Origin: the human T2T-CHM13v2.0 reference genome, Homo sapiens
DNA length: 64,000 nt
Strand: one strand, 5' to 3'
NCBI RefSeq assembly: GCF_009914755.1
Contig: NC_060928.1
The notes beneath the pieces were generated by a model. That model ran no database searches, was not told the origin of the DNA, and worked only from the letters and a program-made list of their open reading frames with translations. This document shows positions 1 to 64,000 of this stretch, piece after piece. Positions within the stretch are counted from its first letter, which is position 1. The number at the start of each line of letters is the position of its first letter. Position numbers and translations under genes: made by a program.

Positions 1-14
1 ACTGTCGAGGGCTG

Positions 15-381
15 TGGATGAGTCCATTCTCACGCTGCTATAAGGACATACCTGAGACTAGGTAATTTATAAAGGAAAGAGGTTTAATTGACTCACAGTT
101 TGGCATGGCTGGGGAGGCCTCAGGAAACTTACGATCATGGTGGAAGGGGAAGCAAGGCGACTTCTTCACAAGGCGGCAGGAAGAAGTACAGCAGGGGAAA
201 TGCCAGATGCTTATAAAACCATCAGATCTCGTGAGAACTCACTCACTAATCCGAGAATAGCATGGGGGAAACCACCCCATGATCCAACCACTTCCCGCTG
301 GGTCCCTCCCATGACACGTGGGGATCATGGGAACTACAATTCAAGATGAGATTTGGGTGGGGACACAGCCAAACCATATCA
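15..381 (-). mobile_element. THE1-type MaLR solo LTR
   Basis: Reverse complement starts TGATATGGTTTGGCTGTGTCCCCACCCAAATCTCATCTTGAATTGTAGTTCCC, the THE1 5' end. Length ~367 bp. Perfect 5-bp target-site duplication GGCTG at 10-14 and 382-386. Confidence 0.92.
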
Positions 382-1439
382 GGCTGGGAATTTGGAGGGC
401 CTGTGGGTGGCCCGCAGGGCAGGCAGGACCCTGATGTGCAGGGCACAGACCTTGCCCGCAGCAGCCGCACTGTGAGAGCCTCACACTTGCACCCCCGTCT
501 TCTGCACCCGCGTGTTCCACCGTGATGACTCCATGTCGTTGTGAAAATAAAGGAGTGTTGGGTTTGCTGGATTTAAGAGGCCAGGAATTTGTGTCATGGA
601 TTTCAGAACTAGTTCCACCAAGAGTACATACAGTTTAGAACAACAGCTGCCGACTGACCCCTCAAAGCAGAAGACTTGGTTTTACTGGAGTTGGGCTGAG
701 ACTTCACATTCTGAGGCCTGAGCTGTCTGTGTGCTGGGCTGGTGGCAGGCAGCTCTGATGTGCGAGGCGGCCCTGCACTGAGGGAGCCAGCTGGGTGCCA
801 TGGGGCCTAGTGAGGAGCTGTCCTCCTGGCCTCCCGAGGCATTAACCAAGGGTTGGGGGAGGGGGTGGGGGACGGCCACCCTCTCTCTAGTGTGTGGCAT
901 GAATTGTTTACGGGTGAGCTCCTGCCACTGAGTGTGCAACATGGGGTCCAGGGGCCTCGTCTGAGTCTTCTCTGCACCCCACTACTGGATTCAAGGCATG
1001 GTGGAGTAATGGAAAGAAAAGGAATGAGTGGATGAAGTCCTGGCAGGGGGAGAAGGAAGATGCCATTCTCTTAATTCCTGATGCCAAGCAGGGCCAGATG
1101 GAGCCAGGGGCTTGCATGATTTTCAAGCTGATTTCTGGAAATATCTAGTAAGCATTGGTTTAGATGGGTGAGGTTGATTCAGGCAAGGGGCTGCTGTCTA
1201 GCTCAGAGGGAGGGGGGACAGTTGCTATTTCCCCAGTTTTGGAAAGTTCCATGTGTGGGGACCTGAATGCAGTGCTCGTGGCTCCCATTTCCGGCCCCGT
1301 TTTGCACGCTGTGGGGTGGCCTCGCCAGGTGCGTCCCACGTGTGAAACATGCCACTTTCCAGCTCCTTCCCAAGGCCAAGCTTGGTCACCGAGCAGTGGG
1401 AAGTGACTTGGGGATGAGTTTGCGAGAAATTTCCAGCAC

Positions 1440-1695
1440 ACCCCACGTTTAATTCCTTTTCTGTCTCCAGGTTGCCATAGAAAGAACATGATTAATTAAG
1501 CAGCACCCACACAGGTTGTTTAAAAAAGGAATGATTTTTCAAAACAAAGTAATGCCCCAGTGGTTTGTCAGAGAGAGAGAGGGAAGAAAGCTTTAATAAG
1601 CAGAATGCTGTTTAATAAATCATAATTATTTTTGTGGGCAAACATGTCAGCTCAGTGACGGCACCCAATTAAACATACAATCATGTTGACTTTGC
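1440..1695. promoter_or_regulatory. candidate enhancer (homeodomain-motif-rich island)
   Basis: ATTAATTAA, TTTAATAA x2, ATAATTAT, CCAATTAA, TGTCA x2, AACAAAG in ~250 bp of non-repeat sequence. Confidence 0.4.
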
Positions 1696-1809
1696 CCTTC
1701 ATACTCACAGAGCCGACCATGCCCCTGTGGGTTGACAAGATGTCCCCAGGTTCTTGTGGGCAAATATTATCACCTTTCTTTCCCCTGAGTTTTTGATTTG
1801 ATGTCCTTG

Positions 1810-1980
1810 AGGAGTTATTCGCAGACTTTGGTGTGTGTCAGAATCTCCTGAGGACTTGTTGTAAAGGTGAGATGGGAGCTCGCTGCAAACATCCTGGTCC
1901 CACCAGACCCTGGGCCTACGGGTGGACCCAGTGTCTGTAGTTTGAATGAGCTCTCTGGGTATTACATGCATATGTCCCCA
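1810..1980. mobile_element. MER5-like hAT-Charlie DNA transposon relic
   Basis: cagactttggtgtgtgtcagaatctcctgaggacttgtt...tctgtagtttgaatgagctctctgggt resembles the MER5A body. Boundaries approximate. Confidence 0.5.
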
Positions 1981-2409
1981 GGTGAGCCTTTTTCAGGCTG
2001 TGTGACCAGCGGAACCAGAGAGCGCCGTAGTGACCTTCTGTGTGGCTGGCGCTCTTCTCATTCAAGGTGTGCAAGAGCTGGAATTGAACTGGGGGCAGGT
2101 TCGGATTACCCCAAGTCACCCAGCTCTGAGCAGAACTGTTGCAGCCACAGGGATGTCGGGTGGAGCAGTGGTTTGGCAAAAGCCACCCAGCCCTTAACAT
2201 GCTTTGGGCCTGTGAGGGCACCGGAGAAACAGCGAAGGAAAGACAGAAGCTTTCCCTCCTGAAGCCCACAGTCCAGGGATGGGAGGCAAAAGCCAACACT
2301 CATCTTCCAGAGCTGCTGGGCCGTGGAGCGGGCAGCTCATTCTGTAGGAGGCCCAGGCAGGCTTCCTGGAAGAGGAAGCACTTCACTGACTCTTGGAGAA
2401 AGATACTAA

Positions 2410-2600
2410 GTTAAGCATATATTTAAGGGGTATTTTCTGAGTGTTTGGCCCTGTGGTAGGAGGCAGTGGTTCAATATGGACCAAGCCATTCAGATCCTTA
2501 CCTTCACGGAGCTTATATTTTTTAGCATGGGAGAGAGACAGAAAACCTAAAAACAGTGAAACAAGTTCAGATGGGGCTGAGTGCTATGGAGAAAATGGAG
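2410..2600 (-). mobile_element. L2 3' fragment
   Basis: Degraded L2-type text (gatccttaccttcacggagcttatatttttagcatgggagagagacaga...gtgctatggagaaaat). Confidence 0.55.
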
Positions 2601-2729
2601 CAAGTGATGACCCACCCGGGCCAGGGTGGATGGGATTGGCTTTGGAGCCAACCAGGCAAGGGGAAAGGGCGTTTTGGGACCTCAGATGATGGAATGAACT
2701 GGGCATGTATGGGGGACAGAAAGTGTCAT

Positions 2730-3110
2730 GTGACCCAGCAGTCCCCTCCTAGGCATAAACCCCAGAGAGACGAAAACCCGTGTCTCCGCTGCAGCAAGAT
2801 TCATGGTACCTAAAGGTGAGACAACCCAAATGTCCAGCAACAGACACGGATGAACAAAATGTGGCCCATCCACGTGGTAGAATATTATTCAGCCACGGAC
2901 AGGAATGGAGCTCTGACACCTGATACGTGATGAACCTTGAAAACAGGACACTCAGTCAAAGAAGCCAGCCACGAACAGCCACATACTGTATGGCTGCATG
3001 TCTATGGAATGTCTAGAATAGAGACAGCCATAGGGACGGAAAGCAGGTCAGTGTTGCTTGGGACTGGCAGAGAGCGGGGCATGGGGGTGGTAGCTAACGG
3101 GCATGGTGAT
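2730..3110 (+). mobile_element. old L1M 3' end fragment
   Basis: acaacccaaatgtccagcaaca...gatgaacaaaatgtgg...agaatattattcagcc...gaaccttgaaaaca...agaagccag are typical L1M ORF2-end/3'UTR motifs. Confidence 0.8.
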
Positions 3111-3884
3111 GGAAGCACTCGTCTAAAATGGACTGGTGGTGTGTGCGGGGGTCTGTGCATATGCTGACAGCCGCTGGCTTGGTGCACTGGCTGGCATGCG
3201 AATGAGATTCCAGTAGAGCTGTTTCAAGAGAAGGGTAGTGCGGCCGGGGCAGAGGGCTGGTGCAGGGAGGGAGGCCACGTGCTGTGGTCAGGCTTCCCAG
3301 GCTGTGGCAGGAGAGAGCGGGAGGATCTGGAAAGGGCAGGTGTGGGGAGGGCCGGGGCGTACAGATCTGTGTGGGGTGTGGGCGCTGGGCACGGCAGCTG
3401 TGGTCTCCCTGGGGTGGTCATGGGGCTGGCCTGGGGAGGGTTTTCTGCAGAGGAGCTGCAGGGAGGCTGGAAACCATTCCTCTTCTCCCTCCACTCCACC
3501 TTGATTCATTCACTCAAGAACACGCAAAGACTTCTTTGCTTTTTTCAGGCAGGCCCTGGCTGGGTCGGTGGAGGGAGGGCTCCTCTGCCTGGATCCTAAC
3601 TGGACCCCAGGATGCTGAAATCCCAGACTTCCTGAGCCCTGAATTTGCCAAGATTTGTATTGTATTAAAAACAACAACCAACTGAGCAACAAAAAAACCC
3701 AGACTCGTGTTCTGATGAAGGACGGGACTCATACTCGTTTTAGATCTTGCAAGAGGAAAGGCCTAAGGAAAAAGAAACTGGACATGACCCACATTCTGAT
3801 TCCTCACAGATACCAATGGCCAGCTTTTGGTGCCTTCTCATCGCATTTTTCTTCTGTGCAAAGAAAAGGACCTTAGTGTATATG

Positions 3885-3913
3885 CACACACACACACACA
3901 CACTCTCACACAC
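3885..3913. repeat. (CA)n microsatellite
   Basis: cacacacacacacacacactctcacacac seen directly. Confidence 0.9.
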
Positions 3914-5126
3914 AGAGTTTGGAATTATTCTTTGTGCACCTAATGTTATATTGTATGCATTTTCCTACCTTGGTGAAAATCCTTTGGAAAGGACAGGTGG
4001 CCACACGGTCATTTCTTTATTTTTGTATCACTGTGTCCTTGGAATGATGCTAATTTTTACATTATAAATAATTATGCTGATGTGCATTAACCCAATTAAT
4101 ACCCTTGGATACAACTCTTTATCTGTGTGTCTGGTGGTTTCCTAGGATGAATTCTCTCTGAAATGAAGTCACAAGGTCAAAAGTCAGGAATGGGGCGTGT
4201 ACTCAGTGCCCATACGGATGTTCTCTAGACATGTCCACCAAGACTCCCCAGAATCACAGCATGGCCCGTGTGTGCTTAAGCTCTCAGTGCAGGTGCCTCA
4301 GGGGCCTCCTGGTGCCTTCCTGGGAAGGGCTGGGCTTGGGAAGGGCATCTGGGAAGATGCCTGGTCTGGCCTGTGGCCCACACCTGTCGCCTGTGCAGTT
4401 ATCCACCCCTGGAATCTGACCCTGCCTGCCTCATTCTGAAGTCCATCCTGTTAAGTGGCATGTGAAGTGAGTCAGTCCTCTGGGCCTCAGTTTTCTCGTC
4501 TGTTCAGAGGGATGACTGATACCTACCAGGCACAGAGTAGGAACTCAATGGCTGTTGCATATTATTAATTGTATTAGCAAATTAAAATAGCGATGCAGAG
4601 AGGGTGGGGCTGCTGAGTGAGCTGGGGGTCCCAGGGCTGGTGGGGGAAGGCTGTGTGGCCTGGCCTGCTGGTTTCCAGGGCCCCTCTAGGCACCGCAGCA
4701 GGATGCAGATCCAGATCCATCTGCTGGGAAGTCTCCAGGAAGCTTGGCTCTGCCCAGGTGGCTTGGGAACCTTGCAGGGCTGAGCCCCAGGGGGCTGAGC
4801 CAGGCTGGGGAAGGAAGGTCTGACAACATTTAATTTTCTCCTTGAAATCTGCCTCTAGCTTAATCCTCCTCAAGTGTGAAGACAAATGCACCATTAAGGC
4901 ACCAAACAGGGAGGTGGAGTGGCTTTTTAATAATTTGCGATGAGTGTGAAGGGTGAGAGGAGGCGGGGCTGGGACTGCCACCCCTGGGAAGCTGCAGCAG
5001 CAGACTTTGGCCAAGTCGTGTCCTCTGGTCTCAGAAACCTCGCCATCTGGCCTTCTGGCCTTTTGCTTTGGTCAGCTGCTGCTTCTGCCCACACCTGTGA
5101 CCCATGGTGGTCCATGGCTGGGGGAG

Positions 5127-5310
5127 TGTATTAGGTGCTACACACTTTTAAATAACCAGATCTTATGAGAACTCACTTCCTGTACAGTGCAAAGGAGGGT
5201 GGCACTAAACCATTCATGAGAACTCCATCCCCGTGACCTCCCCCCAGGCCCCACCGCCAACACTGGGGAATACAGTGAGGCTTGGGTGGGGACAGAGTCA
5301 AACCATATCA
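5127..5310 (-). mobile_element. MST (MaLR) solo LTR with large internal deletion
   Basis: Starts tgtattag and ends caaaccatatca. Flanks gggag/aggag are a near-TSD. Joins directly to gtgctacacacttttaaataaccagatc, which lies ~220 bp further in within the MST copy at 54595. Confidence 0.85.
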
Positions 5311-5639
5311 AGGAGGAGGAGGTGTGGCACTCGGTGGGGATCAGGGGCCCCTGTGGACCTCCCACTCCCTCCGATCCTTCCCCTTCCAGGACAGTCCTGG
5401 GGCTTGGTCCTCTCTCATGAGCTCACTGGGGGCCGAACGGACCTGGAGGACCCTGAGCTTCATTAATTATGAGTTGTTTTTGCCAAGGACATTTCATCTG
5501 TGACATCTTTGCTTTGGTGTAAACAGACCGGTCTTCTCTCTACCTCATGGAGAGTGATGTATGCAATGTATGTTCCATAAAATGCTTCCAAGGGAGAGAG
5601 AAAGATAATGTGATCCAATTATACAAAATATGTTGGCAG

Positions 5640-5980
5640 ACTCCTATTGATCCTTCAAAACCCTAATGCAGTATTGCCTCCTCCATGTAGACTTTCTTGA
5701 TTACCCTGACAGAGTTACAGAGTTACTCCCATCTTCCCCTACCCGTACTGTGCTGCACACACATTTCTGCTTCAGGGGAGGTCTCAGGGAGCTTTTATTT
5801 ATGGTGGGAACTGTGGGTACTGTGATCGTGGCTATAGTCATGGCTCCTGGATGCCTGCGTCCAGCCCACTGGACTGTGAACTGTGAGCGAAGGGACCAAG
5901 TCCTCTTCATCTTTGTGTGCTGTACCCAGCCCTGCTCTTGGCTCAGAGCAGACCGGAATCGTTCTCTGTTGAATGCAAAG
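5640..5980 (+). mobile_element. L2 3' fragment
   Basis: tccttcaaaaccctaatgcagtattgcctcctcc...cactggactgtgaactgtgagcgaagggaccaagtcctcttcatctttgtg...tgttgaatg. Confidence 0.6.
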
Positions 5981-6099
5981 GAGCACTGAGAACAGCATTT
6001 TGCGAAATCCGAAGCATGACAGAAATGTTTACTGCATCACCTCATTGAACTCTTCCTCTGGCTTCTCCTCTCTCTGTTGTTCTGAACCAGCATGGCACG

Positions 6100-6628
6100 G
6101 CCAACGCTTGATGATGGCTGCAGTCCTGGGAAGGGGCTGGGACCGGGGCTCACTGCTGCTCACTTTGTGGTTCAGGCCCAGCTGGGGGTTGGGGGTGATT
6201 TCCACTTGAGCTCCAGTGTGGTTGCTGCTAGACTGGGCTGGAGCTGGTGCACGGGGGCTGCATGGATGTCTCTATCCGCACCCTGTGAGCTGGCCCACCA
6301 GGCTGTGCAGACATCTCTCTCTCTCCTCTTGTGCTCTCGGGGCCCCTGTGGTGGTTCTCTGCTGTGGACCAGTTGGGGCTTCCTTCCAGCGTGGTGTCCG
6401 TACAGCAGTGGGACTGCTGCCATGAGGCCTGTGCTGTGGCGAGGGGGTTCCTGCAGAGAAGGCAGAGGCTGTGTGGCCTTTTGGGTCCCAGCCTTGGAAG
6501 CCACAGAGTATCACTTCCACTGTGAACCTGTCAGAAGCCTGTCTGGGTTCAAGGGGAGGCAACAAAGGCCCTGTCTCTCACTGAGAGCAATGTCAAAGCA
6601 CTTGGGGCTGTGTTTGAACTCCGCCACC
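6100..6628 (-). mobile_element. old MLT1 (MaLR) LTR
   Basis: ggcttccttccagcgtggtg...ggcagaggctgtgtggccttttg...cagccttggaagccacagagtatcacttccac...gggttcaaggggagg, typical of older MLT1 subfamilies. Confidence 0.6.
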
Positions 6629-7617
6629 GTGAGAAAACGTGGCTCCGGAGGGTCTGGACCCCCAAAGCAGCCTCTATAGCCTGGGGGCCTCTGATCTCCA
6701 GGGATGGCTTTCCTTGCTGCTGGGAGGGCTGGAAGCTGCAATGCCACCACTGAGGGAGTGTCTATGGTGGCAGGCACCAGGCATGCATTACCTTTTCTGC
6801 TCCCAGACCTGGGAGGTGGCCTCACTGAGCCCCTTTGGGACTGAGGCTTGGAGAGGTATGCAGCCAGCCTGAGGTCACAAAGCCCAAGGAGCAGAGCCTG
6901 GATTGGAACCTGGGCCTGTCTGACCTCAAGCCTGGCCTTGCTGGACCTCTGCGTGTCCTTCCAGGGCAGGAGCTGATGGAGCCCTGTTGAACTGCAGTGT
7001 GTGCCCCATAGCTCACGGTCAGTGCTGTTCCGTTTGCTCGAGGGTTAAGTCCAGACGTCTGTGACGGCTGGGTGAGTGGGGGTTGGGGGGAATGTATGAG
7101 GGGACTCATCCGGAACAGGCGGCGGGCAGAGGGGCTGTTTTTTCCAGGCACACTAACACACGCCATGCAAGACAAAGAAAACCCCGGCCCCTTCCCCCGA
7201 GGCCACTAATCCAGACCGCCATCTGTCCCCAGCTTTCATAGGCCACGTCCCTCAGAGTCACCGCTGAGGTTAAGATGCAGTGGCCCTGCGGCGGCTCGGT
7301 GTGGAGCTGTCACTGTGCCAGAGCTCATGGGCAGACCCTGCTCCGTTGGTGGGGGATGGAAGGGGGGCACGCCTGCTCCCCAGGCCACATCTTCAAGCAC
7401 CGCCGGGAAGCACCAGGGCGTGGCCTGTTTCTGTTTTTGTTTTTTCCCTTCTGGGTCTCCTCATCTCTGGGATCACACGCACAAATTGAATGATGCCTTG
7501 CTAGCAAGTGAGTTCCTCGATGCCGCCATGTGGCTGAAGGGCAGTGGGGCCATCCCTGATGGTGCCACCGCGGTAGCAGCTGTGACCAGCACCCCTCACA
7601 TTTCATCCACACCAGCA

Positions 7618-7706
7618 CACCTGCTCTTATGCACCTGTGGGTACTCTTATGCACCTGTGGGTACTCTTACGCACTTGTGGGTACTCTTATGCACTTGTGC
7701 GTGCTC
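7618..7706. repeat. 20-bp minisatellite, ~4 copies
   Basis: Unit cacctgtgggtactcttatg repeated with minor variation. Confidence 0.9.
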
Positions 7707-7998
7707 ACACACATGCAGGAGGCCCTGCGGGACAGGAAGGAACATCAGGCTTGAGCAATGCTGGGTTGGAACCCAGAGGCCAGCAGTGCTTCAGGCCTCT
7801 CGAGACCTGCCAGGATAGGCTCCAGCCTGGCTCCACACCCCCACTTGCAGCCTGAGGCCTGGCTGAGGTCTGTGTTTCCCTCGCATCTGTGCTTATCACC
7901 GCTGGCCCTGGGTTCCCCTTTCCTGTGCTCTGGCTCTGATCCTCTCTGCATTAACCGAGGCGAGGGAGCCGCTTTCTTCTCGACTTCTCCAGAAAACT

Positions 7999-8080
7999 GC
8001 TGAGCGCCTGCTCCAGAGCAGACGTAGCCCTCATCACGTCCTCCACAGCCTCCACAGCAGCCTGCAGGTTGTGATCCTGT
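7999..8080 (+). repeat. 82-bp dispersed direct repeat, copy 1
   Basis: 77/82 identical, ungapped, to 13745-13826 by manual alignment. Confidence 0.95.
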
Positions 8081-8610
8081 GCTCTTCTGGGGCCTTGTGG
8101 GTGAGGTGGGCTTTCTTGAGATTTGGTGGAAGGTGGCAGGGGGCACGTTGCATCCCTTCCAGGCAGACACACCTGGCGCCCCTCTGTGTGGTGGCCTGGG
8201 GTGAAGAGTTCCCTCCAGCCCCATTGCCAGGGAGTCGTTTCCCAGCCTCACCCACCGCGCTGCTTCCTCCCTCCTTCCTCGCCTTTCACCCCTCTCTCCT
8301 GTTTCTTCTCCCCAGTCCCAAGAGCAGTGAAACCAAACCCTCTGGGTCCTCAGGCAGAGCGGCTAAACGCAGTTTTGTGGCTGTGGTGCCTGCTGTCCCC
8401 TCTTCCAAAATCTTCCTGTTGGGGTTTTCCTAGAGGAGGGCAGCTCCCTCCCTGGAGGTGCGGTGGGCTCAGGGTGCCGGGGAGGGCATGGACACCTGCT
8501 TTCTCCTTCTCTGGGGCTCCTCATCCAGCTGTGAGGCAGGGGGTGGCGGGAGCTGAGGATGACTGAACGGGAGCAAGCGGGAGCTCATGGGTGGCATTTC
8601 TTGGCCACAG

Positions 8611-8968
8611 TGTCCTTTGCCTGGGCTGCTGTGACAAAGGACTGCAGGCTGGGGGCTTCCACAGCAGAGGCTGATTCTTCACAGTCCTGGAGGCTGGAAG
8701 CTAAGACAAGATGTAGGCAGGGTTGGTTTTCTTCCGAGGCCCCGCTCCTTGGCTCGCAGATGCTGTCTTCTCCCGGCATCCTCGTATGTGCCTGTGTCCT
8801 AATCTCCTCTTCCTGTGAAGATACCAGTCACGTTGGGTCAGGGCCCATTCTGACCACCTTCTTTTAAAGGTCCTGTCTCCAAATAAATACAGACGCATCC
8901 TGGGGTGCAGGGTGTTAACTAGGGCTTCAACAGGTGGGTTTTGAGGGGACACAGTTCAACATGTAACA
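8611..8968 (-). mobile_element. MLT1A/B-like MaLR solo LTR
   Basis: gggctgctgtgacaaag...cacagtcctggaggctggaag...cctaatctcctcttcctgtgaagataccagtca...gggacacagttcaacatgtaaca. Confidence 0.85.
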
Positions 8969-10300
8969 GTCACCTGCATGTGTCCGGTGCTGTGGGGAGG
9001 CCTAGAAGCAGAATCTCAGCAAGGGTGGATGAGGTGCGGATTCCCTCTCCAGTCTCTACTGAGCCTAAAACTTGGCATATTCCTTGCCTTCTGCGTCCTC
9101 TCTTGAAGATGAAGGTGATCGTCCTGCCTACACAGGCTCACGGTGAGAATTATGCAGAGGACATGGACTTGGCCTGGCCCCTGCATGGTGAGGAGTGGAG
9201 AAGGGGCCATCTCCAGGTCCAGCTGTGGGAGCTGAGGGCACTCAGGACCTGATCCACTCCTGGATCCACTTCAGGACCCGCAGCTTCTCTGTGGTCAGGG
9301 CTTGGGGCCTACGACTCTGTCCAGCTGCTCTGGGGCTGCTGTGGCCACAGGCATGTGCTGGGTGGCTGGGCCCACCCTCTGGGACCTTCAGTCCATGCGA
9401 CCAGGGCCACCATCTAAAACAGGGGAGTGCCCCATGGTGTTCCTCCATGGCATCAGCAGCCGGGCTGGTGCCCCCTGGATGGACTGCATGGGATCCCAGT
9501 CCTGCTGGCCAGTCCAGGGCTGGAAGGGCCCATTCCCGTGGCCAGGCCGTCCCGTCCCTGCCCCGAGTGGACTTGCATGAGGCCTGCCGCGCCTTGCTCT
9601 GCTTCGTGGCCTGGTCTGTGTTGAGGGGTCCCCGTGCACCCAGGCCCCTTTGATTTTGTTCCTCTTGCTATTCCCTGGGCCCTGTTCTGGGTCTGCCTGT
9701 GAGGGTGTCCTTTCTACTTTTGGGTATAGGGGTAGCTTGCCGTGCTCGGAACCCACAGGCAGGAGCCTCTCCTCCAAGGGTGGCCCCATCTCTGCATACC
9801 CTGTTTCCTCCCCCAGAACATCTCCTTCCCCCATAATTCCCACACAGTGAAAGCTTTCCAACTCTGCCATGCCATGACCCCCTAAAGAATGTCCCTGCCA
9901 CCAGCTGACAGGAGCCCCTCTCCCTGGGAGGATCTCGGTGCCAATTTCTTAGCACCCGGGACTGAGAATCAAGAGGGTCTAAGGACTCCATCCTCTTCCC
10001 TTGCTCCAAGGGCTCTAGAACCTTTCCAGAAAGAGAGCCTCTGTCTTGTAAAGTTGGCCTGCCTTCCCAGGGAGAGTCCACGCTGGAGAGCACCCAGGCT
10101 TCCAGCACAGATCGTCTGAATTTCCTCCTTCCGGAGCTTGCCTGGAATCCCTCCTGTCATGATCTGGACCAAACCTTACTTGGCTCATGCCCAGGGCATA
10201 GAGGGCTGAGGTCACTCCGAGGCTGAAAAAGGGCCTAAGAGCTTCTGTCACGGTCGTGGGTGTTCCAGGGTCGTGGGTGTTAGATCTGCATGGTGTTCCG

Positions 10301-11308
10301 TGGTCAAGTCTTCGAGTCTCTGGGCAGGAGCAGTGTCATGTGCTCATGTATGAAGGAGATGAAGATGGTCCAGTCTTCCAGTGTCTGGGCAGGAGCAGTG
10401 TCATGCTCGTGTATGAAGGAGATGAAGATGGTCAAGTCTTCGAGTGTCTGGGCAGGAGCAGTGTGGTGTGCTCATGTATGAAGGAGATGAAGATGGTCAA
10501 GTCTTCGAGTCTCTGGGCAGGAGCAGTGTCATGTGCTCATGTATGAAGGAGATGAAGATGGTCAAGTCTTCGAGTCTCTGGGCAGGAGCAGTGTCATGTG
10601 CTCATGTATGAAGGAGATGAAGATGGTCAAGTCTTCCAGTGTCTGGGCAGGAGTAGTGTCATGTGCTCATGTATGAAGGAGATGAAGATGGTCAAGTCTT
10701 TGAGTCTCTGGGCCGGAGCAGTGTCTGGAGCAGTGTCATGTGCTCATGTATGAAGGAGATGAAGATGGTCAAGTCTTCCAGTGTCTGGGCAGGAGTAGTG
10801 TCATGTGCTCATGTATGAAGGAGATGAAGATGGTCAAGTCTTTGAGTCTCTGGGCCGGAGCAGTGTCTGAAGCAGTGTCATTTGCTCATGCATGAAGGAG
10901 ATGAAGATGGTCAAGTCTTCGAGTCTCTGGGCAGGAGCAGTGTCATGTGCTCATGTATGAAGGAGATGAAGATGGTCAAGTCTTCCAGTGTCTGGGCAGG
11001 AGTAGTGTCATGTGCTCATGTATGAAGGAGATGAAGATGGTCAAGTCTTTGAGTCTCTGGGCTGGAGCAGTGTCTGGAGCAGTGTCATGTGCTCATGTAT
11101 GAAGGAGATGAAGATGGTCAAGTCTTTGAGTCTCTGGGCAGGAGCAGTGTGGTGTGCTCATGTATGATGGAGATGAAGATGGTAAAGTCTTCGAGTGTCT
11201 GGGCAGGAGCAGTGTGGTGTGCTCATGTATGAAGGAGATGAAGATGGTCAAGCCTTCGAGTCTCTGGGCAGGAGCAGTGTCATGTGCTCTTGTATGAAGG
11301 AGATGAAG
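10301..11308. repeat. 65-bp VNTR minisatellite (~15.5 units, three 77-bp variant units)
   Basis: Unit tgtatgaaggagatgaagatggtcaagtcttcgagtctctgggcaggagcagtgtcatgtgctca. Period 65 (e.g. 10475, 10540, 10605, 10670). Three units carry a 12-bp internal duplication. Confidence 0.98.
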
Positions 11309-11316
11309 ACACCCAG

Positions 11317-11848
11317 TGCATTGGTCAGGGTTCTCCAGAGAAACAGAGCCAGTAGGAAGTGTGTGTCTAGATCTCTATCTGTATCTATATCCATATCCAT
11401 ATCCATATCCATATCTGTATCTGTCTATATCTAGAGATTTTAATGTATATATTTTCATATCTATGACAGAGGTTTGTTATAAGGAACTGGCTCACATAAA
11501 GATGGAGGCTGGCAGGTCCAGAATCTGCAAAGCCAATGTCCCAGTTTGATCTGAAGGCTGGCAGGCTGCTGTAGAGCCTGGAAGAGCTGATGCTCCAGGT
11601 TGAAGGCTGTCAGCAAGAGAATTCTCTTTTAATTGGGGGGAGGGTCAGCTTTGTCTTCTATTCAGACCTTTAACTGATTGGATGAGGCTGGCCTGCATTG
11701 TGGAGGGCAATGTGCTTCACTCAGTCTTCTGATGTATACATTAATCTCATTCAAATACACCCCTGCAGAAACACCCAGAATAATGTTTGACCAAATATCT
11801 GGGCACCCCATGGCCCAGTCAAGTTGGCACATGAAATTAACCATCACA
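11317..11848 (-). mobile_element. MLT2 (ERVL) solo LTR with internal (ATATCC)n expansion
   Basis: Starts tgcattggtcagggttctccagagaaacaga and ends aaattaaccatcaca (reverse complement of the MLT2 5' end TGTGATGGTTAAT). Internal ttataaggaactggctcac and gaataatgtttgaccaaatatctgggcaccc. Confidence 0.92.
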
Positions 11849-11857
11849 CCTGGTAAT

Positions 11858-11962
11858 ACCATCCACCCATCCACCCATCACTCATCCGTTTGTCTGCATC
11901 TGTCCATCCATCCATCCATCCATTCATCCATCCATCCATCCATCCACTCATTTGTTCATTCA
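11858..11962. repeat. (TCCA)n simple repeat at an L2 tail
   Basis: ccatccatccattcatccatccatc run, followed by L2-like cattcacttagcaaatgtttatggaac. Confidence 0.85.
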
Positions 11963-12330
11963 CTTAGCAAATGTTTATGGAACTCTACACTGTGTGGTGC
12001 ACTGGGGACCCCCAGATGAACGGGGCAGCCTACTGAAGCAGAAAGTGGACCATCCTGCACCAGGGGCCAGGCAGCATCCGGTGGGGACACAGAGGAGAGG
12101 GTCGTTCTTTTTGTGGGGTAAGATTTGGGAAGACTTCATGATGGAGGTGGCCTTTGCACTTTAGGAATGAATGTGACTGCCATGGTGTGGGTGGTCAGCA
12201 GAGGAGGCATTCCAGACTGAGGGCACGAGGACAAGGATATAAGTGTGGCATCTGGGGGGATTGGGAGAGACCCAGGCTCTCGGGGTGGGGATGAGACTGG
12301 GGTGGGGCTTGGGCTGGATCATGGAGGGTC
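11950..12330 (-). mobile_element. L2 fragment
   Basis: gaagacttcatgatggaggtggcctttgcac...gaggcattccagactgagggcacg, typical L2 text. Confidence 0.6.
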
Positions 12331-13744
12331 ACTCACAGGGTGCACTTGGGTGCTGCTGGAGATGCAGATGTCCTGGCCCATCCTAGAGCTGTGTTCTGAC
12401 AAGGGCCCCGTGATTGCTGAGGATGCTGACATCTGGGCAGCGGAGCTGAGATGACGGAGTTGCGGATGGCTTCTGCGGAGGGTGGTGGGAGAGTCACTGT
12501 CTTGCATAGCTTGGGGCACAGCGTGGAGCAGGATTGGGGGAATGGAGGCTGCGGGCCCTGGGGGAAGCATGGGCTGTGGGAGTAGCCTAGGGGAGCAGTG
12601 GGGAGGCCTGGGCTTTGGCAGGATGGATGAGGGGAAAGCTGCCTGGTGGCCAGGAGGAAGGGGGACACCCCAGTGACCCTGTGGCCTTTTCCTGGGGAGG
12701 CTGCTGAGGTCTGAGCCAGCCCAGTGCCTGTTCCCTGTGGGCTCTGCTCCTGGTGCTGCCAGACTCCTAGGACCCAGGGCCCGGCGCCTGGACGCCGGAG
12801 AGCGCTAGTTAGCGAGCAAGGCATGGTATGCCAGCCTCATTATGTCACCCCCCACGGCAGCCCAGGATGGCGGATTTATTCTTTTCATCATCTCTACAGC
12901 CCCCTGGGGTTCTGGACCCAAGCTCTTAATTCGCTTTCCTGCCAAGCCTCGTGGTCCGTGACCTTTAGACTCCCGCTCAGCTCCTACATTTCAATCTGAG
13001 CCCTCGGTGCTGGGGCTTTGCATAATGTGGGGGCTCCTGCCCGCGCCAGCTGTGCCATTTCTGTGAGGGATGCCACACTGTGTCGATGCGTGCCCCTCCC
13101 GCACCCTGCTGGGAGCTGCCCTGGGCCCCCTCAGTAGGCAGCGACACTGTGGGTCCCACTCTGTGGACAGGGATGCCATGGGGGTGCCCAGGGCACCCGG
13201 TTCAATTCTGCCCAACAGACTGTCATGTGTCAGCCTCTGGGGGCCGAGCATGGTCTCAAAGTCAAGATTTGGTAAGGCACTGGGGGACCCCCACCCTTGG
13301 GGAGTGTTTGGTCCCATAGAGACACTGCTGCACTGTCAGAGACAAGGTGTCAGTGATGGGCGCAGTGTAGGATGGCCATCACCAGAGCTCCCTGCTCCTC
13401 TGCACTAGGAACCTCCCAGAGGCTTTCTGGGGCATGGGTCAGCTGAGCCCAGGAGTCAGGCTTCGGCACCCGCATGTTCAACTACTGCCTTCCTGATGGA
13501 GGAGGCTGGGCTGGGCACAGGCGAGTCCCCAAGGTACCCGAGGGAGGCCAGGTACTGTCACTGCAGGCAGCAGGAACGGCACGGCAGAGGGAGCCTTCCA
13601 GAGCAGGGGGAGGCGTCGGCCAGCCCTGAGAACTAGGAAGGGTGGTGTGGGACCCAGACACCAACTGTGGACTATGCCTGCAGAAGCCACGGTGGGGACA
13701 GGAGCACATCCAGGGTGTCATCATGATGACGTCTCCTGGCCACC

Positions 13745-13826
13745 GCTGAGCACCTGCTCCAGGGCAGACGTAGCCCTCATCACGTCCTCCACAGCCTCCA
13801 CAGCAGCCCGCAGGTTGCCATCCTGT
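13745..13826 (+). repeat. 82-bp dispersed direct repeat, copy 2 (in a probable degraded MIR)
   Basis: 77/82 identical to 7999-8080. Flanks weakly resemble a minus-strand MIR core. Confidence 0.95.
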
Positions 13827-13874
13827 TTCCATCCAGGGGCCCGGACACTGGGCCACAGTGCAGTACAGACCCTC

Positions 13875-13926
13875 GCTGGGCTCAGGGTGAGCAGACACTT
13901 GCTGGGTTCAGGGTGAGCAGACACTG
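13875..13926. repeat. 26-bp tandem duplication (2 copies)
   Basis: gctgggctcagggtgagcagacactt followed by gctgggttcagggtgagcagacactg. Confidence 0.9.
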
Positions 13927-14109
13927 GCAGCTGTGGTGGTGGGTGGACGGGGTGGGTGCTGGGACGAGGACTCAGGAATGAGGCTGGCGGTCACCGTGGA
14001 GTGCAGCGCTTCTCAGGTGGGACGTTCTAAGGTCCCCAGGTAATACTGGCCTGGTCCCCCGTCTGATGCTGCAGGGTGGACTTCTGAGTGTCAGAGCCAG
14101 GCCATCCTG

Positions 14110-14235
14110 CATCTGAGTCCTGTCTCTGGCTCTGCCCACCTGGGCCTCAGGCGAGCCTGTACTCCTGCACGCCTCAGTTTTCCTGTCTGTAAAATGGGTG
14201 CCGTGGTGCAAACATCAGAGGATGGTGGGGAGGAG
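14110..14235 (+). mobile_element. MIR fragment
   Basis: gcctcagttttcctgtctgtaaaatggg MIR core motif. Confidence 0.7.
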
Positions 14236-16329
14236 TCTGAGGTTTGCACTTGTAATACACTGTCCTGTCCGCTATCCCATCCCCTTCTCTGGTCTCAGTT
14301 TCCGCATCTGTAAAAGGAGGCTGTTGGGCTCAGGAGCAAGATGGAAAGGGGGTGGGGGAGGACCGTATCCCCAAGCCTCTCCAGGGAGCCCATGCATCTG
14401 TGCAGGCATAGGGGTTAATGGACCACCCACTCCCACCGAGCCCTTGATCCTGGCAGCCCCATCTCCCCAGGTGCTGGAGTTACTAGGACAAGGACCTTGA
14501 TCCCCCGCCAGAAGGATGCCTGGGATTTGGGCTGTCATCACAGTGGCAGGTTCTTCCCTCGCCCTGAAATGTATTGATTCTTTTGATACCTTGATTTCGA
14601 GATGTGCTGGGTCTGAGCTGCCTGGGGCCGAGAATAGTAGCGTGGGCTTTGCAGTTGTGGGGACACTGCCTTCTCCACCCTCCAGCTGCCAGCAGGCCTG
14701 TTCTGCTGCTGCAGAAGCAAGGGTGCTGAGTTCTCCCAGAAGTTTCCAGTCATTGCCATGCTATTGGTCTTTCATTACTTTTAGGAAGGAAGTATTACTT
14801 TGAATTGCATCCTGTGCTGTGCAAGGGTTGTTGGCCCAAGGACTTCCAGGAACACTCTGTGGCCCAGTGACCCAGCATGGTGGCCTCTCTGGGGTATCAC
14901 TGGGCGGCCGACGTGGCCACATAGCCCAGGGCTGGGAGGCTGATGCTCTCGCCCTTGGGTCCCTGAGCTTGGAGGAGATCCAGCTGCAGTTCCAGTCCTG
15001 GGCTCTGCAGGTCTAGGCGGCCTCCCTGGCCATTGTCCTCTAGGATCTGTCTCCTTGGCCAGCTCCCAGCAGCTCACGTAGGCTTCTGTCTTTGCTGTCA
15101 CGGTGCCTGGCATACAGTAAGAGCTTAGCACATGCTTGGAGGACTCTGCTGTTCTTAGGCCCTGACAGCGCAGCCTGCCACCCTCTCCAGGAGCCTGATG
15201 ATGGCTGCCCCAGGCTGTGCCCCTCCAGGCAGCCTGTCCACGGCTGCTGCAGTTCAGGGGACAGACTCAGGGGCAGGCAGTGCTGGGGCCAGGAGGCCGG
15301 GGAAGGCCTCGCCGAGGAGACAGGGGCTAGGCTGGGCCTGAAGTCTTGTGGAGTGCGTGGCAGGGGAACTTAGGCCTGGGGAAGGCAGAGCAGGAGCGAG
15401 TTGGGCACAGGGTGGAAACTGAGGCTGAGCATCTGGAGCTGGGCTCTGCGTTGCATCCCGTGAGGGTCTGAACTCTGTGTCTATCTGGCGTTCTCCAGTG
15501 ATTTCCCCTCCTGGAGCCTCGGTGTCCTTGCCGGTGAATGGTACTAACAGCAGATAGGCGGGAGGTGGCGAGCACACAGCACTGTGCCGGCTTGCATGAG
15601 GGCGCCTTGTGCAGCCGCACCAGTTAGTACCCCACCCTTCTGCTGCCCGCGCCAGGCTCAGCTGAGGCAGGGAAACTGGGCGTGGCCTCATCGCCAGGAC
15701 CCTCCTTCTTAGGCAGCCTCTACCTTCATCCCCACAGCAGATCTTTGGGGCAGGAACTGGTAAGACCCTCATTTTCTAGAGCAAGAAATGGAGGCTCAGA
15801 GAGGCATGGCCACTGGCCTGAGGTCACACAGAGGGTCCAATCCTGGTCCCCTTAGCCTTGAGTGACTGTGTCTTGACTGTAGGCTACCCAGGTTTCTGCG
15901 ACTGCAGAGAACACAGAGCGGGTGGATGGGGAGCCCCCAGAGGTGATTAGCGGGGAGGTGTTTGTGGCCTGGCCCCTGAGGGGTGGCTTCCTGGGAAGGG
16001 GGTGATAGGCACTAGGGTAGAGCGCCCTGTGTACTTGGGGCCCATTCTGGCTGTTTGTGTGGCCGTTGAGAGGCCAGGCCTTGATTGTCAGAGGGGACTG
16101 ATTGTGCTGCCTGAGTCTATCCATGCCCACTCTGATGAGCACTTAGTGGGCAGAGAGGCTTGGAAGAGCAGGCGAGTGCTGGTTCCGTTTGCTGCAAAGG
16201 TGAGATGCCTCCCTTCTGGATTCCCGGGCAGCTTATCGTGGCAGGCGATGTTGCTAGCGCTGCAATTCCATTTAGACAGGTGTGAGCACCCGTGAAACTC
16301 TAGGTGCGAGTGTAAGGGTTGCCAAGCCT

Positions 16330-16900
16330 TGAAAGAGTCTCCACGCACTCATAAATCTTTACTAGATGCTGAAGATGGAGCAGAAAACAAAAAAGTTGAA
16401 AATCCCTGCCTGCTGGCATTCTAGTGGGGAGGAGGCATGTAATAGCTTCTGATGGGTAAACACGTGCCTGTTGGCCTTCAGACACTTGCACGTATGGACG
16501 TTCATGTGGGTACATATACCTGCACAGAAATGCATTCATGTATGTGAGTGTGAAAAGGAGAAAATAAATACAGAAGGGGAATATGAAGTGTCTGGAAATG
16601 GAGGAGCTTGGCGTTTTAGGTAGGGTGGCCAGAGGAGGTCTCACTGCAGGTGACTTTTGAGAGATTCTGGGAGGGAAGTGAGGGCAGGAGCCACGTGGGT
16701 ATCTGAGGCCTGAGCATTCCAGGCAGCAGAACGGCCAGTGCAGGGGCCCTGGGGCAGGAGTGTGTTGCCAGGCTGAGGACTGGGAGTGTGTCTATTGGCA
16801 GCAGGAGAGTGAGGGGGGTCTGAGAGTCACGGGAGAAAAGACAGGAGGTGCTGGGGCAGGAGGGGTTGATGGCGTAGGTGAGGGCCATCGGAGAGAATAT
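16330..16900 (-). mobile_element. L2 fragment
   Basis: ggtagggtggccagaggaggtctcactgcaggtgacttttgag...gagccacgtgggtatctgagg...gcattccaggcagcagaacggccagtgcagggg. Confidence 0.75.
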
Positions 16901-16965
16901 TCTCTGCCGCTGTGCTGTGTTGCTGCCTAGTAGAGCCACTGTTACCGGTTTCTTACCATGGTTTT

Positions 16966-17280
<315 letters not shown>

Positions 17281-20200
17281 TAATGCTGTCTCATCTCACA
17301 GGAGAAACTTCTGTTATTTTCCAGATGGAGACCTGGCCTTGGGGGAGTCCCAGGGCTCTGTTGAGCCCACCTGGGAAAGACTGGTCGGGTGGGGCTCTGA
17401 GGCAGCCATCCTGAGATGCTGGGCCTCTGTGCCAGCGCACATGGTCACTGGCAGCTATTTTTAGTTCCTGGCAGTGGTGCAGGAGGAGTTTGGGGCCTCA
17501 AGTCCGGCCGAGAACAGAAATTGGAATGTGAAGTTTCTGACAAGCAGCAGATAACATGGGCAATTTTCATCTTCTTCTTTAGTAAATCCAACTTTAACAA
17601 AATTGATTGCAATAAAAATAGACAGCCTTTTCAAGATGCCCAGGAAAACCTCCTAAGCCAAAGGGATTCCTGCTGAAAACAATCTTAACTTGTTATTTGA
17701 AGAAAGGCTTTATGCTCCTGGTGGCCTTCTGGTCTGTGTCCGCTGGGCTGCTGTTTTTAGAAGAGACCCCTCTTGGCTGCTGGTCTCAGGTGGCCACAGT
17801 GACCCACAGTGGCTCCTCCCAAGGGGACCCTGTTCACATCCTTCTCAATATAGTTGCAGCCAGGGAGTGAACCCTGGGCCGCAAGACTAGGCACTGACTC
17901 TAGCATTTAATACTTTTATTTATCTATCTATTTATTTATTTATTCAGCATCTTTTGAAAAGGACCTATTATGGACCAGGTATTGAGCTTGGTGCAACGGG
18001 TGCCTTATTGAGGAAAGCAGACGGGATTCTATGTCCTGAAATGTTAAGTCTTATGTTTCAGCCTCTCTGGGCCTCTGTTATCCCATCTATAAAGTGGGAA
18101 TAATAATACCCAGTGGGGAGGGCCATGAGTTTACGTCAGATCCTGATTGACAAAGCTCTTTGGAACAGGCAGAACGATGGGCCCAAGGAGGGGAGTTTCG
18201 TTTTCTCCTTCTGCTTGACATACTCTATTGTGGATGTTTTTTAGAGTGTGATTTCTCTAGGATTTGTACCATGATCCATCCGAAATGTGTGTGCCGTTTT
18301 CCTTTTGCTTCTAAATTAGAGAACTATCAAGGAGCATGGTGCCAGAGTGCTCAGGAGTTCTTGGGATACCAGCGGACTGTGGGCCAGGGGTGCTGTTGGA
18401 TGGCTGTCATCTGCAATGTGAAGTGCATCTTCTTTCGGAAACAATGTTCTTTCCGATGCGCTGGCAAGAGGGAGACAGCATTCTATTTGACTCATGGTGG
18501 GAATGAAGAGGCCACGTTTGCAGAGGCCGAATGACATGACTGTAATCCAACTCTTCCATGAACCAGATGTACTCAAAAGAATAAACAATGATTTTATTAA
18601 TTTTGGATGCTGGTGCTTGAGGAAAAACAGATTTAATTAGATTTAATTAGAAGAGGCTGGGGAGGTAGAGGGAGTCTGGAGGGGGTCACTGGTACTGCAT
18701 ACAGCTTTGTGTGTTGCTAATGATGCTTTTTGCTGTGCAGAAGGTCAAATCCAGACTGAGGCTGTCGTTAAATTTTTTTTAAGGTATAGCAGCCATGCTG
18801 CTGGTAGGGCTCCTAGGTCCTTGCCTAGCTAGGAAGATGGCTGGTAGCAGCCTTAAGCCAGACAGTTCTCACTGGTCACTGGGTGGCGCTGTGAGCTCAG
18901 AGCAGCTTGGTTGCTCTCAGGAGTGAGGGGCCTGTGTGCGTGTGCTCACGTGTGTGCATATATGTGTGTGCCTGTGTGTGTGTGCAAGTGGCATCAGTGG
19001 GGACGGTGGAAGCCAGGCCTGCACCCTCACGTGGTTGTGTTTGTGTTAATCTGTGGTGTGATTAGGAGCGTGAGCTGCTGCCCTGCGCGTGTCTGGGTTT
19101 GAATCCAGCTCCTCCTGTCACTAGCTTGGTGCTTCTGTTTTCGCCTCTGCTCCCTCTCTGGAGTCTGTGGCTGACCCCTGTCCGCCAGCTCCTGGTGCAC
19201 ACGGCCTCCCTGGGTTGGGCTGGGCCAGTGAGCCCTCTGAGGTCTGTCCCGGCCATGTGGCTGTGGCACTCTTTACCACTGCTGGCCTGTCACCCCCATC
19301 ACCCCTGTGCCCTCGCTGCAGCCTCTTCATCTGGGCCATCCGTGGCTGCATCTGCCCCAGCAGCTCCACCACTGGGAGCACTAGGCATGGCCCACGTCCC
19401 TGTGGAGTTCAGCGGGGAGCTGGGCACAGCACTGGACTCAGCAGGAGACTCCCCCGTCCTCTTGGCCTCTGTGGCTCCTTCCTGTGCTCCCCAGAGGCTC
19501 CTTCAAAGTCCCTGTCCCTCCTTCCTCCCCACTGCCCTCTGCTCCTGCCACTCTCTGCAGAAGGTTCCTTTGTGCCCAGGATGCTGCTATCAGTTGAAGG
19601 GGGACCTCCTCCTCACTCACGGGCTGCCCGTGGCTATGTTGGCAGCTTCTGAGCTTCTGCAGAAAGGCTGGGGCCCAGCACCGAGGGATCTGGGGCAGGG
19701 CTGTGGCCGGGAGGGCCCCCGACCTCCTTTGGACTGCCAGGAGCAGCTCCCCTGCTGGTCTCTATACCTGGTTGGAGTCCCCGTGGCCGGGACAGTGGCT
19801 CCAATAACCACGCTCAGCGGCCCTCCTCTTCCTCTCTCTCTTGCTTTCCTGGAGGGCTTCAGTTTTCTTTTTTGAATCTTCCTGGTCCCAGACCCTTCCC
19901 TGGGTGAAAGCTACTGTCACCAGGCTGCTGACTGCTGACTGTGAGCCTGGGATCTGGAGAAGGGCCTTAGGGAGGGCTGGTTTGTTTGCTAAAACAGCCC
20001 CTGGGGAGCTGGGGCTGGGCCCGGCTGGGTCGCTGGGCGAGTCTCGCACTTGGCCCCCAGGATAGGCCTCTTATGGGTCATTTCCTTCTTGTAAAGCAAA
20101 AAGCAGGGGTTCTGGCCGAAAAGTTCTGAAAAGACCACTTTTGCCCTTTCGGATGTTAGGGAAGTGAATAAAAGAGAAAAGAACTAACTCTTTGATTTCT

Positions 20201-21251
20201 TTATCTTTGAAGATAAAAGCCCAAGAATTTGTCAATGAGGGTGAACAGCCCAGAGCTGCCTTCATCTTTGTTGAAACTGCTTTGGGGAAGGTGGACGTTG
20301 TTCCTGGAAGGGTCGGAATCTTGTGCCGTCTGTTTGGCGAGCACAGCCCTGAGTGTCTCGTGGTGGCTTCTTGTCTGTGGGGAGCACAGGAAAGCTCTGC
20401 TCTCCACAGAAGGGAATCTGAGCTTCCTCACTGTAGACCCGGTTTCTAATTTCAGCTCTTGCCCTTCAAAGCTGGGGCCTGGGAGAGTCCACCTGACGTT
20501 GTTGGGCCTCCGTGTTCTGGGCTGTGATGACCCCGGCCCCACGGGGCTGTCGTGATCCCCGAAGGAGATGGTGTCAGGGGAGCTTGCTGCAGGGGCAGAG
20601 AACAAAACACCAGGTACCTGCGGGTGTTGCTTGCACGTACCACCTTGTCACCTCCTCCGGAAGAAGAGAGAAGCTGAGAACCCTGCTGAGCTTTGTTCTT
20701 ATCAGGTTTTACTTCTGTAAAAAATGTTTCACCAGCAAATTACCTCGATGAGTCCTTCCTGGGGATTTGTAATTTGTTTGATACGTAACGCGGGGCCATC
20801 CAGGGTGTCAGCTGGAATGAAAGATACACTCTAATTTGCCGGGGAGCTTGGAGGCTGGAGTGATGATAATTAGAAGTGATTATCTTCCTCTGATTCTGCC
20901 GAACGTTTCCCCGTCCTCGTGGTGGAGGTGGGAACTGCGCAATGCTGGGAAAGGTTGTGACTGCCCTGAGGCCCAGCCGCCCTGAGAGCTTGGTCCTGTC
21001 CTTGTTTTCTGGGCTGGGCTGTGTCTGCATGTTGAAGGGCTGTCTTTGAAAATGGCCTTCACTTTCTAGCCCCGGATCCTGTTGGAATCCTGAAGCTGCA
21101 ACTTGTAAACCTCCCCCTGAAGGGGCAGTGAGAGTGACCATGACAGTGACAGTAAGAGCAACTGCCCGCTGTGGTGCTGTCTCCAAAACACCCTGAGAGT
21201 AGGGCTGGTGGCTGAAGTCGGGTGGTTTACACCCCGGTCGACCTTCATTTG

Positions 21252-21617
<366 letters not shown>

Positions 21618-22593
21618 ACTAAAGGCCCCCATTTCCTGGGGGGCCGGTGGGGCTTGGCTGGTGGGCAGAGGACACCCAGTGTTTTAAGGTCCCTGCTTGT
21701 CCAGGCCTCACTGCCCTCTGTGTCCCTGGTTAGTGCTGTGGAGAAGGGGTGGGACATGGGCCCCGGTTGTTGTGTGGTCCAGCATGAACGCTCCCAGTGG
21801 CCCTATAGACCTCCTTTCTCCTCCTTTTCCTCACCTGGACGTGGAATGAGGGTCCAGCCTGAGTCCCTCCTCTTCACTCAGTTTTTTACTTACTGTGCAC
21901 TCTTCCATGTCAGGCACTGTGAGAGGCCTGGTGCATGGTTGTGATGGCGTCAGATGATGCCCCTCCCTGCCCTTCTGGGGTGCATGGTTTGGTTGGAGGA
22001 GGCAATTTGCAGTGAGAAACAAAAGAATCCACAGGAGACGCACTGAGAACTCTGACAGTCGCCAGCACACGATGCCATTCCGTAGTCTCTCCCTGGTTAA
22101 GGTGGTTTTCATTTTCTTTTCCGTTCCGATTCTGGGTGCTTCTGAGTGCCTCACATCCGTTTGCTGAAAGTGCTGCAGAGCGACTGAGTGAGCACTTGGG
22201 GAAATGAGCAAACATCTGTGTGCGTGTGTGTGTGGCCTTGCTGGGCGCTGGGATGCTTGCTCCGCAGGCTGTTTAGCTGACGGTGTTGAGCGTCTACTCC
22301 GTGCCTGGCAGTGGGAGTGCAGGGACAGGTGGAGTTCACAGCATCCCTGGCTGCAGCTGAGTGCAGCTTGACTGTTGGGGGTACCGGGCAGAGGCTGCCG
22401 TTTGACTGGCGAGGAAGCTACCTACCTCTCTGTTATTACATCACCTAGGCAGCTTCAGGACCCTCAGACCCACCCTGGCTGCCGCACTGATTCGGTAGGG
22501 CCTTCCTCCTGCTGTGGCTGGTCCTTAGGAAAGCGGCTGCGTGAGAGTCACATGAGTGTTCCCTCGGAGCCTTTCAGAGCCCTGTTGTCTTCT

Positions 22594-22885
22594 TCTTTTT
22601 TTAAAAGACAGGGTCTCATTCTGTCATCCAAGAGTGCAGTGGTATGATCACAAATCACTGCAGCCTTGAACTCCTAGGCTCAAGGGATTATCCAACTCAG
22701 CCTCCTGAGTAGCTGCAACTACAGGCATGCACCACCACGCCTGGATGATTTTTTTTTTAAATTTTATTTTTGTAGAGTTGGGGTCTCACTATGTTGCCCA
22801 GGCTGGTCTCAAACTCCTAGGCTCAAGCAGTCCTCCCACCCCGGCCTCCCAAAGTGCTGGGATTATAGTGTGAGCCACTGCACTG
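22594..22885 (-). mobile_element. Alu (AluJ-type)
   Basis: agacagggtctcattctgtc...cactgcagccttgaactcctaggctcaag...gggtctcactatgttgcccaggctggtctcaaactcctaggctcaagcagtcctccc (J diagnostics). Confidence 0.95.
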
Positions 22886-23439
22886 GTCTTCTGAATCAAT
22901 CCCTGAATCTTTAGCTCACTGCGTCATCCCCAAGCCCGTCTCTTCCCCTTCCTCTCCACCTTGGCTGGACACCTGGGCTATCATGTCCTTTGCTCTCTCT
23001 TTCTGGAGTGAATTTCTCCCTATTCATCCTGCTTTCCCAAGCCCGCCCACACTTCCAGGCCCAATTCAAATGTTAGCTTTTGGGTGAAGCTTTCCCAGCC
23101 CCCTCCAAAGTGGCTTTCCCCTGGTCCAGACTCCGTGGCCATTACTTCCCCCAGGATTTGAGCTGATGCTCGGTCAGTCTTATACCAGAGTTAGCTGCAA
23201 ACATGTCTATGAGCGCCCCAGCTTGTCGCCTGCAGTGGGCAGGGATCACACCTTACCATTCCCAAGTTGCCGTCACAATCGCTTGGCCCAGGGCTCAGCA
23301 CCGGGAAAACGCTGGTTGGATGGGAGGCACTGGGGCGCCCATGGTGGGCTAGCAGTGACACATGCTGGTGAGTTTCCAGAGGACGGTCAGCCCTGGTCCT
23401 CCTTGAGTGCGTCATTGGCTGCAGGGCCCCTGGGGGCTG

Positions 23440-24247
23440 AGGGTTGGCTCGGCGCCCTGGTGAGGTGCTGACCCCACCCCACAGGCTTTCTTTCTCCATG
23501 AGGGATCTGAGTTCCCCCTCCCCATCCACGCACAAGCTCTGGGGGATTGCACTTAGTTGTCACGTGGGATGTTCTGGTCTCGCCAGCATTGAGATGCTCT
23601 CTGAGCTATAGAAATGGCAAGGGCTGGATTTAGGAGGTAGGTTTTGGATTTTGGGCAAAGAAGGGGCTAGGGTTGAGGAGATCTTGGCCATTCTCCTCCC
23701 TGCTAGGCTAAGCTGAGAACCGAGGTTCAGAGAAAGTGGTGTGATTTGTCCCCTGCGTGATGGTCTCCAAGACCACCCCTAGGAGTGGTGATTTGCTAGG
23801 GGAACTCCCAGGCCTTGGCAGTGAGAGGAGAGAGACAAGGCCAAACCAGCTGAGGGAAAGGTGCGGGGAGTGAAGGCTGGAGGAGCCCGGGCTCCAGCTT
23901 CCAGAACCCTCTCCCGGCAGAGCCACACGGCACAGGCCTGATTCCTCTGGCATCTCATGATGACACCCGTGAAACACCGTCTATCAGGGAAGGAACTGGC
24001 TGCACAGGCTCCCTCGCCAGACACACACCAAAACTCCAGACTCTCAGAAGGCCAGCGGGTGGTCGTTGGCATGAATCATGTGGTTTGCACAAACAGCAAA
24101 GGCACACTGAGCCCTGCTTCTCAGTTAGGGCGTGGGGATCCCCCCCCACAAACCCAAGTTCGCAGACGCCAGGCAAGCAGGTAGCTTCCCTGCGAGGGCA
24201 GGCCGGCCTCTGGGTCAGCACCTCACCAGGGCACCAGGCCAAACCCT
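23440..24247. repeat. spaced inverted repeat, ~35-bp arms (23440-23474 / 24212-24247)
   Basis: gccctggtgaggtgctgaccc (23454-23474) is the exact reverse complement of gggtcagcacctcaccagggc (24212-24232). Extends imperfectly outward. Confidence 0.9.
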
Positions 24248-25859
24248 TCCCTGCTCTCTGTCTTCACATGCATTCCCCTCTCCCTGGCACGCAGCAGGCC
24301 TGGCCCGATGGTGGGATTCCGGTGGAGCTGGGTGTGCACCAGGTGGACCGGGAGGGCCATGGCCAGAAGGAAATGCTCGCCCTGTTCTTGGTGTTGAGTC
24401 GTCTCCTCTGCTCAGCGGAGTCACCTCTGTCTCTTTGCCCCTATTTGTCGTTGACTCACTGCAGCCTTTCCTGCATGGAACGGGAAAGAGGGTCCCCACT
24501 TCTGAAGCACATAGGAAGGGGCGGCTCCCCTGGGAACAGGGGCTGTGCTCCTCCCAGCCTCCAGAACCTGCCAATCTCCGTTCTTGGAGCTGACAACTCC
24601 CAGCTTGGCTAAACCCCAGCAGCACTGCGAAGGCTTCTCCACTTGGAACAAGCTTGGGGGGTGAGTTTCTCCAGCTCATGCACTCCCCCCGAGTGGTTAT
24701 TTATCCCCAAAGTCATTCCGAAGATTCATGGGTAAGGGCTTTCAGCGGCCTCCTATTCCCCGCAGATGCCAGCCTGCCTGGTGGAATGCGGCGCTGCTCC
24801 TGCAGGAGTGGACGGCGTTCCATCTTCGCCACCACACCCGCTGCTCCGTCCCTGCCCCTCGGTCGCTGTTGCATATTAAGTGCAGGGTGCCCGGCAGGCC
24901 TGCCAAGGCCTTTTCAGGGCCCATGTGTTCTCAGGGGAGATGAAAAGCGTGAAGCAGGCGTGGTGTGGGTTGGCCTTGGCACTGCACCCCTGGTTCCAAG
25001 CACTGAGGGCCCCCTGGAATCCCCCTGGGAAGACTGAAGGCCCAGCAGACCCCACTCTGTGCGGTTGCCCCTACTCTGACACTCTCACCCATTCCTACCC
25101 TGACTCCCACCTACCTCCCCCAACTCTTGTTTAAACAATTAGGGGTGAACTGTTTTCGGCCATTGGGAAAAGGAGGCTGCAGCCGGGACAGGCTGCTCAG
25201 CAGCTTTTGTTCTGCTCAAGAGCAGGGTTTTCAGAATCTTGGTGAGGGAGTGTGTGCTTAATATGCCAGTCAGCGAGGCTGGACCTGAGTACCCAGCCCA
25301 GCCCGCCGCCCCTTCCTTGGCCAATTGGCTGAGAAGTGGGCAGTTGGAAGGGGGGTGGCTGGAGGGGGGTGGAGTAAGCCACCATGGGAACCCAAGGTGG
25401 CCGCCTACCTGGGCCCAGTGAGCTCAGAGTTCAGCAAGCGTGGATGGGGCCGAGGGTCCTGTCTCCTGGCAAACCAATGGGGTGTGGACAGTGAGAGTGG
25501 GCGGGAGGCTGGGCCGCTTCTTCCCCCTTCCCCCTGGAAGCTGCAGGAGCCTGGATGCAGGTCCCTTCTGGTCCCAGTCACCTCCCTACCCTCCCCAGCT
25601 GGTTACCTCCTCCAACAGGGTCTCTTTGGGTAGAAAACAGGCAAAGCCACAGTGGTCCACCCCCCACCCCGGCTTGGCTTACCTGGACCTGGTGCGCCAT
25701 GGATGTGGACATGCGGTTCTCATCCCTGCTGCACACCGGAGGTGGCCTGGAGCTCCTTGCTCCTCCGGGATGCCCGTTTCAGGACTGATATGGAATTTTT
25801 CTGGTGGAACAATTAGGTTAGCACAGTCTGATGTAATTTCTTTCTGAAATAACTTGGGC

Positions 25860-26010
25860 TTTAGAGTCAGAAAGACCTGGATTCCACTCTGGCTCTTGCT
25901 AGTTGCGTGGCCTCGGATGATTCCTCAGGGTCTTTGGTTTCTCCATCTGTGAAGTGGGACCAATGTTAGTGCCTCCCAGTGCAAGGTCATGGTGAAGATT
26001 TCAAATGTGC
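25860..26010 (+). mobile_element. MIR
   Basis: ctttagagtcagaaagacctggattcc...tttctccatctgtgaagtggg...gtcatggtgaagatttcaaatg. Confidence 0.75.
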
Positions 26011-26726
26011 ACAGACGCGAGAGTGTCAGCCATTGCTATTGGTGGTGGTGGTGTTATGGTCGCCCCCAGCTCCAGTGCCCAGAGCGGAGCCTGATGTGGG
26101 GCAAGCGCTTGGTGAGTGTAGAACTGAAATCAGTGACCCTCTGCTGGGTGGAGAGATGAGTCCCAGCCTGGGGTTTAGGGACATGGGTGCTGTCCCTGCC
26201 GTGAGGAGTGAAGGGCAGGCAGGACAACTCCCCCTTTACAGATGAGGAAACTGACTTTCAGAGATGGCAACTGACTTGTTCAGGGTTGCCCAGCTGGGCT
26301 CAAGTGCTAAGAGTAAATGCAATGTTGCATGTCACAGACTGGCGGCGTTTGGTACCCAGCCTTGCCGTGATACTCCCGGGGTGCATTTTGCCTTGATGCC
26401 TGGTTCTGTCAGTCAGAAAGGGATTGTGCCAAATCCCTGGGTATCTGGGAATTCCCTGAGACTCCAGTTTAAGGGGGCTTCATGCAACTTAGCAGTCATT
26501 CCACACTATGCAATTTCAGTCCTGGGTGAGTACTGACAGCAGCCACAGCCGTGCAGAAAATGCACACGTGAGTGCTGCATCATTCTATGGCCTGGGTCCT
26601 CTGTGTCCCAACACATGTTCCCCTGGATTCTGGGTACCTGGTCACATCCATGTAAGGAACCCCCATCCACCTGTGCCCTTTGGCACTCTGACCAAACACA
26701 TCCGGATCCCTCCAGGGTGTTATTAT

Positions 26727-26959
26727 GGCTTAAATGAACCCACAGATCTCACCCAGGGCTTAAATGAACCCGCAGATCTCACCCGGGGCTTAAATGAACC
26801 CACACATCTCACCCGGGGCTTAAATGAACCCACACGTCTCACCTGGGGCTTAAATGAACCCACACGTCTCATCTGGGGCTTAAATGAACCCACACATCTC
26901 ACCTGGGGCTTAAATGAACCCACAGATCTCACTCAGGGCTTAAATGAACCACAGATCTT
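26727..26959. repeat. 30-bp VNTR minisatellite, ~8 copies
   Basis: Unit ggcttaaatgaacccacagatctcacccag, exact period 30. Confidence 0.98.
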
Positions 26960-28769
26960 GTCTGTGGCTCAAAGCCAAAGTGTTGGTGCCAGGGACTGGG
27001 GTTTCTGTTCCCATGTTGCCTTGGGCCTTTGCTGCTCTAATCCAAAGGAGCAGTGATGGGAAGAGCCAGGTAGCATCTGGAGGGAGATGGGGCTGGGGAA
27101 TCTGCACTCTGAGATCCGAGCCTTCCCTTCCCTGGTGAGAGATGCTCCTCATGAGCTGTGAGCGTGCGCTTTGGATGTGGAGTGTGCACACGATGGCCAT
27201 GATGAGGGCCTGGAACTCTTTCGCCGTGACTCGGCTGTGCCTTCCACCAGCAACTCTCCACCTCCCCACAGCCTCCTGCCATCTCTGGAGGCACAGTCCT
27301 CCCTCCGTCCAGGCTCTACCCGCTTGCCTCCTCCTCCAGGGTCCCCTTCCTTATTCCCCAGCTAGAAGTGGGTTCCTCTCCCTCCTGGCCCTCTGTGCCT
27401 TTACAGGGGCTCAGGAAGTGTCTGCATAACAAGCCAAGGTGAGAAGGCCAGTGAGATGTTTGGTGAGGGGAGCAGTGGGCCTACCTGACCTGATTAGGCC
27501 TTCACATGTCCACAGTTGCTTTCTGAGCCCAGGGGTCACCAACAAGACCCCAGGTGTGGCAGGTAGGAGCACGGGAGTGTGGTGTGGCCTGAGTACAGAA
27601 TTAGGAAGGCTTCAACCACCCATGATGTGTTTTCATTGCAGCCCAATGTGACTAAGAATTACATACTGTAAACGGATGTTTCTATCTTTAATTTTTTTTT
27701 TTTTGCCTTTATTGGAGGCTTTACTGTTTCTGGGTAATGAAATCCATTATCTGGTTTTCAGTGGAATACTTAGAAGAGAAAATTATTGGAATGAATAAAC
27801 AATGCAATATTTGTACCTAAACATTCCTTTAAAATATAATGAAAAACTTTTTGTCAACACTTGCAGGGTTTTGGTTGTTTGGCCAACCATAAACGGCATC
27901 GTAAAACAAAGCAAAGAAGCAAGTTTGTTAATCTTCATGAGGACTATTCCTGTGCGTTTTCTGTGGAGGATTTGGAACATAAACAGGGCGTGTTAGGGTT
28001 GCTGGAGGGACGGGAGGGGCAGCGCTTTTTGTTTTGGAGGATGTCAAAGCCAAGGCTACGAGAGTGCTGGAGGTGGGCAGCGGGGCGCGGCCTGGGGGAC
28101 CTGGCGACCCTGGCGAGGGGCCTGCTTCTTTGCTGAGCCCCAGCTCCTCATCTTTGAACTGGGGATGCAGGTGATGTTTCCTGGGGAAGCCGCCTTGGAG
28201 GACCACTGCGTGGTCAGATAAGCTGGTGGGTGGGAAAGTGCTGAGCAGAGGCGGAAGGCCTGCACCCTGGTGACAGCTCCCACTCAGATCCTAGGAGGGC
28301 GCGACTCTGTCCTGTCAGCAACGGGATCCCCCCAAACTCCTTACTCCATGTATGACAGGAAGAGTCCCTCTGGGGAAGGGACAGCCCTGGGAAGGGGTGT
28401 CAAGGGAGCAGGGTGTCTTCCCCACCTGAGAGCCGAGCCCCATCATACACACAGCCCCGGGGGCCATGGGTTTCATGAAAGGTCTGGCCGGGCCTGAGCC
28501 CGGATCCCAGCTTAGCCACCGACTGTGTGTGGCCCCCCTACCGAGGGAGGCTACACAACCCCAGGCTGCTCTCGGGAAAGCTGGTGATTCCATGATCGCA
28601 TGGGGTCCTTGCGGGGCTCAGCTGAGAGGCTGTGTGTGGAGGGTGTTTTGTCAGTTGGAGAGTGCTCTACACACGCTAAAGTTCCAGGCCAGCAACTCCT
28701 TCTGCAGGTGTACAGGTCACCGTGGGGGGGGCCCTGGGATGGATTCAGACGTTATAATCACCACACCAG

Positions 28770-28920
28770 GTGCGTGTCCTAGCTGTGTGACTTTGGTCAA
28801 GTTACTTAACCTCTCTGGACCTCCAATTCCTCATCTGTAATAAAGAAGATGATGACCTTTCCGTGCCAGTGTCCTGTGAGAATTGAAGACAGCATCTGTG
28901 AAGTGCCTGGCCTGCCAAAA
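28770..28920 (+). mobile_element. MIR
   Basis: ctagctgtgtgactttggtcaagttacttaacctctctggacctccaattcctcatctgtaa. Confidence 0.85.
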
Positions 28921-29409
28921 GCCTTCTGGAACAGTAGTGATGATCACTGTCATCGTGTGTGACCCTGGGCTGTGTGCCTGTCTTGTCTCATTCTCAGTTT
29001 TCTCATCTGTGAAAGGACAGAATTTGACTAGTCTATTTTTTAAGGTCCTTGTTCTTTATTCGATTTTATTCCTCTTTCCAGGTGTACACTACTTTTTTAG
29101 TAATTATAATATTTGAAGCCCAATGCTTTAATCAGACTTTGGCAAAAATAACTGATCACCTTAAGAAGACAAATGTTCCAGAGATTGGAGAATTCCATTC
29201 GTGGCCTGAGAAAGGCTGGCTTCTGTGTTAGGCCAGGGTATGAGGATAGCTCAGGGGGTGGGAACCCTGAGAGCTTGTGTCTGGCACTGTAGGGATGGGG
29301 ACTTGATGAGCCATTGGATTAGGCCAGCAGGGTTTTAGCCAGAAGTATCATGGGCCCCTTGATTTTTACTGTAAGTCAGTTTGGCACTGGTATGTGGGAT
29401 TATGCAGTT

Positions 29410-29940
29410 TGTATCAGTCAGGATAGGTAGATAGTGCTGCAGTAACAAACAGCCCCAAATCTCAGTGGCTTAAAAGAATCATATTCTATTATCTCATGGT
29501 TATATGGGTTAACTGGATCCCCTGAATAGTTCTTGCTTGCTTGTGTTCAGATGGTGGCTGGGACTGGAGTCCTTTGAGGCTCAACCGGGCTGGGTGTCCA
29601 AGCTGGTTTCTTCACTGACATTTTAAGTACCTGGGCTGGAATGGCTGGAAGAGCTTGGGACTGGCTGGTGTCACTCTCTCTCCTGCAGCCTCTTCATGTG
29701 GCTTGGGCTTCCTCACAGCATGGTGGTCCCAAGAGTGACTGTTCCAAGAGTGGAAGTGGAAAAAAAAGTGGAAGCCACCTATGTCTTAAGGCTGAAACCA
29801 GAAGCTGGCACAGTGTCCCTTCAGCTGTCTTCTGTGGGCCGAGAAGTTGCAGAGCAAGCCCAGGTTCAAGGGGAGGGGACATATTCACCTTTTGATGAGA
29901 GGAGTATCAGAGAATTTGTGGCCATCCTTACTGTGCCACT
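29410..29940 (-). mobile_element. old MLT1 (J/K-like) MaLR LTR
   Basis: tgtatcagtcaggataggt...gctgcagtaacaaacagccccaaatctcagtggcttaaa...gggcttcctcacagcatggtgg...caggttcaaggggaggggacata. Confidence 0.75.
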
Positions 29941-30019
29941 GTCATTTGTGAGGGCTTCTAGGGCGCCAGGTCCTTGTCTAGGGGCTTTTCTGTGTCACTT
30001 CATTCATGCCTCTGTGACA

Positions 30020-30140
30020 TCCTGGTAGATGGGACTATCACAGTCCCCATTTTACAGATGAGGAACTAAAGGTGGACGGGGAAGTAACTTGCTCAAGCCC
30101 TCGCACAAAGCACGTGGTGGAGCTGGATTCAAACACAGAA
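30020..30140 (-). mobile_element. MIR
   Basis: ccccattttacagatgaggaactaaagg...aagtaacttgctcaag...gagctggattcaaac. Confidence 0.8.
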
Positions 30141-30347
30141 CTCCCTTCCCCTCCTGCGGTATTGACATGTGCAGTATAGACGACAAGAAAAAAGATGCCA
30201 GGACCCGCAGGTTTCCTCTCTCTGGTAAAAGCTGGATTTATCCACTCAGATTTGCTCTATGTGGCCCCTGAGCAGGGCCCACGGTGCGTGTGAGCATGCC
30301 CTCAGCAGGCTGAGGCAGGAGTGAGTCTTCTCTAAGAAAGAGGGGTA

Positions 30348-30679
<332 letters not shown>

Positions 30680-33600
30680 TCAGCAATTCTCCCACCACCT
30701 GGGCCTCTTTGTCTTTGAAGGTTTCTTTTCTGCAGGCTGCTCTATGCGTCATTTAAAAAACCCCCACGGATCCCCTTTAACGGGAAACACGCTGGCTCTT
30801 CTGGTGTGGTTTCAAGTCAGCCAGCTTATTCCAGAGACATTTCGTTGTGAGTATTAATAAAAACAACATGCATTTTTGTATGTTTCCATAGAGACTTTCC
30901 AAGATTTATGTCCCTGAGACATATCGTTGGATCCTGTGGAATAACTACGTTCCCAGCGTCCCGTGATATTCTGCAGGTCTCCCCGGCTGAGAGGCAGATG
31001 TTGAGGCCATTTGTGTATGAACAAGAAAAGGACAGACTCAACCGGCCTTGGGGTCTTTCATGTATTCGGGGAGTGCGAGGTGTCAGGGTACAAAGAGGCG
31101 AGGCCGAGGAACAGCTGGGCAGGCAGCGCTTTTGCGGCTGCAGTTGGGGCTGCTTGAAAGTGGACTGTGTCTGCCAAGAACAGTGGGTTCCCTTTCACTT
31201 TGTTACTTAATAGGAGAAACCCAGGCTTTCGCTGAAGGCGAGAAGAACGGGGCCTTTTAATATGGACTCGTTGCCGGAACCGCCACGACACCAGGGCAGG
31301 CTGGCCAGTGGGCGCAGGGCCAGCCACCAGAGGCAACGAGGAATTCTGGTGAGGACGCTGGAGTGGGCATTAGGAGGGTAGAATTCTTGTCCCTGTCTGC
31401 CACCAAAGACTGGGTGACTTGGGCTAAGACAGAGCTCTGTGGGTCCCAGTATCCTTGTCTGTAAAATGGGTGCATTGGGATAATAGCCTTTGATTTGCAG
31501 GTGACTGAAGCCCAATTCAAAGTAGCATGAGAAGAAAAGAGGACTATATATGACTTTGCATCATGGAAAGTTTCAAGGGTAGTGGCCAGCTTCAGGTGTG
31601 GCTTGTTCCAGGGGCTCAAACAATGCCTTCTGAGCTCTGCCTCTTTTCTTGCTCTCTGGTCTCTGCTAAGGGATTTGCTCTGGAGGTAGTAAGGAGTCAT
31701 CATAAAATTTTATTAGGGAATTGAACAAATTTTTTAAATTAAAACAAATATACATACGAATATTCAAAACGTGGAGAGAGGGTTGGGGGGACCAGGACTG
31801 ATTTTCACCTTGTCCAGTTGTTAGAACATCTCACATTGTAGTGTACAGGAGGGCTCACTGTAAGCCGTAATGTGCTGTTCTCAAGACTAGGAGTTATTGC
31901 AACATGATAGCAAGCAAGTACTGGATCAAGATGACCAGGATTCTGACCTTGGCTCTGACACTTTCACAGGTTCTGTGGCTCTGGGAGGGAGTGCGCTCCT
32001 GCCTAAGCCTCAGTGTCCCTTTGGGTAAATGGGTATGATAGGATCTGCCACACTCCCAGGCATCACGTCTGCATTCCAGGCAGGAAGAAGGGGATGGGGA
32101 GGTGAGAAGTCCTCCAGAGACAAGGTTTTTTAAAAAGCGATCCCAGAACCCCCACCATGTGACTTTGCTTATGTCTTGTTGGTCGCAGCTGGATCACATG
32201 GCCACCTCTACAGCTCCTTTGGAGTCCAGGAAGCAGGTGTCTCAGCTGAGCACATTGCATCCGGGACAGAATTGGGTTTGGGTGGCAAGGAGAAAGGGGA
32301 AAGCAGGGACTGGGCAGCCCACATTCTGGGGGCAGGACCTAATGATGACAGCGGCCAGTACTTATGACACACACCCCTCTGGCTGAGCCTCCTCTAAACG
32401 TATGGTGCCAGTCATATCACTTGCAAGGTGGAAAAGGGTCTGGGAAGGCCTCGAGTCACTCAACTCCCCGACCCCTGCAGTACCACCCTCAGCAGTGAGC
32501 CCCTCACCCCTGGCCTGAGTCATGTTGCAGAGCTGAGATACTACCTGGCATCTGGGGGGCCTCAGCACTTGTGGAAGCTGGGGAGTCGCCAAGGAGGCCC
32601 GAGGCAGGAGAGTGGGAGGGCAGGGTCTTCCAGAGAGAGGGTGAGCAGGGGCTCTGGGGGAGGAAACTGCAGGAACTGAGGGGCCAGTGTGGCTGGGAGG
32701 GAGGGCATGCTGGGGCCAGGTGTGGGCAGGATGGGCCCGGGTGGGGCAGGGCAGAGCTCAGGGGCCGGCAGTGCATGGATTTAGAGCAAACCGCAAGACT
32801 CTGGGGGCTGGCCAGGAGGGTGGTCCGTGCTTCTCACCCCCTTCTCTTTTTTTGGAATGTTCCTATGATGGTTGAACTTTTTCATTGAACATGTGTTACT
32901 TTTATAACACAAAAGAAATAATAGAGTGATTTGACTTTTGAAAATAAAGGCTCTACATACTTCCCCAAATGTCTTTGCACCAGACAGCGACTCTTTATTA
33001 GCTCCACCTTCACAAGCCCTGAGTGACCGTGCAATTCATCACCCAAACCAGGATGCTTCTGAGAGGGGCTGGGGGTGCGGGAGGGATTGGCATTGTGCCG
33101 GTCTGACAGGCGTCAGCCAGGACTGTTGCAGGCATGGAGGGCCCTTCCTCACCTAAACCCCAAACAGATGAGGCTTCTAAAAATTATTATAGATGAAAAT
33201 CTCCAACCAGCCTGGTTCCTCATGAGTGGCAATCCAAAATCATTATTGCATTCCGTTTAGAAAAAATTGAAACTGTCGAATGGAAAATCCCCCTTAGCTG
33301 GCTGGGTACGTGGCGTTATCTCTGTTCCCCAGATGGAGCCTCAGGAAGCTGCATGACTGTCCCAGCTCAGAGCCAGCATTTGGGACGGAGGCCACAGCTT
33401 GGACCCCTGACACTGCCTGGACTCAGCCCCTGAATCCCCCAGCTGGGCTCAGCCCCCCATGGCTGGTTTTTCCTAATTCAAGAGGCACCTGGAGGATCAA
33501 GGGTGTCCTGGTGATCACAAAGCCTGGCCGTCCCGGCCTTTGAGGTCTCCTGAGCAGCCGGGCTAAGGATGCCAGGTCTTATCGCCATCCCTGCCTCAGA

Positions 33601-34298
33601 CTCCCTTGTCCCCAGGAGCCCTCCCAACAAGGTTTGCTGCAGGGACAACCTGAGCCTCGCCGGGGAGGAGAGACCCTGGGGCAGCTCTGGGGTCCAGGGC
33701 CCCAAGGCTCCATCCTGAATCTGTGGCCCTGTGTCCCTGCCTGCCTCTGGTCCCCTGCCTATGACATATTCAGTTTATTCTGAGCAGTGACACGGGCCGT
33801 CCCCCTGTTCTCATTAGGGATCTGTAGCTCATTCCAGGCCCAGCGAAGGCACTACAGAAGAGGGATGGTGTTCCCTGCAGGGGTGCACGAGGACCCCTCT
33901 GGTGCCTGCCTTTGTTCCCCCACTGAGTGCCGGGGCGGAGGAGGTGTCCAGGGGGCAGGTGGCCAGGGCGCCCCCAGCTCCCTCCCAGATGAGGTGGTGT
34001 CATAGGAAGGATTCAGGGGCCCACAGGGTCACTGGGGAGGAGGTGGCATGAGCCAGGCTGTGAAGGCAGTGCTCTATGGTGAGAGGTGCCCAGCTCCTGA
34101 GGGGCCAGGGAGGATGTGCTGGCAAGGCAGCCCCTCCAGGTGGGCAGGAGGCCCCTGCCTTGCAGGAGGGTACACGCACTGAATCCACCTCCTGAAGAAG
34201 TCACGGGATTCCGTGGATGGAATTTGCCTCTTCCTGCAGCTAGGTGCTGGTTCCTTGTGACCCGGGTCCCAGGCAGCTTTGTTCTCCAGGGTAAGAGT

Positions 34299-35049
34299 TA
34301 TATGAAAAAAATCTCAGCATTGCTCTTCATCAGAGAAATCCAAATCAAAACCACAATAAGATATCATCTCACCCCAGTCAGAATGGCTAGTATTAAAAAG
34401 ACAAAAAGTAACAGATGTTGGCATGGATGCAGAGAAGAGGGAACTCTTAGGCACCGTTGGTGGGAATGTAAATTAGTTCAGCCACTGTGGAAAACAGTAT
34501 GGGGATTTCTCAAAGAGCTAAAAATAGAACAATCATTAGCTCCAGCAATGCTACTATTGAGCATCTACCCGAAGGAAAGGATCAGTGCATCAAAAATATA
34601 CCTATTCGTATGTGTATTGCAGCACTGTTCACAGCAGCAAAGATATAGAATCAAACTAAGTGTCCATCCATGATGAATGGATAAAGGAAATGTGGTCTAG
34701 ACACACCATGGAATACTATTCTGCCATAAAAAAGTATGAAAGCATATCTTTTGCAGCAACATAGATGGAGCTGGAAATCATTATCTTAAGTGAAACAAGC
34801 AAGGTACAGAGAGTCAGATATAGCATGATCTCACTCATAAGTGGGTACTAAGAAGTGTGTGTCCATGGACTTATGAGTGTGGAGTGATAGACAGTGGAGA
34901 CTCGCATGGGTGGCAGGAGCATGATGACAAGTTGGTCAATGGGTATAATGTACATTATTTGGGTGATGGATACACCCACTATACCATCTATGTGTATAAC
35001 AAAATTGCACATGTGCCCTATAAATCTGTACAAATAAAAAGGAAAAAAA
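34299..35049 (+). mobile_element. 5'-truncated L1MA-type element (ORF2 C-terminus plus 3'UTR)
   Basis: Translates [58 protein letters not shown], the L1 ORF2 C-terminal Cys-rich region. Ends aataaaaaggaaaaaaag. Confidence 0.95.
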
Positions 35050-35394
35050 GAGGGGCGGGCTGACACCCAGGGCCTTGGGAATTCCATGGACGTGACTTTG
35101 GATGCTCTGAGCAGTGCTGGCTGTATGGGCTTGGGCCGGTGACTGGGCCTGCTTGGACCTCGGGTTCTGCATCAGGAGGATTCTAATAACAGTGACTGTG
35201 CAGTGCTGTTGAGAGCAGAGTCTCTCACATCTCCATGCACACAGCCCCCGGGGACCTGTCAGAGTGCAGATCTGACTCAGTAGGTTTGGGCCGGCTGTGT
35301 TCCCATGAGGTCCCAGGGGATCCGATGCTACATCTGCAGCCCAAGCATGGGCAACGGGGAGAGCATGGGTGGGAGGTGTCTGCTGTGCACAGAT

Positions 35395-35468
35395 GAGTAT
35401 GTGAGCATGTGTGTGAGCATGAGTGTGTGAGAGTGAGTGTGTGAGCGTGCGTGAGAGAGTGTGACAGA
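35395..35468. repeat. degenerate (TG/GA)n repeat
   Basis: gtgagcatgtgtgtgagcatgagtgtgtgagagtgagtgtgtgag. Confidence 0.8.
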
Positions 35469-36197
35469 GTCCAGAAGGCAGGAATTGGCTTTCTCAAGCC
35501 TTCTCAGGCTTCCATTCACCCACCCATTCACTCAGCAAGGCACTGAGCGGTCAGGTCAGGTTCCTGCCCTAGCGGAGGTGACAGTCCCATGCAGAAGAAG
35601 GCAAGTGTAACCAGTGCTTCCCGGGCAGTTTCCGTGGGCCTTGGGAGAGTCTAACAGGTGGCTAAGCAGGGAGAGCTTCCTGGAGGAGGCGGCTTTCATC
35701 TGGGACCTAAAGGGAGATCCTTGTTCATCTTCATATTGTGCCGTAGTTCCTGGCAGACGCAGGAGCCTCAGTATGAATGGGCTCAGTGAAATAGAACTGA
35801 AGTGAGTTGGAGCGAATTGTCAGGGAGTGTGGGAGGCAGGAATGGGAGATGGCGTTGGAGAGAGGGTGTGCTGGGGAGGCGGCTGTGATGGGGGTCCAGC
35901 CCTTCTGAGTGGATGGATTGCTTGAGCCTGAAGCCTGATGCCTTCTCCCTGTCCACGTGGTCCAGAGACAGGCCTGAGTTCCGGGGCTCAAGAAGCTGGT
36001 TAGCCTCGTCTTCTCAGGCTTGGATCAGAGGTCAGGCGGGGGCCGGCTCCTGGGGAGCTTCTGCTCACAGCCATAACTGAGAAACCATCTGTTCCAATCT
36101 TTCATCTAACTAGGCCTGTGGTGTTATCTGTCCACCTGCCACAGACAGGCCAGGGCATGCCCTGGGCAGAGCGGCTGTGCAGTGGGGCCACTGGAGC

Positions 36198-36302
36198 CCC
36201 GGGGTTGGAGCGTGGGGACCCGGGGTTGGTGCGTGGGGACCCGGGGCTGGAGCGTGGGGACCCGGGATTGGTGCATGGGGACCCTGGGCTGGAGTGTGGG
36301 GT
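36198..36302. repeat. 21-bp G-rich minisatellite, ~5 copies
   Basis: Unit cccggggttggagcgtgggga. Confidence 0.93.
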
Positions 36303-36574
36303 CCTAGGTCTGGCCCCACTGGGGCTGGCCTTGCTGGGCAGGTCGTGCTGTCTCTCCAGGTCTCTGCCTCCTCACTTGCCTAGGGTCTACAAACTCGGAC
36401 CTCTTCAGGTGCCAGGAGGCCATGGGTGTCTGGGGCAAGTGTCCTGAAGAACAGCCCTAGGGCAGGGAGAGGCTCTTGAGAGTGGGGAGAGCGTGCCTGG
36501 TGAGCACATGCCCGCTCAGAGGGGACAGCACTTCTTTGCTCCAGCCAGGGCCGCCACGAGGGACCAGGGAGTGG

Positions 36575-36757
36575 CATTTCCAGATCTTTTGATTCTTCTA
36601 GAGAATCTGGAAGTCTGTATTGTAGGGGGCCTTCCTGGTTTTAAATGTTGACAACCAATTAAAAATTAAAAAACAAAAAACAAAACACCATGTGTGACAA
36701 ATAAAAGCCACCTCTGGCCGAGACTTGGCTCCTCAGATGGCAGTTTGCAGCCTCTGG
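36575..36757. mobile_element. hAT-family DNA transposon relic
   Basis: caaaacaccatgtgtgacaaataaaagccacctctggccgagacttggctcctcagatggcagtttgcagcctctg resembles hAT MER termini (gggccggatttggccc...cagtttgcgacctctg). Confidence 0.5.
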
Positions 36758-37344
36758 GCAGGAACTCTAAACTGTGGGGATATATTCAGTCATTCATTCA
36801 CTCATTCATTTATTCATTGAATACCCACAAATGCAAAGGCCCTTGCTAGGAACTGGGGGATTACAGAGCTGAACTGGAAATGGATTATGCCCTCCGGCTC
36901 GGAGCCCGGGAGGCAGGAAAACCCCAAATCTCGGATGCGAACGTAATGTGGTTACCATCAATAGCGGGGGAGCTGTGACAGCTAAGCCTGGCAGAAATCA
37001 GCTGCGTCTCGCATGATGGGGGGTTGGGACTATGGGGGTGTCGGGAAAGGGGGCGTCTAGCATGAGCAGACATGCTGGGGGCAGAGTGTGAGGTCTGTTG
37101 GGGGAAGAGTGGGGAGCTCGGTCTGGCAGAGCCAGATAGGGCTGGATGGGTTTGGGATCCAAGTGAATTGAATCTCCAGGCAGAGTGTGGGCACCGGCCC
37201 CAGCCACCCATTCCTAGCATCCTTTGGAAGTAGGTGTCATCGGTAGAGACTCGGGGGTCATTAATTTATGGCTCCTGGGCATTCACTGGTGATTTGAGAA
37301 GCTCAATAGGAACTTCTCAGTATTTCTAGAACAGGACAAGTTTT

Positions 37345-37860
37345 GCTATTTTAACATCTGGGAGACCTGTGGGGCAGGAGAGAGAGAAGGGATATTATTA
37401 GAATGTGTGAATCTTGGCCGGGCTCCCTCGGGCCCTGGAGTGGGCAGGTGGCCAGAGGACAGAAGTGATATTTCACACAGATGGTGGCCTCTCCAGGCCT
37501 CTGCAAACCAGCAGGACGGATCGGCGGTGAGGTGAGGCTCGTGTGCCTGGCGCCAGGAGTGCCCACCAAGAACCTTAAATGGGTGAGGGGGCTGGTTTTG
37601 CTCAGCACCGACCTTGGGGAAGGCTGTGTGAGGGCAGGGAGACCCAGGCCTGGGGGTGGTGGGGGTGGGGAACTCCCCGGGGCTCCAAGAGAAACCAGTG
37701 TAAGTATGGACCCTGAGAGGCGGCAGGGCAGGGAGAGCCTCTCCGCATCGCGATGGTCACAGTGGCTCTTCCAGGCAGGGAGCCCGGCCAAGATTCACAC
37801 ATTTTAATAATGCCCCTTCTCCCTCTCCTGCCCCACAGGTCTCCCAGATGTTCAAATAGC
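37345..37860. repeat. spaced inverted repeat, 84-bp arms (37345-37428 / 37777-37860), 348-bp spacer
   Basis: Manual alignment of the left arm's reverse complement to the right arm gives 79/84 identity, ungapped. Confidence 0.97.
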
Positions 37861-38417
37861 TTGTGTCCTGCACACTGACTGAGAGTGTGTCCTTGACAAG
37901 TCCCTTCACCTCCCTGAGCTCCAGGCTTGTCACCCGTAAAAGGTGGTGACAGGAAGAGAAGTGCACATGTGGGAAGCTCCCAAAAGGTGCCATGTGCTCT
38001 ACCCCATGTGTGCCCACTCTCCTCTGGCCTCCCCCAGCCCCTTGTCCTTCTCTGCCTGCTCTGTGCCCTGGAGGTGAGTCCACAGCTTGCTTACCTGGCC
38101 TCCCTGGCCCTGGCCTCCCATTGGGTTCAGTCAACGAGAGGCGCCGACAGGAGATGGGAGGAAGGCGAGGATGGGGGATGGGTTCCTGCAACTTTCTCTT
38201 TGAGGTCTGGGGTTGCTGTGTTTGCTGCTTTCCTCTGTCCACAGCTCCACTGGCCAGCCCTGGCCCATGGCTACAGCTCTCACCCGCCCAGGTACCTCTG
38301 CTCTGTCCTCTTCCTCCTTCAGTGTTGGGGGAGTGGTGGCTTCCCGCAGGGGCGGAGTGCTTCCGCTGTGTCCCCTGCTGACTCCTTGGCTCTGTCCACA
38401 CCTCTGTGATTATCCCT

Positions 38418-39448
38418 TTCTTTTTAAAAAAATTTTTTTTTAAAATTATACTTTAAGTTCTGGGGCATATGTGCAGAACGTGCAGGTTTGTTACGTAGGT
38501 ACACATATGCCATGGTGGTTTGCTGCACCCATCAACTTGTCATCTACATCAGGTGTTTCTCCTAGTGCTATCCCTTCCCTAACCCCACACCCACCGACAG
38601 GCCCCGGTGTGTGATGTTCCCCTCTCTGTCCATGTGTTCTCATTGTTCAGCTCCCATTTATGAGTGAGAACATGCGGTGTTTGGTTTTCTGATCTTGTGA
38701 TAGTTTGCTGAGAATGATGGTTTCTAGCTTCATCCATGTCCTGCAAAGGACATGAACTCATTCCTTTTTTATGGCTGCATAGTATCCCATGGTGTATATG
38801 TGCCACATTTTCTTTATCCAGTCTATCACTGATGGGCATTTGGGCTGGTTCCAAGTCTTTGCTATTGTGAACAGTGCTGCAATAAATCTATGTGTTCATG
38901 TGTCTTTATAGTAGAATGATTTATAATCCTTTGGGTATATACCCAGTAATGGGATTGCTGGGTCAAATGGTATTTCTAGTTCTAGATCCTTGAGAAATAG
39001 CCACACTGTCTTCCACAATGGCTGAACTAATTTACACTCCCGCCAACGGTGGGAAACATCCTCTCCAGCATGTTTCCTGACATTTTAATGATCGCCATTC
39101 TAACTGGCCTGAGATGGTATCTCATTGTGGTTTTGATCTGCATTTCTCTGATGACCAGTGATGATGAGCATTTTTTTCATACGTTTGTTGGCTGCATAAG
39201 TGTCTTCTTTTGAGAAGTGTCTGTTCATATCCTTCTCCCACTTTTTGATGGGGTTGTTTGTTTTTTTCTTATAAATGTGTTTAAGTTCTTTGTAGATTCT
39301 GGATATTAGCCCTTTGTCAGATGGATAGATTGCAAAAATTTTCTCCTATTCCGTAGGTTGCCTGTTCACTCTGATGATAGTTTCTTTTGCTGTGTAGAAG
39401 CTCTTTCGTTTAATTAGATCCCTTTTCTCTGTTTTGGCTTTTGTTGCC
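38418..39448 (-). mobile_element. 5'-truncated L1PA element (~1 kb 3' end)
   Basis: Poly-T then ttatactttaagttctgg...gtgcaggtttgttac...gggtatatacccagtaatgggattgctgggtcaaatggtatttctagttctagatcc...tttaattagatccc. Confidence 0.97.
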
Positions 39449-39509
39449 ACCGTTTCTTTAAATTCTATTAACCATGTGGTTTCTTGTGCAGAGCCTGGCT
39501 GACACAGAT

Positions 39510-39630
39510 GTATCTCATTTAATCCTTACCATACTCAATTAAAAAGTGATGCAATCATCCTCATTTTACAGACGTGGAAGCTGAGGTCCGCAGAGTTCAA
39601 TTCCATGACTGGGGGATTTGAACCCAGGTT
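39510..39630 (-). mobile_element. MIR
   Basis: atctcatttaatccttac...catcctcattttacagacgtggaagctgagg...gggatttgaacccagg. Confidence 0.75.
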
Positions 39631-41429
39631 GTGGGACTCAGGATCTCCTCAGAACCCACATTCTCAAGCACAGATAGAATCACGGGGCTCACAGGGGTTG
39701 TACTCTGTACTCGTAGGCCCAGGGTATGTGGCAGGTGTTTGAGAAATGGTTGCTGTGCTGAGGGCGCTCTTCCTGGTGAGAGCACTGTGCTTTCCCTGGA
39801 ACAGGAGCTGTCCCTGACGTCAGGCCCAGGGGTGGCCCTTGGTGTGGCCCCTCCCAGGAGCCCTCTTGCTCCTCATGCCCTGTCCAGGCCAGCCCATCCT
39901 TTGATGTAGCAGTACCCGCCTCCCCTCCTGCCTCCCGCCCTACCTTGGCTGTGCCCGAGGAGGAGGTGGTCATAGGCCCCACGCTGTCTTCCATTTCCTG
40001 TTTCTCTTCTAGTCATCATCTCATTCACACATCACATGCCCTTGGGGTTCACAGCATCTCCCCATCTTACAGATGAGGACCTGAGACTCTGAGAGGAGAA
40101 GTCGGCCCCCTGCACTGCTGTGGATGAGGTGGAGGACTGGAGATTTGCTCATGCGTGGAGCTGACGCCAAAGCCTGTGTGTTCACCATTGGGCCACCCAG
40201 CCTGTTGGGCAGGACAGAGTTTCCTCTGACAGCCCAGGCTGGTGCAGGCAGGGGCTGAGGGTGATTTGGGGGAATGACAGAAGCTCCTGCATCTGCGCTG
40301 CTGCTGCCCACCATACCCCTCTCACTCCCCTCTCCTGCCCTCCCAGGCTTGGGTTGGAGAAAGGCAGAATAGAGACACCTTCTCCCCTTTTCCCTTTCAG
40401 AACTCGGCAGCCAAGTGAGAACCCATGTGTGGGAACTTTTCTTTTCCCTGTGGGTGTCAGGGGACTGGGCATCCAAAGAATGGGTAGGAGGCAGCTGCTC
40501 TGGATGCCCAGAGCCTTCTGGCCAGTTGCCCCCTGAGGGGCTGGATTTCCTCCTCTCTGTGGCCACTCAAAGGGGTCTGCTGTGTGGGTTTATCATAGGA
40601 GGGTCAGAGGAGCCACACTTACTCTCTGCCTGGGCTCCTCTATCTGCCTCCAAGCCTCCTCCCACCTCCCCCCTCCCAGGAATGTTGAGCAACAAATTGC
40701 TATGATTGATCCATCAATGGATTGACTGATGGGCTGGTCTAGGAGTCACTCAACAAACATGTCATTTGCTTTACTGACTCTGGGCCAGTGGGCTTTTAAC
40801 AGTTGTTTGTGGAATGAATGAATGAATGAGTGAACGGGAGCTGTGGTTACTACCCCAAATGATCATGGGCTGTGTTGGAGGTGACATGCCAAATATGGGA
40901 ACGTAAACCAGGTAGGAAAGCTCTCTGCCTCTTAAGAGACACACACAGAGAGTTAAGGGGCAGCTTCAGGGGAAGGAAAGTCAGTGGCAACTCAGGGTGG
41001 TAAGGAGGGCAGAACCAGAGAGACTTCCTGGAGGAGGTGGCATTTCAGCAGGGCCTTGAAGGCCCACTAGCGCTGGAGACACAGTGGTGAAAGCCGGGAA
41101 GACATGGTGTGACCCTCTTCCTCCTGCTGCTGCTCGTGTTCTTACAACCTCCCCCGAGCAGGGTCTGTGAGCCCTTTCACAATGGGGACACCGAGGCTCA
41201 GAGAGGTGGAGAGTCATCCTTGAGGCGCTCATAGCACTGAACTTAGTTGATCACGGATCCCTGTTTTGTTGTTGTTTTTACCTTAGAGCACTCGTCAACA
41301 TCTGTCGGATGATGCTTGGGAAAAGCCATCTCAGAGAATTGAAGTTCTAACTTATGGTCATGCTGGCTTTCCCCTGTATGGTCAGACACTGTGATGGGTG
41401 CTGGAACCAGCCTGGGAATTCTCTTGCTT

Positions 41430-42020
41430 TCTGTCCCCTTATGACCTTGTATAATTGGCAAATGTCAACAGCTCTGTCGTCTAACATTACATTTTGGCAG
41501 GCAGGCGTTTGATCCAGCTTGTGGAGGCCAGAGGGGCTGGTGATTCTCTCGAGAGAATTTGGAGACCCTTCAAAGGGAAGAGACGGGTCTCCCAGAGCAG
41601 CCCAGACAGGGCTCTGCGACGGCCATAAATGTGTCATATTTAGCTCTGTGGTCAGGCAGACGGTGTTGCTTCATTAGTAAATGTGCTGTTTGTCTGCCAT
41701 GCCTGCGTGGCCAAGGCATGAGATTATATTTACTGAATGCAAATCATGCCATGGACATCTATTTCTCTGCCTTGCTGTTTACTCCTTCCTTTCTCTCCAG
41801 CCCAGATTTATGAAACATATGGATCCTCTCTTTAAACAATCCCTCAAAAGCCCTGGCTTGCAAATTAGTTCCTTGAATGATCAGCTGTACATATCCTGCA
41901 TTTAATAAATTCAGTTATTAAGGAAGCTGCAATTGATTATTCAATTACAGCAGATCGGGAATCAGGCTGCTCGGCAAGCTGCCTGAGGCACTGGATTGAG
42001 TACTAATAAAAGGAAAAAAC
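41430..42020. promoter_or_regulatory. candidate developmental enhancer / conserved non-coding element
   Basis: Repeat-free AT-rich island with GCCATAAA, TGTCA, GATTTATGA, CATATG, CAGCTG, CAATTA, TTGGCA and several TAAT cores. Function is inferred only. Confidence 0.45.
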
Positions 42021-42426
42021 ACCTCGGGACCGGCCTTTCCACCAACATTCCCTGCTGGTGAGAGAGCTCAGAGGCTGTGCCCTGGGCTTTGCCTGGGGAA
42101 GGGGCCCTGTGGGCATGGTCCCTGATGCCTTCTGACTGTAAAGAAATTAGTGAGCCAGATGACCGAGGATCCTTTCCATGTGATTTGTGTCGACTGGGAA
42201 ATTTGCATTATGTATGAAATTTGCCATTTGCATTTCATTCTAAGGAAAACCCTGAACAATATTGATAAATACATTTTATGTGTATACAAAATAGATTTGA
42301 GCAAGATATGGGGGTTCTGGGTGTGGAAGTGTGTGTGATGAAATTAGCTTTGTAAACATGGCATTCATACAGGGGGAAGATAATGGAGGTGGCAAAAGGT
42401 CTCAGCAGAAATGAAAGATCTGATCT

Positions 42427-42708
42427 GCCCATCTACCCATCCATTCTCCCACCCACCCACCCATCTATGCATCCATCTATCCATCCATCCACCCACCCAC
42501 CCATCCACCAACACATCCATCGATTCATCCATCCACCCACCTATCCATCCACCCACCTATCCATCTATCCACCCACCCATCCATCCATCCAACCACCTAT
42601 CCATCCATCCATCCATCTATCCATCCATCCATCCATCCATCCACCCACCTATCCATCTATCCATCCATCCATCCATCCATCCATCCATCCATCCATCCAT
42701 CCATCCAT
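42427..42708. repeat. (CCAT)n/(CCAC)n simple repeat, ~280 bp
   Basis: Directly visible run, followed by a minus-strand L2 fragment (~42710-42990). Confidence 0.97.
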
Positions 42709-44204
42709 GGCCTATTCCTGTAGGCCACTGCTTAAGCACTGGGATAGTGTGGTAACAAGACAGACATAGGCCCCTGTCCTCTCAGAGCTTCCAGTGTAGT
42801 GTGGAGGACACCAGATGAGAAGCAAATCAACAAATATGATTCCCAGGTAATTGCTGGTAGCAATAGGTTCTATTAGGGAAATATATACAAGATGATCGGC
42901 AAGAAGCTGACTGGGGCACTTTGGTGAGGGGTTCAAGGAGGGCCTCTGAGGAGGGGGCTGGGAGTGTGCAGCCATCCTGCTGAGGGTTCCCATGGGGAAC
43001 ACTGGGCACACTGACACGACCTCCACACAGCCCTCAGCAGGGACTCCCTTTCCATGCCTCCTGGGTCTTGTGTGCCTTCCAGCCAGGATTTAGGCACTGC
43101 TTTTTCTTTAGGCTGTGTCTGGTGAAGGTGGAGGGACTCAGGACACAGCCCAGACATTCTTGGGAAAATCACCGCAGGGCTCAGACGGCCAATGTGGGAC
43201 CTCGTCGTCCAGGTTTGAGGAGCTCTGGGAGTCCTACGACTGAGGTCTCTGCCCAGTTTGGTCTCAGGGACTCATCCTAACAGTTTATATGCCTGCCTTC
43301 TGCTTCCCGACTGCTGCAGAGGAAAGAACAGGGGCTTTGGAACCAGAGACCTGCGATTAAATCTGGAATCATGTCACCCCAGTGAGCCTTGGTGTCTTTA
43401 CCTGTGAAATTACCACCCTCCATTCCTCATGGGCAAATGCAGGTGTGGGAAGTAACCAGATTGTTTTAAATACTCAATAAATGACGGTTGTATTAGTAAT
43501 AAGAGGACTTTGAGTCATTGTTGAAATCTGTAGAGAGGTCACCTGGTGTAATGGAAGGAAAATGGACTGAGAGTTGGGAGGCTGAGGAGTCCCGGTCCCC
43601 TCCCTGGTTTCCCTGAACTCACCTGTGAAAAAGCCCAGCCTGGAGGAGCAGGAAGGACCTTGTCAAAGAAAGCACCCGTCATTCTGGTTCTGTGATGCTG
43701 GTGGCACAGGCTGGGCAGGACGCTGGCCGGGTGTTCATCATCGTCTGCCTCATTGTCCTGGGAAGGAGCCGGGCGTGTCCGACCTGATTGCGAACCTGCT
43801 GTGTGTGTGAACTTGGTGTGGAGTTCCCACGGACTCCTTCCTGGCTCCAGGTTCTCCTGCATTTGGCCAAGAAGCCTTGTTCAGCAGCTGGCTTCAGCTA
43901 AGCCCGTGGTCTCTGCTGCCTGTATGTCAAAGTGGCTGGGGCACAGGGCTGTCCAGCAAGGCTGCTGACTCTCCTGGGGACTGCTGCTTGGCAGGCTCCT
44001 CCTCCATGCTGGTGTGGGGCTGGCAAGACTCCACTGTGGACACCCACCTCATGGTGTCTCAAAACAGCCAGGGCTGGGCAAGTGCCTTCATGGTCAAGTT
44101 CCACCCCGACGTGGACACTGGTTCATCCACGGAGCTTGCTGGGCACCATGGACCTTGGTGCGTCTCGTTCCCACCGTGGGCCGTGGTGTTGGCAAGCTGG
44201 TGAA

Positions 44205-44256
44205 CTTCATTCATTCACTCACTCACTCATTCACTCACTGACTCATTCATTCACTC
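44205..44256. repeat. (CATT/CACT)n simple repeat (L2 tail)
   Basis: cattcattcactcactcactcattcactcactgactcattcattcactc. Confidence 0.85.
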
Positions 44257-45372
44257 CCTCTCCTCACATGTCCTGAGGATCCAGTGTGTGCCAGGCCGAG
44301 TGCCAGGTCCTGAGGTCACAGAGGCCCCCCTCCCTTTGGATGGGGGAGCAGAGAAGTAGAGAGACAGTGACCACACAGGGTCACTGCGCTGAGGTTACGG
44401 GAAGCAGTGGAGACTGCGGGACTCAGAGGTGAAATCCCTAAGTCCCCTGCCTAAGAGATGTGATTGGCTGGGGGCAGGTTCTGGCAGATGTCAGTCATCA
44501 GAGGGCAGGTATTTCTCCAGCAAAGCGAGAAGAGAACAGACCTGGCTCTGTGCAGCCCATGTCCCGCACCTCCCTCAGCACCTGGGTGCCTGTCTGTGCA
44601 GTGAGGGGTTGGATGCCCTGATCTCCTAGACCCTGGCCCTCTCCTGCTTGTCCAGGGGCATGGGATGAGTGACTGCAGGTGTGGGCATCTGTCCCCTAGC
44701 TGGCCTGGCCTTAGGTGTCCCCCAAAGCACCAAGCTGCCACCACCACTGCCTGGACCCCGTCGAGTGTCTCCCGACCACCGGCTATCCACAGGAAATCAC
44801 AGGTGGGCACTCAGCCCCTGGTCTGGGAAGGCTTCTCCGTGGAGTGATGGTGAGGTGATGTCCTTCTCGGGAAGGTGCTGTGTGGCCCGTTTAATTGAGG
44901 GTGCTGTTCTTCTCCTGTGATTGAAACTAGGCGGAGCTCTTGCCGGCCCTGGGGCATTGGGTGCTGGGAGCAGGCAGGGGCTGGCCTCCCTATGGAAAGC
45001 CCCTCACCATGCCTGGGTCTGCTCTCTGCAGTCCTGACCCCCACTCCCTTCCAGCTGCAGGCCAGACCCTGAGGGTGCAGGGGAGATGCACCCTCTCCGT
45101 GCAGCCCTGCTGCTGGCTGGAGCCAGAGGCCCCCGGCGATGTCCAGTCCTGCCCTCACCCTGCCATGCCAGACCCCAGCCTGAAGCTGCTCATTCCCCTG
45201 CGGTGCCCGCCTCATGCCATCATTCCCGCCTGGCCGCTCCTCCAGCATTGCTGTCCCTCAGAATCCTTCCCAGGCCCTGACACCAGCTTCTATGCCGCCC
45301 TGGCGCCAGGCTTCCCCGATGCCTCTGGAGTTGGGGCCATGCTCTGCATGGGACTTCTGCTCCATTCGGGGG

Positions 45373-46115
<743 letters not shown>

Positions 46116-47824
46116 TGGGCCCCATTCCCTTCCTGCAGAGGGAGGGGCTGGCTCTGCTCTCTGTTTGCAGTCCCCAAATTCAGCCCAGGACCAGGGCTCA
46201 GGCTGAAGTTGTTTGTCGAAAAACAGCCTCCGGCTCATCCTCCTCCACTTCCCCAGACTCCTACTCTTCCTCCGTGTCATCCTACCTGTCTCCCTGTTCT
46301 CCTTTCCCGGCCCTGCACTTCCACAAGACTCAGACCTGACCCTAAATTTCCCTTTTTTCTGGAGCCCGAGGTGTTTCTTGCCTGGGCCCTGGTGCCACAG
46401 AGCTGAGGGACCCTTTTCTGTCCCTCACGAGTTGGGTCCAGCTCACCCCAAATCATGAGCTCCCTGGAGCTCCCAGCCAATAGGGCTGTGCAGGCCAGCG
46501 GGTGGCCTGGCCTGGGAGGGCACAGCTTGGTGGAACAATTCAGAGTCCCTCCGTGGAAGTTGGGAGAAGATGCTGGACTCCTCTGGTGAAGTGTCGGAGC
46601 TTCCTACCCGAGCCCTGGCTTGTTTCGGGAGCAGCTGTGAAGGGAGTGGAGGGCTGAAGCGCCCCTCATTTCCGTCCTGCCCTCCTCCCTTCTTTCTTTC
46701 AGGAGACCCGTTGAACACCTTCCCTGTGCCACCTTCTGTGCTCTGAGCTTTCCCGGGATGTCTCTGATCATCTCCAGGGATTTTCTGAAGATCATTTGGG
46801 AACAGTAGTTCCTACCCAAAGCATCTGGGGCCCCTGTCTTTACTCTCTCCACAGCCTGTTAGCTGTGAGTCATCCATTCATTCATCAAGCACTCCGGTGG
46901 TTTCCCACAGTGTGAGGATGAAGCGGACTCAGCCCTGCCCTCAGCATTCCTGCAAGGCCAGCTCAGATACCCCCTCCCCCAGGAGGCCCTCTCTGATTGC
47001 CCAGCATCTATGGGAACGCTGCCTCTCACTCTGCTGCTTTGGACCTCAGCTAAGACTCTGGCCACGTTCTGCCTCAGTGGCTCCAGCATTGCTGTGCTAA
47101 GCCTAAAACACCAGGGTCAGGCTGCCGGGCTCGAGTCCCAGCTCGGCCCCCTGTCGCCACGCCATAACTGCCTCCCAGCGTGTTTCCTCTGCAGACGGTG
47201 GCTCATCACAGTGCCAGCTTTTTGGGCAGTCTGGAAGAATCAGTGGGGGGTGGGGGAGGTGTGGCAGGGGAGGGCCACAGAGAGGGAAGGAAGCCCTCTG
47301 AACGCAGGCTGCTATTGGTACCAGCCTGGATCGCTGCAGCCCCCACAAAGCACGAAATAGTTTCTCAATAAATATTTATTGCATGAATCAGTGAATCAAA
47401 CTTTCTAATTCAGCGGAAACACTATGACCACCAGGGACGGGACAGACAAGAGTGATGATTAGAGATGAGTAGGCATCTTCCTTTCTCCTAAGCCTTTCTT
47501 ACCCTTCTGGTATAACTACTTCTTCCCTGTTTTACCTAAGCGTTAAATTCGTGGATGCTGATTTTCAATTCTTAGCACAAAACACCTGCTTACTTGAGGG
47601 CAGAGCCTGGGAGATCCTGGAGAAACCCCCGTGGTGGTAGAGTAAGGACTTGCCGCAGCTCCGAGGATGGGTCGAGTAGGGCGTCTATTTCCCCGCCCCT
47701 ACCCAAGCAGGCTGGGGCGAGGTCTCTGCAGATCTCCTCCTGGCCACCCCAGCCCTGGCCCGTAAGCAGAACTCGCTGGATACATGGAGGAAAGATGGAA
47801 TGGATGACAACACCAGCTCAGCCA

Positions 47825-48118
47825 GCCAGGCACCGTGGCTCATGTCTGTAGTCCCAGCACTTTGGGAGGCTGAGGCAGGCAGATCACCCGAGGTCAGGAG
47901 TTCGAGACCAGCCTGGCTAACATGGTAAAACCCCGTCTGTACTAAAAATACAAAAATTAGCCAGGCGTGGTGGCAGGTGCCTGTAATCCCAGCTTCTCAG
48001 GAGGCTGAATCAGGGAGAATTGCTTGAATCTGGGAGACGGAGGTTGCAGTGAGCCGAGATTGCGCCACTGCACTCCAGCCTGGGCAACAAAGCGAGACTC
48101 CGTCTCAAGAAAAAAAAT
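47825..48118 (+). mobile_element. Alu (AluS-type)
   Basis: gccaggcaccgtggctcatg...gaggtcaggagttcgagaccagcc...gagactccgtctcaagaaaaaaaa. Confidence 0.97.
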
Positions 48119-49635
48119 ACCAGCTTGTCTGGGTCATCGGGGGTCTGTCAGTCAACCCGTCAGTGAGTGATGAGACGAGCAGCTCCTGTTGTAGAATGAG
48201 GTGACAATGGCACAGGTAGGTGACCTTTATGCTCAGGGAAGTCTGCACACCTTGAGGAAGCTGGAGCCGGAAGATGCAGGCCCGCTGGTGCCGGCTGTGT
48301 GGGGTTTGGGGTTTGTGGGTGGGGTTCTGGTTGTCTACACAGCCTGAGGTGTGAACTGAGTGGTGGGCCCCGGGCCCCTGGAGCTCCCTTCTCCCCTTGT
48401 GGGGCAGTCCATGGCCTTGGAGGATCCCTGGATTCAGAGGACCCTCTGGGCTGAATTCATTGCATCTGTGAGAGGGAGCTGTAAGTAAGTGGGAGTGAAG
48501 GGATGAAGGTTTCTGTCCTTTGGTGAACATCCCTGTGGTTCCTGCCACATTGTCTAAAGGATGCTTCCTTGAGTTTTTCAACCCTTTACCTTAGTGGGGA
48601 GCATGTGGGGAGTTGTCAAAGGCCTTTTCCTGGAAAGTAATTGACAAGGAGGGAGACAGGGAGCTTCCTGTCGTCCACTTAACAATCCCTCAACCCCTCT
48701 CCCATCCCTCGTCATCCAGCATGCAATGGGGCCGTCAAACTGAAGGAAGCTGTGCCGATGGCCACCCCAGATCAGGTGCCGTCGTTAATGAGGCTGCCAG
48801 GATCAGGCACTGCTGTTATTAGTGGTAACTGCAAACCTCCGAGGGCCCATGTGTGTCCTGCTGGGTATCAGGGGCCATGCAGACAGTAAAGCCCAGGGCA
48901 GCCTGCAGGGCTTTGCACACACGAGTGGGTGACCACCTGTGAGTGAAGGGAGTGCCCAGGGTGGAGGGAGCATAAAGGAGACAACAACCTGGCCAGGGAG
49001 TGGAGGAGGAGCAGGGAGGGCTTCCAGGAGGAGGTGATGCTGGAACTGCTTCCATCTTAAAGCAGGTGCAGCAGGTAGCAGGCCCATGGGCATCCCAGGG
49101 AGAGGGCCTGGAGGGGACCTCAGCTTAGGGTGAGTGAGATGCCACAGATGGAGGAGGCTGATACTCAGGGCATTTTAGGATTGAGTGGGAATTCATAAGG
49201 CAGAGGGAAGGAGGGAGGTGGCAGGACTGGAGACCCAGGCTCCAGGGAGGAGGCCTGGCCTGGGAAGGAGACTTCTAGAAGCACATGGGCTGGGGCCTGG
49301 TGGTTGGCAGAGCGGGGGTTGAGGTTGACGGGAGTAGGTCTAGGAGCCCCACAGGCAGCCGATTCAGCATCAGCGTTGCAGGGCGTCACCTCTGCCAGGC
49401 CCTGTGCTGTGCTGGGCTGGGCAAGAGGCCTGAGGGCCTGGAGGAGCTTACATTCCAGTGCTGGGATGAGGGCCGGTGATGCCAGGGTGCTGGTGGTGTC
49501 CCAGGAGGATGGCACTGTCATTCTCTGGAACAGCAAAGGTCCTGAGTGAGACAGGCAAGTGACCGGCAGGAAGGGAGCTGCCGTTGTGCAGGGCCGCCAG
49601 GGCCCCCGGTTGCACCATGACATGCGGCCAGGTGA

Positions 49636-50543
<908 letters not shown>

Positions 50544-51399
50544 TGACAGCACGCGTGTGGGTGCAGCACCCGCCAGTGTGCTGCGTTCCAGAAATAAACG
50601 TCAAGTGGCAGCTCCCCACGGCTGCGTTCACCCTTGCAGGGGGAGCTGCGCTGGTCCTGTCTAAACCCCGGCTCCGGGAAGCCACCTGTGCTGGCCTTTC
50701 TGTTTGCACCACCTGATTATGATTTGGATCTGGCCTGGGGTCTGGTTCCCTCCAGCGCTTCCTCTGAGGGAGTTTGGTGGGATCTGGCCCCGCAGCTACG
50801 GGTCCTCACACCACATCCCCCTGAAGCTGGATGTTTGAAAAGTCATGTCTGGGGACTAATTGTTGCTAAGAAGATTGTTGCTTAGAACACTTAACCTAAA
50901 ATTAAAATGTGCCTTTCCACTAAAAAAAGATCCCTCCTAGATCCATCCGTTGCCCTTCAAGCCACTGTCAAGGAGGTGAAGACCAAAATACAGATTTCGT
51001 TTTCTTTTTGTGAAGCATTTACCAAATGTGAAATAAATAGAAATTTCAGGACTTAAAGAACATCAAGGAAGAAAAACACTTTATTTTTCTGAGTTAGAAC
51101 CACACACCCCACTGGGGAATGAAGTTCCTGGTTAGAAACCCAGCCCCACCGAAATGAAACAAGGGGTTGTTTAGGATACTTACGTTCTCTCCAGTTCTCG
51201 CTTGTTCGTTTGTTGGTTCATCCATTCATTCATGCCCATGCTTGATGCTGCTGTATGCACTGGGCAGGCATATGAAAGAGTGGAGCACAGCTCTTGCTAA
51301 GGGAAGGGGACATTTCCATGACAACCACAAGCCAGCCCCCAAGCGATGAGGCTACTGTGGGAAGCTTGATCATGGAGGTAGGTGGTACTTGGACAACCT

Positions 51400-52010
51400 C
51401 CCAGCTGGTCCCCTGCTCCCACCCTGCTGCTTCTATCTCCTCTGTGCCCAGCAGCAGCCAGAAGGACCCTGTCAAAACATCACCCTCTGCCCTGGGGATG
51501 TCGCTCCTCCACTCTGAGCCCTCTCACCACTCCCCACTGCTCTCAGAGAAAGAGTCTAATGATCCCAGTGGCCCCACACGGCCCTAACAATTCAGCCCCT
51601 GTTCCTATTCAGCCTCATCTCCTGTTCCTCTCTCCCTCCCAGCTATGTTGGCCTCCCTGCTGCCCCTTGAACCTGCTAGGCGTGCTCCAGCCATGGCACC
51701 TTTCGTGTCTGCTGTTGCCCTTGCCTGGAATACCCTTCCCCACTTCCTTCAGGCCTATATTTTAATCCCACCTTCACAGGAAGGCCTCCCCAGCTACTCA
51801 TCTAAGATGTCAACACCCCCAGCCCTTTCTCACGTTTCTTTCCAATGGCATTTCCCTCCGGGACACGTGTTATCTAAAATGCCATCGACTTCATCATCCT
51901 GTCCATCTTGTGGCTCCCGTCTGCCACAGGAGGGGTGCGTTTGCTGTGGTGTCCTCAGTACCTGGGGTGGGATTCAGTGTGTGGCAGGAGCTAAGTCCAC
52001 AATGATGGCA
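51400..52010 (+). mobile_element. L2 fragment
   Basis: cagcagccagaaggaccctgtcaaaac...ctgttgcccttgcctggaatacccttcccc...caccttcacaggaaggcctccc...cctcagtacctgg. Confidence 0.75.
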
Positions 52011-52564
52011 TGAGTGGGCTGCCCAAGTTCTTGGAGGATGAATAAGAGTTTTCCAGGTGGAGAAGAGCTGCAAGTACGGCCTATGCCGGGGCCCGAGACA
52101 GCAGAGAGAGTGGGTGTTTGGGGGCAGGAAGGATGGGCCCTGGATGGGAGCCCCAGGCTGCAGAGGCAGGTCCCAGGTGGGCGATGGGCTCTGGGTGTTC
52201 GCTAAGGAGTCCTGTCCTCAGCCAGGGGCAGCAGGGAGCTCTGCGGGCTGTTTAAGAACAGAGACAACATGACTGGCATATGGGAAGGGTGTGTGTGCAC
52301 ACTCACATGCTTGGGCGGGGTAACGTGGATGGGGTTTCCAATGGGAGGTGCTTTTGAGGACTCGTGAGACTCATCTTGGATAACTTTGATTAACCGCTGA
52401 GCACAATTTCTTACCTCTAGTGCAAATTTATCTTCAAGGACTCCATCCTCATTACGATAAGATAGTATTAAAAGGCTGCGGCAAGTTTCTCCAGGCTAGG
52501 AGAGGTAGCATCACAACAATAAAGAGGCGCCATCTTTGCTTTGCTGTCTTCAAAAATTTCAAAG

Positions 52565-52728
52565 CGTATATTTCATATCATCTAAAAACTCTCTTGGATG
52601 CACTCTAAGTTGCATCATTACTTTATTCACCCCTGAAGAATGGCGTTGATTATAAGCCACACTCTGATTTTAGAGATGTTAAGTTGTGGAAAATAAATGG
52701 AGGTCTTAGAATCAATGAAATGTGGTAA
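52565..52728. mobile_element. MER104/Kanga-like Tc2 DNA transposon relic
   Basis: Right end gattttagagatgttaag...gtcttagaatcaatgaaatgtggta and left end tatttcatatcatctaa resemble recalled Tc2 TIRs (CCGTATTTCATCGATTCTAAGA). Confidence 0.55.
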
Positions 52729-54594
52729 TAATGGAATGTACAGATATGTGCTATAGCATGCCAGTTTCTTTTTGTAAATGCATCCAGTCAAATTTATGTT
52801 CTGGGGGCTTAAGTGAAACAGGCTAGGACCTGCTGTAAATCACTAGGCACGTGCCCATGCAGGCTTCCTCAGAGGTGAGACCTTCCGGTTCATTCTGGAG
52901 AGCTGGCCTGGGAAGCATCTTGCAGGGGAGTGGGGCACCCCACCAGCGTGAGATGGGGCTTGGGAATTTCCAGGGGATGGACAATTTGCGAAGGAACAAT
53001 ACCATCCGCGGCATTGCAGCCATCAATAATCGCAATCAGATCTCGCGCTTCAGGGCGTAAGCTGAACTCTGGTGGAGGTGGAAAGGAATGTTTCTTCAAA
53101 TAGAACCCTGCAAAAATTTCCAGAGCATTCCTGCTCCAACTTTCCCCACCAGCACAGGCTCTCCAAGACCCTCTTTGCTCTGTAATCATTTCTTCTCACC
53201 CCTGAGGGCTGGTGTGTCCCACACAGTGGGCCCTGGACCAATGTGGTGGAGTTCAGGGATTTGCCACATGGAACAGAGCTACAGAGCAGGAGGCTGCAGG
53301 GTTGTTTCTGAGTAGGGGGCTGCTACCTCTCCATGTGCCTCAGTGGGCTTTAGAACATGAGCTTGCAGAGGTGGGGAAGGACTTCTAGTTTTCAACAACA
53401 TCTGGCTAGCAGCTTCCAATGAGGCCCCTCAGCATCCCTTATGAATATTTACAAAGACACAAAACAGACACAAATGCATATCAAGGAAAATGAAGAGTAA
53501 CTGGCAGTCTTATCCCAATCAGGGAGAGAGGATCTGTCAATGGAAGGCTGAGGAAGGTGGATGGAGAGAAGAAAATCTAGCCCTCTTTCCCTGGTGTGCC
53601 CAGCAGGAAGCACCTCAATCCTTGTCTCGGTCCTCCCTCTGTCTTGGGGACCATGGCATAACCCAGCTGAAAGCCACTTGCATCCATCATTGCTGGAGGG
53701 CTGCTTCTGGAACACGGGTGTCTGCCAGGAGTGGGCTGAGACTGTCTCCATGGCCAGAAAGGAGGCTGAGGCAGAGGGAGAGAGAGAGACTCAGGTGTGC
53801 CCAGTAATCAGCCCTCAGCATGTGGGGGTGGACGTCCAGGGGTAAGTGGACATGGAGGGCCCCATCCTTCCACCTTTGCACCCCTACTGAGAGACTGAAG
53901 CTTCTGGAAAGGAATGGGGCTGGCTAGGGATTTCTGGGAGGCATGCAGCTTGCAGGAGACAGCATCCTGAAGAGTGAATGCAGACTGTGACTTCAATGTG
54001 GATTTGGAACTGGACATCCAGGGGTAAAAGCTGGCTCTGTCATTAGAAAGCTCTGTGGCGTTGAACCTCAGTGTGCCCAGCTGGGAATGGAGCTTGGAGG
54101 CCATGCCTCCCTCCCCCAGGCTGCTTGGATGCATTTAGTGCCCCAGGGATTGGTTCAGAAGTGAGCTTGTTAAGTGGGTCATGGTGTCCAGGGGACCATG
54201 CTGGGGCTCTGACATGGAGACAATGTGGCCTCCGCACATCCCTCACAGGCGGAACAGAGCCCTCCCTCTGCCTCGTGCACTGCATTTTAACATCCCTGAC
54301 TCTAGGTTTGCAAACACATGTGGATCTCTCTCTCCTGCCCTCAGCCTGGATTTTATGAACTCAGCAATGTTCCCTCCTGTGACCTTTCACCCTTTCTCCT
54401 CTCTTCCTGGCATCCAGTCTGTCCAGCTAGCCCAAAAACAGATCCGGCTGGACAGACGTTAGACTGGGAACCCCTTTCCCCATAGGCAGATGCTGTGAAG
54501 TACTGAAAATACTGAAGTGGGGAACTTCGGGTGCACTGGTTTGGAATTGTTGGAAGAGGGCTCCGCCTCATTTATCCATCATGGGTGAGGGAGG

Positions 54595-54998
54595 TGTATT
54601 AGTCCTTTCCTGTGCTGCTATAAGGAAATGCCTGAGGCTGGGTAATTTGTAAAGAAAAGAGGTTTAATTGGCTCACAGTTTTGCAGGCTGTACAGGAAGC
54701 ATGATGCCGGGCATCTGCTTGGCTTCTGGGGAGGCCTCAGGAAACGTACAATCATGGTGGAAGGCAAACAGGGAGCCAGTACCTCACCTGGCTGGAGTGG
54801 GAGGAAGAGGAGGAGTGGAGAGTGGTGCTACACACTTTTAAACAACCAGATCGTATGAGAGCTCACTATCACAAGAATGGCAGCAACGGGGAGATCTGTC
54901 CCCATGATCCAATCAGCTCCCACCAGGCCCCACCTCCAACATTGGGGATTACAATTCAGCATGAGATTTGGGTGGGGACACAGATCCAAACCATGTCG
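54595..54998 (-). mobile_element. MSTA/B MaLR solo LTR
   Basis: tgtattagtcc...gctgctataaggaaatgcctgaggctgggtaattt...ccccacctccaacattggggattacaattcagcatgagatttgggtggggacacagatccaaaccat. Confidence 0.93.
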
Positions 54999-57900
54999 AG
55001 AAGGTTTGTTTGTTCATTTGTTCATTCTAAAATTGTGTGTGTGGAGCCTACTCTGTGTGGGCCTGGTGTATCCCACATCAGTGTCTTCTGGGGGAGGGGT
55101 GTCAGGCTGACTTGAAGGGAGATGGGGAGTCTTGGGTTCAACACCCTGCTCCCCCATCACGTGGTGCTTCCTGGCTCTGACAGCTGCAGCGCCCATGTCT
55201 CCAATGTGGCATGCCCACAACACGCGCTCTGTGGGGTTGTCCGTGTGTTTAACAAGATGATGGGTGTATCAGCACCTGGGCTGTCACCACCTAAGCCTGA
55301 CACCTTTTAATGCAAACACATTGCCTTTTCTGTTAATGATTTTTGATGAGAATCTCTCCAAAATGCATCATATAATTTTCTGGGAGTAAACGGGCATCTT
55401 CGTGGTTGCCAAGCGTGTCCTAGTTGGGCATAAGTGTCTCTAGTTTGTGGGTTGTTGGAGGCATTAGAAAGATGATATAGCTGCATCTGGCAGGCACCCA
55501 CTCAGAAAACAAATAGGATTGTTATGTTTCTCCATGACTCGAAGTCATGGTCAAGAGCATGAGGACAGGGCTGTAGGGTTGAGGGCTCTGCAGACAGGTC
55601 TGATCACAGAGTACTTTCCAATGAAATGTATCCAAATAAACCTGAGCAATCAATTTATTGATCCTTGATAGAGTACCTATCATGTGTCTGGCTCAGGGCT
55701 GGACACTGGATGGTGCCTGGAATCACCCGTGTCTGCTCTGCGATGTTGCCAGAGGAGACTGGACTGGGTAAAGGGGCGACTTTGTAGAGGCTGAATGTCC
55801 CCAGGCTGAGAGGCCTTGGGTCAACGTGGGTGCAGTTTGCAGATCTCCTTTCCTTTAGAATTTGGAGGCCAGACTTTCAGCTGTCACTTCCTGTTGCTGC
55901 TTGTGTACCTGGTTCTAGAATTTCTTCCCCTGGTGATTTTATGCTTCTGTTGTCCTGTGGTCCAGAAACCTGGATTGCTATTCTTACTAGTGTTGCAAGC
56001 AGACTAAGTAAACAGTCTGAGTAAGGAATGGAGGCAGTTCTCCAGCAAGGTGCATGAGCTTTGATGTGTAGTGTCGTGATGCTACTGCACTTCTATGGAG
56101 GGTCTGACTCTCTCCTGTCTCATTTATTCAACCATTCATTCATCAAATTTATATCGAGTACACACTCTGTGTCAAAAACCCGGGACTCCTAGTGTCCGAA
56201 AAAAGAATGCAAATGAAGTGCATCCAGGCAAGTGCCTGGACCGAGGCTTGGAGAGTGTGAGACGGTAGAGTGAAAACTTCGGGCTCAGTGGGGAGTTGCT
56301 CTGCTCATAATGCGTAACGGGGGCAGTTTCTGCCAGTTACTGGAAGGTAACACAGGTCCCTCTGTGTGAGCTGAGCAGCCACTGTTGCAAGTTTCCTTCC
56401 AGCCACCAGCCCCGCTCATAGCCTCCGTGGCTCCATAGAAGCCCTGGGAAGGGGCTTGGGGGCTGTTGCACTTTGGTCCCTGTTGCAGGTCAGTGTGTGG
56501 ATCATCCTCAGGGTGCTGCTGAGATGTCATGGGGCTTTGGAAGAGATTGCTCTTCCTGGGAAGGCAGCCTGCCCATGCCCTGTGCTGAGGGAGTGCCTGG
56601 AGTGCGGGAGGCCTGGGACCCCCATCTCAAGCTGTTCCCTCCGGCAGACAAGATACGTCCCCAGCTCCACCTTGGGGCAGGCGTCCTTCCACTCGCTGGA
56701 ACGGGCTTCATGTTCAGTCTGTTCTGTTCAGCCCCCAAACCCAAGCCATCTCTTCCTGGCCAGCTCCCTTGTCCTGATGTAGAGGAGGCCCCTGTATCTG
56801 AGAGGGCTGTGAGGCCCCCTTATTGCTGCCGCTTCCTGCCTCCCCCGCTCCAGGCCCCGGGAAACGCGCTGGAAACTCAGGTGGGCCTAATTCTTGGCCT
56901 ACAGCACTTTGCACCCAGGGAGCTTCCTAAAACCACTTCCCTGCTTGGGAGCTTCCAGCCCTTCCGGACTTCCAGATGAAATCTAAGCTCCTGAATGCGA
57001 TTTAGAAGGCAGGCCAGAGCTGACCTCATCTCTGTCTACTTCCCCTCCGGAACTTTCTCTCCAGCCACACCTAGTGGAGCAGAAGAGCTTCCATTCATCA
57101 CGCGGCAGACCCTGTGCTCAGAGTTGATGTGTGTGGGTGCATCCAACCCCGTGGGGAAACTGAGGCACAGAGCTCCGCTCAGTGGTAGGGCCAGGATTGG
57201 AAGGGAAGCCATGTGGCTCTGAATCTCATGACCAGTGGGCCGTTCTGTCCACACTAGAGTGACCCTGTAGCTGTTTCCTGCTTCTGGGCTTTTAAACACC
57301 TTGGCTATGTTAACTGTCCAGCCCCAGGACAGGAGAAAGCTCCTTCAGGAGGCTCTCCCTGCCCCCACGTCCTGTGAGGGTCTCTCCTGGGCTCCTTTGG
57401 CTGTGTATGGAGGGTGGGTGGGTGGGGATTCTTTTTTGCTTCCAAAAGCTCAGTGTAAACTTTCCTGCTGTGAGGAAGGAGGCAGGGGCTTGTGGAGTGG
57501 GAGAGGAGGTGAAGGCAGAGGAAAGAAGGGGGCTCATTTCTTTCGGAAGGAGCTTTAAGCCAAAGGTTTCTGTGACCCTGGCTGCAAATGGTCATCCCTA
57601 TCCCCAGCTCGCTGAGCGGGGGTCTCTGCCTGTGTGTGCCCCACACAGCAGCAGGGATGAGTGTGTTTGTGTGTGTGTGCAGCTTCTCCTCAATACAGAC
57701 GGGCTTTCCGTGACGAAGATGAGAAACGTGGCCCAGTAAGGTAACCAGGAGTCCTGGGGAGACAGTAGAACTTCTAGGGTCAGCAAGGTCCTTTGGGCTT
57801 GGGAATTTCTGGGGTAAGCTAAAGTTTCATGACATGCCGGCAGAAACTGTTGATTTACTTGAAAGTCAGGGGGAGAGATGATTGGATTAGACGGGGGAGA

Positions 57901-60844
57901 TGAATTGCTGCCTGTGCTCGGAACACCACTCCCTCCGGACTCTGAGCTTCTAGGAGCAAAATAATTTGGGGGTGGCCGTCTGCCCTGGCCAGTCAGCCTC
58001 TGGAGGGCCCATCCTGGGATGCTCAGAGCCAGCCTGCCTACCGTGCCCGTCCTCCTGCAGAGCGCTGGGTGCAGACATTCATCCGCCTGAAGCTCCTCAT
58101 CTGTGCACTGGGGCTTTGGACCTGATGGTGGCTAGGAGTGCCTAGCAGGAGATTCTGCAGCTCTGCAGAGTTCAGGGACAGCTCCGGGGGAGGCTGTACC
58201 CACTGGCCCTGGACATTGCGGTGTACAGGGGAGTGTCTGAGCACGTCTTGGCTTCGCTTGTGGATACCTTGTCATTGGTAGTGGGCCTGATCATTATGCC
58301 TGTGACAGATGAAGAAATTGAGGCACAGAGAGGCTCAGCAATTGGCTGAAGATTGCAGAGCAGCAGCAGAGCCAGGTCCCTATCCCAGGGCTCCCCGGTG
58401 CCCTCTTATTCATCTACAGCCCCACGCTGCACCCTGGGCCCAGCAGGAGCTGTGTTCATCAATAGCGTGTAAGTCCCCACCTGGTGGGAGGAGCTGCATG
58501 GGCATCACAGCCTCTAACATGGGCATCCCTCTCTCCTCTGAGCAGCCTGGAGTCTAAGCGCATTGCCAGCACTGATGTCTGCCTGGTTGGGACGAGTTCA
58601 CTGAACGTGACGGGGTCTTCGTTCTTCTTCATCATCAACTCCTCAGGCATCACAGGGCTTTGCCTCTGTTTTGTGAGAGGGGGCGGGGGGCAGACTATTG
58701 CGATGTCCCAAGAGTTGTTCATGAGGAAGGCAATTTCCACACAGCACAAACAGCCCAGGGTCTGCTTAGCCCTCCCTTTCCCACAGGTCCAGCTCTGTCT
58801 GTTGGGTGATGTTGACACAGGGCAAGGTGCCGGCTCTGCAGTGGTAGCGTGCCCAGTGTACATCTGTTTCATAGACCCAGGGACATTCCTCCTGGCCTTC
58901 CTTCAGCAGGTGTCTCTGAGCGCCCCTAATGTGTGGGCCCAGCACATGCGCTTATGGGGCCAGCTGTCCTTGGATGGGACGGGGACATCCAGCACAGAGA
59001 GCAGCCTTGCTTTGTGTTCTGTGTTTGCTGCCACCCAATGCTCCCTGTTTTCAAGCAAAATGGATCAGTTGGGATGCAGGTGCAGATAAAGGAGACCCCT
59101 TTAACTGGCTTACCCAGAAGGGATCTGACACAGGAATGACATGCTCTCTTAGAGCTTAGAAAGGCTTGAGAAGCAAGCCGAAGCCTGGATCTCCTACATT
59201 GGGCATCCAGAAAACCCCACAGGGCTGGCCACAGTCAGGAGGCCAGCCATTGCAAGTCCTCGTCCAGGGAACGACCCTTGAAGCCACCATCTACCCCTGC
59301 AAACGAATACCCCACCCACCACCTAATTTAAGTTTTGCTCCAGTGCTTCCTATGGGAGAACTGAAATCACAGCTGTGATCCTAGCTGTCTGTGAGGGAGT
59401 TCTGGAAATACAGTTTACACATTTTTCTGTATTGATACACCCCTCCTCCCTTTTTTGGTGGTGGTTCAAAAAGAGGAATTGAATGGCTTACAAAGATGTA
59501 AAAACAGTGTAAAAATAAAATCAGCAAGAAAAAAAGGAAAAACATCAGATGGAGCTAGGGACAGGCTTAGCAGATAAAATACTTGCAGCGTTGCTAAAGG
59601 TGGGGCAAAATGTGTCTGTGAGCTTCCCCACAGCCAAAGTAATAAGGAAAAGATGAAGCAGTCAAAGTAAACCAGTTGCTCAGGAGAGCCTTCCTGAACC
59701 GGATGGTGATGTCAGTGGCCACTGGGCTGGTCTCATGCTGTTACAATAAATGCGGTGGTCAGTTCCATTTCACTGTTACTTGTAACGGCTCAAAATGCAG
59801 TTTGATGGCTTCATCCCCAAGCCTAGTTCACTAAGATGTCTCTCACAGAAACCAAGACAGCCAGTTCAAGGGCGATCTTCCCTGCATTATCAAGGCATGG
59901 CGCAGGCCTTAGGTTTGCCTCTGTAAAGCGGGAAGTACGAGATTGAGTGTCCAGCCGCGGAATTACAGGGAGGTACGTGGGAAGGAGGGTGGAGTCCATT
60001 CATAGGTCTGCTGTGTTTGCAGAAACAGACGAAGGGAACATTTTGTACCTGTTGTGGGTAACATTTGTATTTACAGTTAACAGGACAAACTATAAATTTG
60101 GGCAAAATATCTATTTCTGGACGCACCTCCCCTCCCCCGCCCCCCAATTAATCCACTGTGTTACATTTTTGCAACTCTCAGGCAAAGGTGTCACCATCGC
60201 TAGGGAGACCCTTCCAGTTACATCCCAACTCCCAGCTGACCTTAAACTTCAGACCTCAAAGCTGTCCTTCCAAAAACTGACTGGACTCAGATCAAATGGT
60301 GTCGGCTGCAGCTTCTGATAATTTGGGATCATTCACGGTGCTGTGAAGTGATCAGTCTGGAATTCAGGCCTCTCTGTCTCCTTTTTGGGTGGCATGACTC
60401 ATATTTCCTAAGGACAAAAGAGTCAAGACTCAGGCAAAGCAGCCTACCTGGTCATATCTTCTACTGCAACTTCATCCCGGGTACCCACAGAGAAACAGGG
60501 ACTCAACACCCAGGAAATCACACGTGGATTTCTGTGCTCCGGTAGGAAGAGGGGCACTGGGTCTCTCCCAGGGCTCATATCAGCCATTTAAAAAAATGAC
60601 TGCACTCTCGAGAGGCGAGGATGGGAGGACTGGACCAAAATTGACTGTTGGAAAATGCCAGGGTTTTGAAACTGTTGTTAACATTTCCAGAATTTGTGTG
60701 AAAGAGTGTGTTCCTTCTTATTTAAACCATGGCAGGGTGGGCATTTGGGGAGCCCATCTCTTTTACTTCTTGCAGAAGGATAACCCCATCATCGTTCGCT
60801 CATGAGAGGAAGTACTGCCTGTCATTCTGGGAGGGCCAGTGTTT

Positions 60845-60990
60845 AGACATGATGTTTGGATGGCGTGGTAAGAATATACGTAGCTCTGTCAGGAACTGCC
60901 AAACTGTCTTCCAAAGTGGCTGTACTGATTTCAATTCCCACCATCAATGAATGACAGTTCTTTTTGCTCCGCATCCTCGCCAGCATTTTG
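60845..60990 (-). mobile_element. L1M fragment
   Basis: ggaactgccaaactgtcttccaaagtggctgtac...ttcccaccatcaatgaatgacagttc...ctccgcatcctcgccagcattt. Confidence 0.85.
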
Positions 60991-63202
60991 TGTTTAGGGT
61001 CCTGCCTCAGTTTCCCCTTTTGTAAAATACAGAGATGACTAGTACTGCATACGATGATTGTAGCAAGGGATGGATGCGCTACAATGAATGAATGAATGCA
61101 TGAATGATATAACCCAAGTACAGTGCTCAGTCAGCACCTGGTACCCGGTGAGGGCTTAGGAAGCGTCATTATCCAGCACTCGGTAGGCATGAGGCCAAGC
61201 TGCACAAATGAGTTAATATGTGAATAAATACTCAAAGCCCTTTCTCCCACTGCCCAAAGAGCCCAGTGTGAGGACTTAATTAGTTGAGTACAGCCCTGCC
61301 ACACCACAAATGCGAGTCGCGTGTCTGAACGTGCCCTGCCCACGGTATCTCTACATTTTTGAAGCACGGCCTCATAAAAGGAGAGCTATGATAAAACCCA
61401 GCAGAAAACACCCGGAGGCCTTCAGTGTTATTCATGCTGCACAAAAGTTTTTTCTTGTCAGGCTCACTGATGGAAGCAGAGCATGGGGTCACTCTTGCCA
61501 CAGCCGTGTTCTTGAGAAGAGGCTGCTGTTTCAGCGAGAAATCATTCTCTCTCGGGGGGACCATTTTGCCCATCTCCGCTTGTCGGTGATGGTGGCTGAC
61601 ATGTTGGCAAAACTGTCTCATTTCTCCGTAGCCCCTTCATTCGGGGTGTCCCCTCCTCCAGGCATCTGACTCACAAGGGGCTGTGTCCTGCAGCTGCGCT
61701 CTGGAGACCTTGCCCTTTCTCCTGCCTGCTGCGTCCCCTCCGCCTCCAGCACGTGGGCCTTTCTGTCCTGTTGCTGGGCTGTGCGTGCGTCCAGTCATCC
61801 TGGTCTTATTCTGGAGCCAAACAAGAGCGTTCCATCCTCTGTGTGTCTCTGGTCACCACCAGACTCACTCATGTCATTGCCATCTGTTTCTTGCAAACCC
61901 GGTGAAACTGCGAGCCTCCATTGGGCCGTTTGTGTGGGCAGTGAGTGGCCAAACCCTAGCCTTGATGGCAGCCTGGGGGCCGCAGGCTCCCCCATGAGAA
62001 TAATTGTGTTGCGGTCCCTCTTTCCTCTCACCTCCTGCCTTCCCTTCTGGGATGATCCTGTGTGCTAATCACAGCCGGGGCCTCTGAAGTTTCAGTGCCG
62101 TCTGTGGGTGGGGGCTGGGTTCCTTCTTATTCCTTTGCATGCCAGAGATGAGTGCCGAGGGACCGCATTTTCCAGGACTCGTGACATGGTGGCCATCTTG
62201 CACTCCCAGCTGCCTGGGCACACGCCAGTGTGTGATGGAAACTCCACGCACCCACTCCTGAAATTGCTTCCCTCGCCACTCTGCCTCGTGGAGCTCCTAA
62301 GGGGAAGGGGAACCTCACTTTGGCCCCCACCGCACTCCAGACTCATTCTAACCACAGGGCCTGGTTTCACTACTGTGGTTTTTCCCACGGAACTCAGCCC
62401 CGGGCCACCTTCATGGCTTGGTTCCTGGGAGGGAGGCTGTCATTACAGATGGGAAGATCCTATCAGTGCCGGCTGCTGCTGTTACCGTCTCTCTGGCCTA
62501 TGGGGCCTTTGCTCCCTAACGATGTTTAAATATCAACATGCAGTTATTCAAGGACTTCTTTGAAGGTTTACCAGAGTGATAGACATGTTTTTAAGACAGG
62601 ATCTTTTCCTCCACCCCTTTAAAAAGTAGATCACATTATGATGTTTGGGGAAAATCTCATGATTTCAATGCATAAGCCTGTATAATACCTTATTCATTCC
62701 GAATGCAAAGAACTCAGGATCACAGGGTATAAATGAACTCAGTTTGTATTGTTGGAGTGTTTTGTGCCATATGCTGTTCTGACTTAATGAGGATGTAGCT
62801 GTATATTATAAGGATCACCAAAGCAGCCTAGATCTGAGAATCTATTCTTAGCTCCCCCACTAATCATGGGGTGAGCCTGGGTGGGAGCCGGTGGGAAAGG
62901 ATAGCACAGCTGGTCTTTGGGTGGTGTCAGTCACGCCAGTGGCTGTAGGACCCTAGGTTGGAGGTGATTTGGTCCATAACACACAGATGAGGAAGGAAAC
63001 TGGGGCTGAGAGTGGTGTGATAGTCTCACCGCGAGGCTCAGCCAGCGGCAGGTGGTAGAGTTGGGATTCACACTCTAGGGGGTCTTGCCCTGTGGGACCC
63101 AGGGCTGTCATCAGCAAACGCCACCCACTAAGATGCTTGTCTGTGCCAGGATGGCTGGGAAGTGGGGGGTTCAGCATCTGGGGAGGGAAATCTAGGTAAG
63201 AA

Positions 63203-63370
63203 TTTACTCATTCACTGATTCATTCACACTCATTAATTCATTCATTCACTCATTCATTCATTCATTCATCCATTAATTCACTCATTCACCCATTCACTCA
63301 TTTATTCATCCATTCATTCACTCATTCATTCACCCATTCATTCATTCACTCATTTCTTCACTCATTCACT
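63203..63370. repeat. (CATT)n simple repeat, ~165 bp (L2 tail expansion)
   Basis: Directly visible, followed by L2-like text (caccatgttccaggcacc...). Confidence 0.95.
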
Positions 63371-64000
63371 CCCTCCCTCCTGAAACATCTGTGGAGTATC
63401 CACCATGTTCCAGGCACCTTTCTAGGACACCATGGTGAGCAAGACCCTGCCTCTTTGGGCTTCGTGTCCAGTGGGGGAGACAGATACTGAGCATGCATGT
63501 GTGATATGACATAAAGCAGCTGAGAGTTGGAGGAAGTTCGAGGACAGTTTCCCTGCGGGAGAGGGTCGAGGAGAGAATGACTTGAGGAAGAGGAGACGTG
63601 AATGTAGGCAGTTCTTTCCTGGGCTGCTTTGCAGGGGAGCAGAAGGTGGGTGTTGGCTGGAAGCAAGACCGGGGCAAAGTGCCTGGCACTCAGTAGGGCT
63701 TCGGTAGGTGTTTGTGGATTGAATGGAGAGTGCTTGAAACTGCTGCAGAGCCTCAGGGCGGGGGTCTGGAGTGATTCCAGGTTTCCCAGCTCCTGGATTC
63801 AGAGTCTCAGCCATTCACTCCAGGAACAGTGTTCCCCTACTCTGGGGTCATTTGATTTCGGCCACTGCTTAGAGTTTTGCAAAGTGGTCTCTGACCTGTG
63901 CCTGCCCTTGTGGGGTGACATTGGGTTGGCGGCAGTTTCTGCAGCACAGCAGCTCAGAAAAGCACTGTGCGGTGGGCAGTTCAAGGCCAGGGTTTCCACC

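What the first reader, a model, noticed from the sequence alone, without database searches (positions are those of the whole stretch)
37345..37860. 84-bp near-perfect inverted repeat whose arms are a complete 3' splice-acceptor module
Seen: the left arm 37345-37428 and right arm 37777-37860 are reverse complements at 79/84 positions with no gaps, and pairing extends imperfectly on both sides (caggacaag / ttgtgtcctg outward). I do not recognise the arms as any Alu, L1 or MITE. The right arm reads ttttaataatgccccttctccctctcctgccccacag|gt: a branch-like TTAAT, a pyrimidine tract and CAG at 37836-37838. The left arm gives the same acceptor on the minus strand with a CTAAT branch point. Four of the five differences are transitions, so on either strand they become two G-U wobbles and two A-C mismatches. 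Known: A-C mismatches in long duplexes are preferred ADAR sites, and RNA stems can mask splice sites. Inference: a transcript through this locus would fold an ~84-bp duplex that hides the acceptor, which could act as a structural silencer or editing-controlled switch for a cryptic exon. The CAG|GT junction has the AG|GT form of recursive splice sites, but GTCTCC is a poor donor.
Basis: partly seen in the sequence, partly recalled or inferred. Interest (0 to 1): 0.8.

Follow-up and report, generated by a model that had tools for sequence, protein, structure and literature searches.

The report
Unique inverted duplication masking lncRNA acceptor
A short stretch of human SORCS2 intron 1 was copied once in reverse orientation 348 bases away, so RNA made here should fold into a long hairpin that buries the splice acceptor of a predicted non-coding RNA, but nothing yet shows that this does more than a neutral accident would.

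Summary
Arms 37345-37428 and 37777-37860 are complementary at 79 of 84 positions, with 348 nt between them and a 7-bp outer extension. The RNA fold is far better than shuffles (z -12.9).

The arms occur nowhere else in the T2T genome at the sensitivity I had. They have no target-site duplication and do not match a MIR-type SINE profile built here. Homology stops sharply at the arm ends. I read this as one local inverted duplication, by template switch or fold-back, and not as a MITE or an Alu pair. From 5 differences in 84 and recalled mutation rates, it is roughly tens of millions of years old.

The left arm lies in that RNA's exon 1, and both annotated donors lie in the loop. The stem is predicted to pair the branch point, pyrimidine tract and AG (unpaired probability 0.05, against 0.29-0.30 with the left arm shuffled).

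A masking or editing switch stays untested. The acceptor is used in the gene model, both A-C mismatches have a disfavoured 5' G, and wobble against A-C is 2:2. This is a new member of a catalogued class, non-repetitive intronic dsRNA. Interest is modest.

The parts
37332..37338 (+). Outer extension of the left arm (CAGGACA). It is separated from the core arm by a 6-nt bulge (37339-37344).
   Evidence: It pairs with 37864-37870 in the MFE and in the duplex fold.
37345..37428 (+). Left arm of the inverted repeat. It is purine-rich on the + strand and lies inside exon 1 (37095-37582) of predicted lncRNA LOC105374371. On the minus strand it carries a second copy of the acceptor-like module (CTAAT, pyrimidine tract, CAG at 37369-37367).
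   Evidence: plus the hub annotation.
37429..37776 (+). 348-nt spacer, which forms the loop. It has 64% GC and holds both annotated exon-1 donors (AG|GTGAGG at 37531/37532 and GG|GTGAGG at 37582/37583) and the RefSeq 'silencer' 37453-37614. Its two halves share no inverted homology.
   Evidence: plus the hub annotation.
37777..37860 (+). Right arm of the inverted repeat. The first 62 nt are the 3' end of lncRNA intron 1 and the last 22 nt are the start of exon 2.
   Evidence: plus the hub annotation.
37804..37838 (+). 3' splice-site module inside the right arm: the yUnAy motif TTAAT at 37804-37808, a pyrimidine tract at 37811-37834 (22 of 24), and CAG at 37836-37838. The annotated exon 2 starts at 37839.
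   Evidence: It is predicted to be almost fully paired (mean unpaired probability 0.051).
37864..37870 (+). Outer extension of the right arm (TGTCCTG).
37839..38073 (+). Exon 2 of the predicted lncRNA LOC105374371. It ends at a strong donor, GGAG|GTGAGT (38073/38074). After splicing, 21+7 bp of the stem are still predicted to form between exon 2 and exon 1.
   Evidence: Hub annotation.
37873..37924 (+). Degenerate fragment of an abundant old SINE-like repeat (the name MIR is recalled). It starts 3 nt beyond the extended right arm and is not part of the inverted repeat.
   Evidence: A profile built here from genomic copies gives 13.0 bits, E 1.7e-5 over 1.9 kb searched, at profile positions 99-151 (a weaker version is). 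The arms themselves give no hit.

Best explanation
The structure is a locus-specific inverted duplication. One mutational event wrote a reverse-complement copy of about 84-94 bp of unique intronic sequence 348 bp from its source. The event could have been a replication template switch, fold-back repair synthesis, or a micro-inversion with a staggered break. Since then the two copies have drifted apart by 5 substitutions and one small indel patch.

The duplication lies in SORCS2 intron 1 and inside the predicted lncRNA LOC105374371. Because the copied sequence is a pyrimidine tract followed by CAG, one copy serves as the acceptor of lncRNA exon 2. The other copy sits, as its complement, in exon 1.

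Any + strand transcript (SORCS2 pre-mRNA or the lncRNA precursor) should fold the arms into a near-perfect duplex of about 84 bp. That duplex buries the branch point, pyrimidine tract and AG, and loops out both exon-1 donors. The expected consequences are a dampened, helicase-dependent use of this acceptor and a good ADAR substrate. I take these to be by-products of a neutral duplication, not a selected switch.

What is shown: the repeat, its uniqueness, its sharp edges, the predicted fold, and the coincidence with the annotated acceptor. What is inferred: the mutational mechanism, the age, the neutrality, and any effect on splicing or editing.
For: The repeat is real and far beyond chance.

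It is unique. The 571-nt unit, the 107-nt right arm and the 170-nt right flank find only this locus in the 3.1-Gb genome. A 24-mer from the arm centre with up to 3 mismatches gives 12 hits, of which 2 are the arms, against 7 for the reversed control. For comparison, a 20-nt SINE core motif gives 1256 exact hits against 0 for its control.

There is no target-site duplication of 3 nt or more at either candidate boundary. The edges are sharp: the flanks and the spacer show no further inverted homology.

Template-switch papers describe one-step creation of inverted repeats, with or without an inverted spacer (PMC5453318, passages), and an event of up to 83 bases (PMC10710096, passages).

Wobble against A-C is 2:2 on either strand, the neutral expectation.

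Predicted masking: unpaired probability 0.051 against 0.29-0.30.

The stem's values are dG -168.8, a longest run of 30 bp and a 348-nt loop. They lie near the medians a preprint gives for edited non-repetitive human dsRNAs (dG -184.8, 30 contiguous bp, loop 509 nt) and far from the unedited ones (-44.6, 14 bp) (PMC11838218, Table 1 text).
Against: No outgroup genome could be consulted. The one-event origin, the direction of copying, the age and the neutrality are therefore not shown.

The genome search uses a loose first look and skips very common words (tool text). Only one 24-mer was tested with mismatches, so an old low-copy repeat family diverged by more than about 15% is not excluded.

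At 84-94 nt copied over a 348-nt distance, the event is larger than the tens of bases typical of published short template switches.

The exact overlap of a strong acceptor module with the arm could be more than coincidence. Only 4 such modules occur in 128 kb of both strands at my criteria, and 2 of them are the arms. The left arm also sits in exon 1 of the same RNA.

The acceptor is used in the gene model despite the stem, so the predicted masking may be weak in cells.
Confidence: 0.6

Rival explanations
1. This is a selected RNA switch. The exon-1 arm pairs with the branch point, pyrimidine tract and AG of exon 2. Access to the acceptor is then gated by ADAR editing or an RNA helicase, for the lncRNA or for a 235-nt pseudo-exon (37839-38073) within SORCS2 intron 1.
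For: The acceptor region is predicted to be almost fully paired, and freed when the left arm is shuffled. The acceptor is annotated and exon 2 ends at a strong donor (hub table). In human genes, complementary regions are reported as depleted at active splice sites and enriched at inactive and cryptic ones, and as enriched in editing sites (PMC8052449, passages). The stem's dimensions resemble those of edited non-repetitive dsRNAs.
Against: There is no expression, editing, duplex or junction evidence. No paper names the lncRNA (0 papers). Both A-C adenosines have a 5' G, the least favoured context, and editing them would tighten the stem. Wobble against A-C is 2:2, so no bias towards kept pairs. 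The arms look young and no conservation could be tested.
Confidence: 0.12
2. This is a relic of a low-copy non-autonomous DNA transposon (MITE) or foldback element. Its long terminal inverted repeats are the arms and its interior is the spacer.
For: It has the right architecture: 84-94-nt terminal inverted repeats around a 348-nt interior, about 540 bp in all.
Against: No other copy of the arms or of the whole unit was found in the genome, and the arm 24-mer shows no excess at up to 3 mismatches. There is no target-site duplication. The hub lists no masked stretch of 100 nt or more here.
Confidence: 0.07
3. The repeat acts at the DNA level. It could extrude a hairpin or cruciform that affects replication, stability or the activity of the RefSeq 'silencer' 37453-37614 lying between the arms.
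For: The silencer lies wholly inside the spacer (hub table). The arms are 94% identical.
Against: A 348-bp spacer makes extrusion unfavourable (general knowledge, recalled). No data on this point were reachable. The region is not a CpG island (CpG o/e 0.29).
Confidence: 0.04
4. The arms are two old SINE (MIR-type) fragments in opposite orientation. This was my own first reading by eye.
For: A MIR-like fragment lies at 37873-37924, 3 nt beyond the right arm.
Against: The profile finds no match in either arm even at E up to 1000, and no match on the left flank. Two independent old copies could not be 94% alike.
Confidence: 0.02

Closest known systems
Inverted repeats created by replication template switching (four-point TSM model; TSM-born hairpins and miRNAs)
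   Same: The arm is a reverse-complement copy of nearby unique sequence with sharp ends, it instantly makes a long RNA hairpin, and no transposon is involved. The papers describe event types that give an inverted repeat with or without an inverted spacer (PMC5453318) and an event of up to 83 bases (PMC10710096).
   Different: This one is larger (84-94 nt copied, 348-nt spacer) than the typical tens of bases. The ancestral state is unknown because no outgroup was available. The loop is far too long for a miRNA precursor.
Non-repetitive intramolecular dsRNAs of the human genome (dsRNAscan catalogue, preprint PMC11838218)
   Same: The stem is intronic and not made of repeats, and its length, energy, contiguous pairing and loop length sit near the medians reported for the edited non-repetitive class. 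By my arithmetic from the scoring rule quoted, it would score 79x3 - 5x4 = 217, above that scan's threshold of 75.
   Different: Here one arm carries an annotated acceptor.
Long-range complementary regions that obstruct splice sites (PCCRs, PMC8052449) and duplex-forming inverted repeats that loop out splice sites
   Same: One arm covers the pyrimidine tract and AG, and the donors lie in the loop. The expected effect is repression of that splice site.
   Different: PCCRs are defined by conservation, which was not tested here. They are typically much shorter stems and tend to avoid branch points, whereas this stem covers the branch-point motif.
Inverted Alu pairs (IRAlus), the main ADAR substrates
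   Same: A long intronic duplex would form from two inverted copies. A typical pair lies in the same window at 47829-48117 / 50162-50450.
   Different: The arms here are unique sequence and not Alu. They are shorter (84 nt against about 300 nt) but much better paired (94% against 78-84%).

Membership tests
MITE / DNA transposon with terminal inverted repeats | Terminal inverted repeats | tested here: met
   The arms are 84 nt and 94% complementary.
MITE / DNA transposon with terminal inverted repeats | Multiple related copies in the genome | tested here: not met
   Only this locus was found. The arm 24-mer gives 12 hits against 7 for the control at up to 3 mismatches. Sensitivity to copies diverged by more than about 15% is limited.
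MITE / DNA transposon with terminal inverted repeats | Target-site duplication flanking the element | tested here: not met
   There is no direct repeat of 3 nt or more at either boundary, and no shared 5-10-mer within 20 nt of either boundary.
MIR-type SINE | Match of the arms to a family profile | tested here: not met
   A profile built from genomic copies gives no hit in either arm. Only the flank 37873-37924 matches. The profile's first ~70 positions are poorly defined.
Template-switch (TSM) inverted repeat | Reverse-complement copy of nearby sequence with discrete ends | tested here: met
Template-switch (TSM) inverted repeat | Ancestral or outgroup sequence lacks the copy, and a single event explains the change | not testable with these tools
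   No other primate or mammal genome is held.
ADAR-edited dsRNA | Long, mostly uninterrupted intramolecular duplex in a transcribed region | tested here: met
   The predicted duplex has dG -168.8 kcal/mol and a longest run of 30 bp. It lies in SORCS2 intron 1 and in a predicted lncRNA (hub table). The fold is a prediction only.
ADAR-edited dsRNA | Observed A-to-I (A-to-G) changes in RNA | not testable with these tools
Recursive splice site | Acceptor directly followed by a strong reconstituted donor (AG|GTAAGT-like) | tested here: not met
   CAG is followed by GTCTCC, and exon 2 is annotated to run on to 38073.
miRNA or other Rfam family | Match to a curated covariance model | tested here: not met
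   There is one sub-threshold match only (mir-156, 19.9 bits against a gathering score of 62, E 0.99), and it lies outside the arms.
Conserved complementary regions (PCCR) | Both arms in conserved elements, with compensatory substitutions | not testable with these tools
   No alignments are available. SORCS2 is not named in the main text of PMC8052449 (0 occurrences).

The most novel reading that the evidence does not exclude
This is a primate-born, self-masking splice site. A single inverted duplication both supplied the acceptor that created exon 2 of a new lncRNA and placed its perfect antisense in exon 1. Use of the acceptor then depends on unwinding or editing of an 84-bp stem. In SORCS2 pre-mRNA the same stem keeps a 235-nt pseudo-exon silent in a neuronal gene with a very long first intron.
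Probability: 0.07. Interest if true: 0.6.

Novelty: new member of a known kind. Interest (0 to 1): 0.3.

Why it matters
If the neutral reading holds, this is a clean textbook-sized example of how one local inverted duplication can instantly create a very stable RNA hairpin around a working splice site. It is useful as a test case for template-switch models and for dsRNA catalogues, but it is not surprising. If the stem really gates the acceptor, it would be a rare non-Alu, non-conserved example of structure- or editing-controlled splicing in a neuronal gene locus. It would also show that duplications can deliver a splice site together with its own inhibitor.

Tried and rejected
- **MIR origin of the arms (my own first reading by eye).** I built a profile from 30 genomic copies anchored on a 20-nt core motif and iterated it to 75 sequences. 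It finds 15 copies in the window at E<0.001. At this locus it finds only 37873-37924 and nothing in the arms. Rejected.
- **Larger degenerate palindrome around the arms.** The flanks and the spacer halves score like shuffles. Rejected.
- **Transposon.** No copies were found and there is no target-site duplication.
- **Known RNA family.** Rfam gives only a chance-level match.
- **CpG island or G-quadruplex in the unit.** CpG o/e is 0.29, and the only G4 motif is upstream at 37018-37045.
- **Literature on the lncRNA.** 0 papers hold LOC105374371. SORCS2 does not occur in the main texts of PMC11838218, PMC8052449 or PMC10691357.
- **Earlier findings of this scan.** They were not open.
- **Supplementary tables of the dsRNA catalogue.** They were closed, so I could not see whether this stem is already listed or edited.
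- **A window reference given as a pattern.** The format is not accepted.
- **Direction of copying.** GC skew fits each arm to its own side. The MIR-like fragment that starts 3 nt past the right arm fits either overwriting of the SINE's 5' part or simple 5' truncation. The direction stays undecided.

Full report
**Observation.**
The repeat finder gives one inverted pair in 36800-38400: 37345-37428 and 37777-37860, 84 nt, 94% complementary, 348 nt apart. A base-by-base comparison gives 79 of 84 matches with no gaps.

On + strand RNA the five exceptions are:
- U37352/C37853
- A37383/C37822
- A37392/C37813
- U37393/G37812
- G37401/U37804

That is two A-C mismatches, two wobbles and one pyrimidine-pyrimidine mismatch. 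On the minus strand the wobbles and the A-C mismatches swap.

Beyond the core, a 7-bp helix (37332-37338 with 37864-37870) follows a 6-nt/3-nt bulge. There the homology stops. Inverted alignments of the outer flanks and of the spacer halves are no better than shuffles; 60 of 200 and 18 of 200 shuffles reach the observed scores.

The RNA fold of 37310-37895 has MFE -333.8 kcal/mol against -236.8 (sd 7.5) for 100 shuffles, z -12.9, and none of the shuffles folds as well. In the whole window, the only other inverted pairs of 40 nt or more within 3 kb belong to one repeat pair at 47829-48117 / 50162-50450, at 78-84%.

**What the arms are not.**
- The 571-nt unit finds only this place in the 3.1-Gb genome, apart from the two arms matching each other. 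So does the 107-nt right arm. The 170-nt right flank finds only itself.
- That search has a loose first look and skips very common words, so I added a mismatch-tolerant test. A 24-mer from the arm centre (37788-37811) with up to 3 mismatches gives 12 hits, of which 2 are the arms, against 7 for the reversed control. For scale, a 20-nt core motif of an old SINE gives 1256 exact hits against 0.
- By eye I had thought the right arm was the 5' part of a MIR-type SINE (a name I recall; no tool gave it). To test this I built a profile from 30 genomic copies and iterated it to 75 sequences. It detects 15 copies in the window at E<0.001. At this locus it detects only 37873-37924, with 13.0 bits and E 1.7e-5 over the 1.9 kb searched, at profile positions 99-151. 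It finds nothing in either arm even at E up to 1000. The 5' ~70 positions of my profile are poorly defined, so this negative is firm only for the outer ~30 nt of the arm.
- There is no target-site duplication of 3 nt or more at either candidate boundary.
- Rfam gives only a chance-level match outside the arms.

The arms are therefore unique sequence, copied once, locally, in reverse.

**Origin.**
A discrete reverse-complement copy of nearby unique DNA, with sharp ends and no transposon hallmarks, is what replication template switching or fold-back repair produces. The four-point template-switch model includes event types that create an inverted repeat, or an inverted repeat around an inverted spacer (PMC5453318, passages seen). 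A later paper on miRNA birth mentions an event of up to 83 bases (PMC10710096, passages seen). This case is at or above that size, and the 348-nt distance is long for such events. I therefore name the class (local inverted duplication) with more confidence than the exact mechanism.

From 5 differences in 84 (K = 0.062) and recalled neutral rates of 0.5-1.2e-9 per site per year, the point estimates are 26-62 million years. The Poisson range is 8-139. This is an inference that assumes no gene conversion between the arms.

Which arm is the copy cannot be decided. Each arm fits the GC skew of its own side. The SINE fragment that starts 3 nt past the right arm is compatible with overwriting of its 5' part or with ordinary 5' truncation.

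**Relation to genes.**
According to the hub's RefSeq table, the locus is in SORCS2 intron 1 (sense strand) and inside the predicted lncRNA LOC105374371. Its exon 1 is 37095-37582 (alternative end 37531), exon 2 is 37839-38073, and exon 3 is 43112-43499. The sequence shows good donors at 37532 and 37583 (GTGAGG), CAG at 37836-37838, and GTGAGT at 38074.

The left arm lies in exon 1 of the same RNA, and both donors lie in the loop.

The module is strong. It has TTAAT at 37804-37808, 22 of 24 pyrimidines at 37811-37834, and CAG|G. With those criteria only 4 sites occur on the two strands of the window, and 2 of them are the arms.

No paper in the library names the lncRNA (0 papers).

**Predicted behaviour in RNA.**
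- The two arms hybridise with -168.8 kcal/mol on the + strand and -167.3 on the minus strand.
- In a model precursor (37095-38073), the mean unpaired probability of 37800-37840 is 0.051. With the left arm shuffled it is 0.29-0.30 (5 shuffles).
- After splicing, a 21+7-bp remnant of the stem between exon 2 and exon 1 is still predicted.

The stem's values are close to the medians a preprint reports for edited non-repetitive human dsRNAs and far from the unedited ones (PMC11838218, Table 1 text):

| Measure | This stem | Edited non-repetitive (n = 4,597) | Unedited non-repetitive (n = 492,832) |
|---|---|---|---|
| dG (kcal/mol) | -168.8 | -184.8 | -44.6 |
| Longest contiguous run (bp) | 30 | 30 | 14 |
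| Loop (nt) | 348 | 509 | 1407 |

So if it is transcribed, it is a plausible ADAR substrate.

In human genes, complementary regions are reported as depleted at active splice sites and enriched at inactive and cryptic ones (PMC8052449, passages). This makes repression the expected direction of any effect.

**Why I do not adopt the switch model.**
- The acceptor is used in the gene model with the stem in place.
- The two A-C adenosines have a 5' G (GAG and GAT). In a survey of Alu editing, C opposite the A raises editing, but G is the least preferred upstream neighbour (PMC3091650, passages). Editing at those two sites would give I-C pairs and tighten the stem.
- The branch A (37807) and the A of the AG (37837) are paired to U in the stem. 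Promiscuous editing would tend to damage the acceptor, not release it (inference).
- The four transitions split 2:2 between wobble and A-C on either strand. This is the neutral expectation and favours neither strand, although four events carry little weight.
- No expression, editing, crosslinking or conservation data could be reached.

**Verdict.**

The best explanation is a neutral, locus-specific inverted duplication of primate age that happens to carry, and to mask, the acceptor of a predicted lncRNA exon (confidence 0.6). The rivals are:
- a selected RNA switch (0.12)
- a low-copy MITE relic (0.07)
- a DNA-level role (0.04)
- two SINE fragments (0.02)

It belongs to a catalogued class, non-repetitive intronic dsRNA-forming inverted repeats. 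I rate it a new member of a known kind, with interest 0.3.

Noticed in passing
window 47829-48117 and 50162-50450: A pair of inverted repeats about 300 nt long, 78-84% complementary and about 2-2.4 kb apart, coinciding with two stretches the hub lists as masked (47822-48125, 50152-50455). By recalled motifs they look like Alu elements, the usual ADAR substrate. They are much less well paired than the 84-nt stem.
   Followed up: no
window 37873-37924: A degenerate fragment of an abundant old SINE-like repeat starts 3 nt after the extended right arm. Its 5' part is either truncated or overwritten by the arm.
   Followed up: partly
window 36900-38400: GC skew on the + strand is positive (0.19-0.46) from about 36900 to 37800 and turns negative at the right arm and beyond. 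The switch lies at the spacer/right-arm boundary, not at the centre of the repeat. The region is GC-rich (58%) but not a CpG island (o/e 0.29).
   Followed up: partly
window 37018-37045: A G-quadruplex-type motif (four G runs) lies about 50-75 nt upstream of the annotated lncRNA start at 37095.
   Followed up: no
window, 15 places (e.g. 29941-30162, 28777-28949, 26235-26353): The SINE profile built here finds 15 copies in the window at E<0.001. Several of them lie outside the stretches that the hub lists as masked.
   Followed up: no
window 40344 and 46700 (+ strand): These are the only two other sites in the window that meet the strict acceptor-like criteria (22 or more of 24 pyrimidines, YAG|G, and a yUnAy motif upstream). 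Neither is an annotated exon start in the hub table.
   Followed up: no
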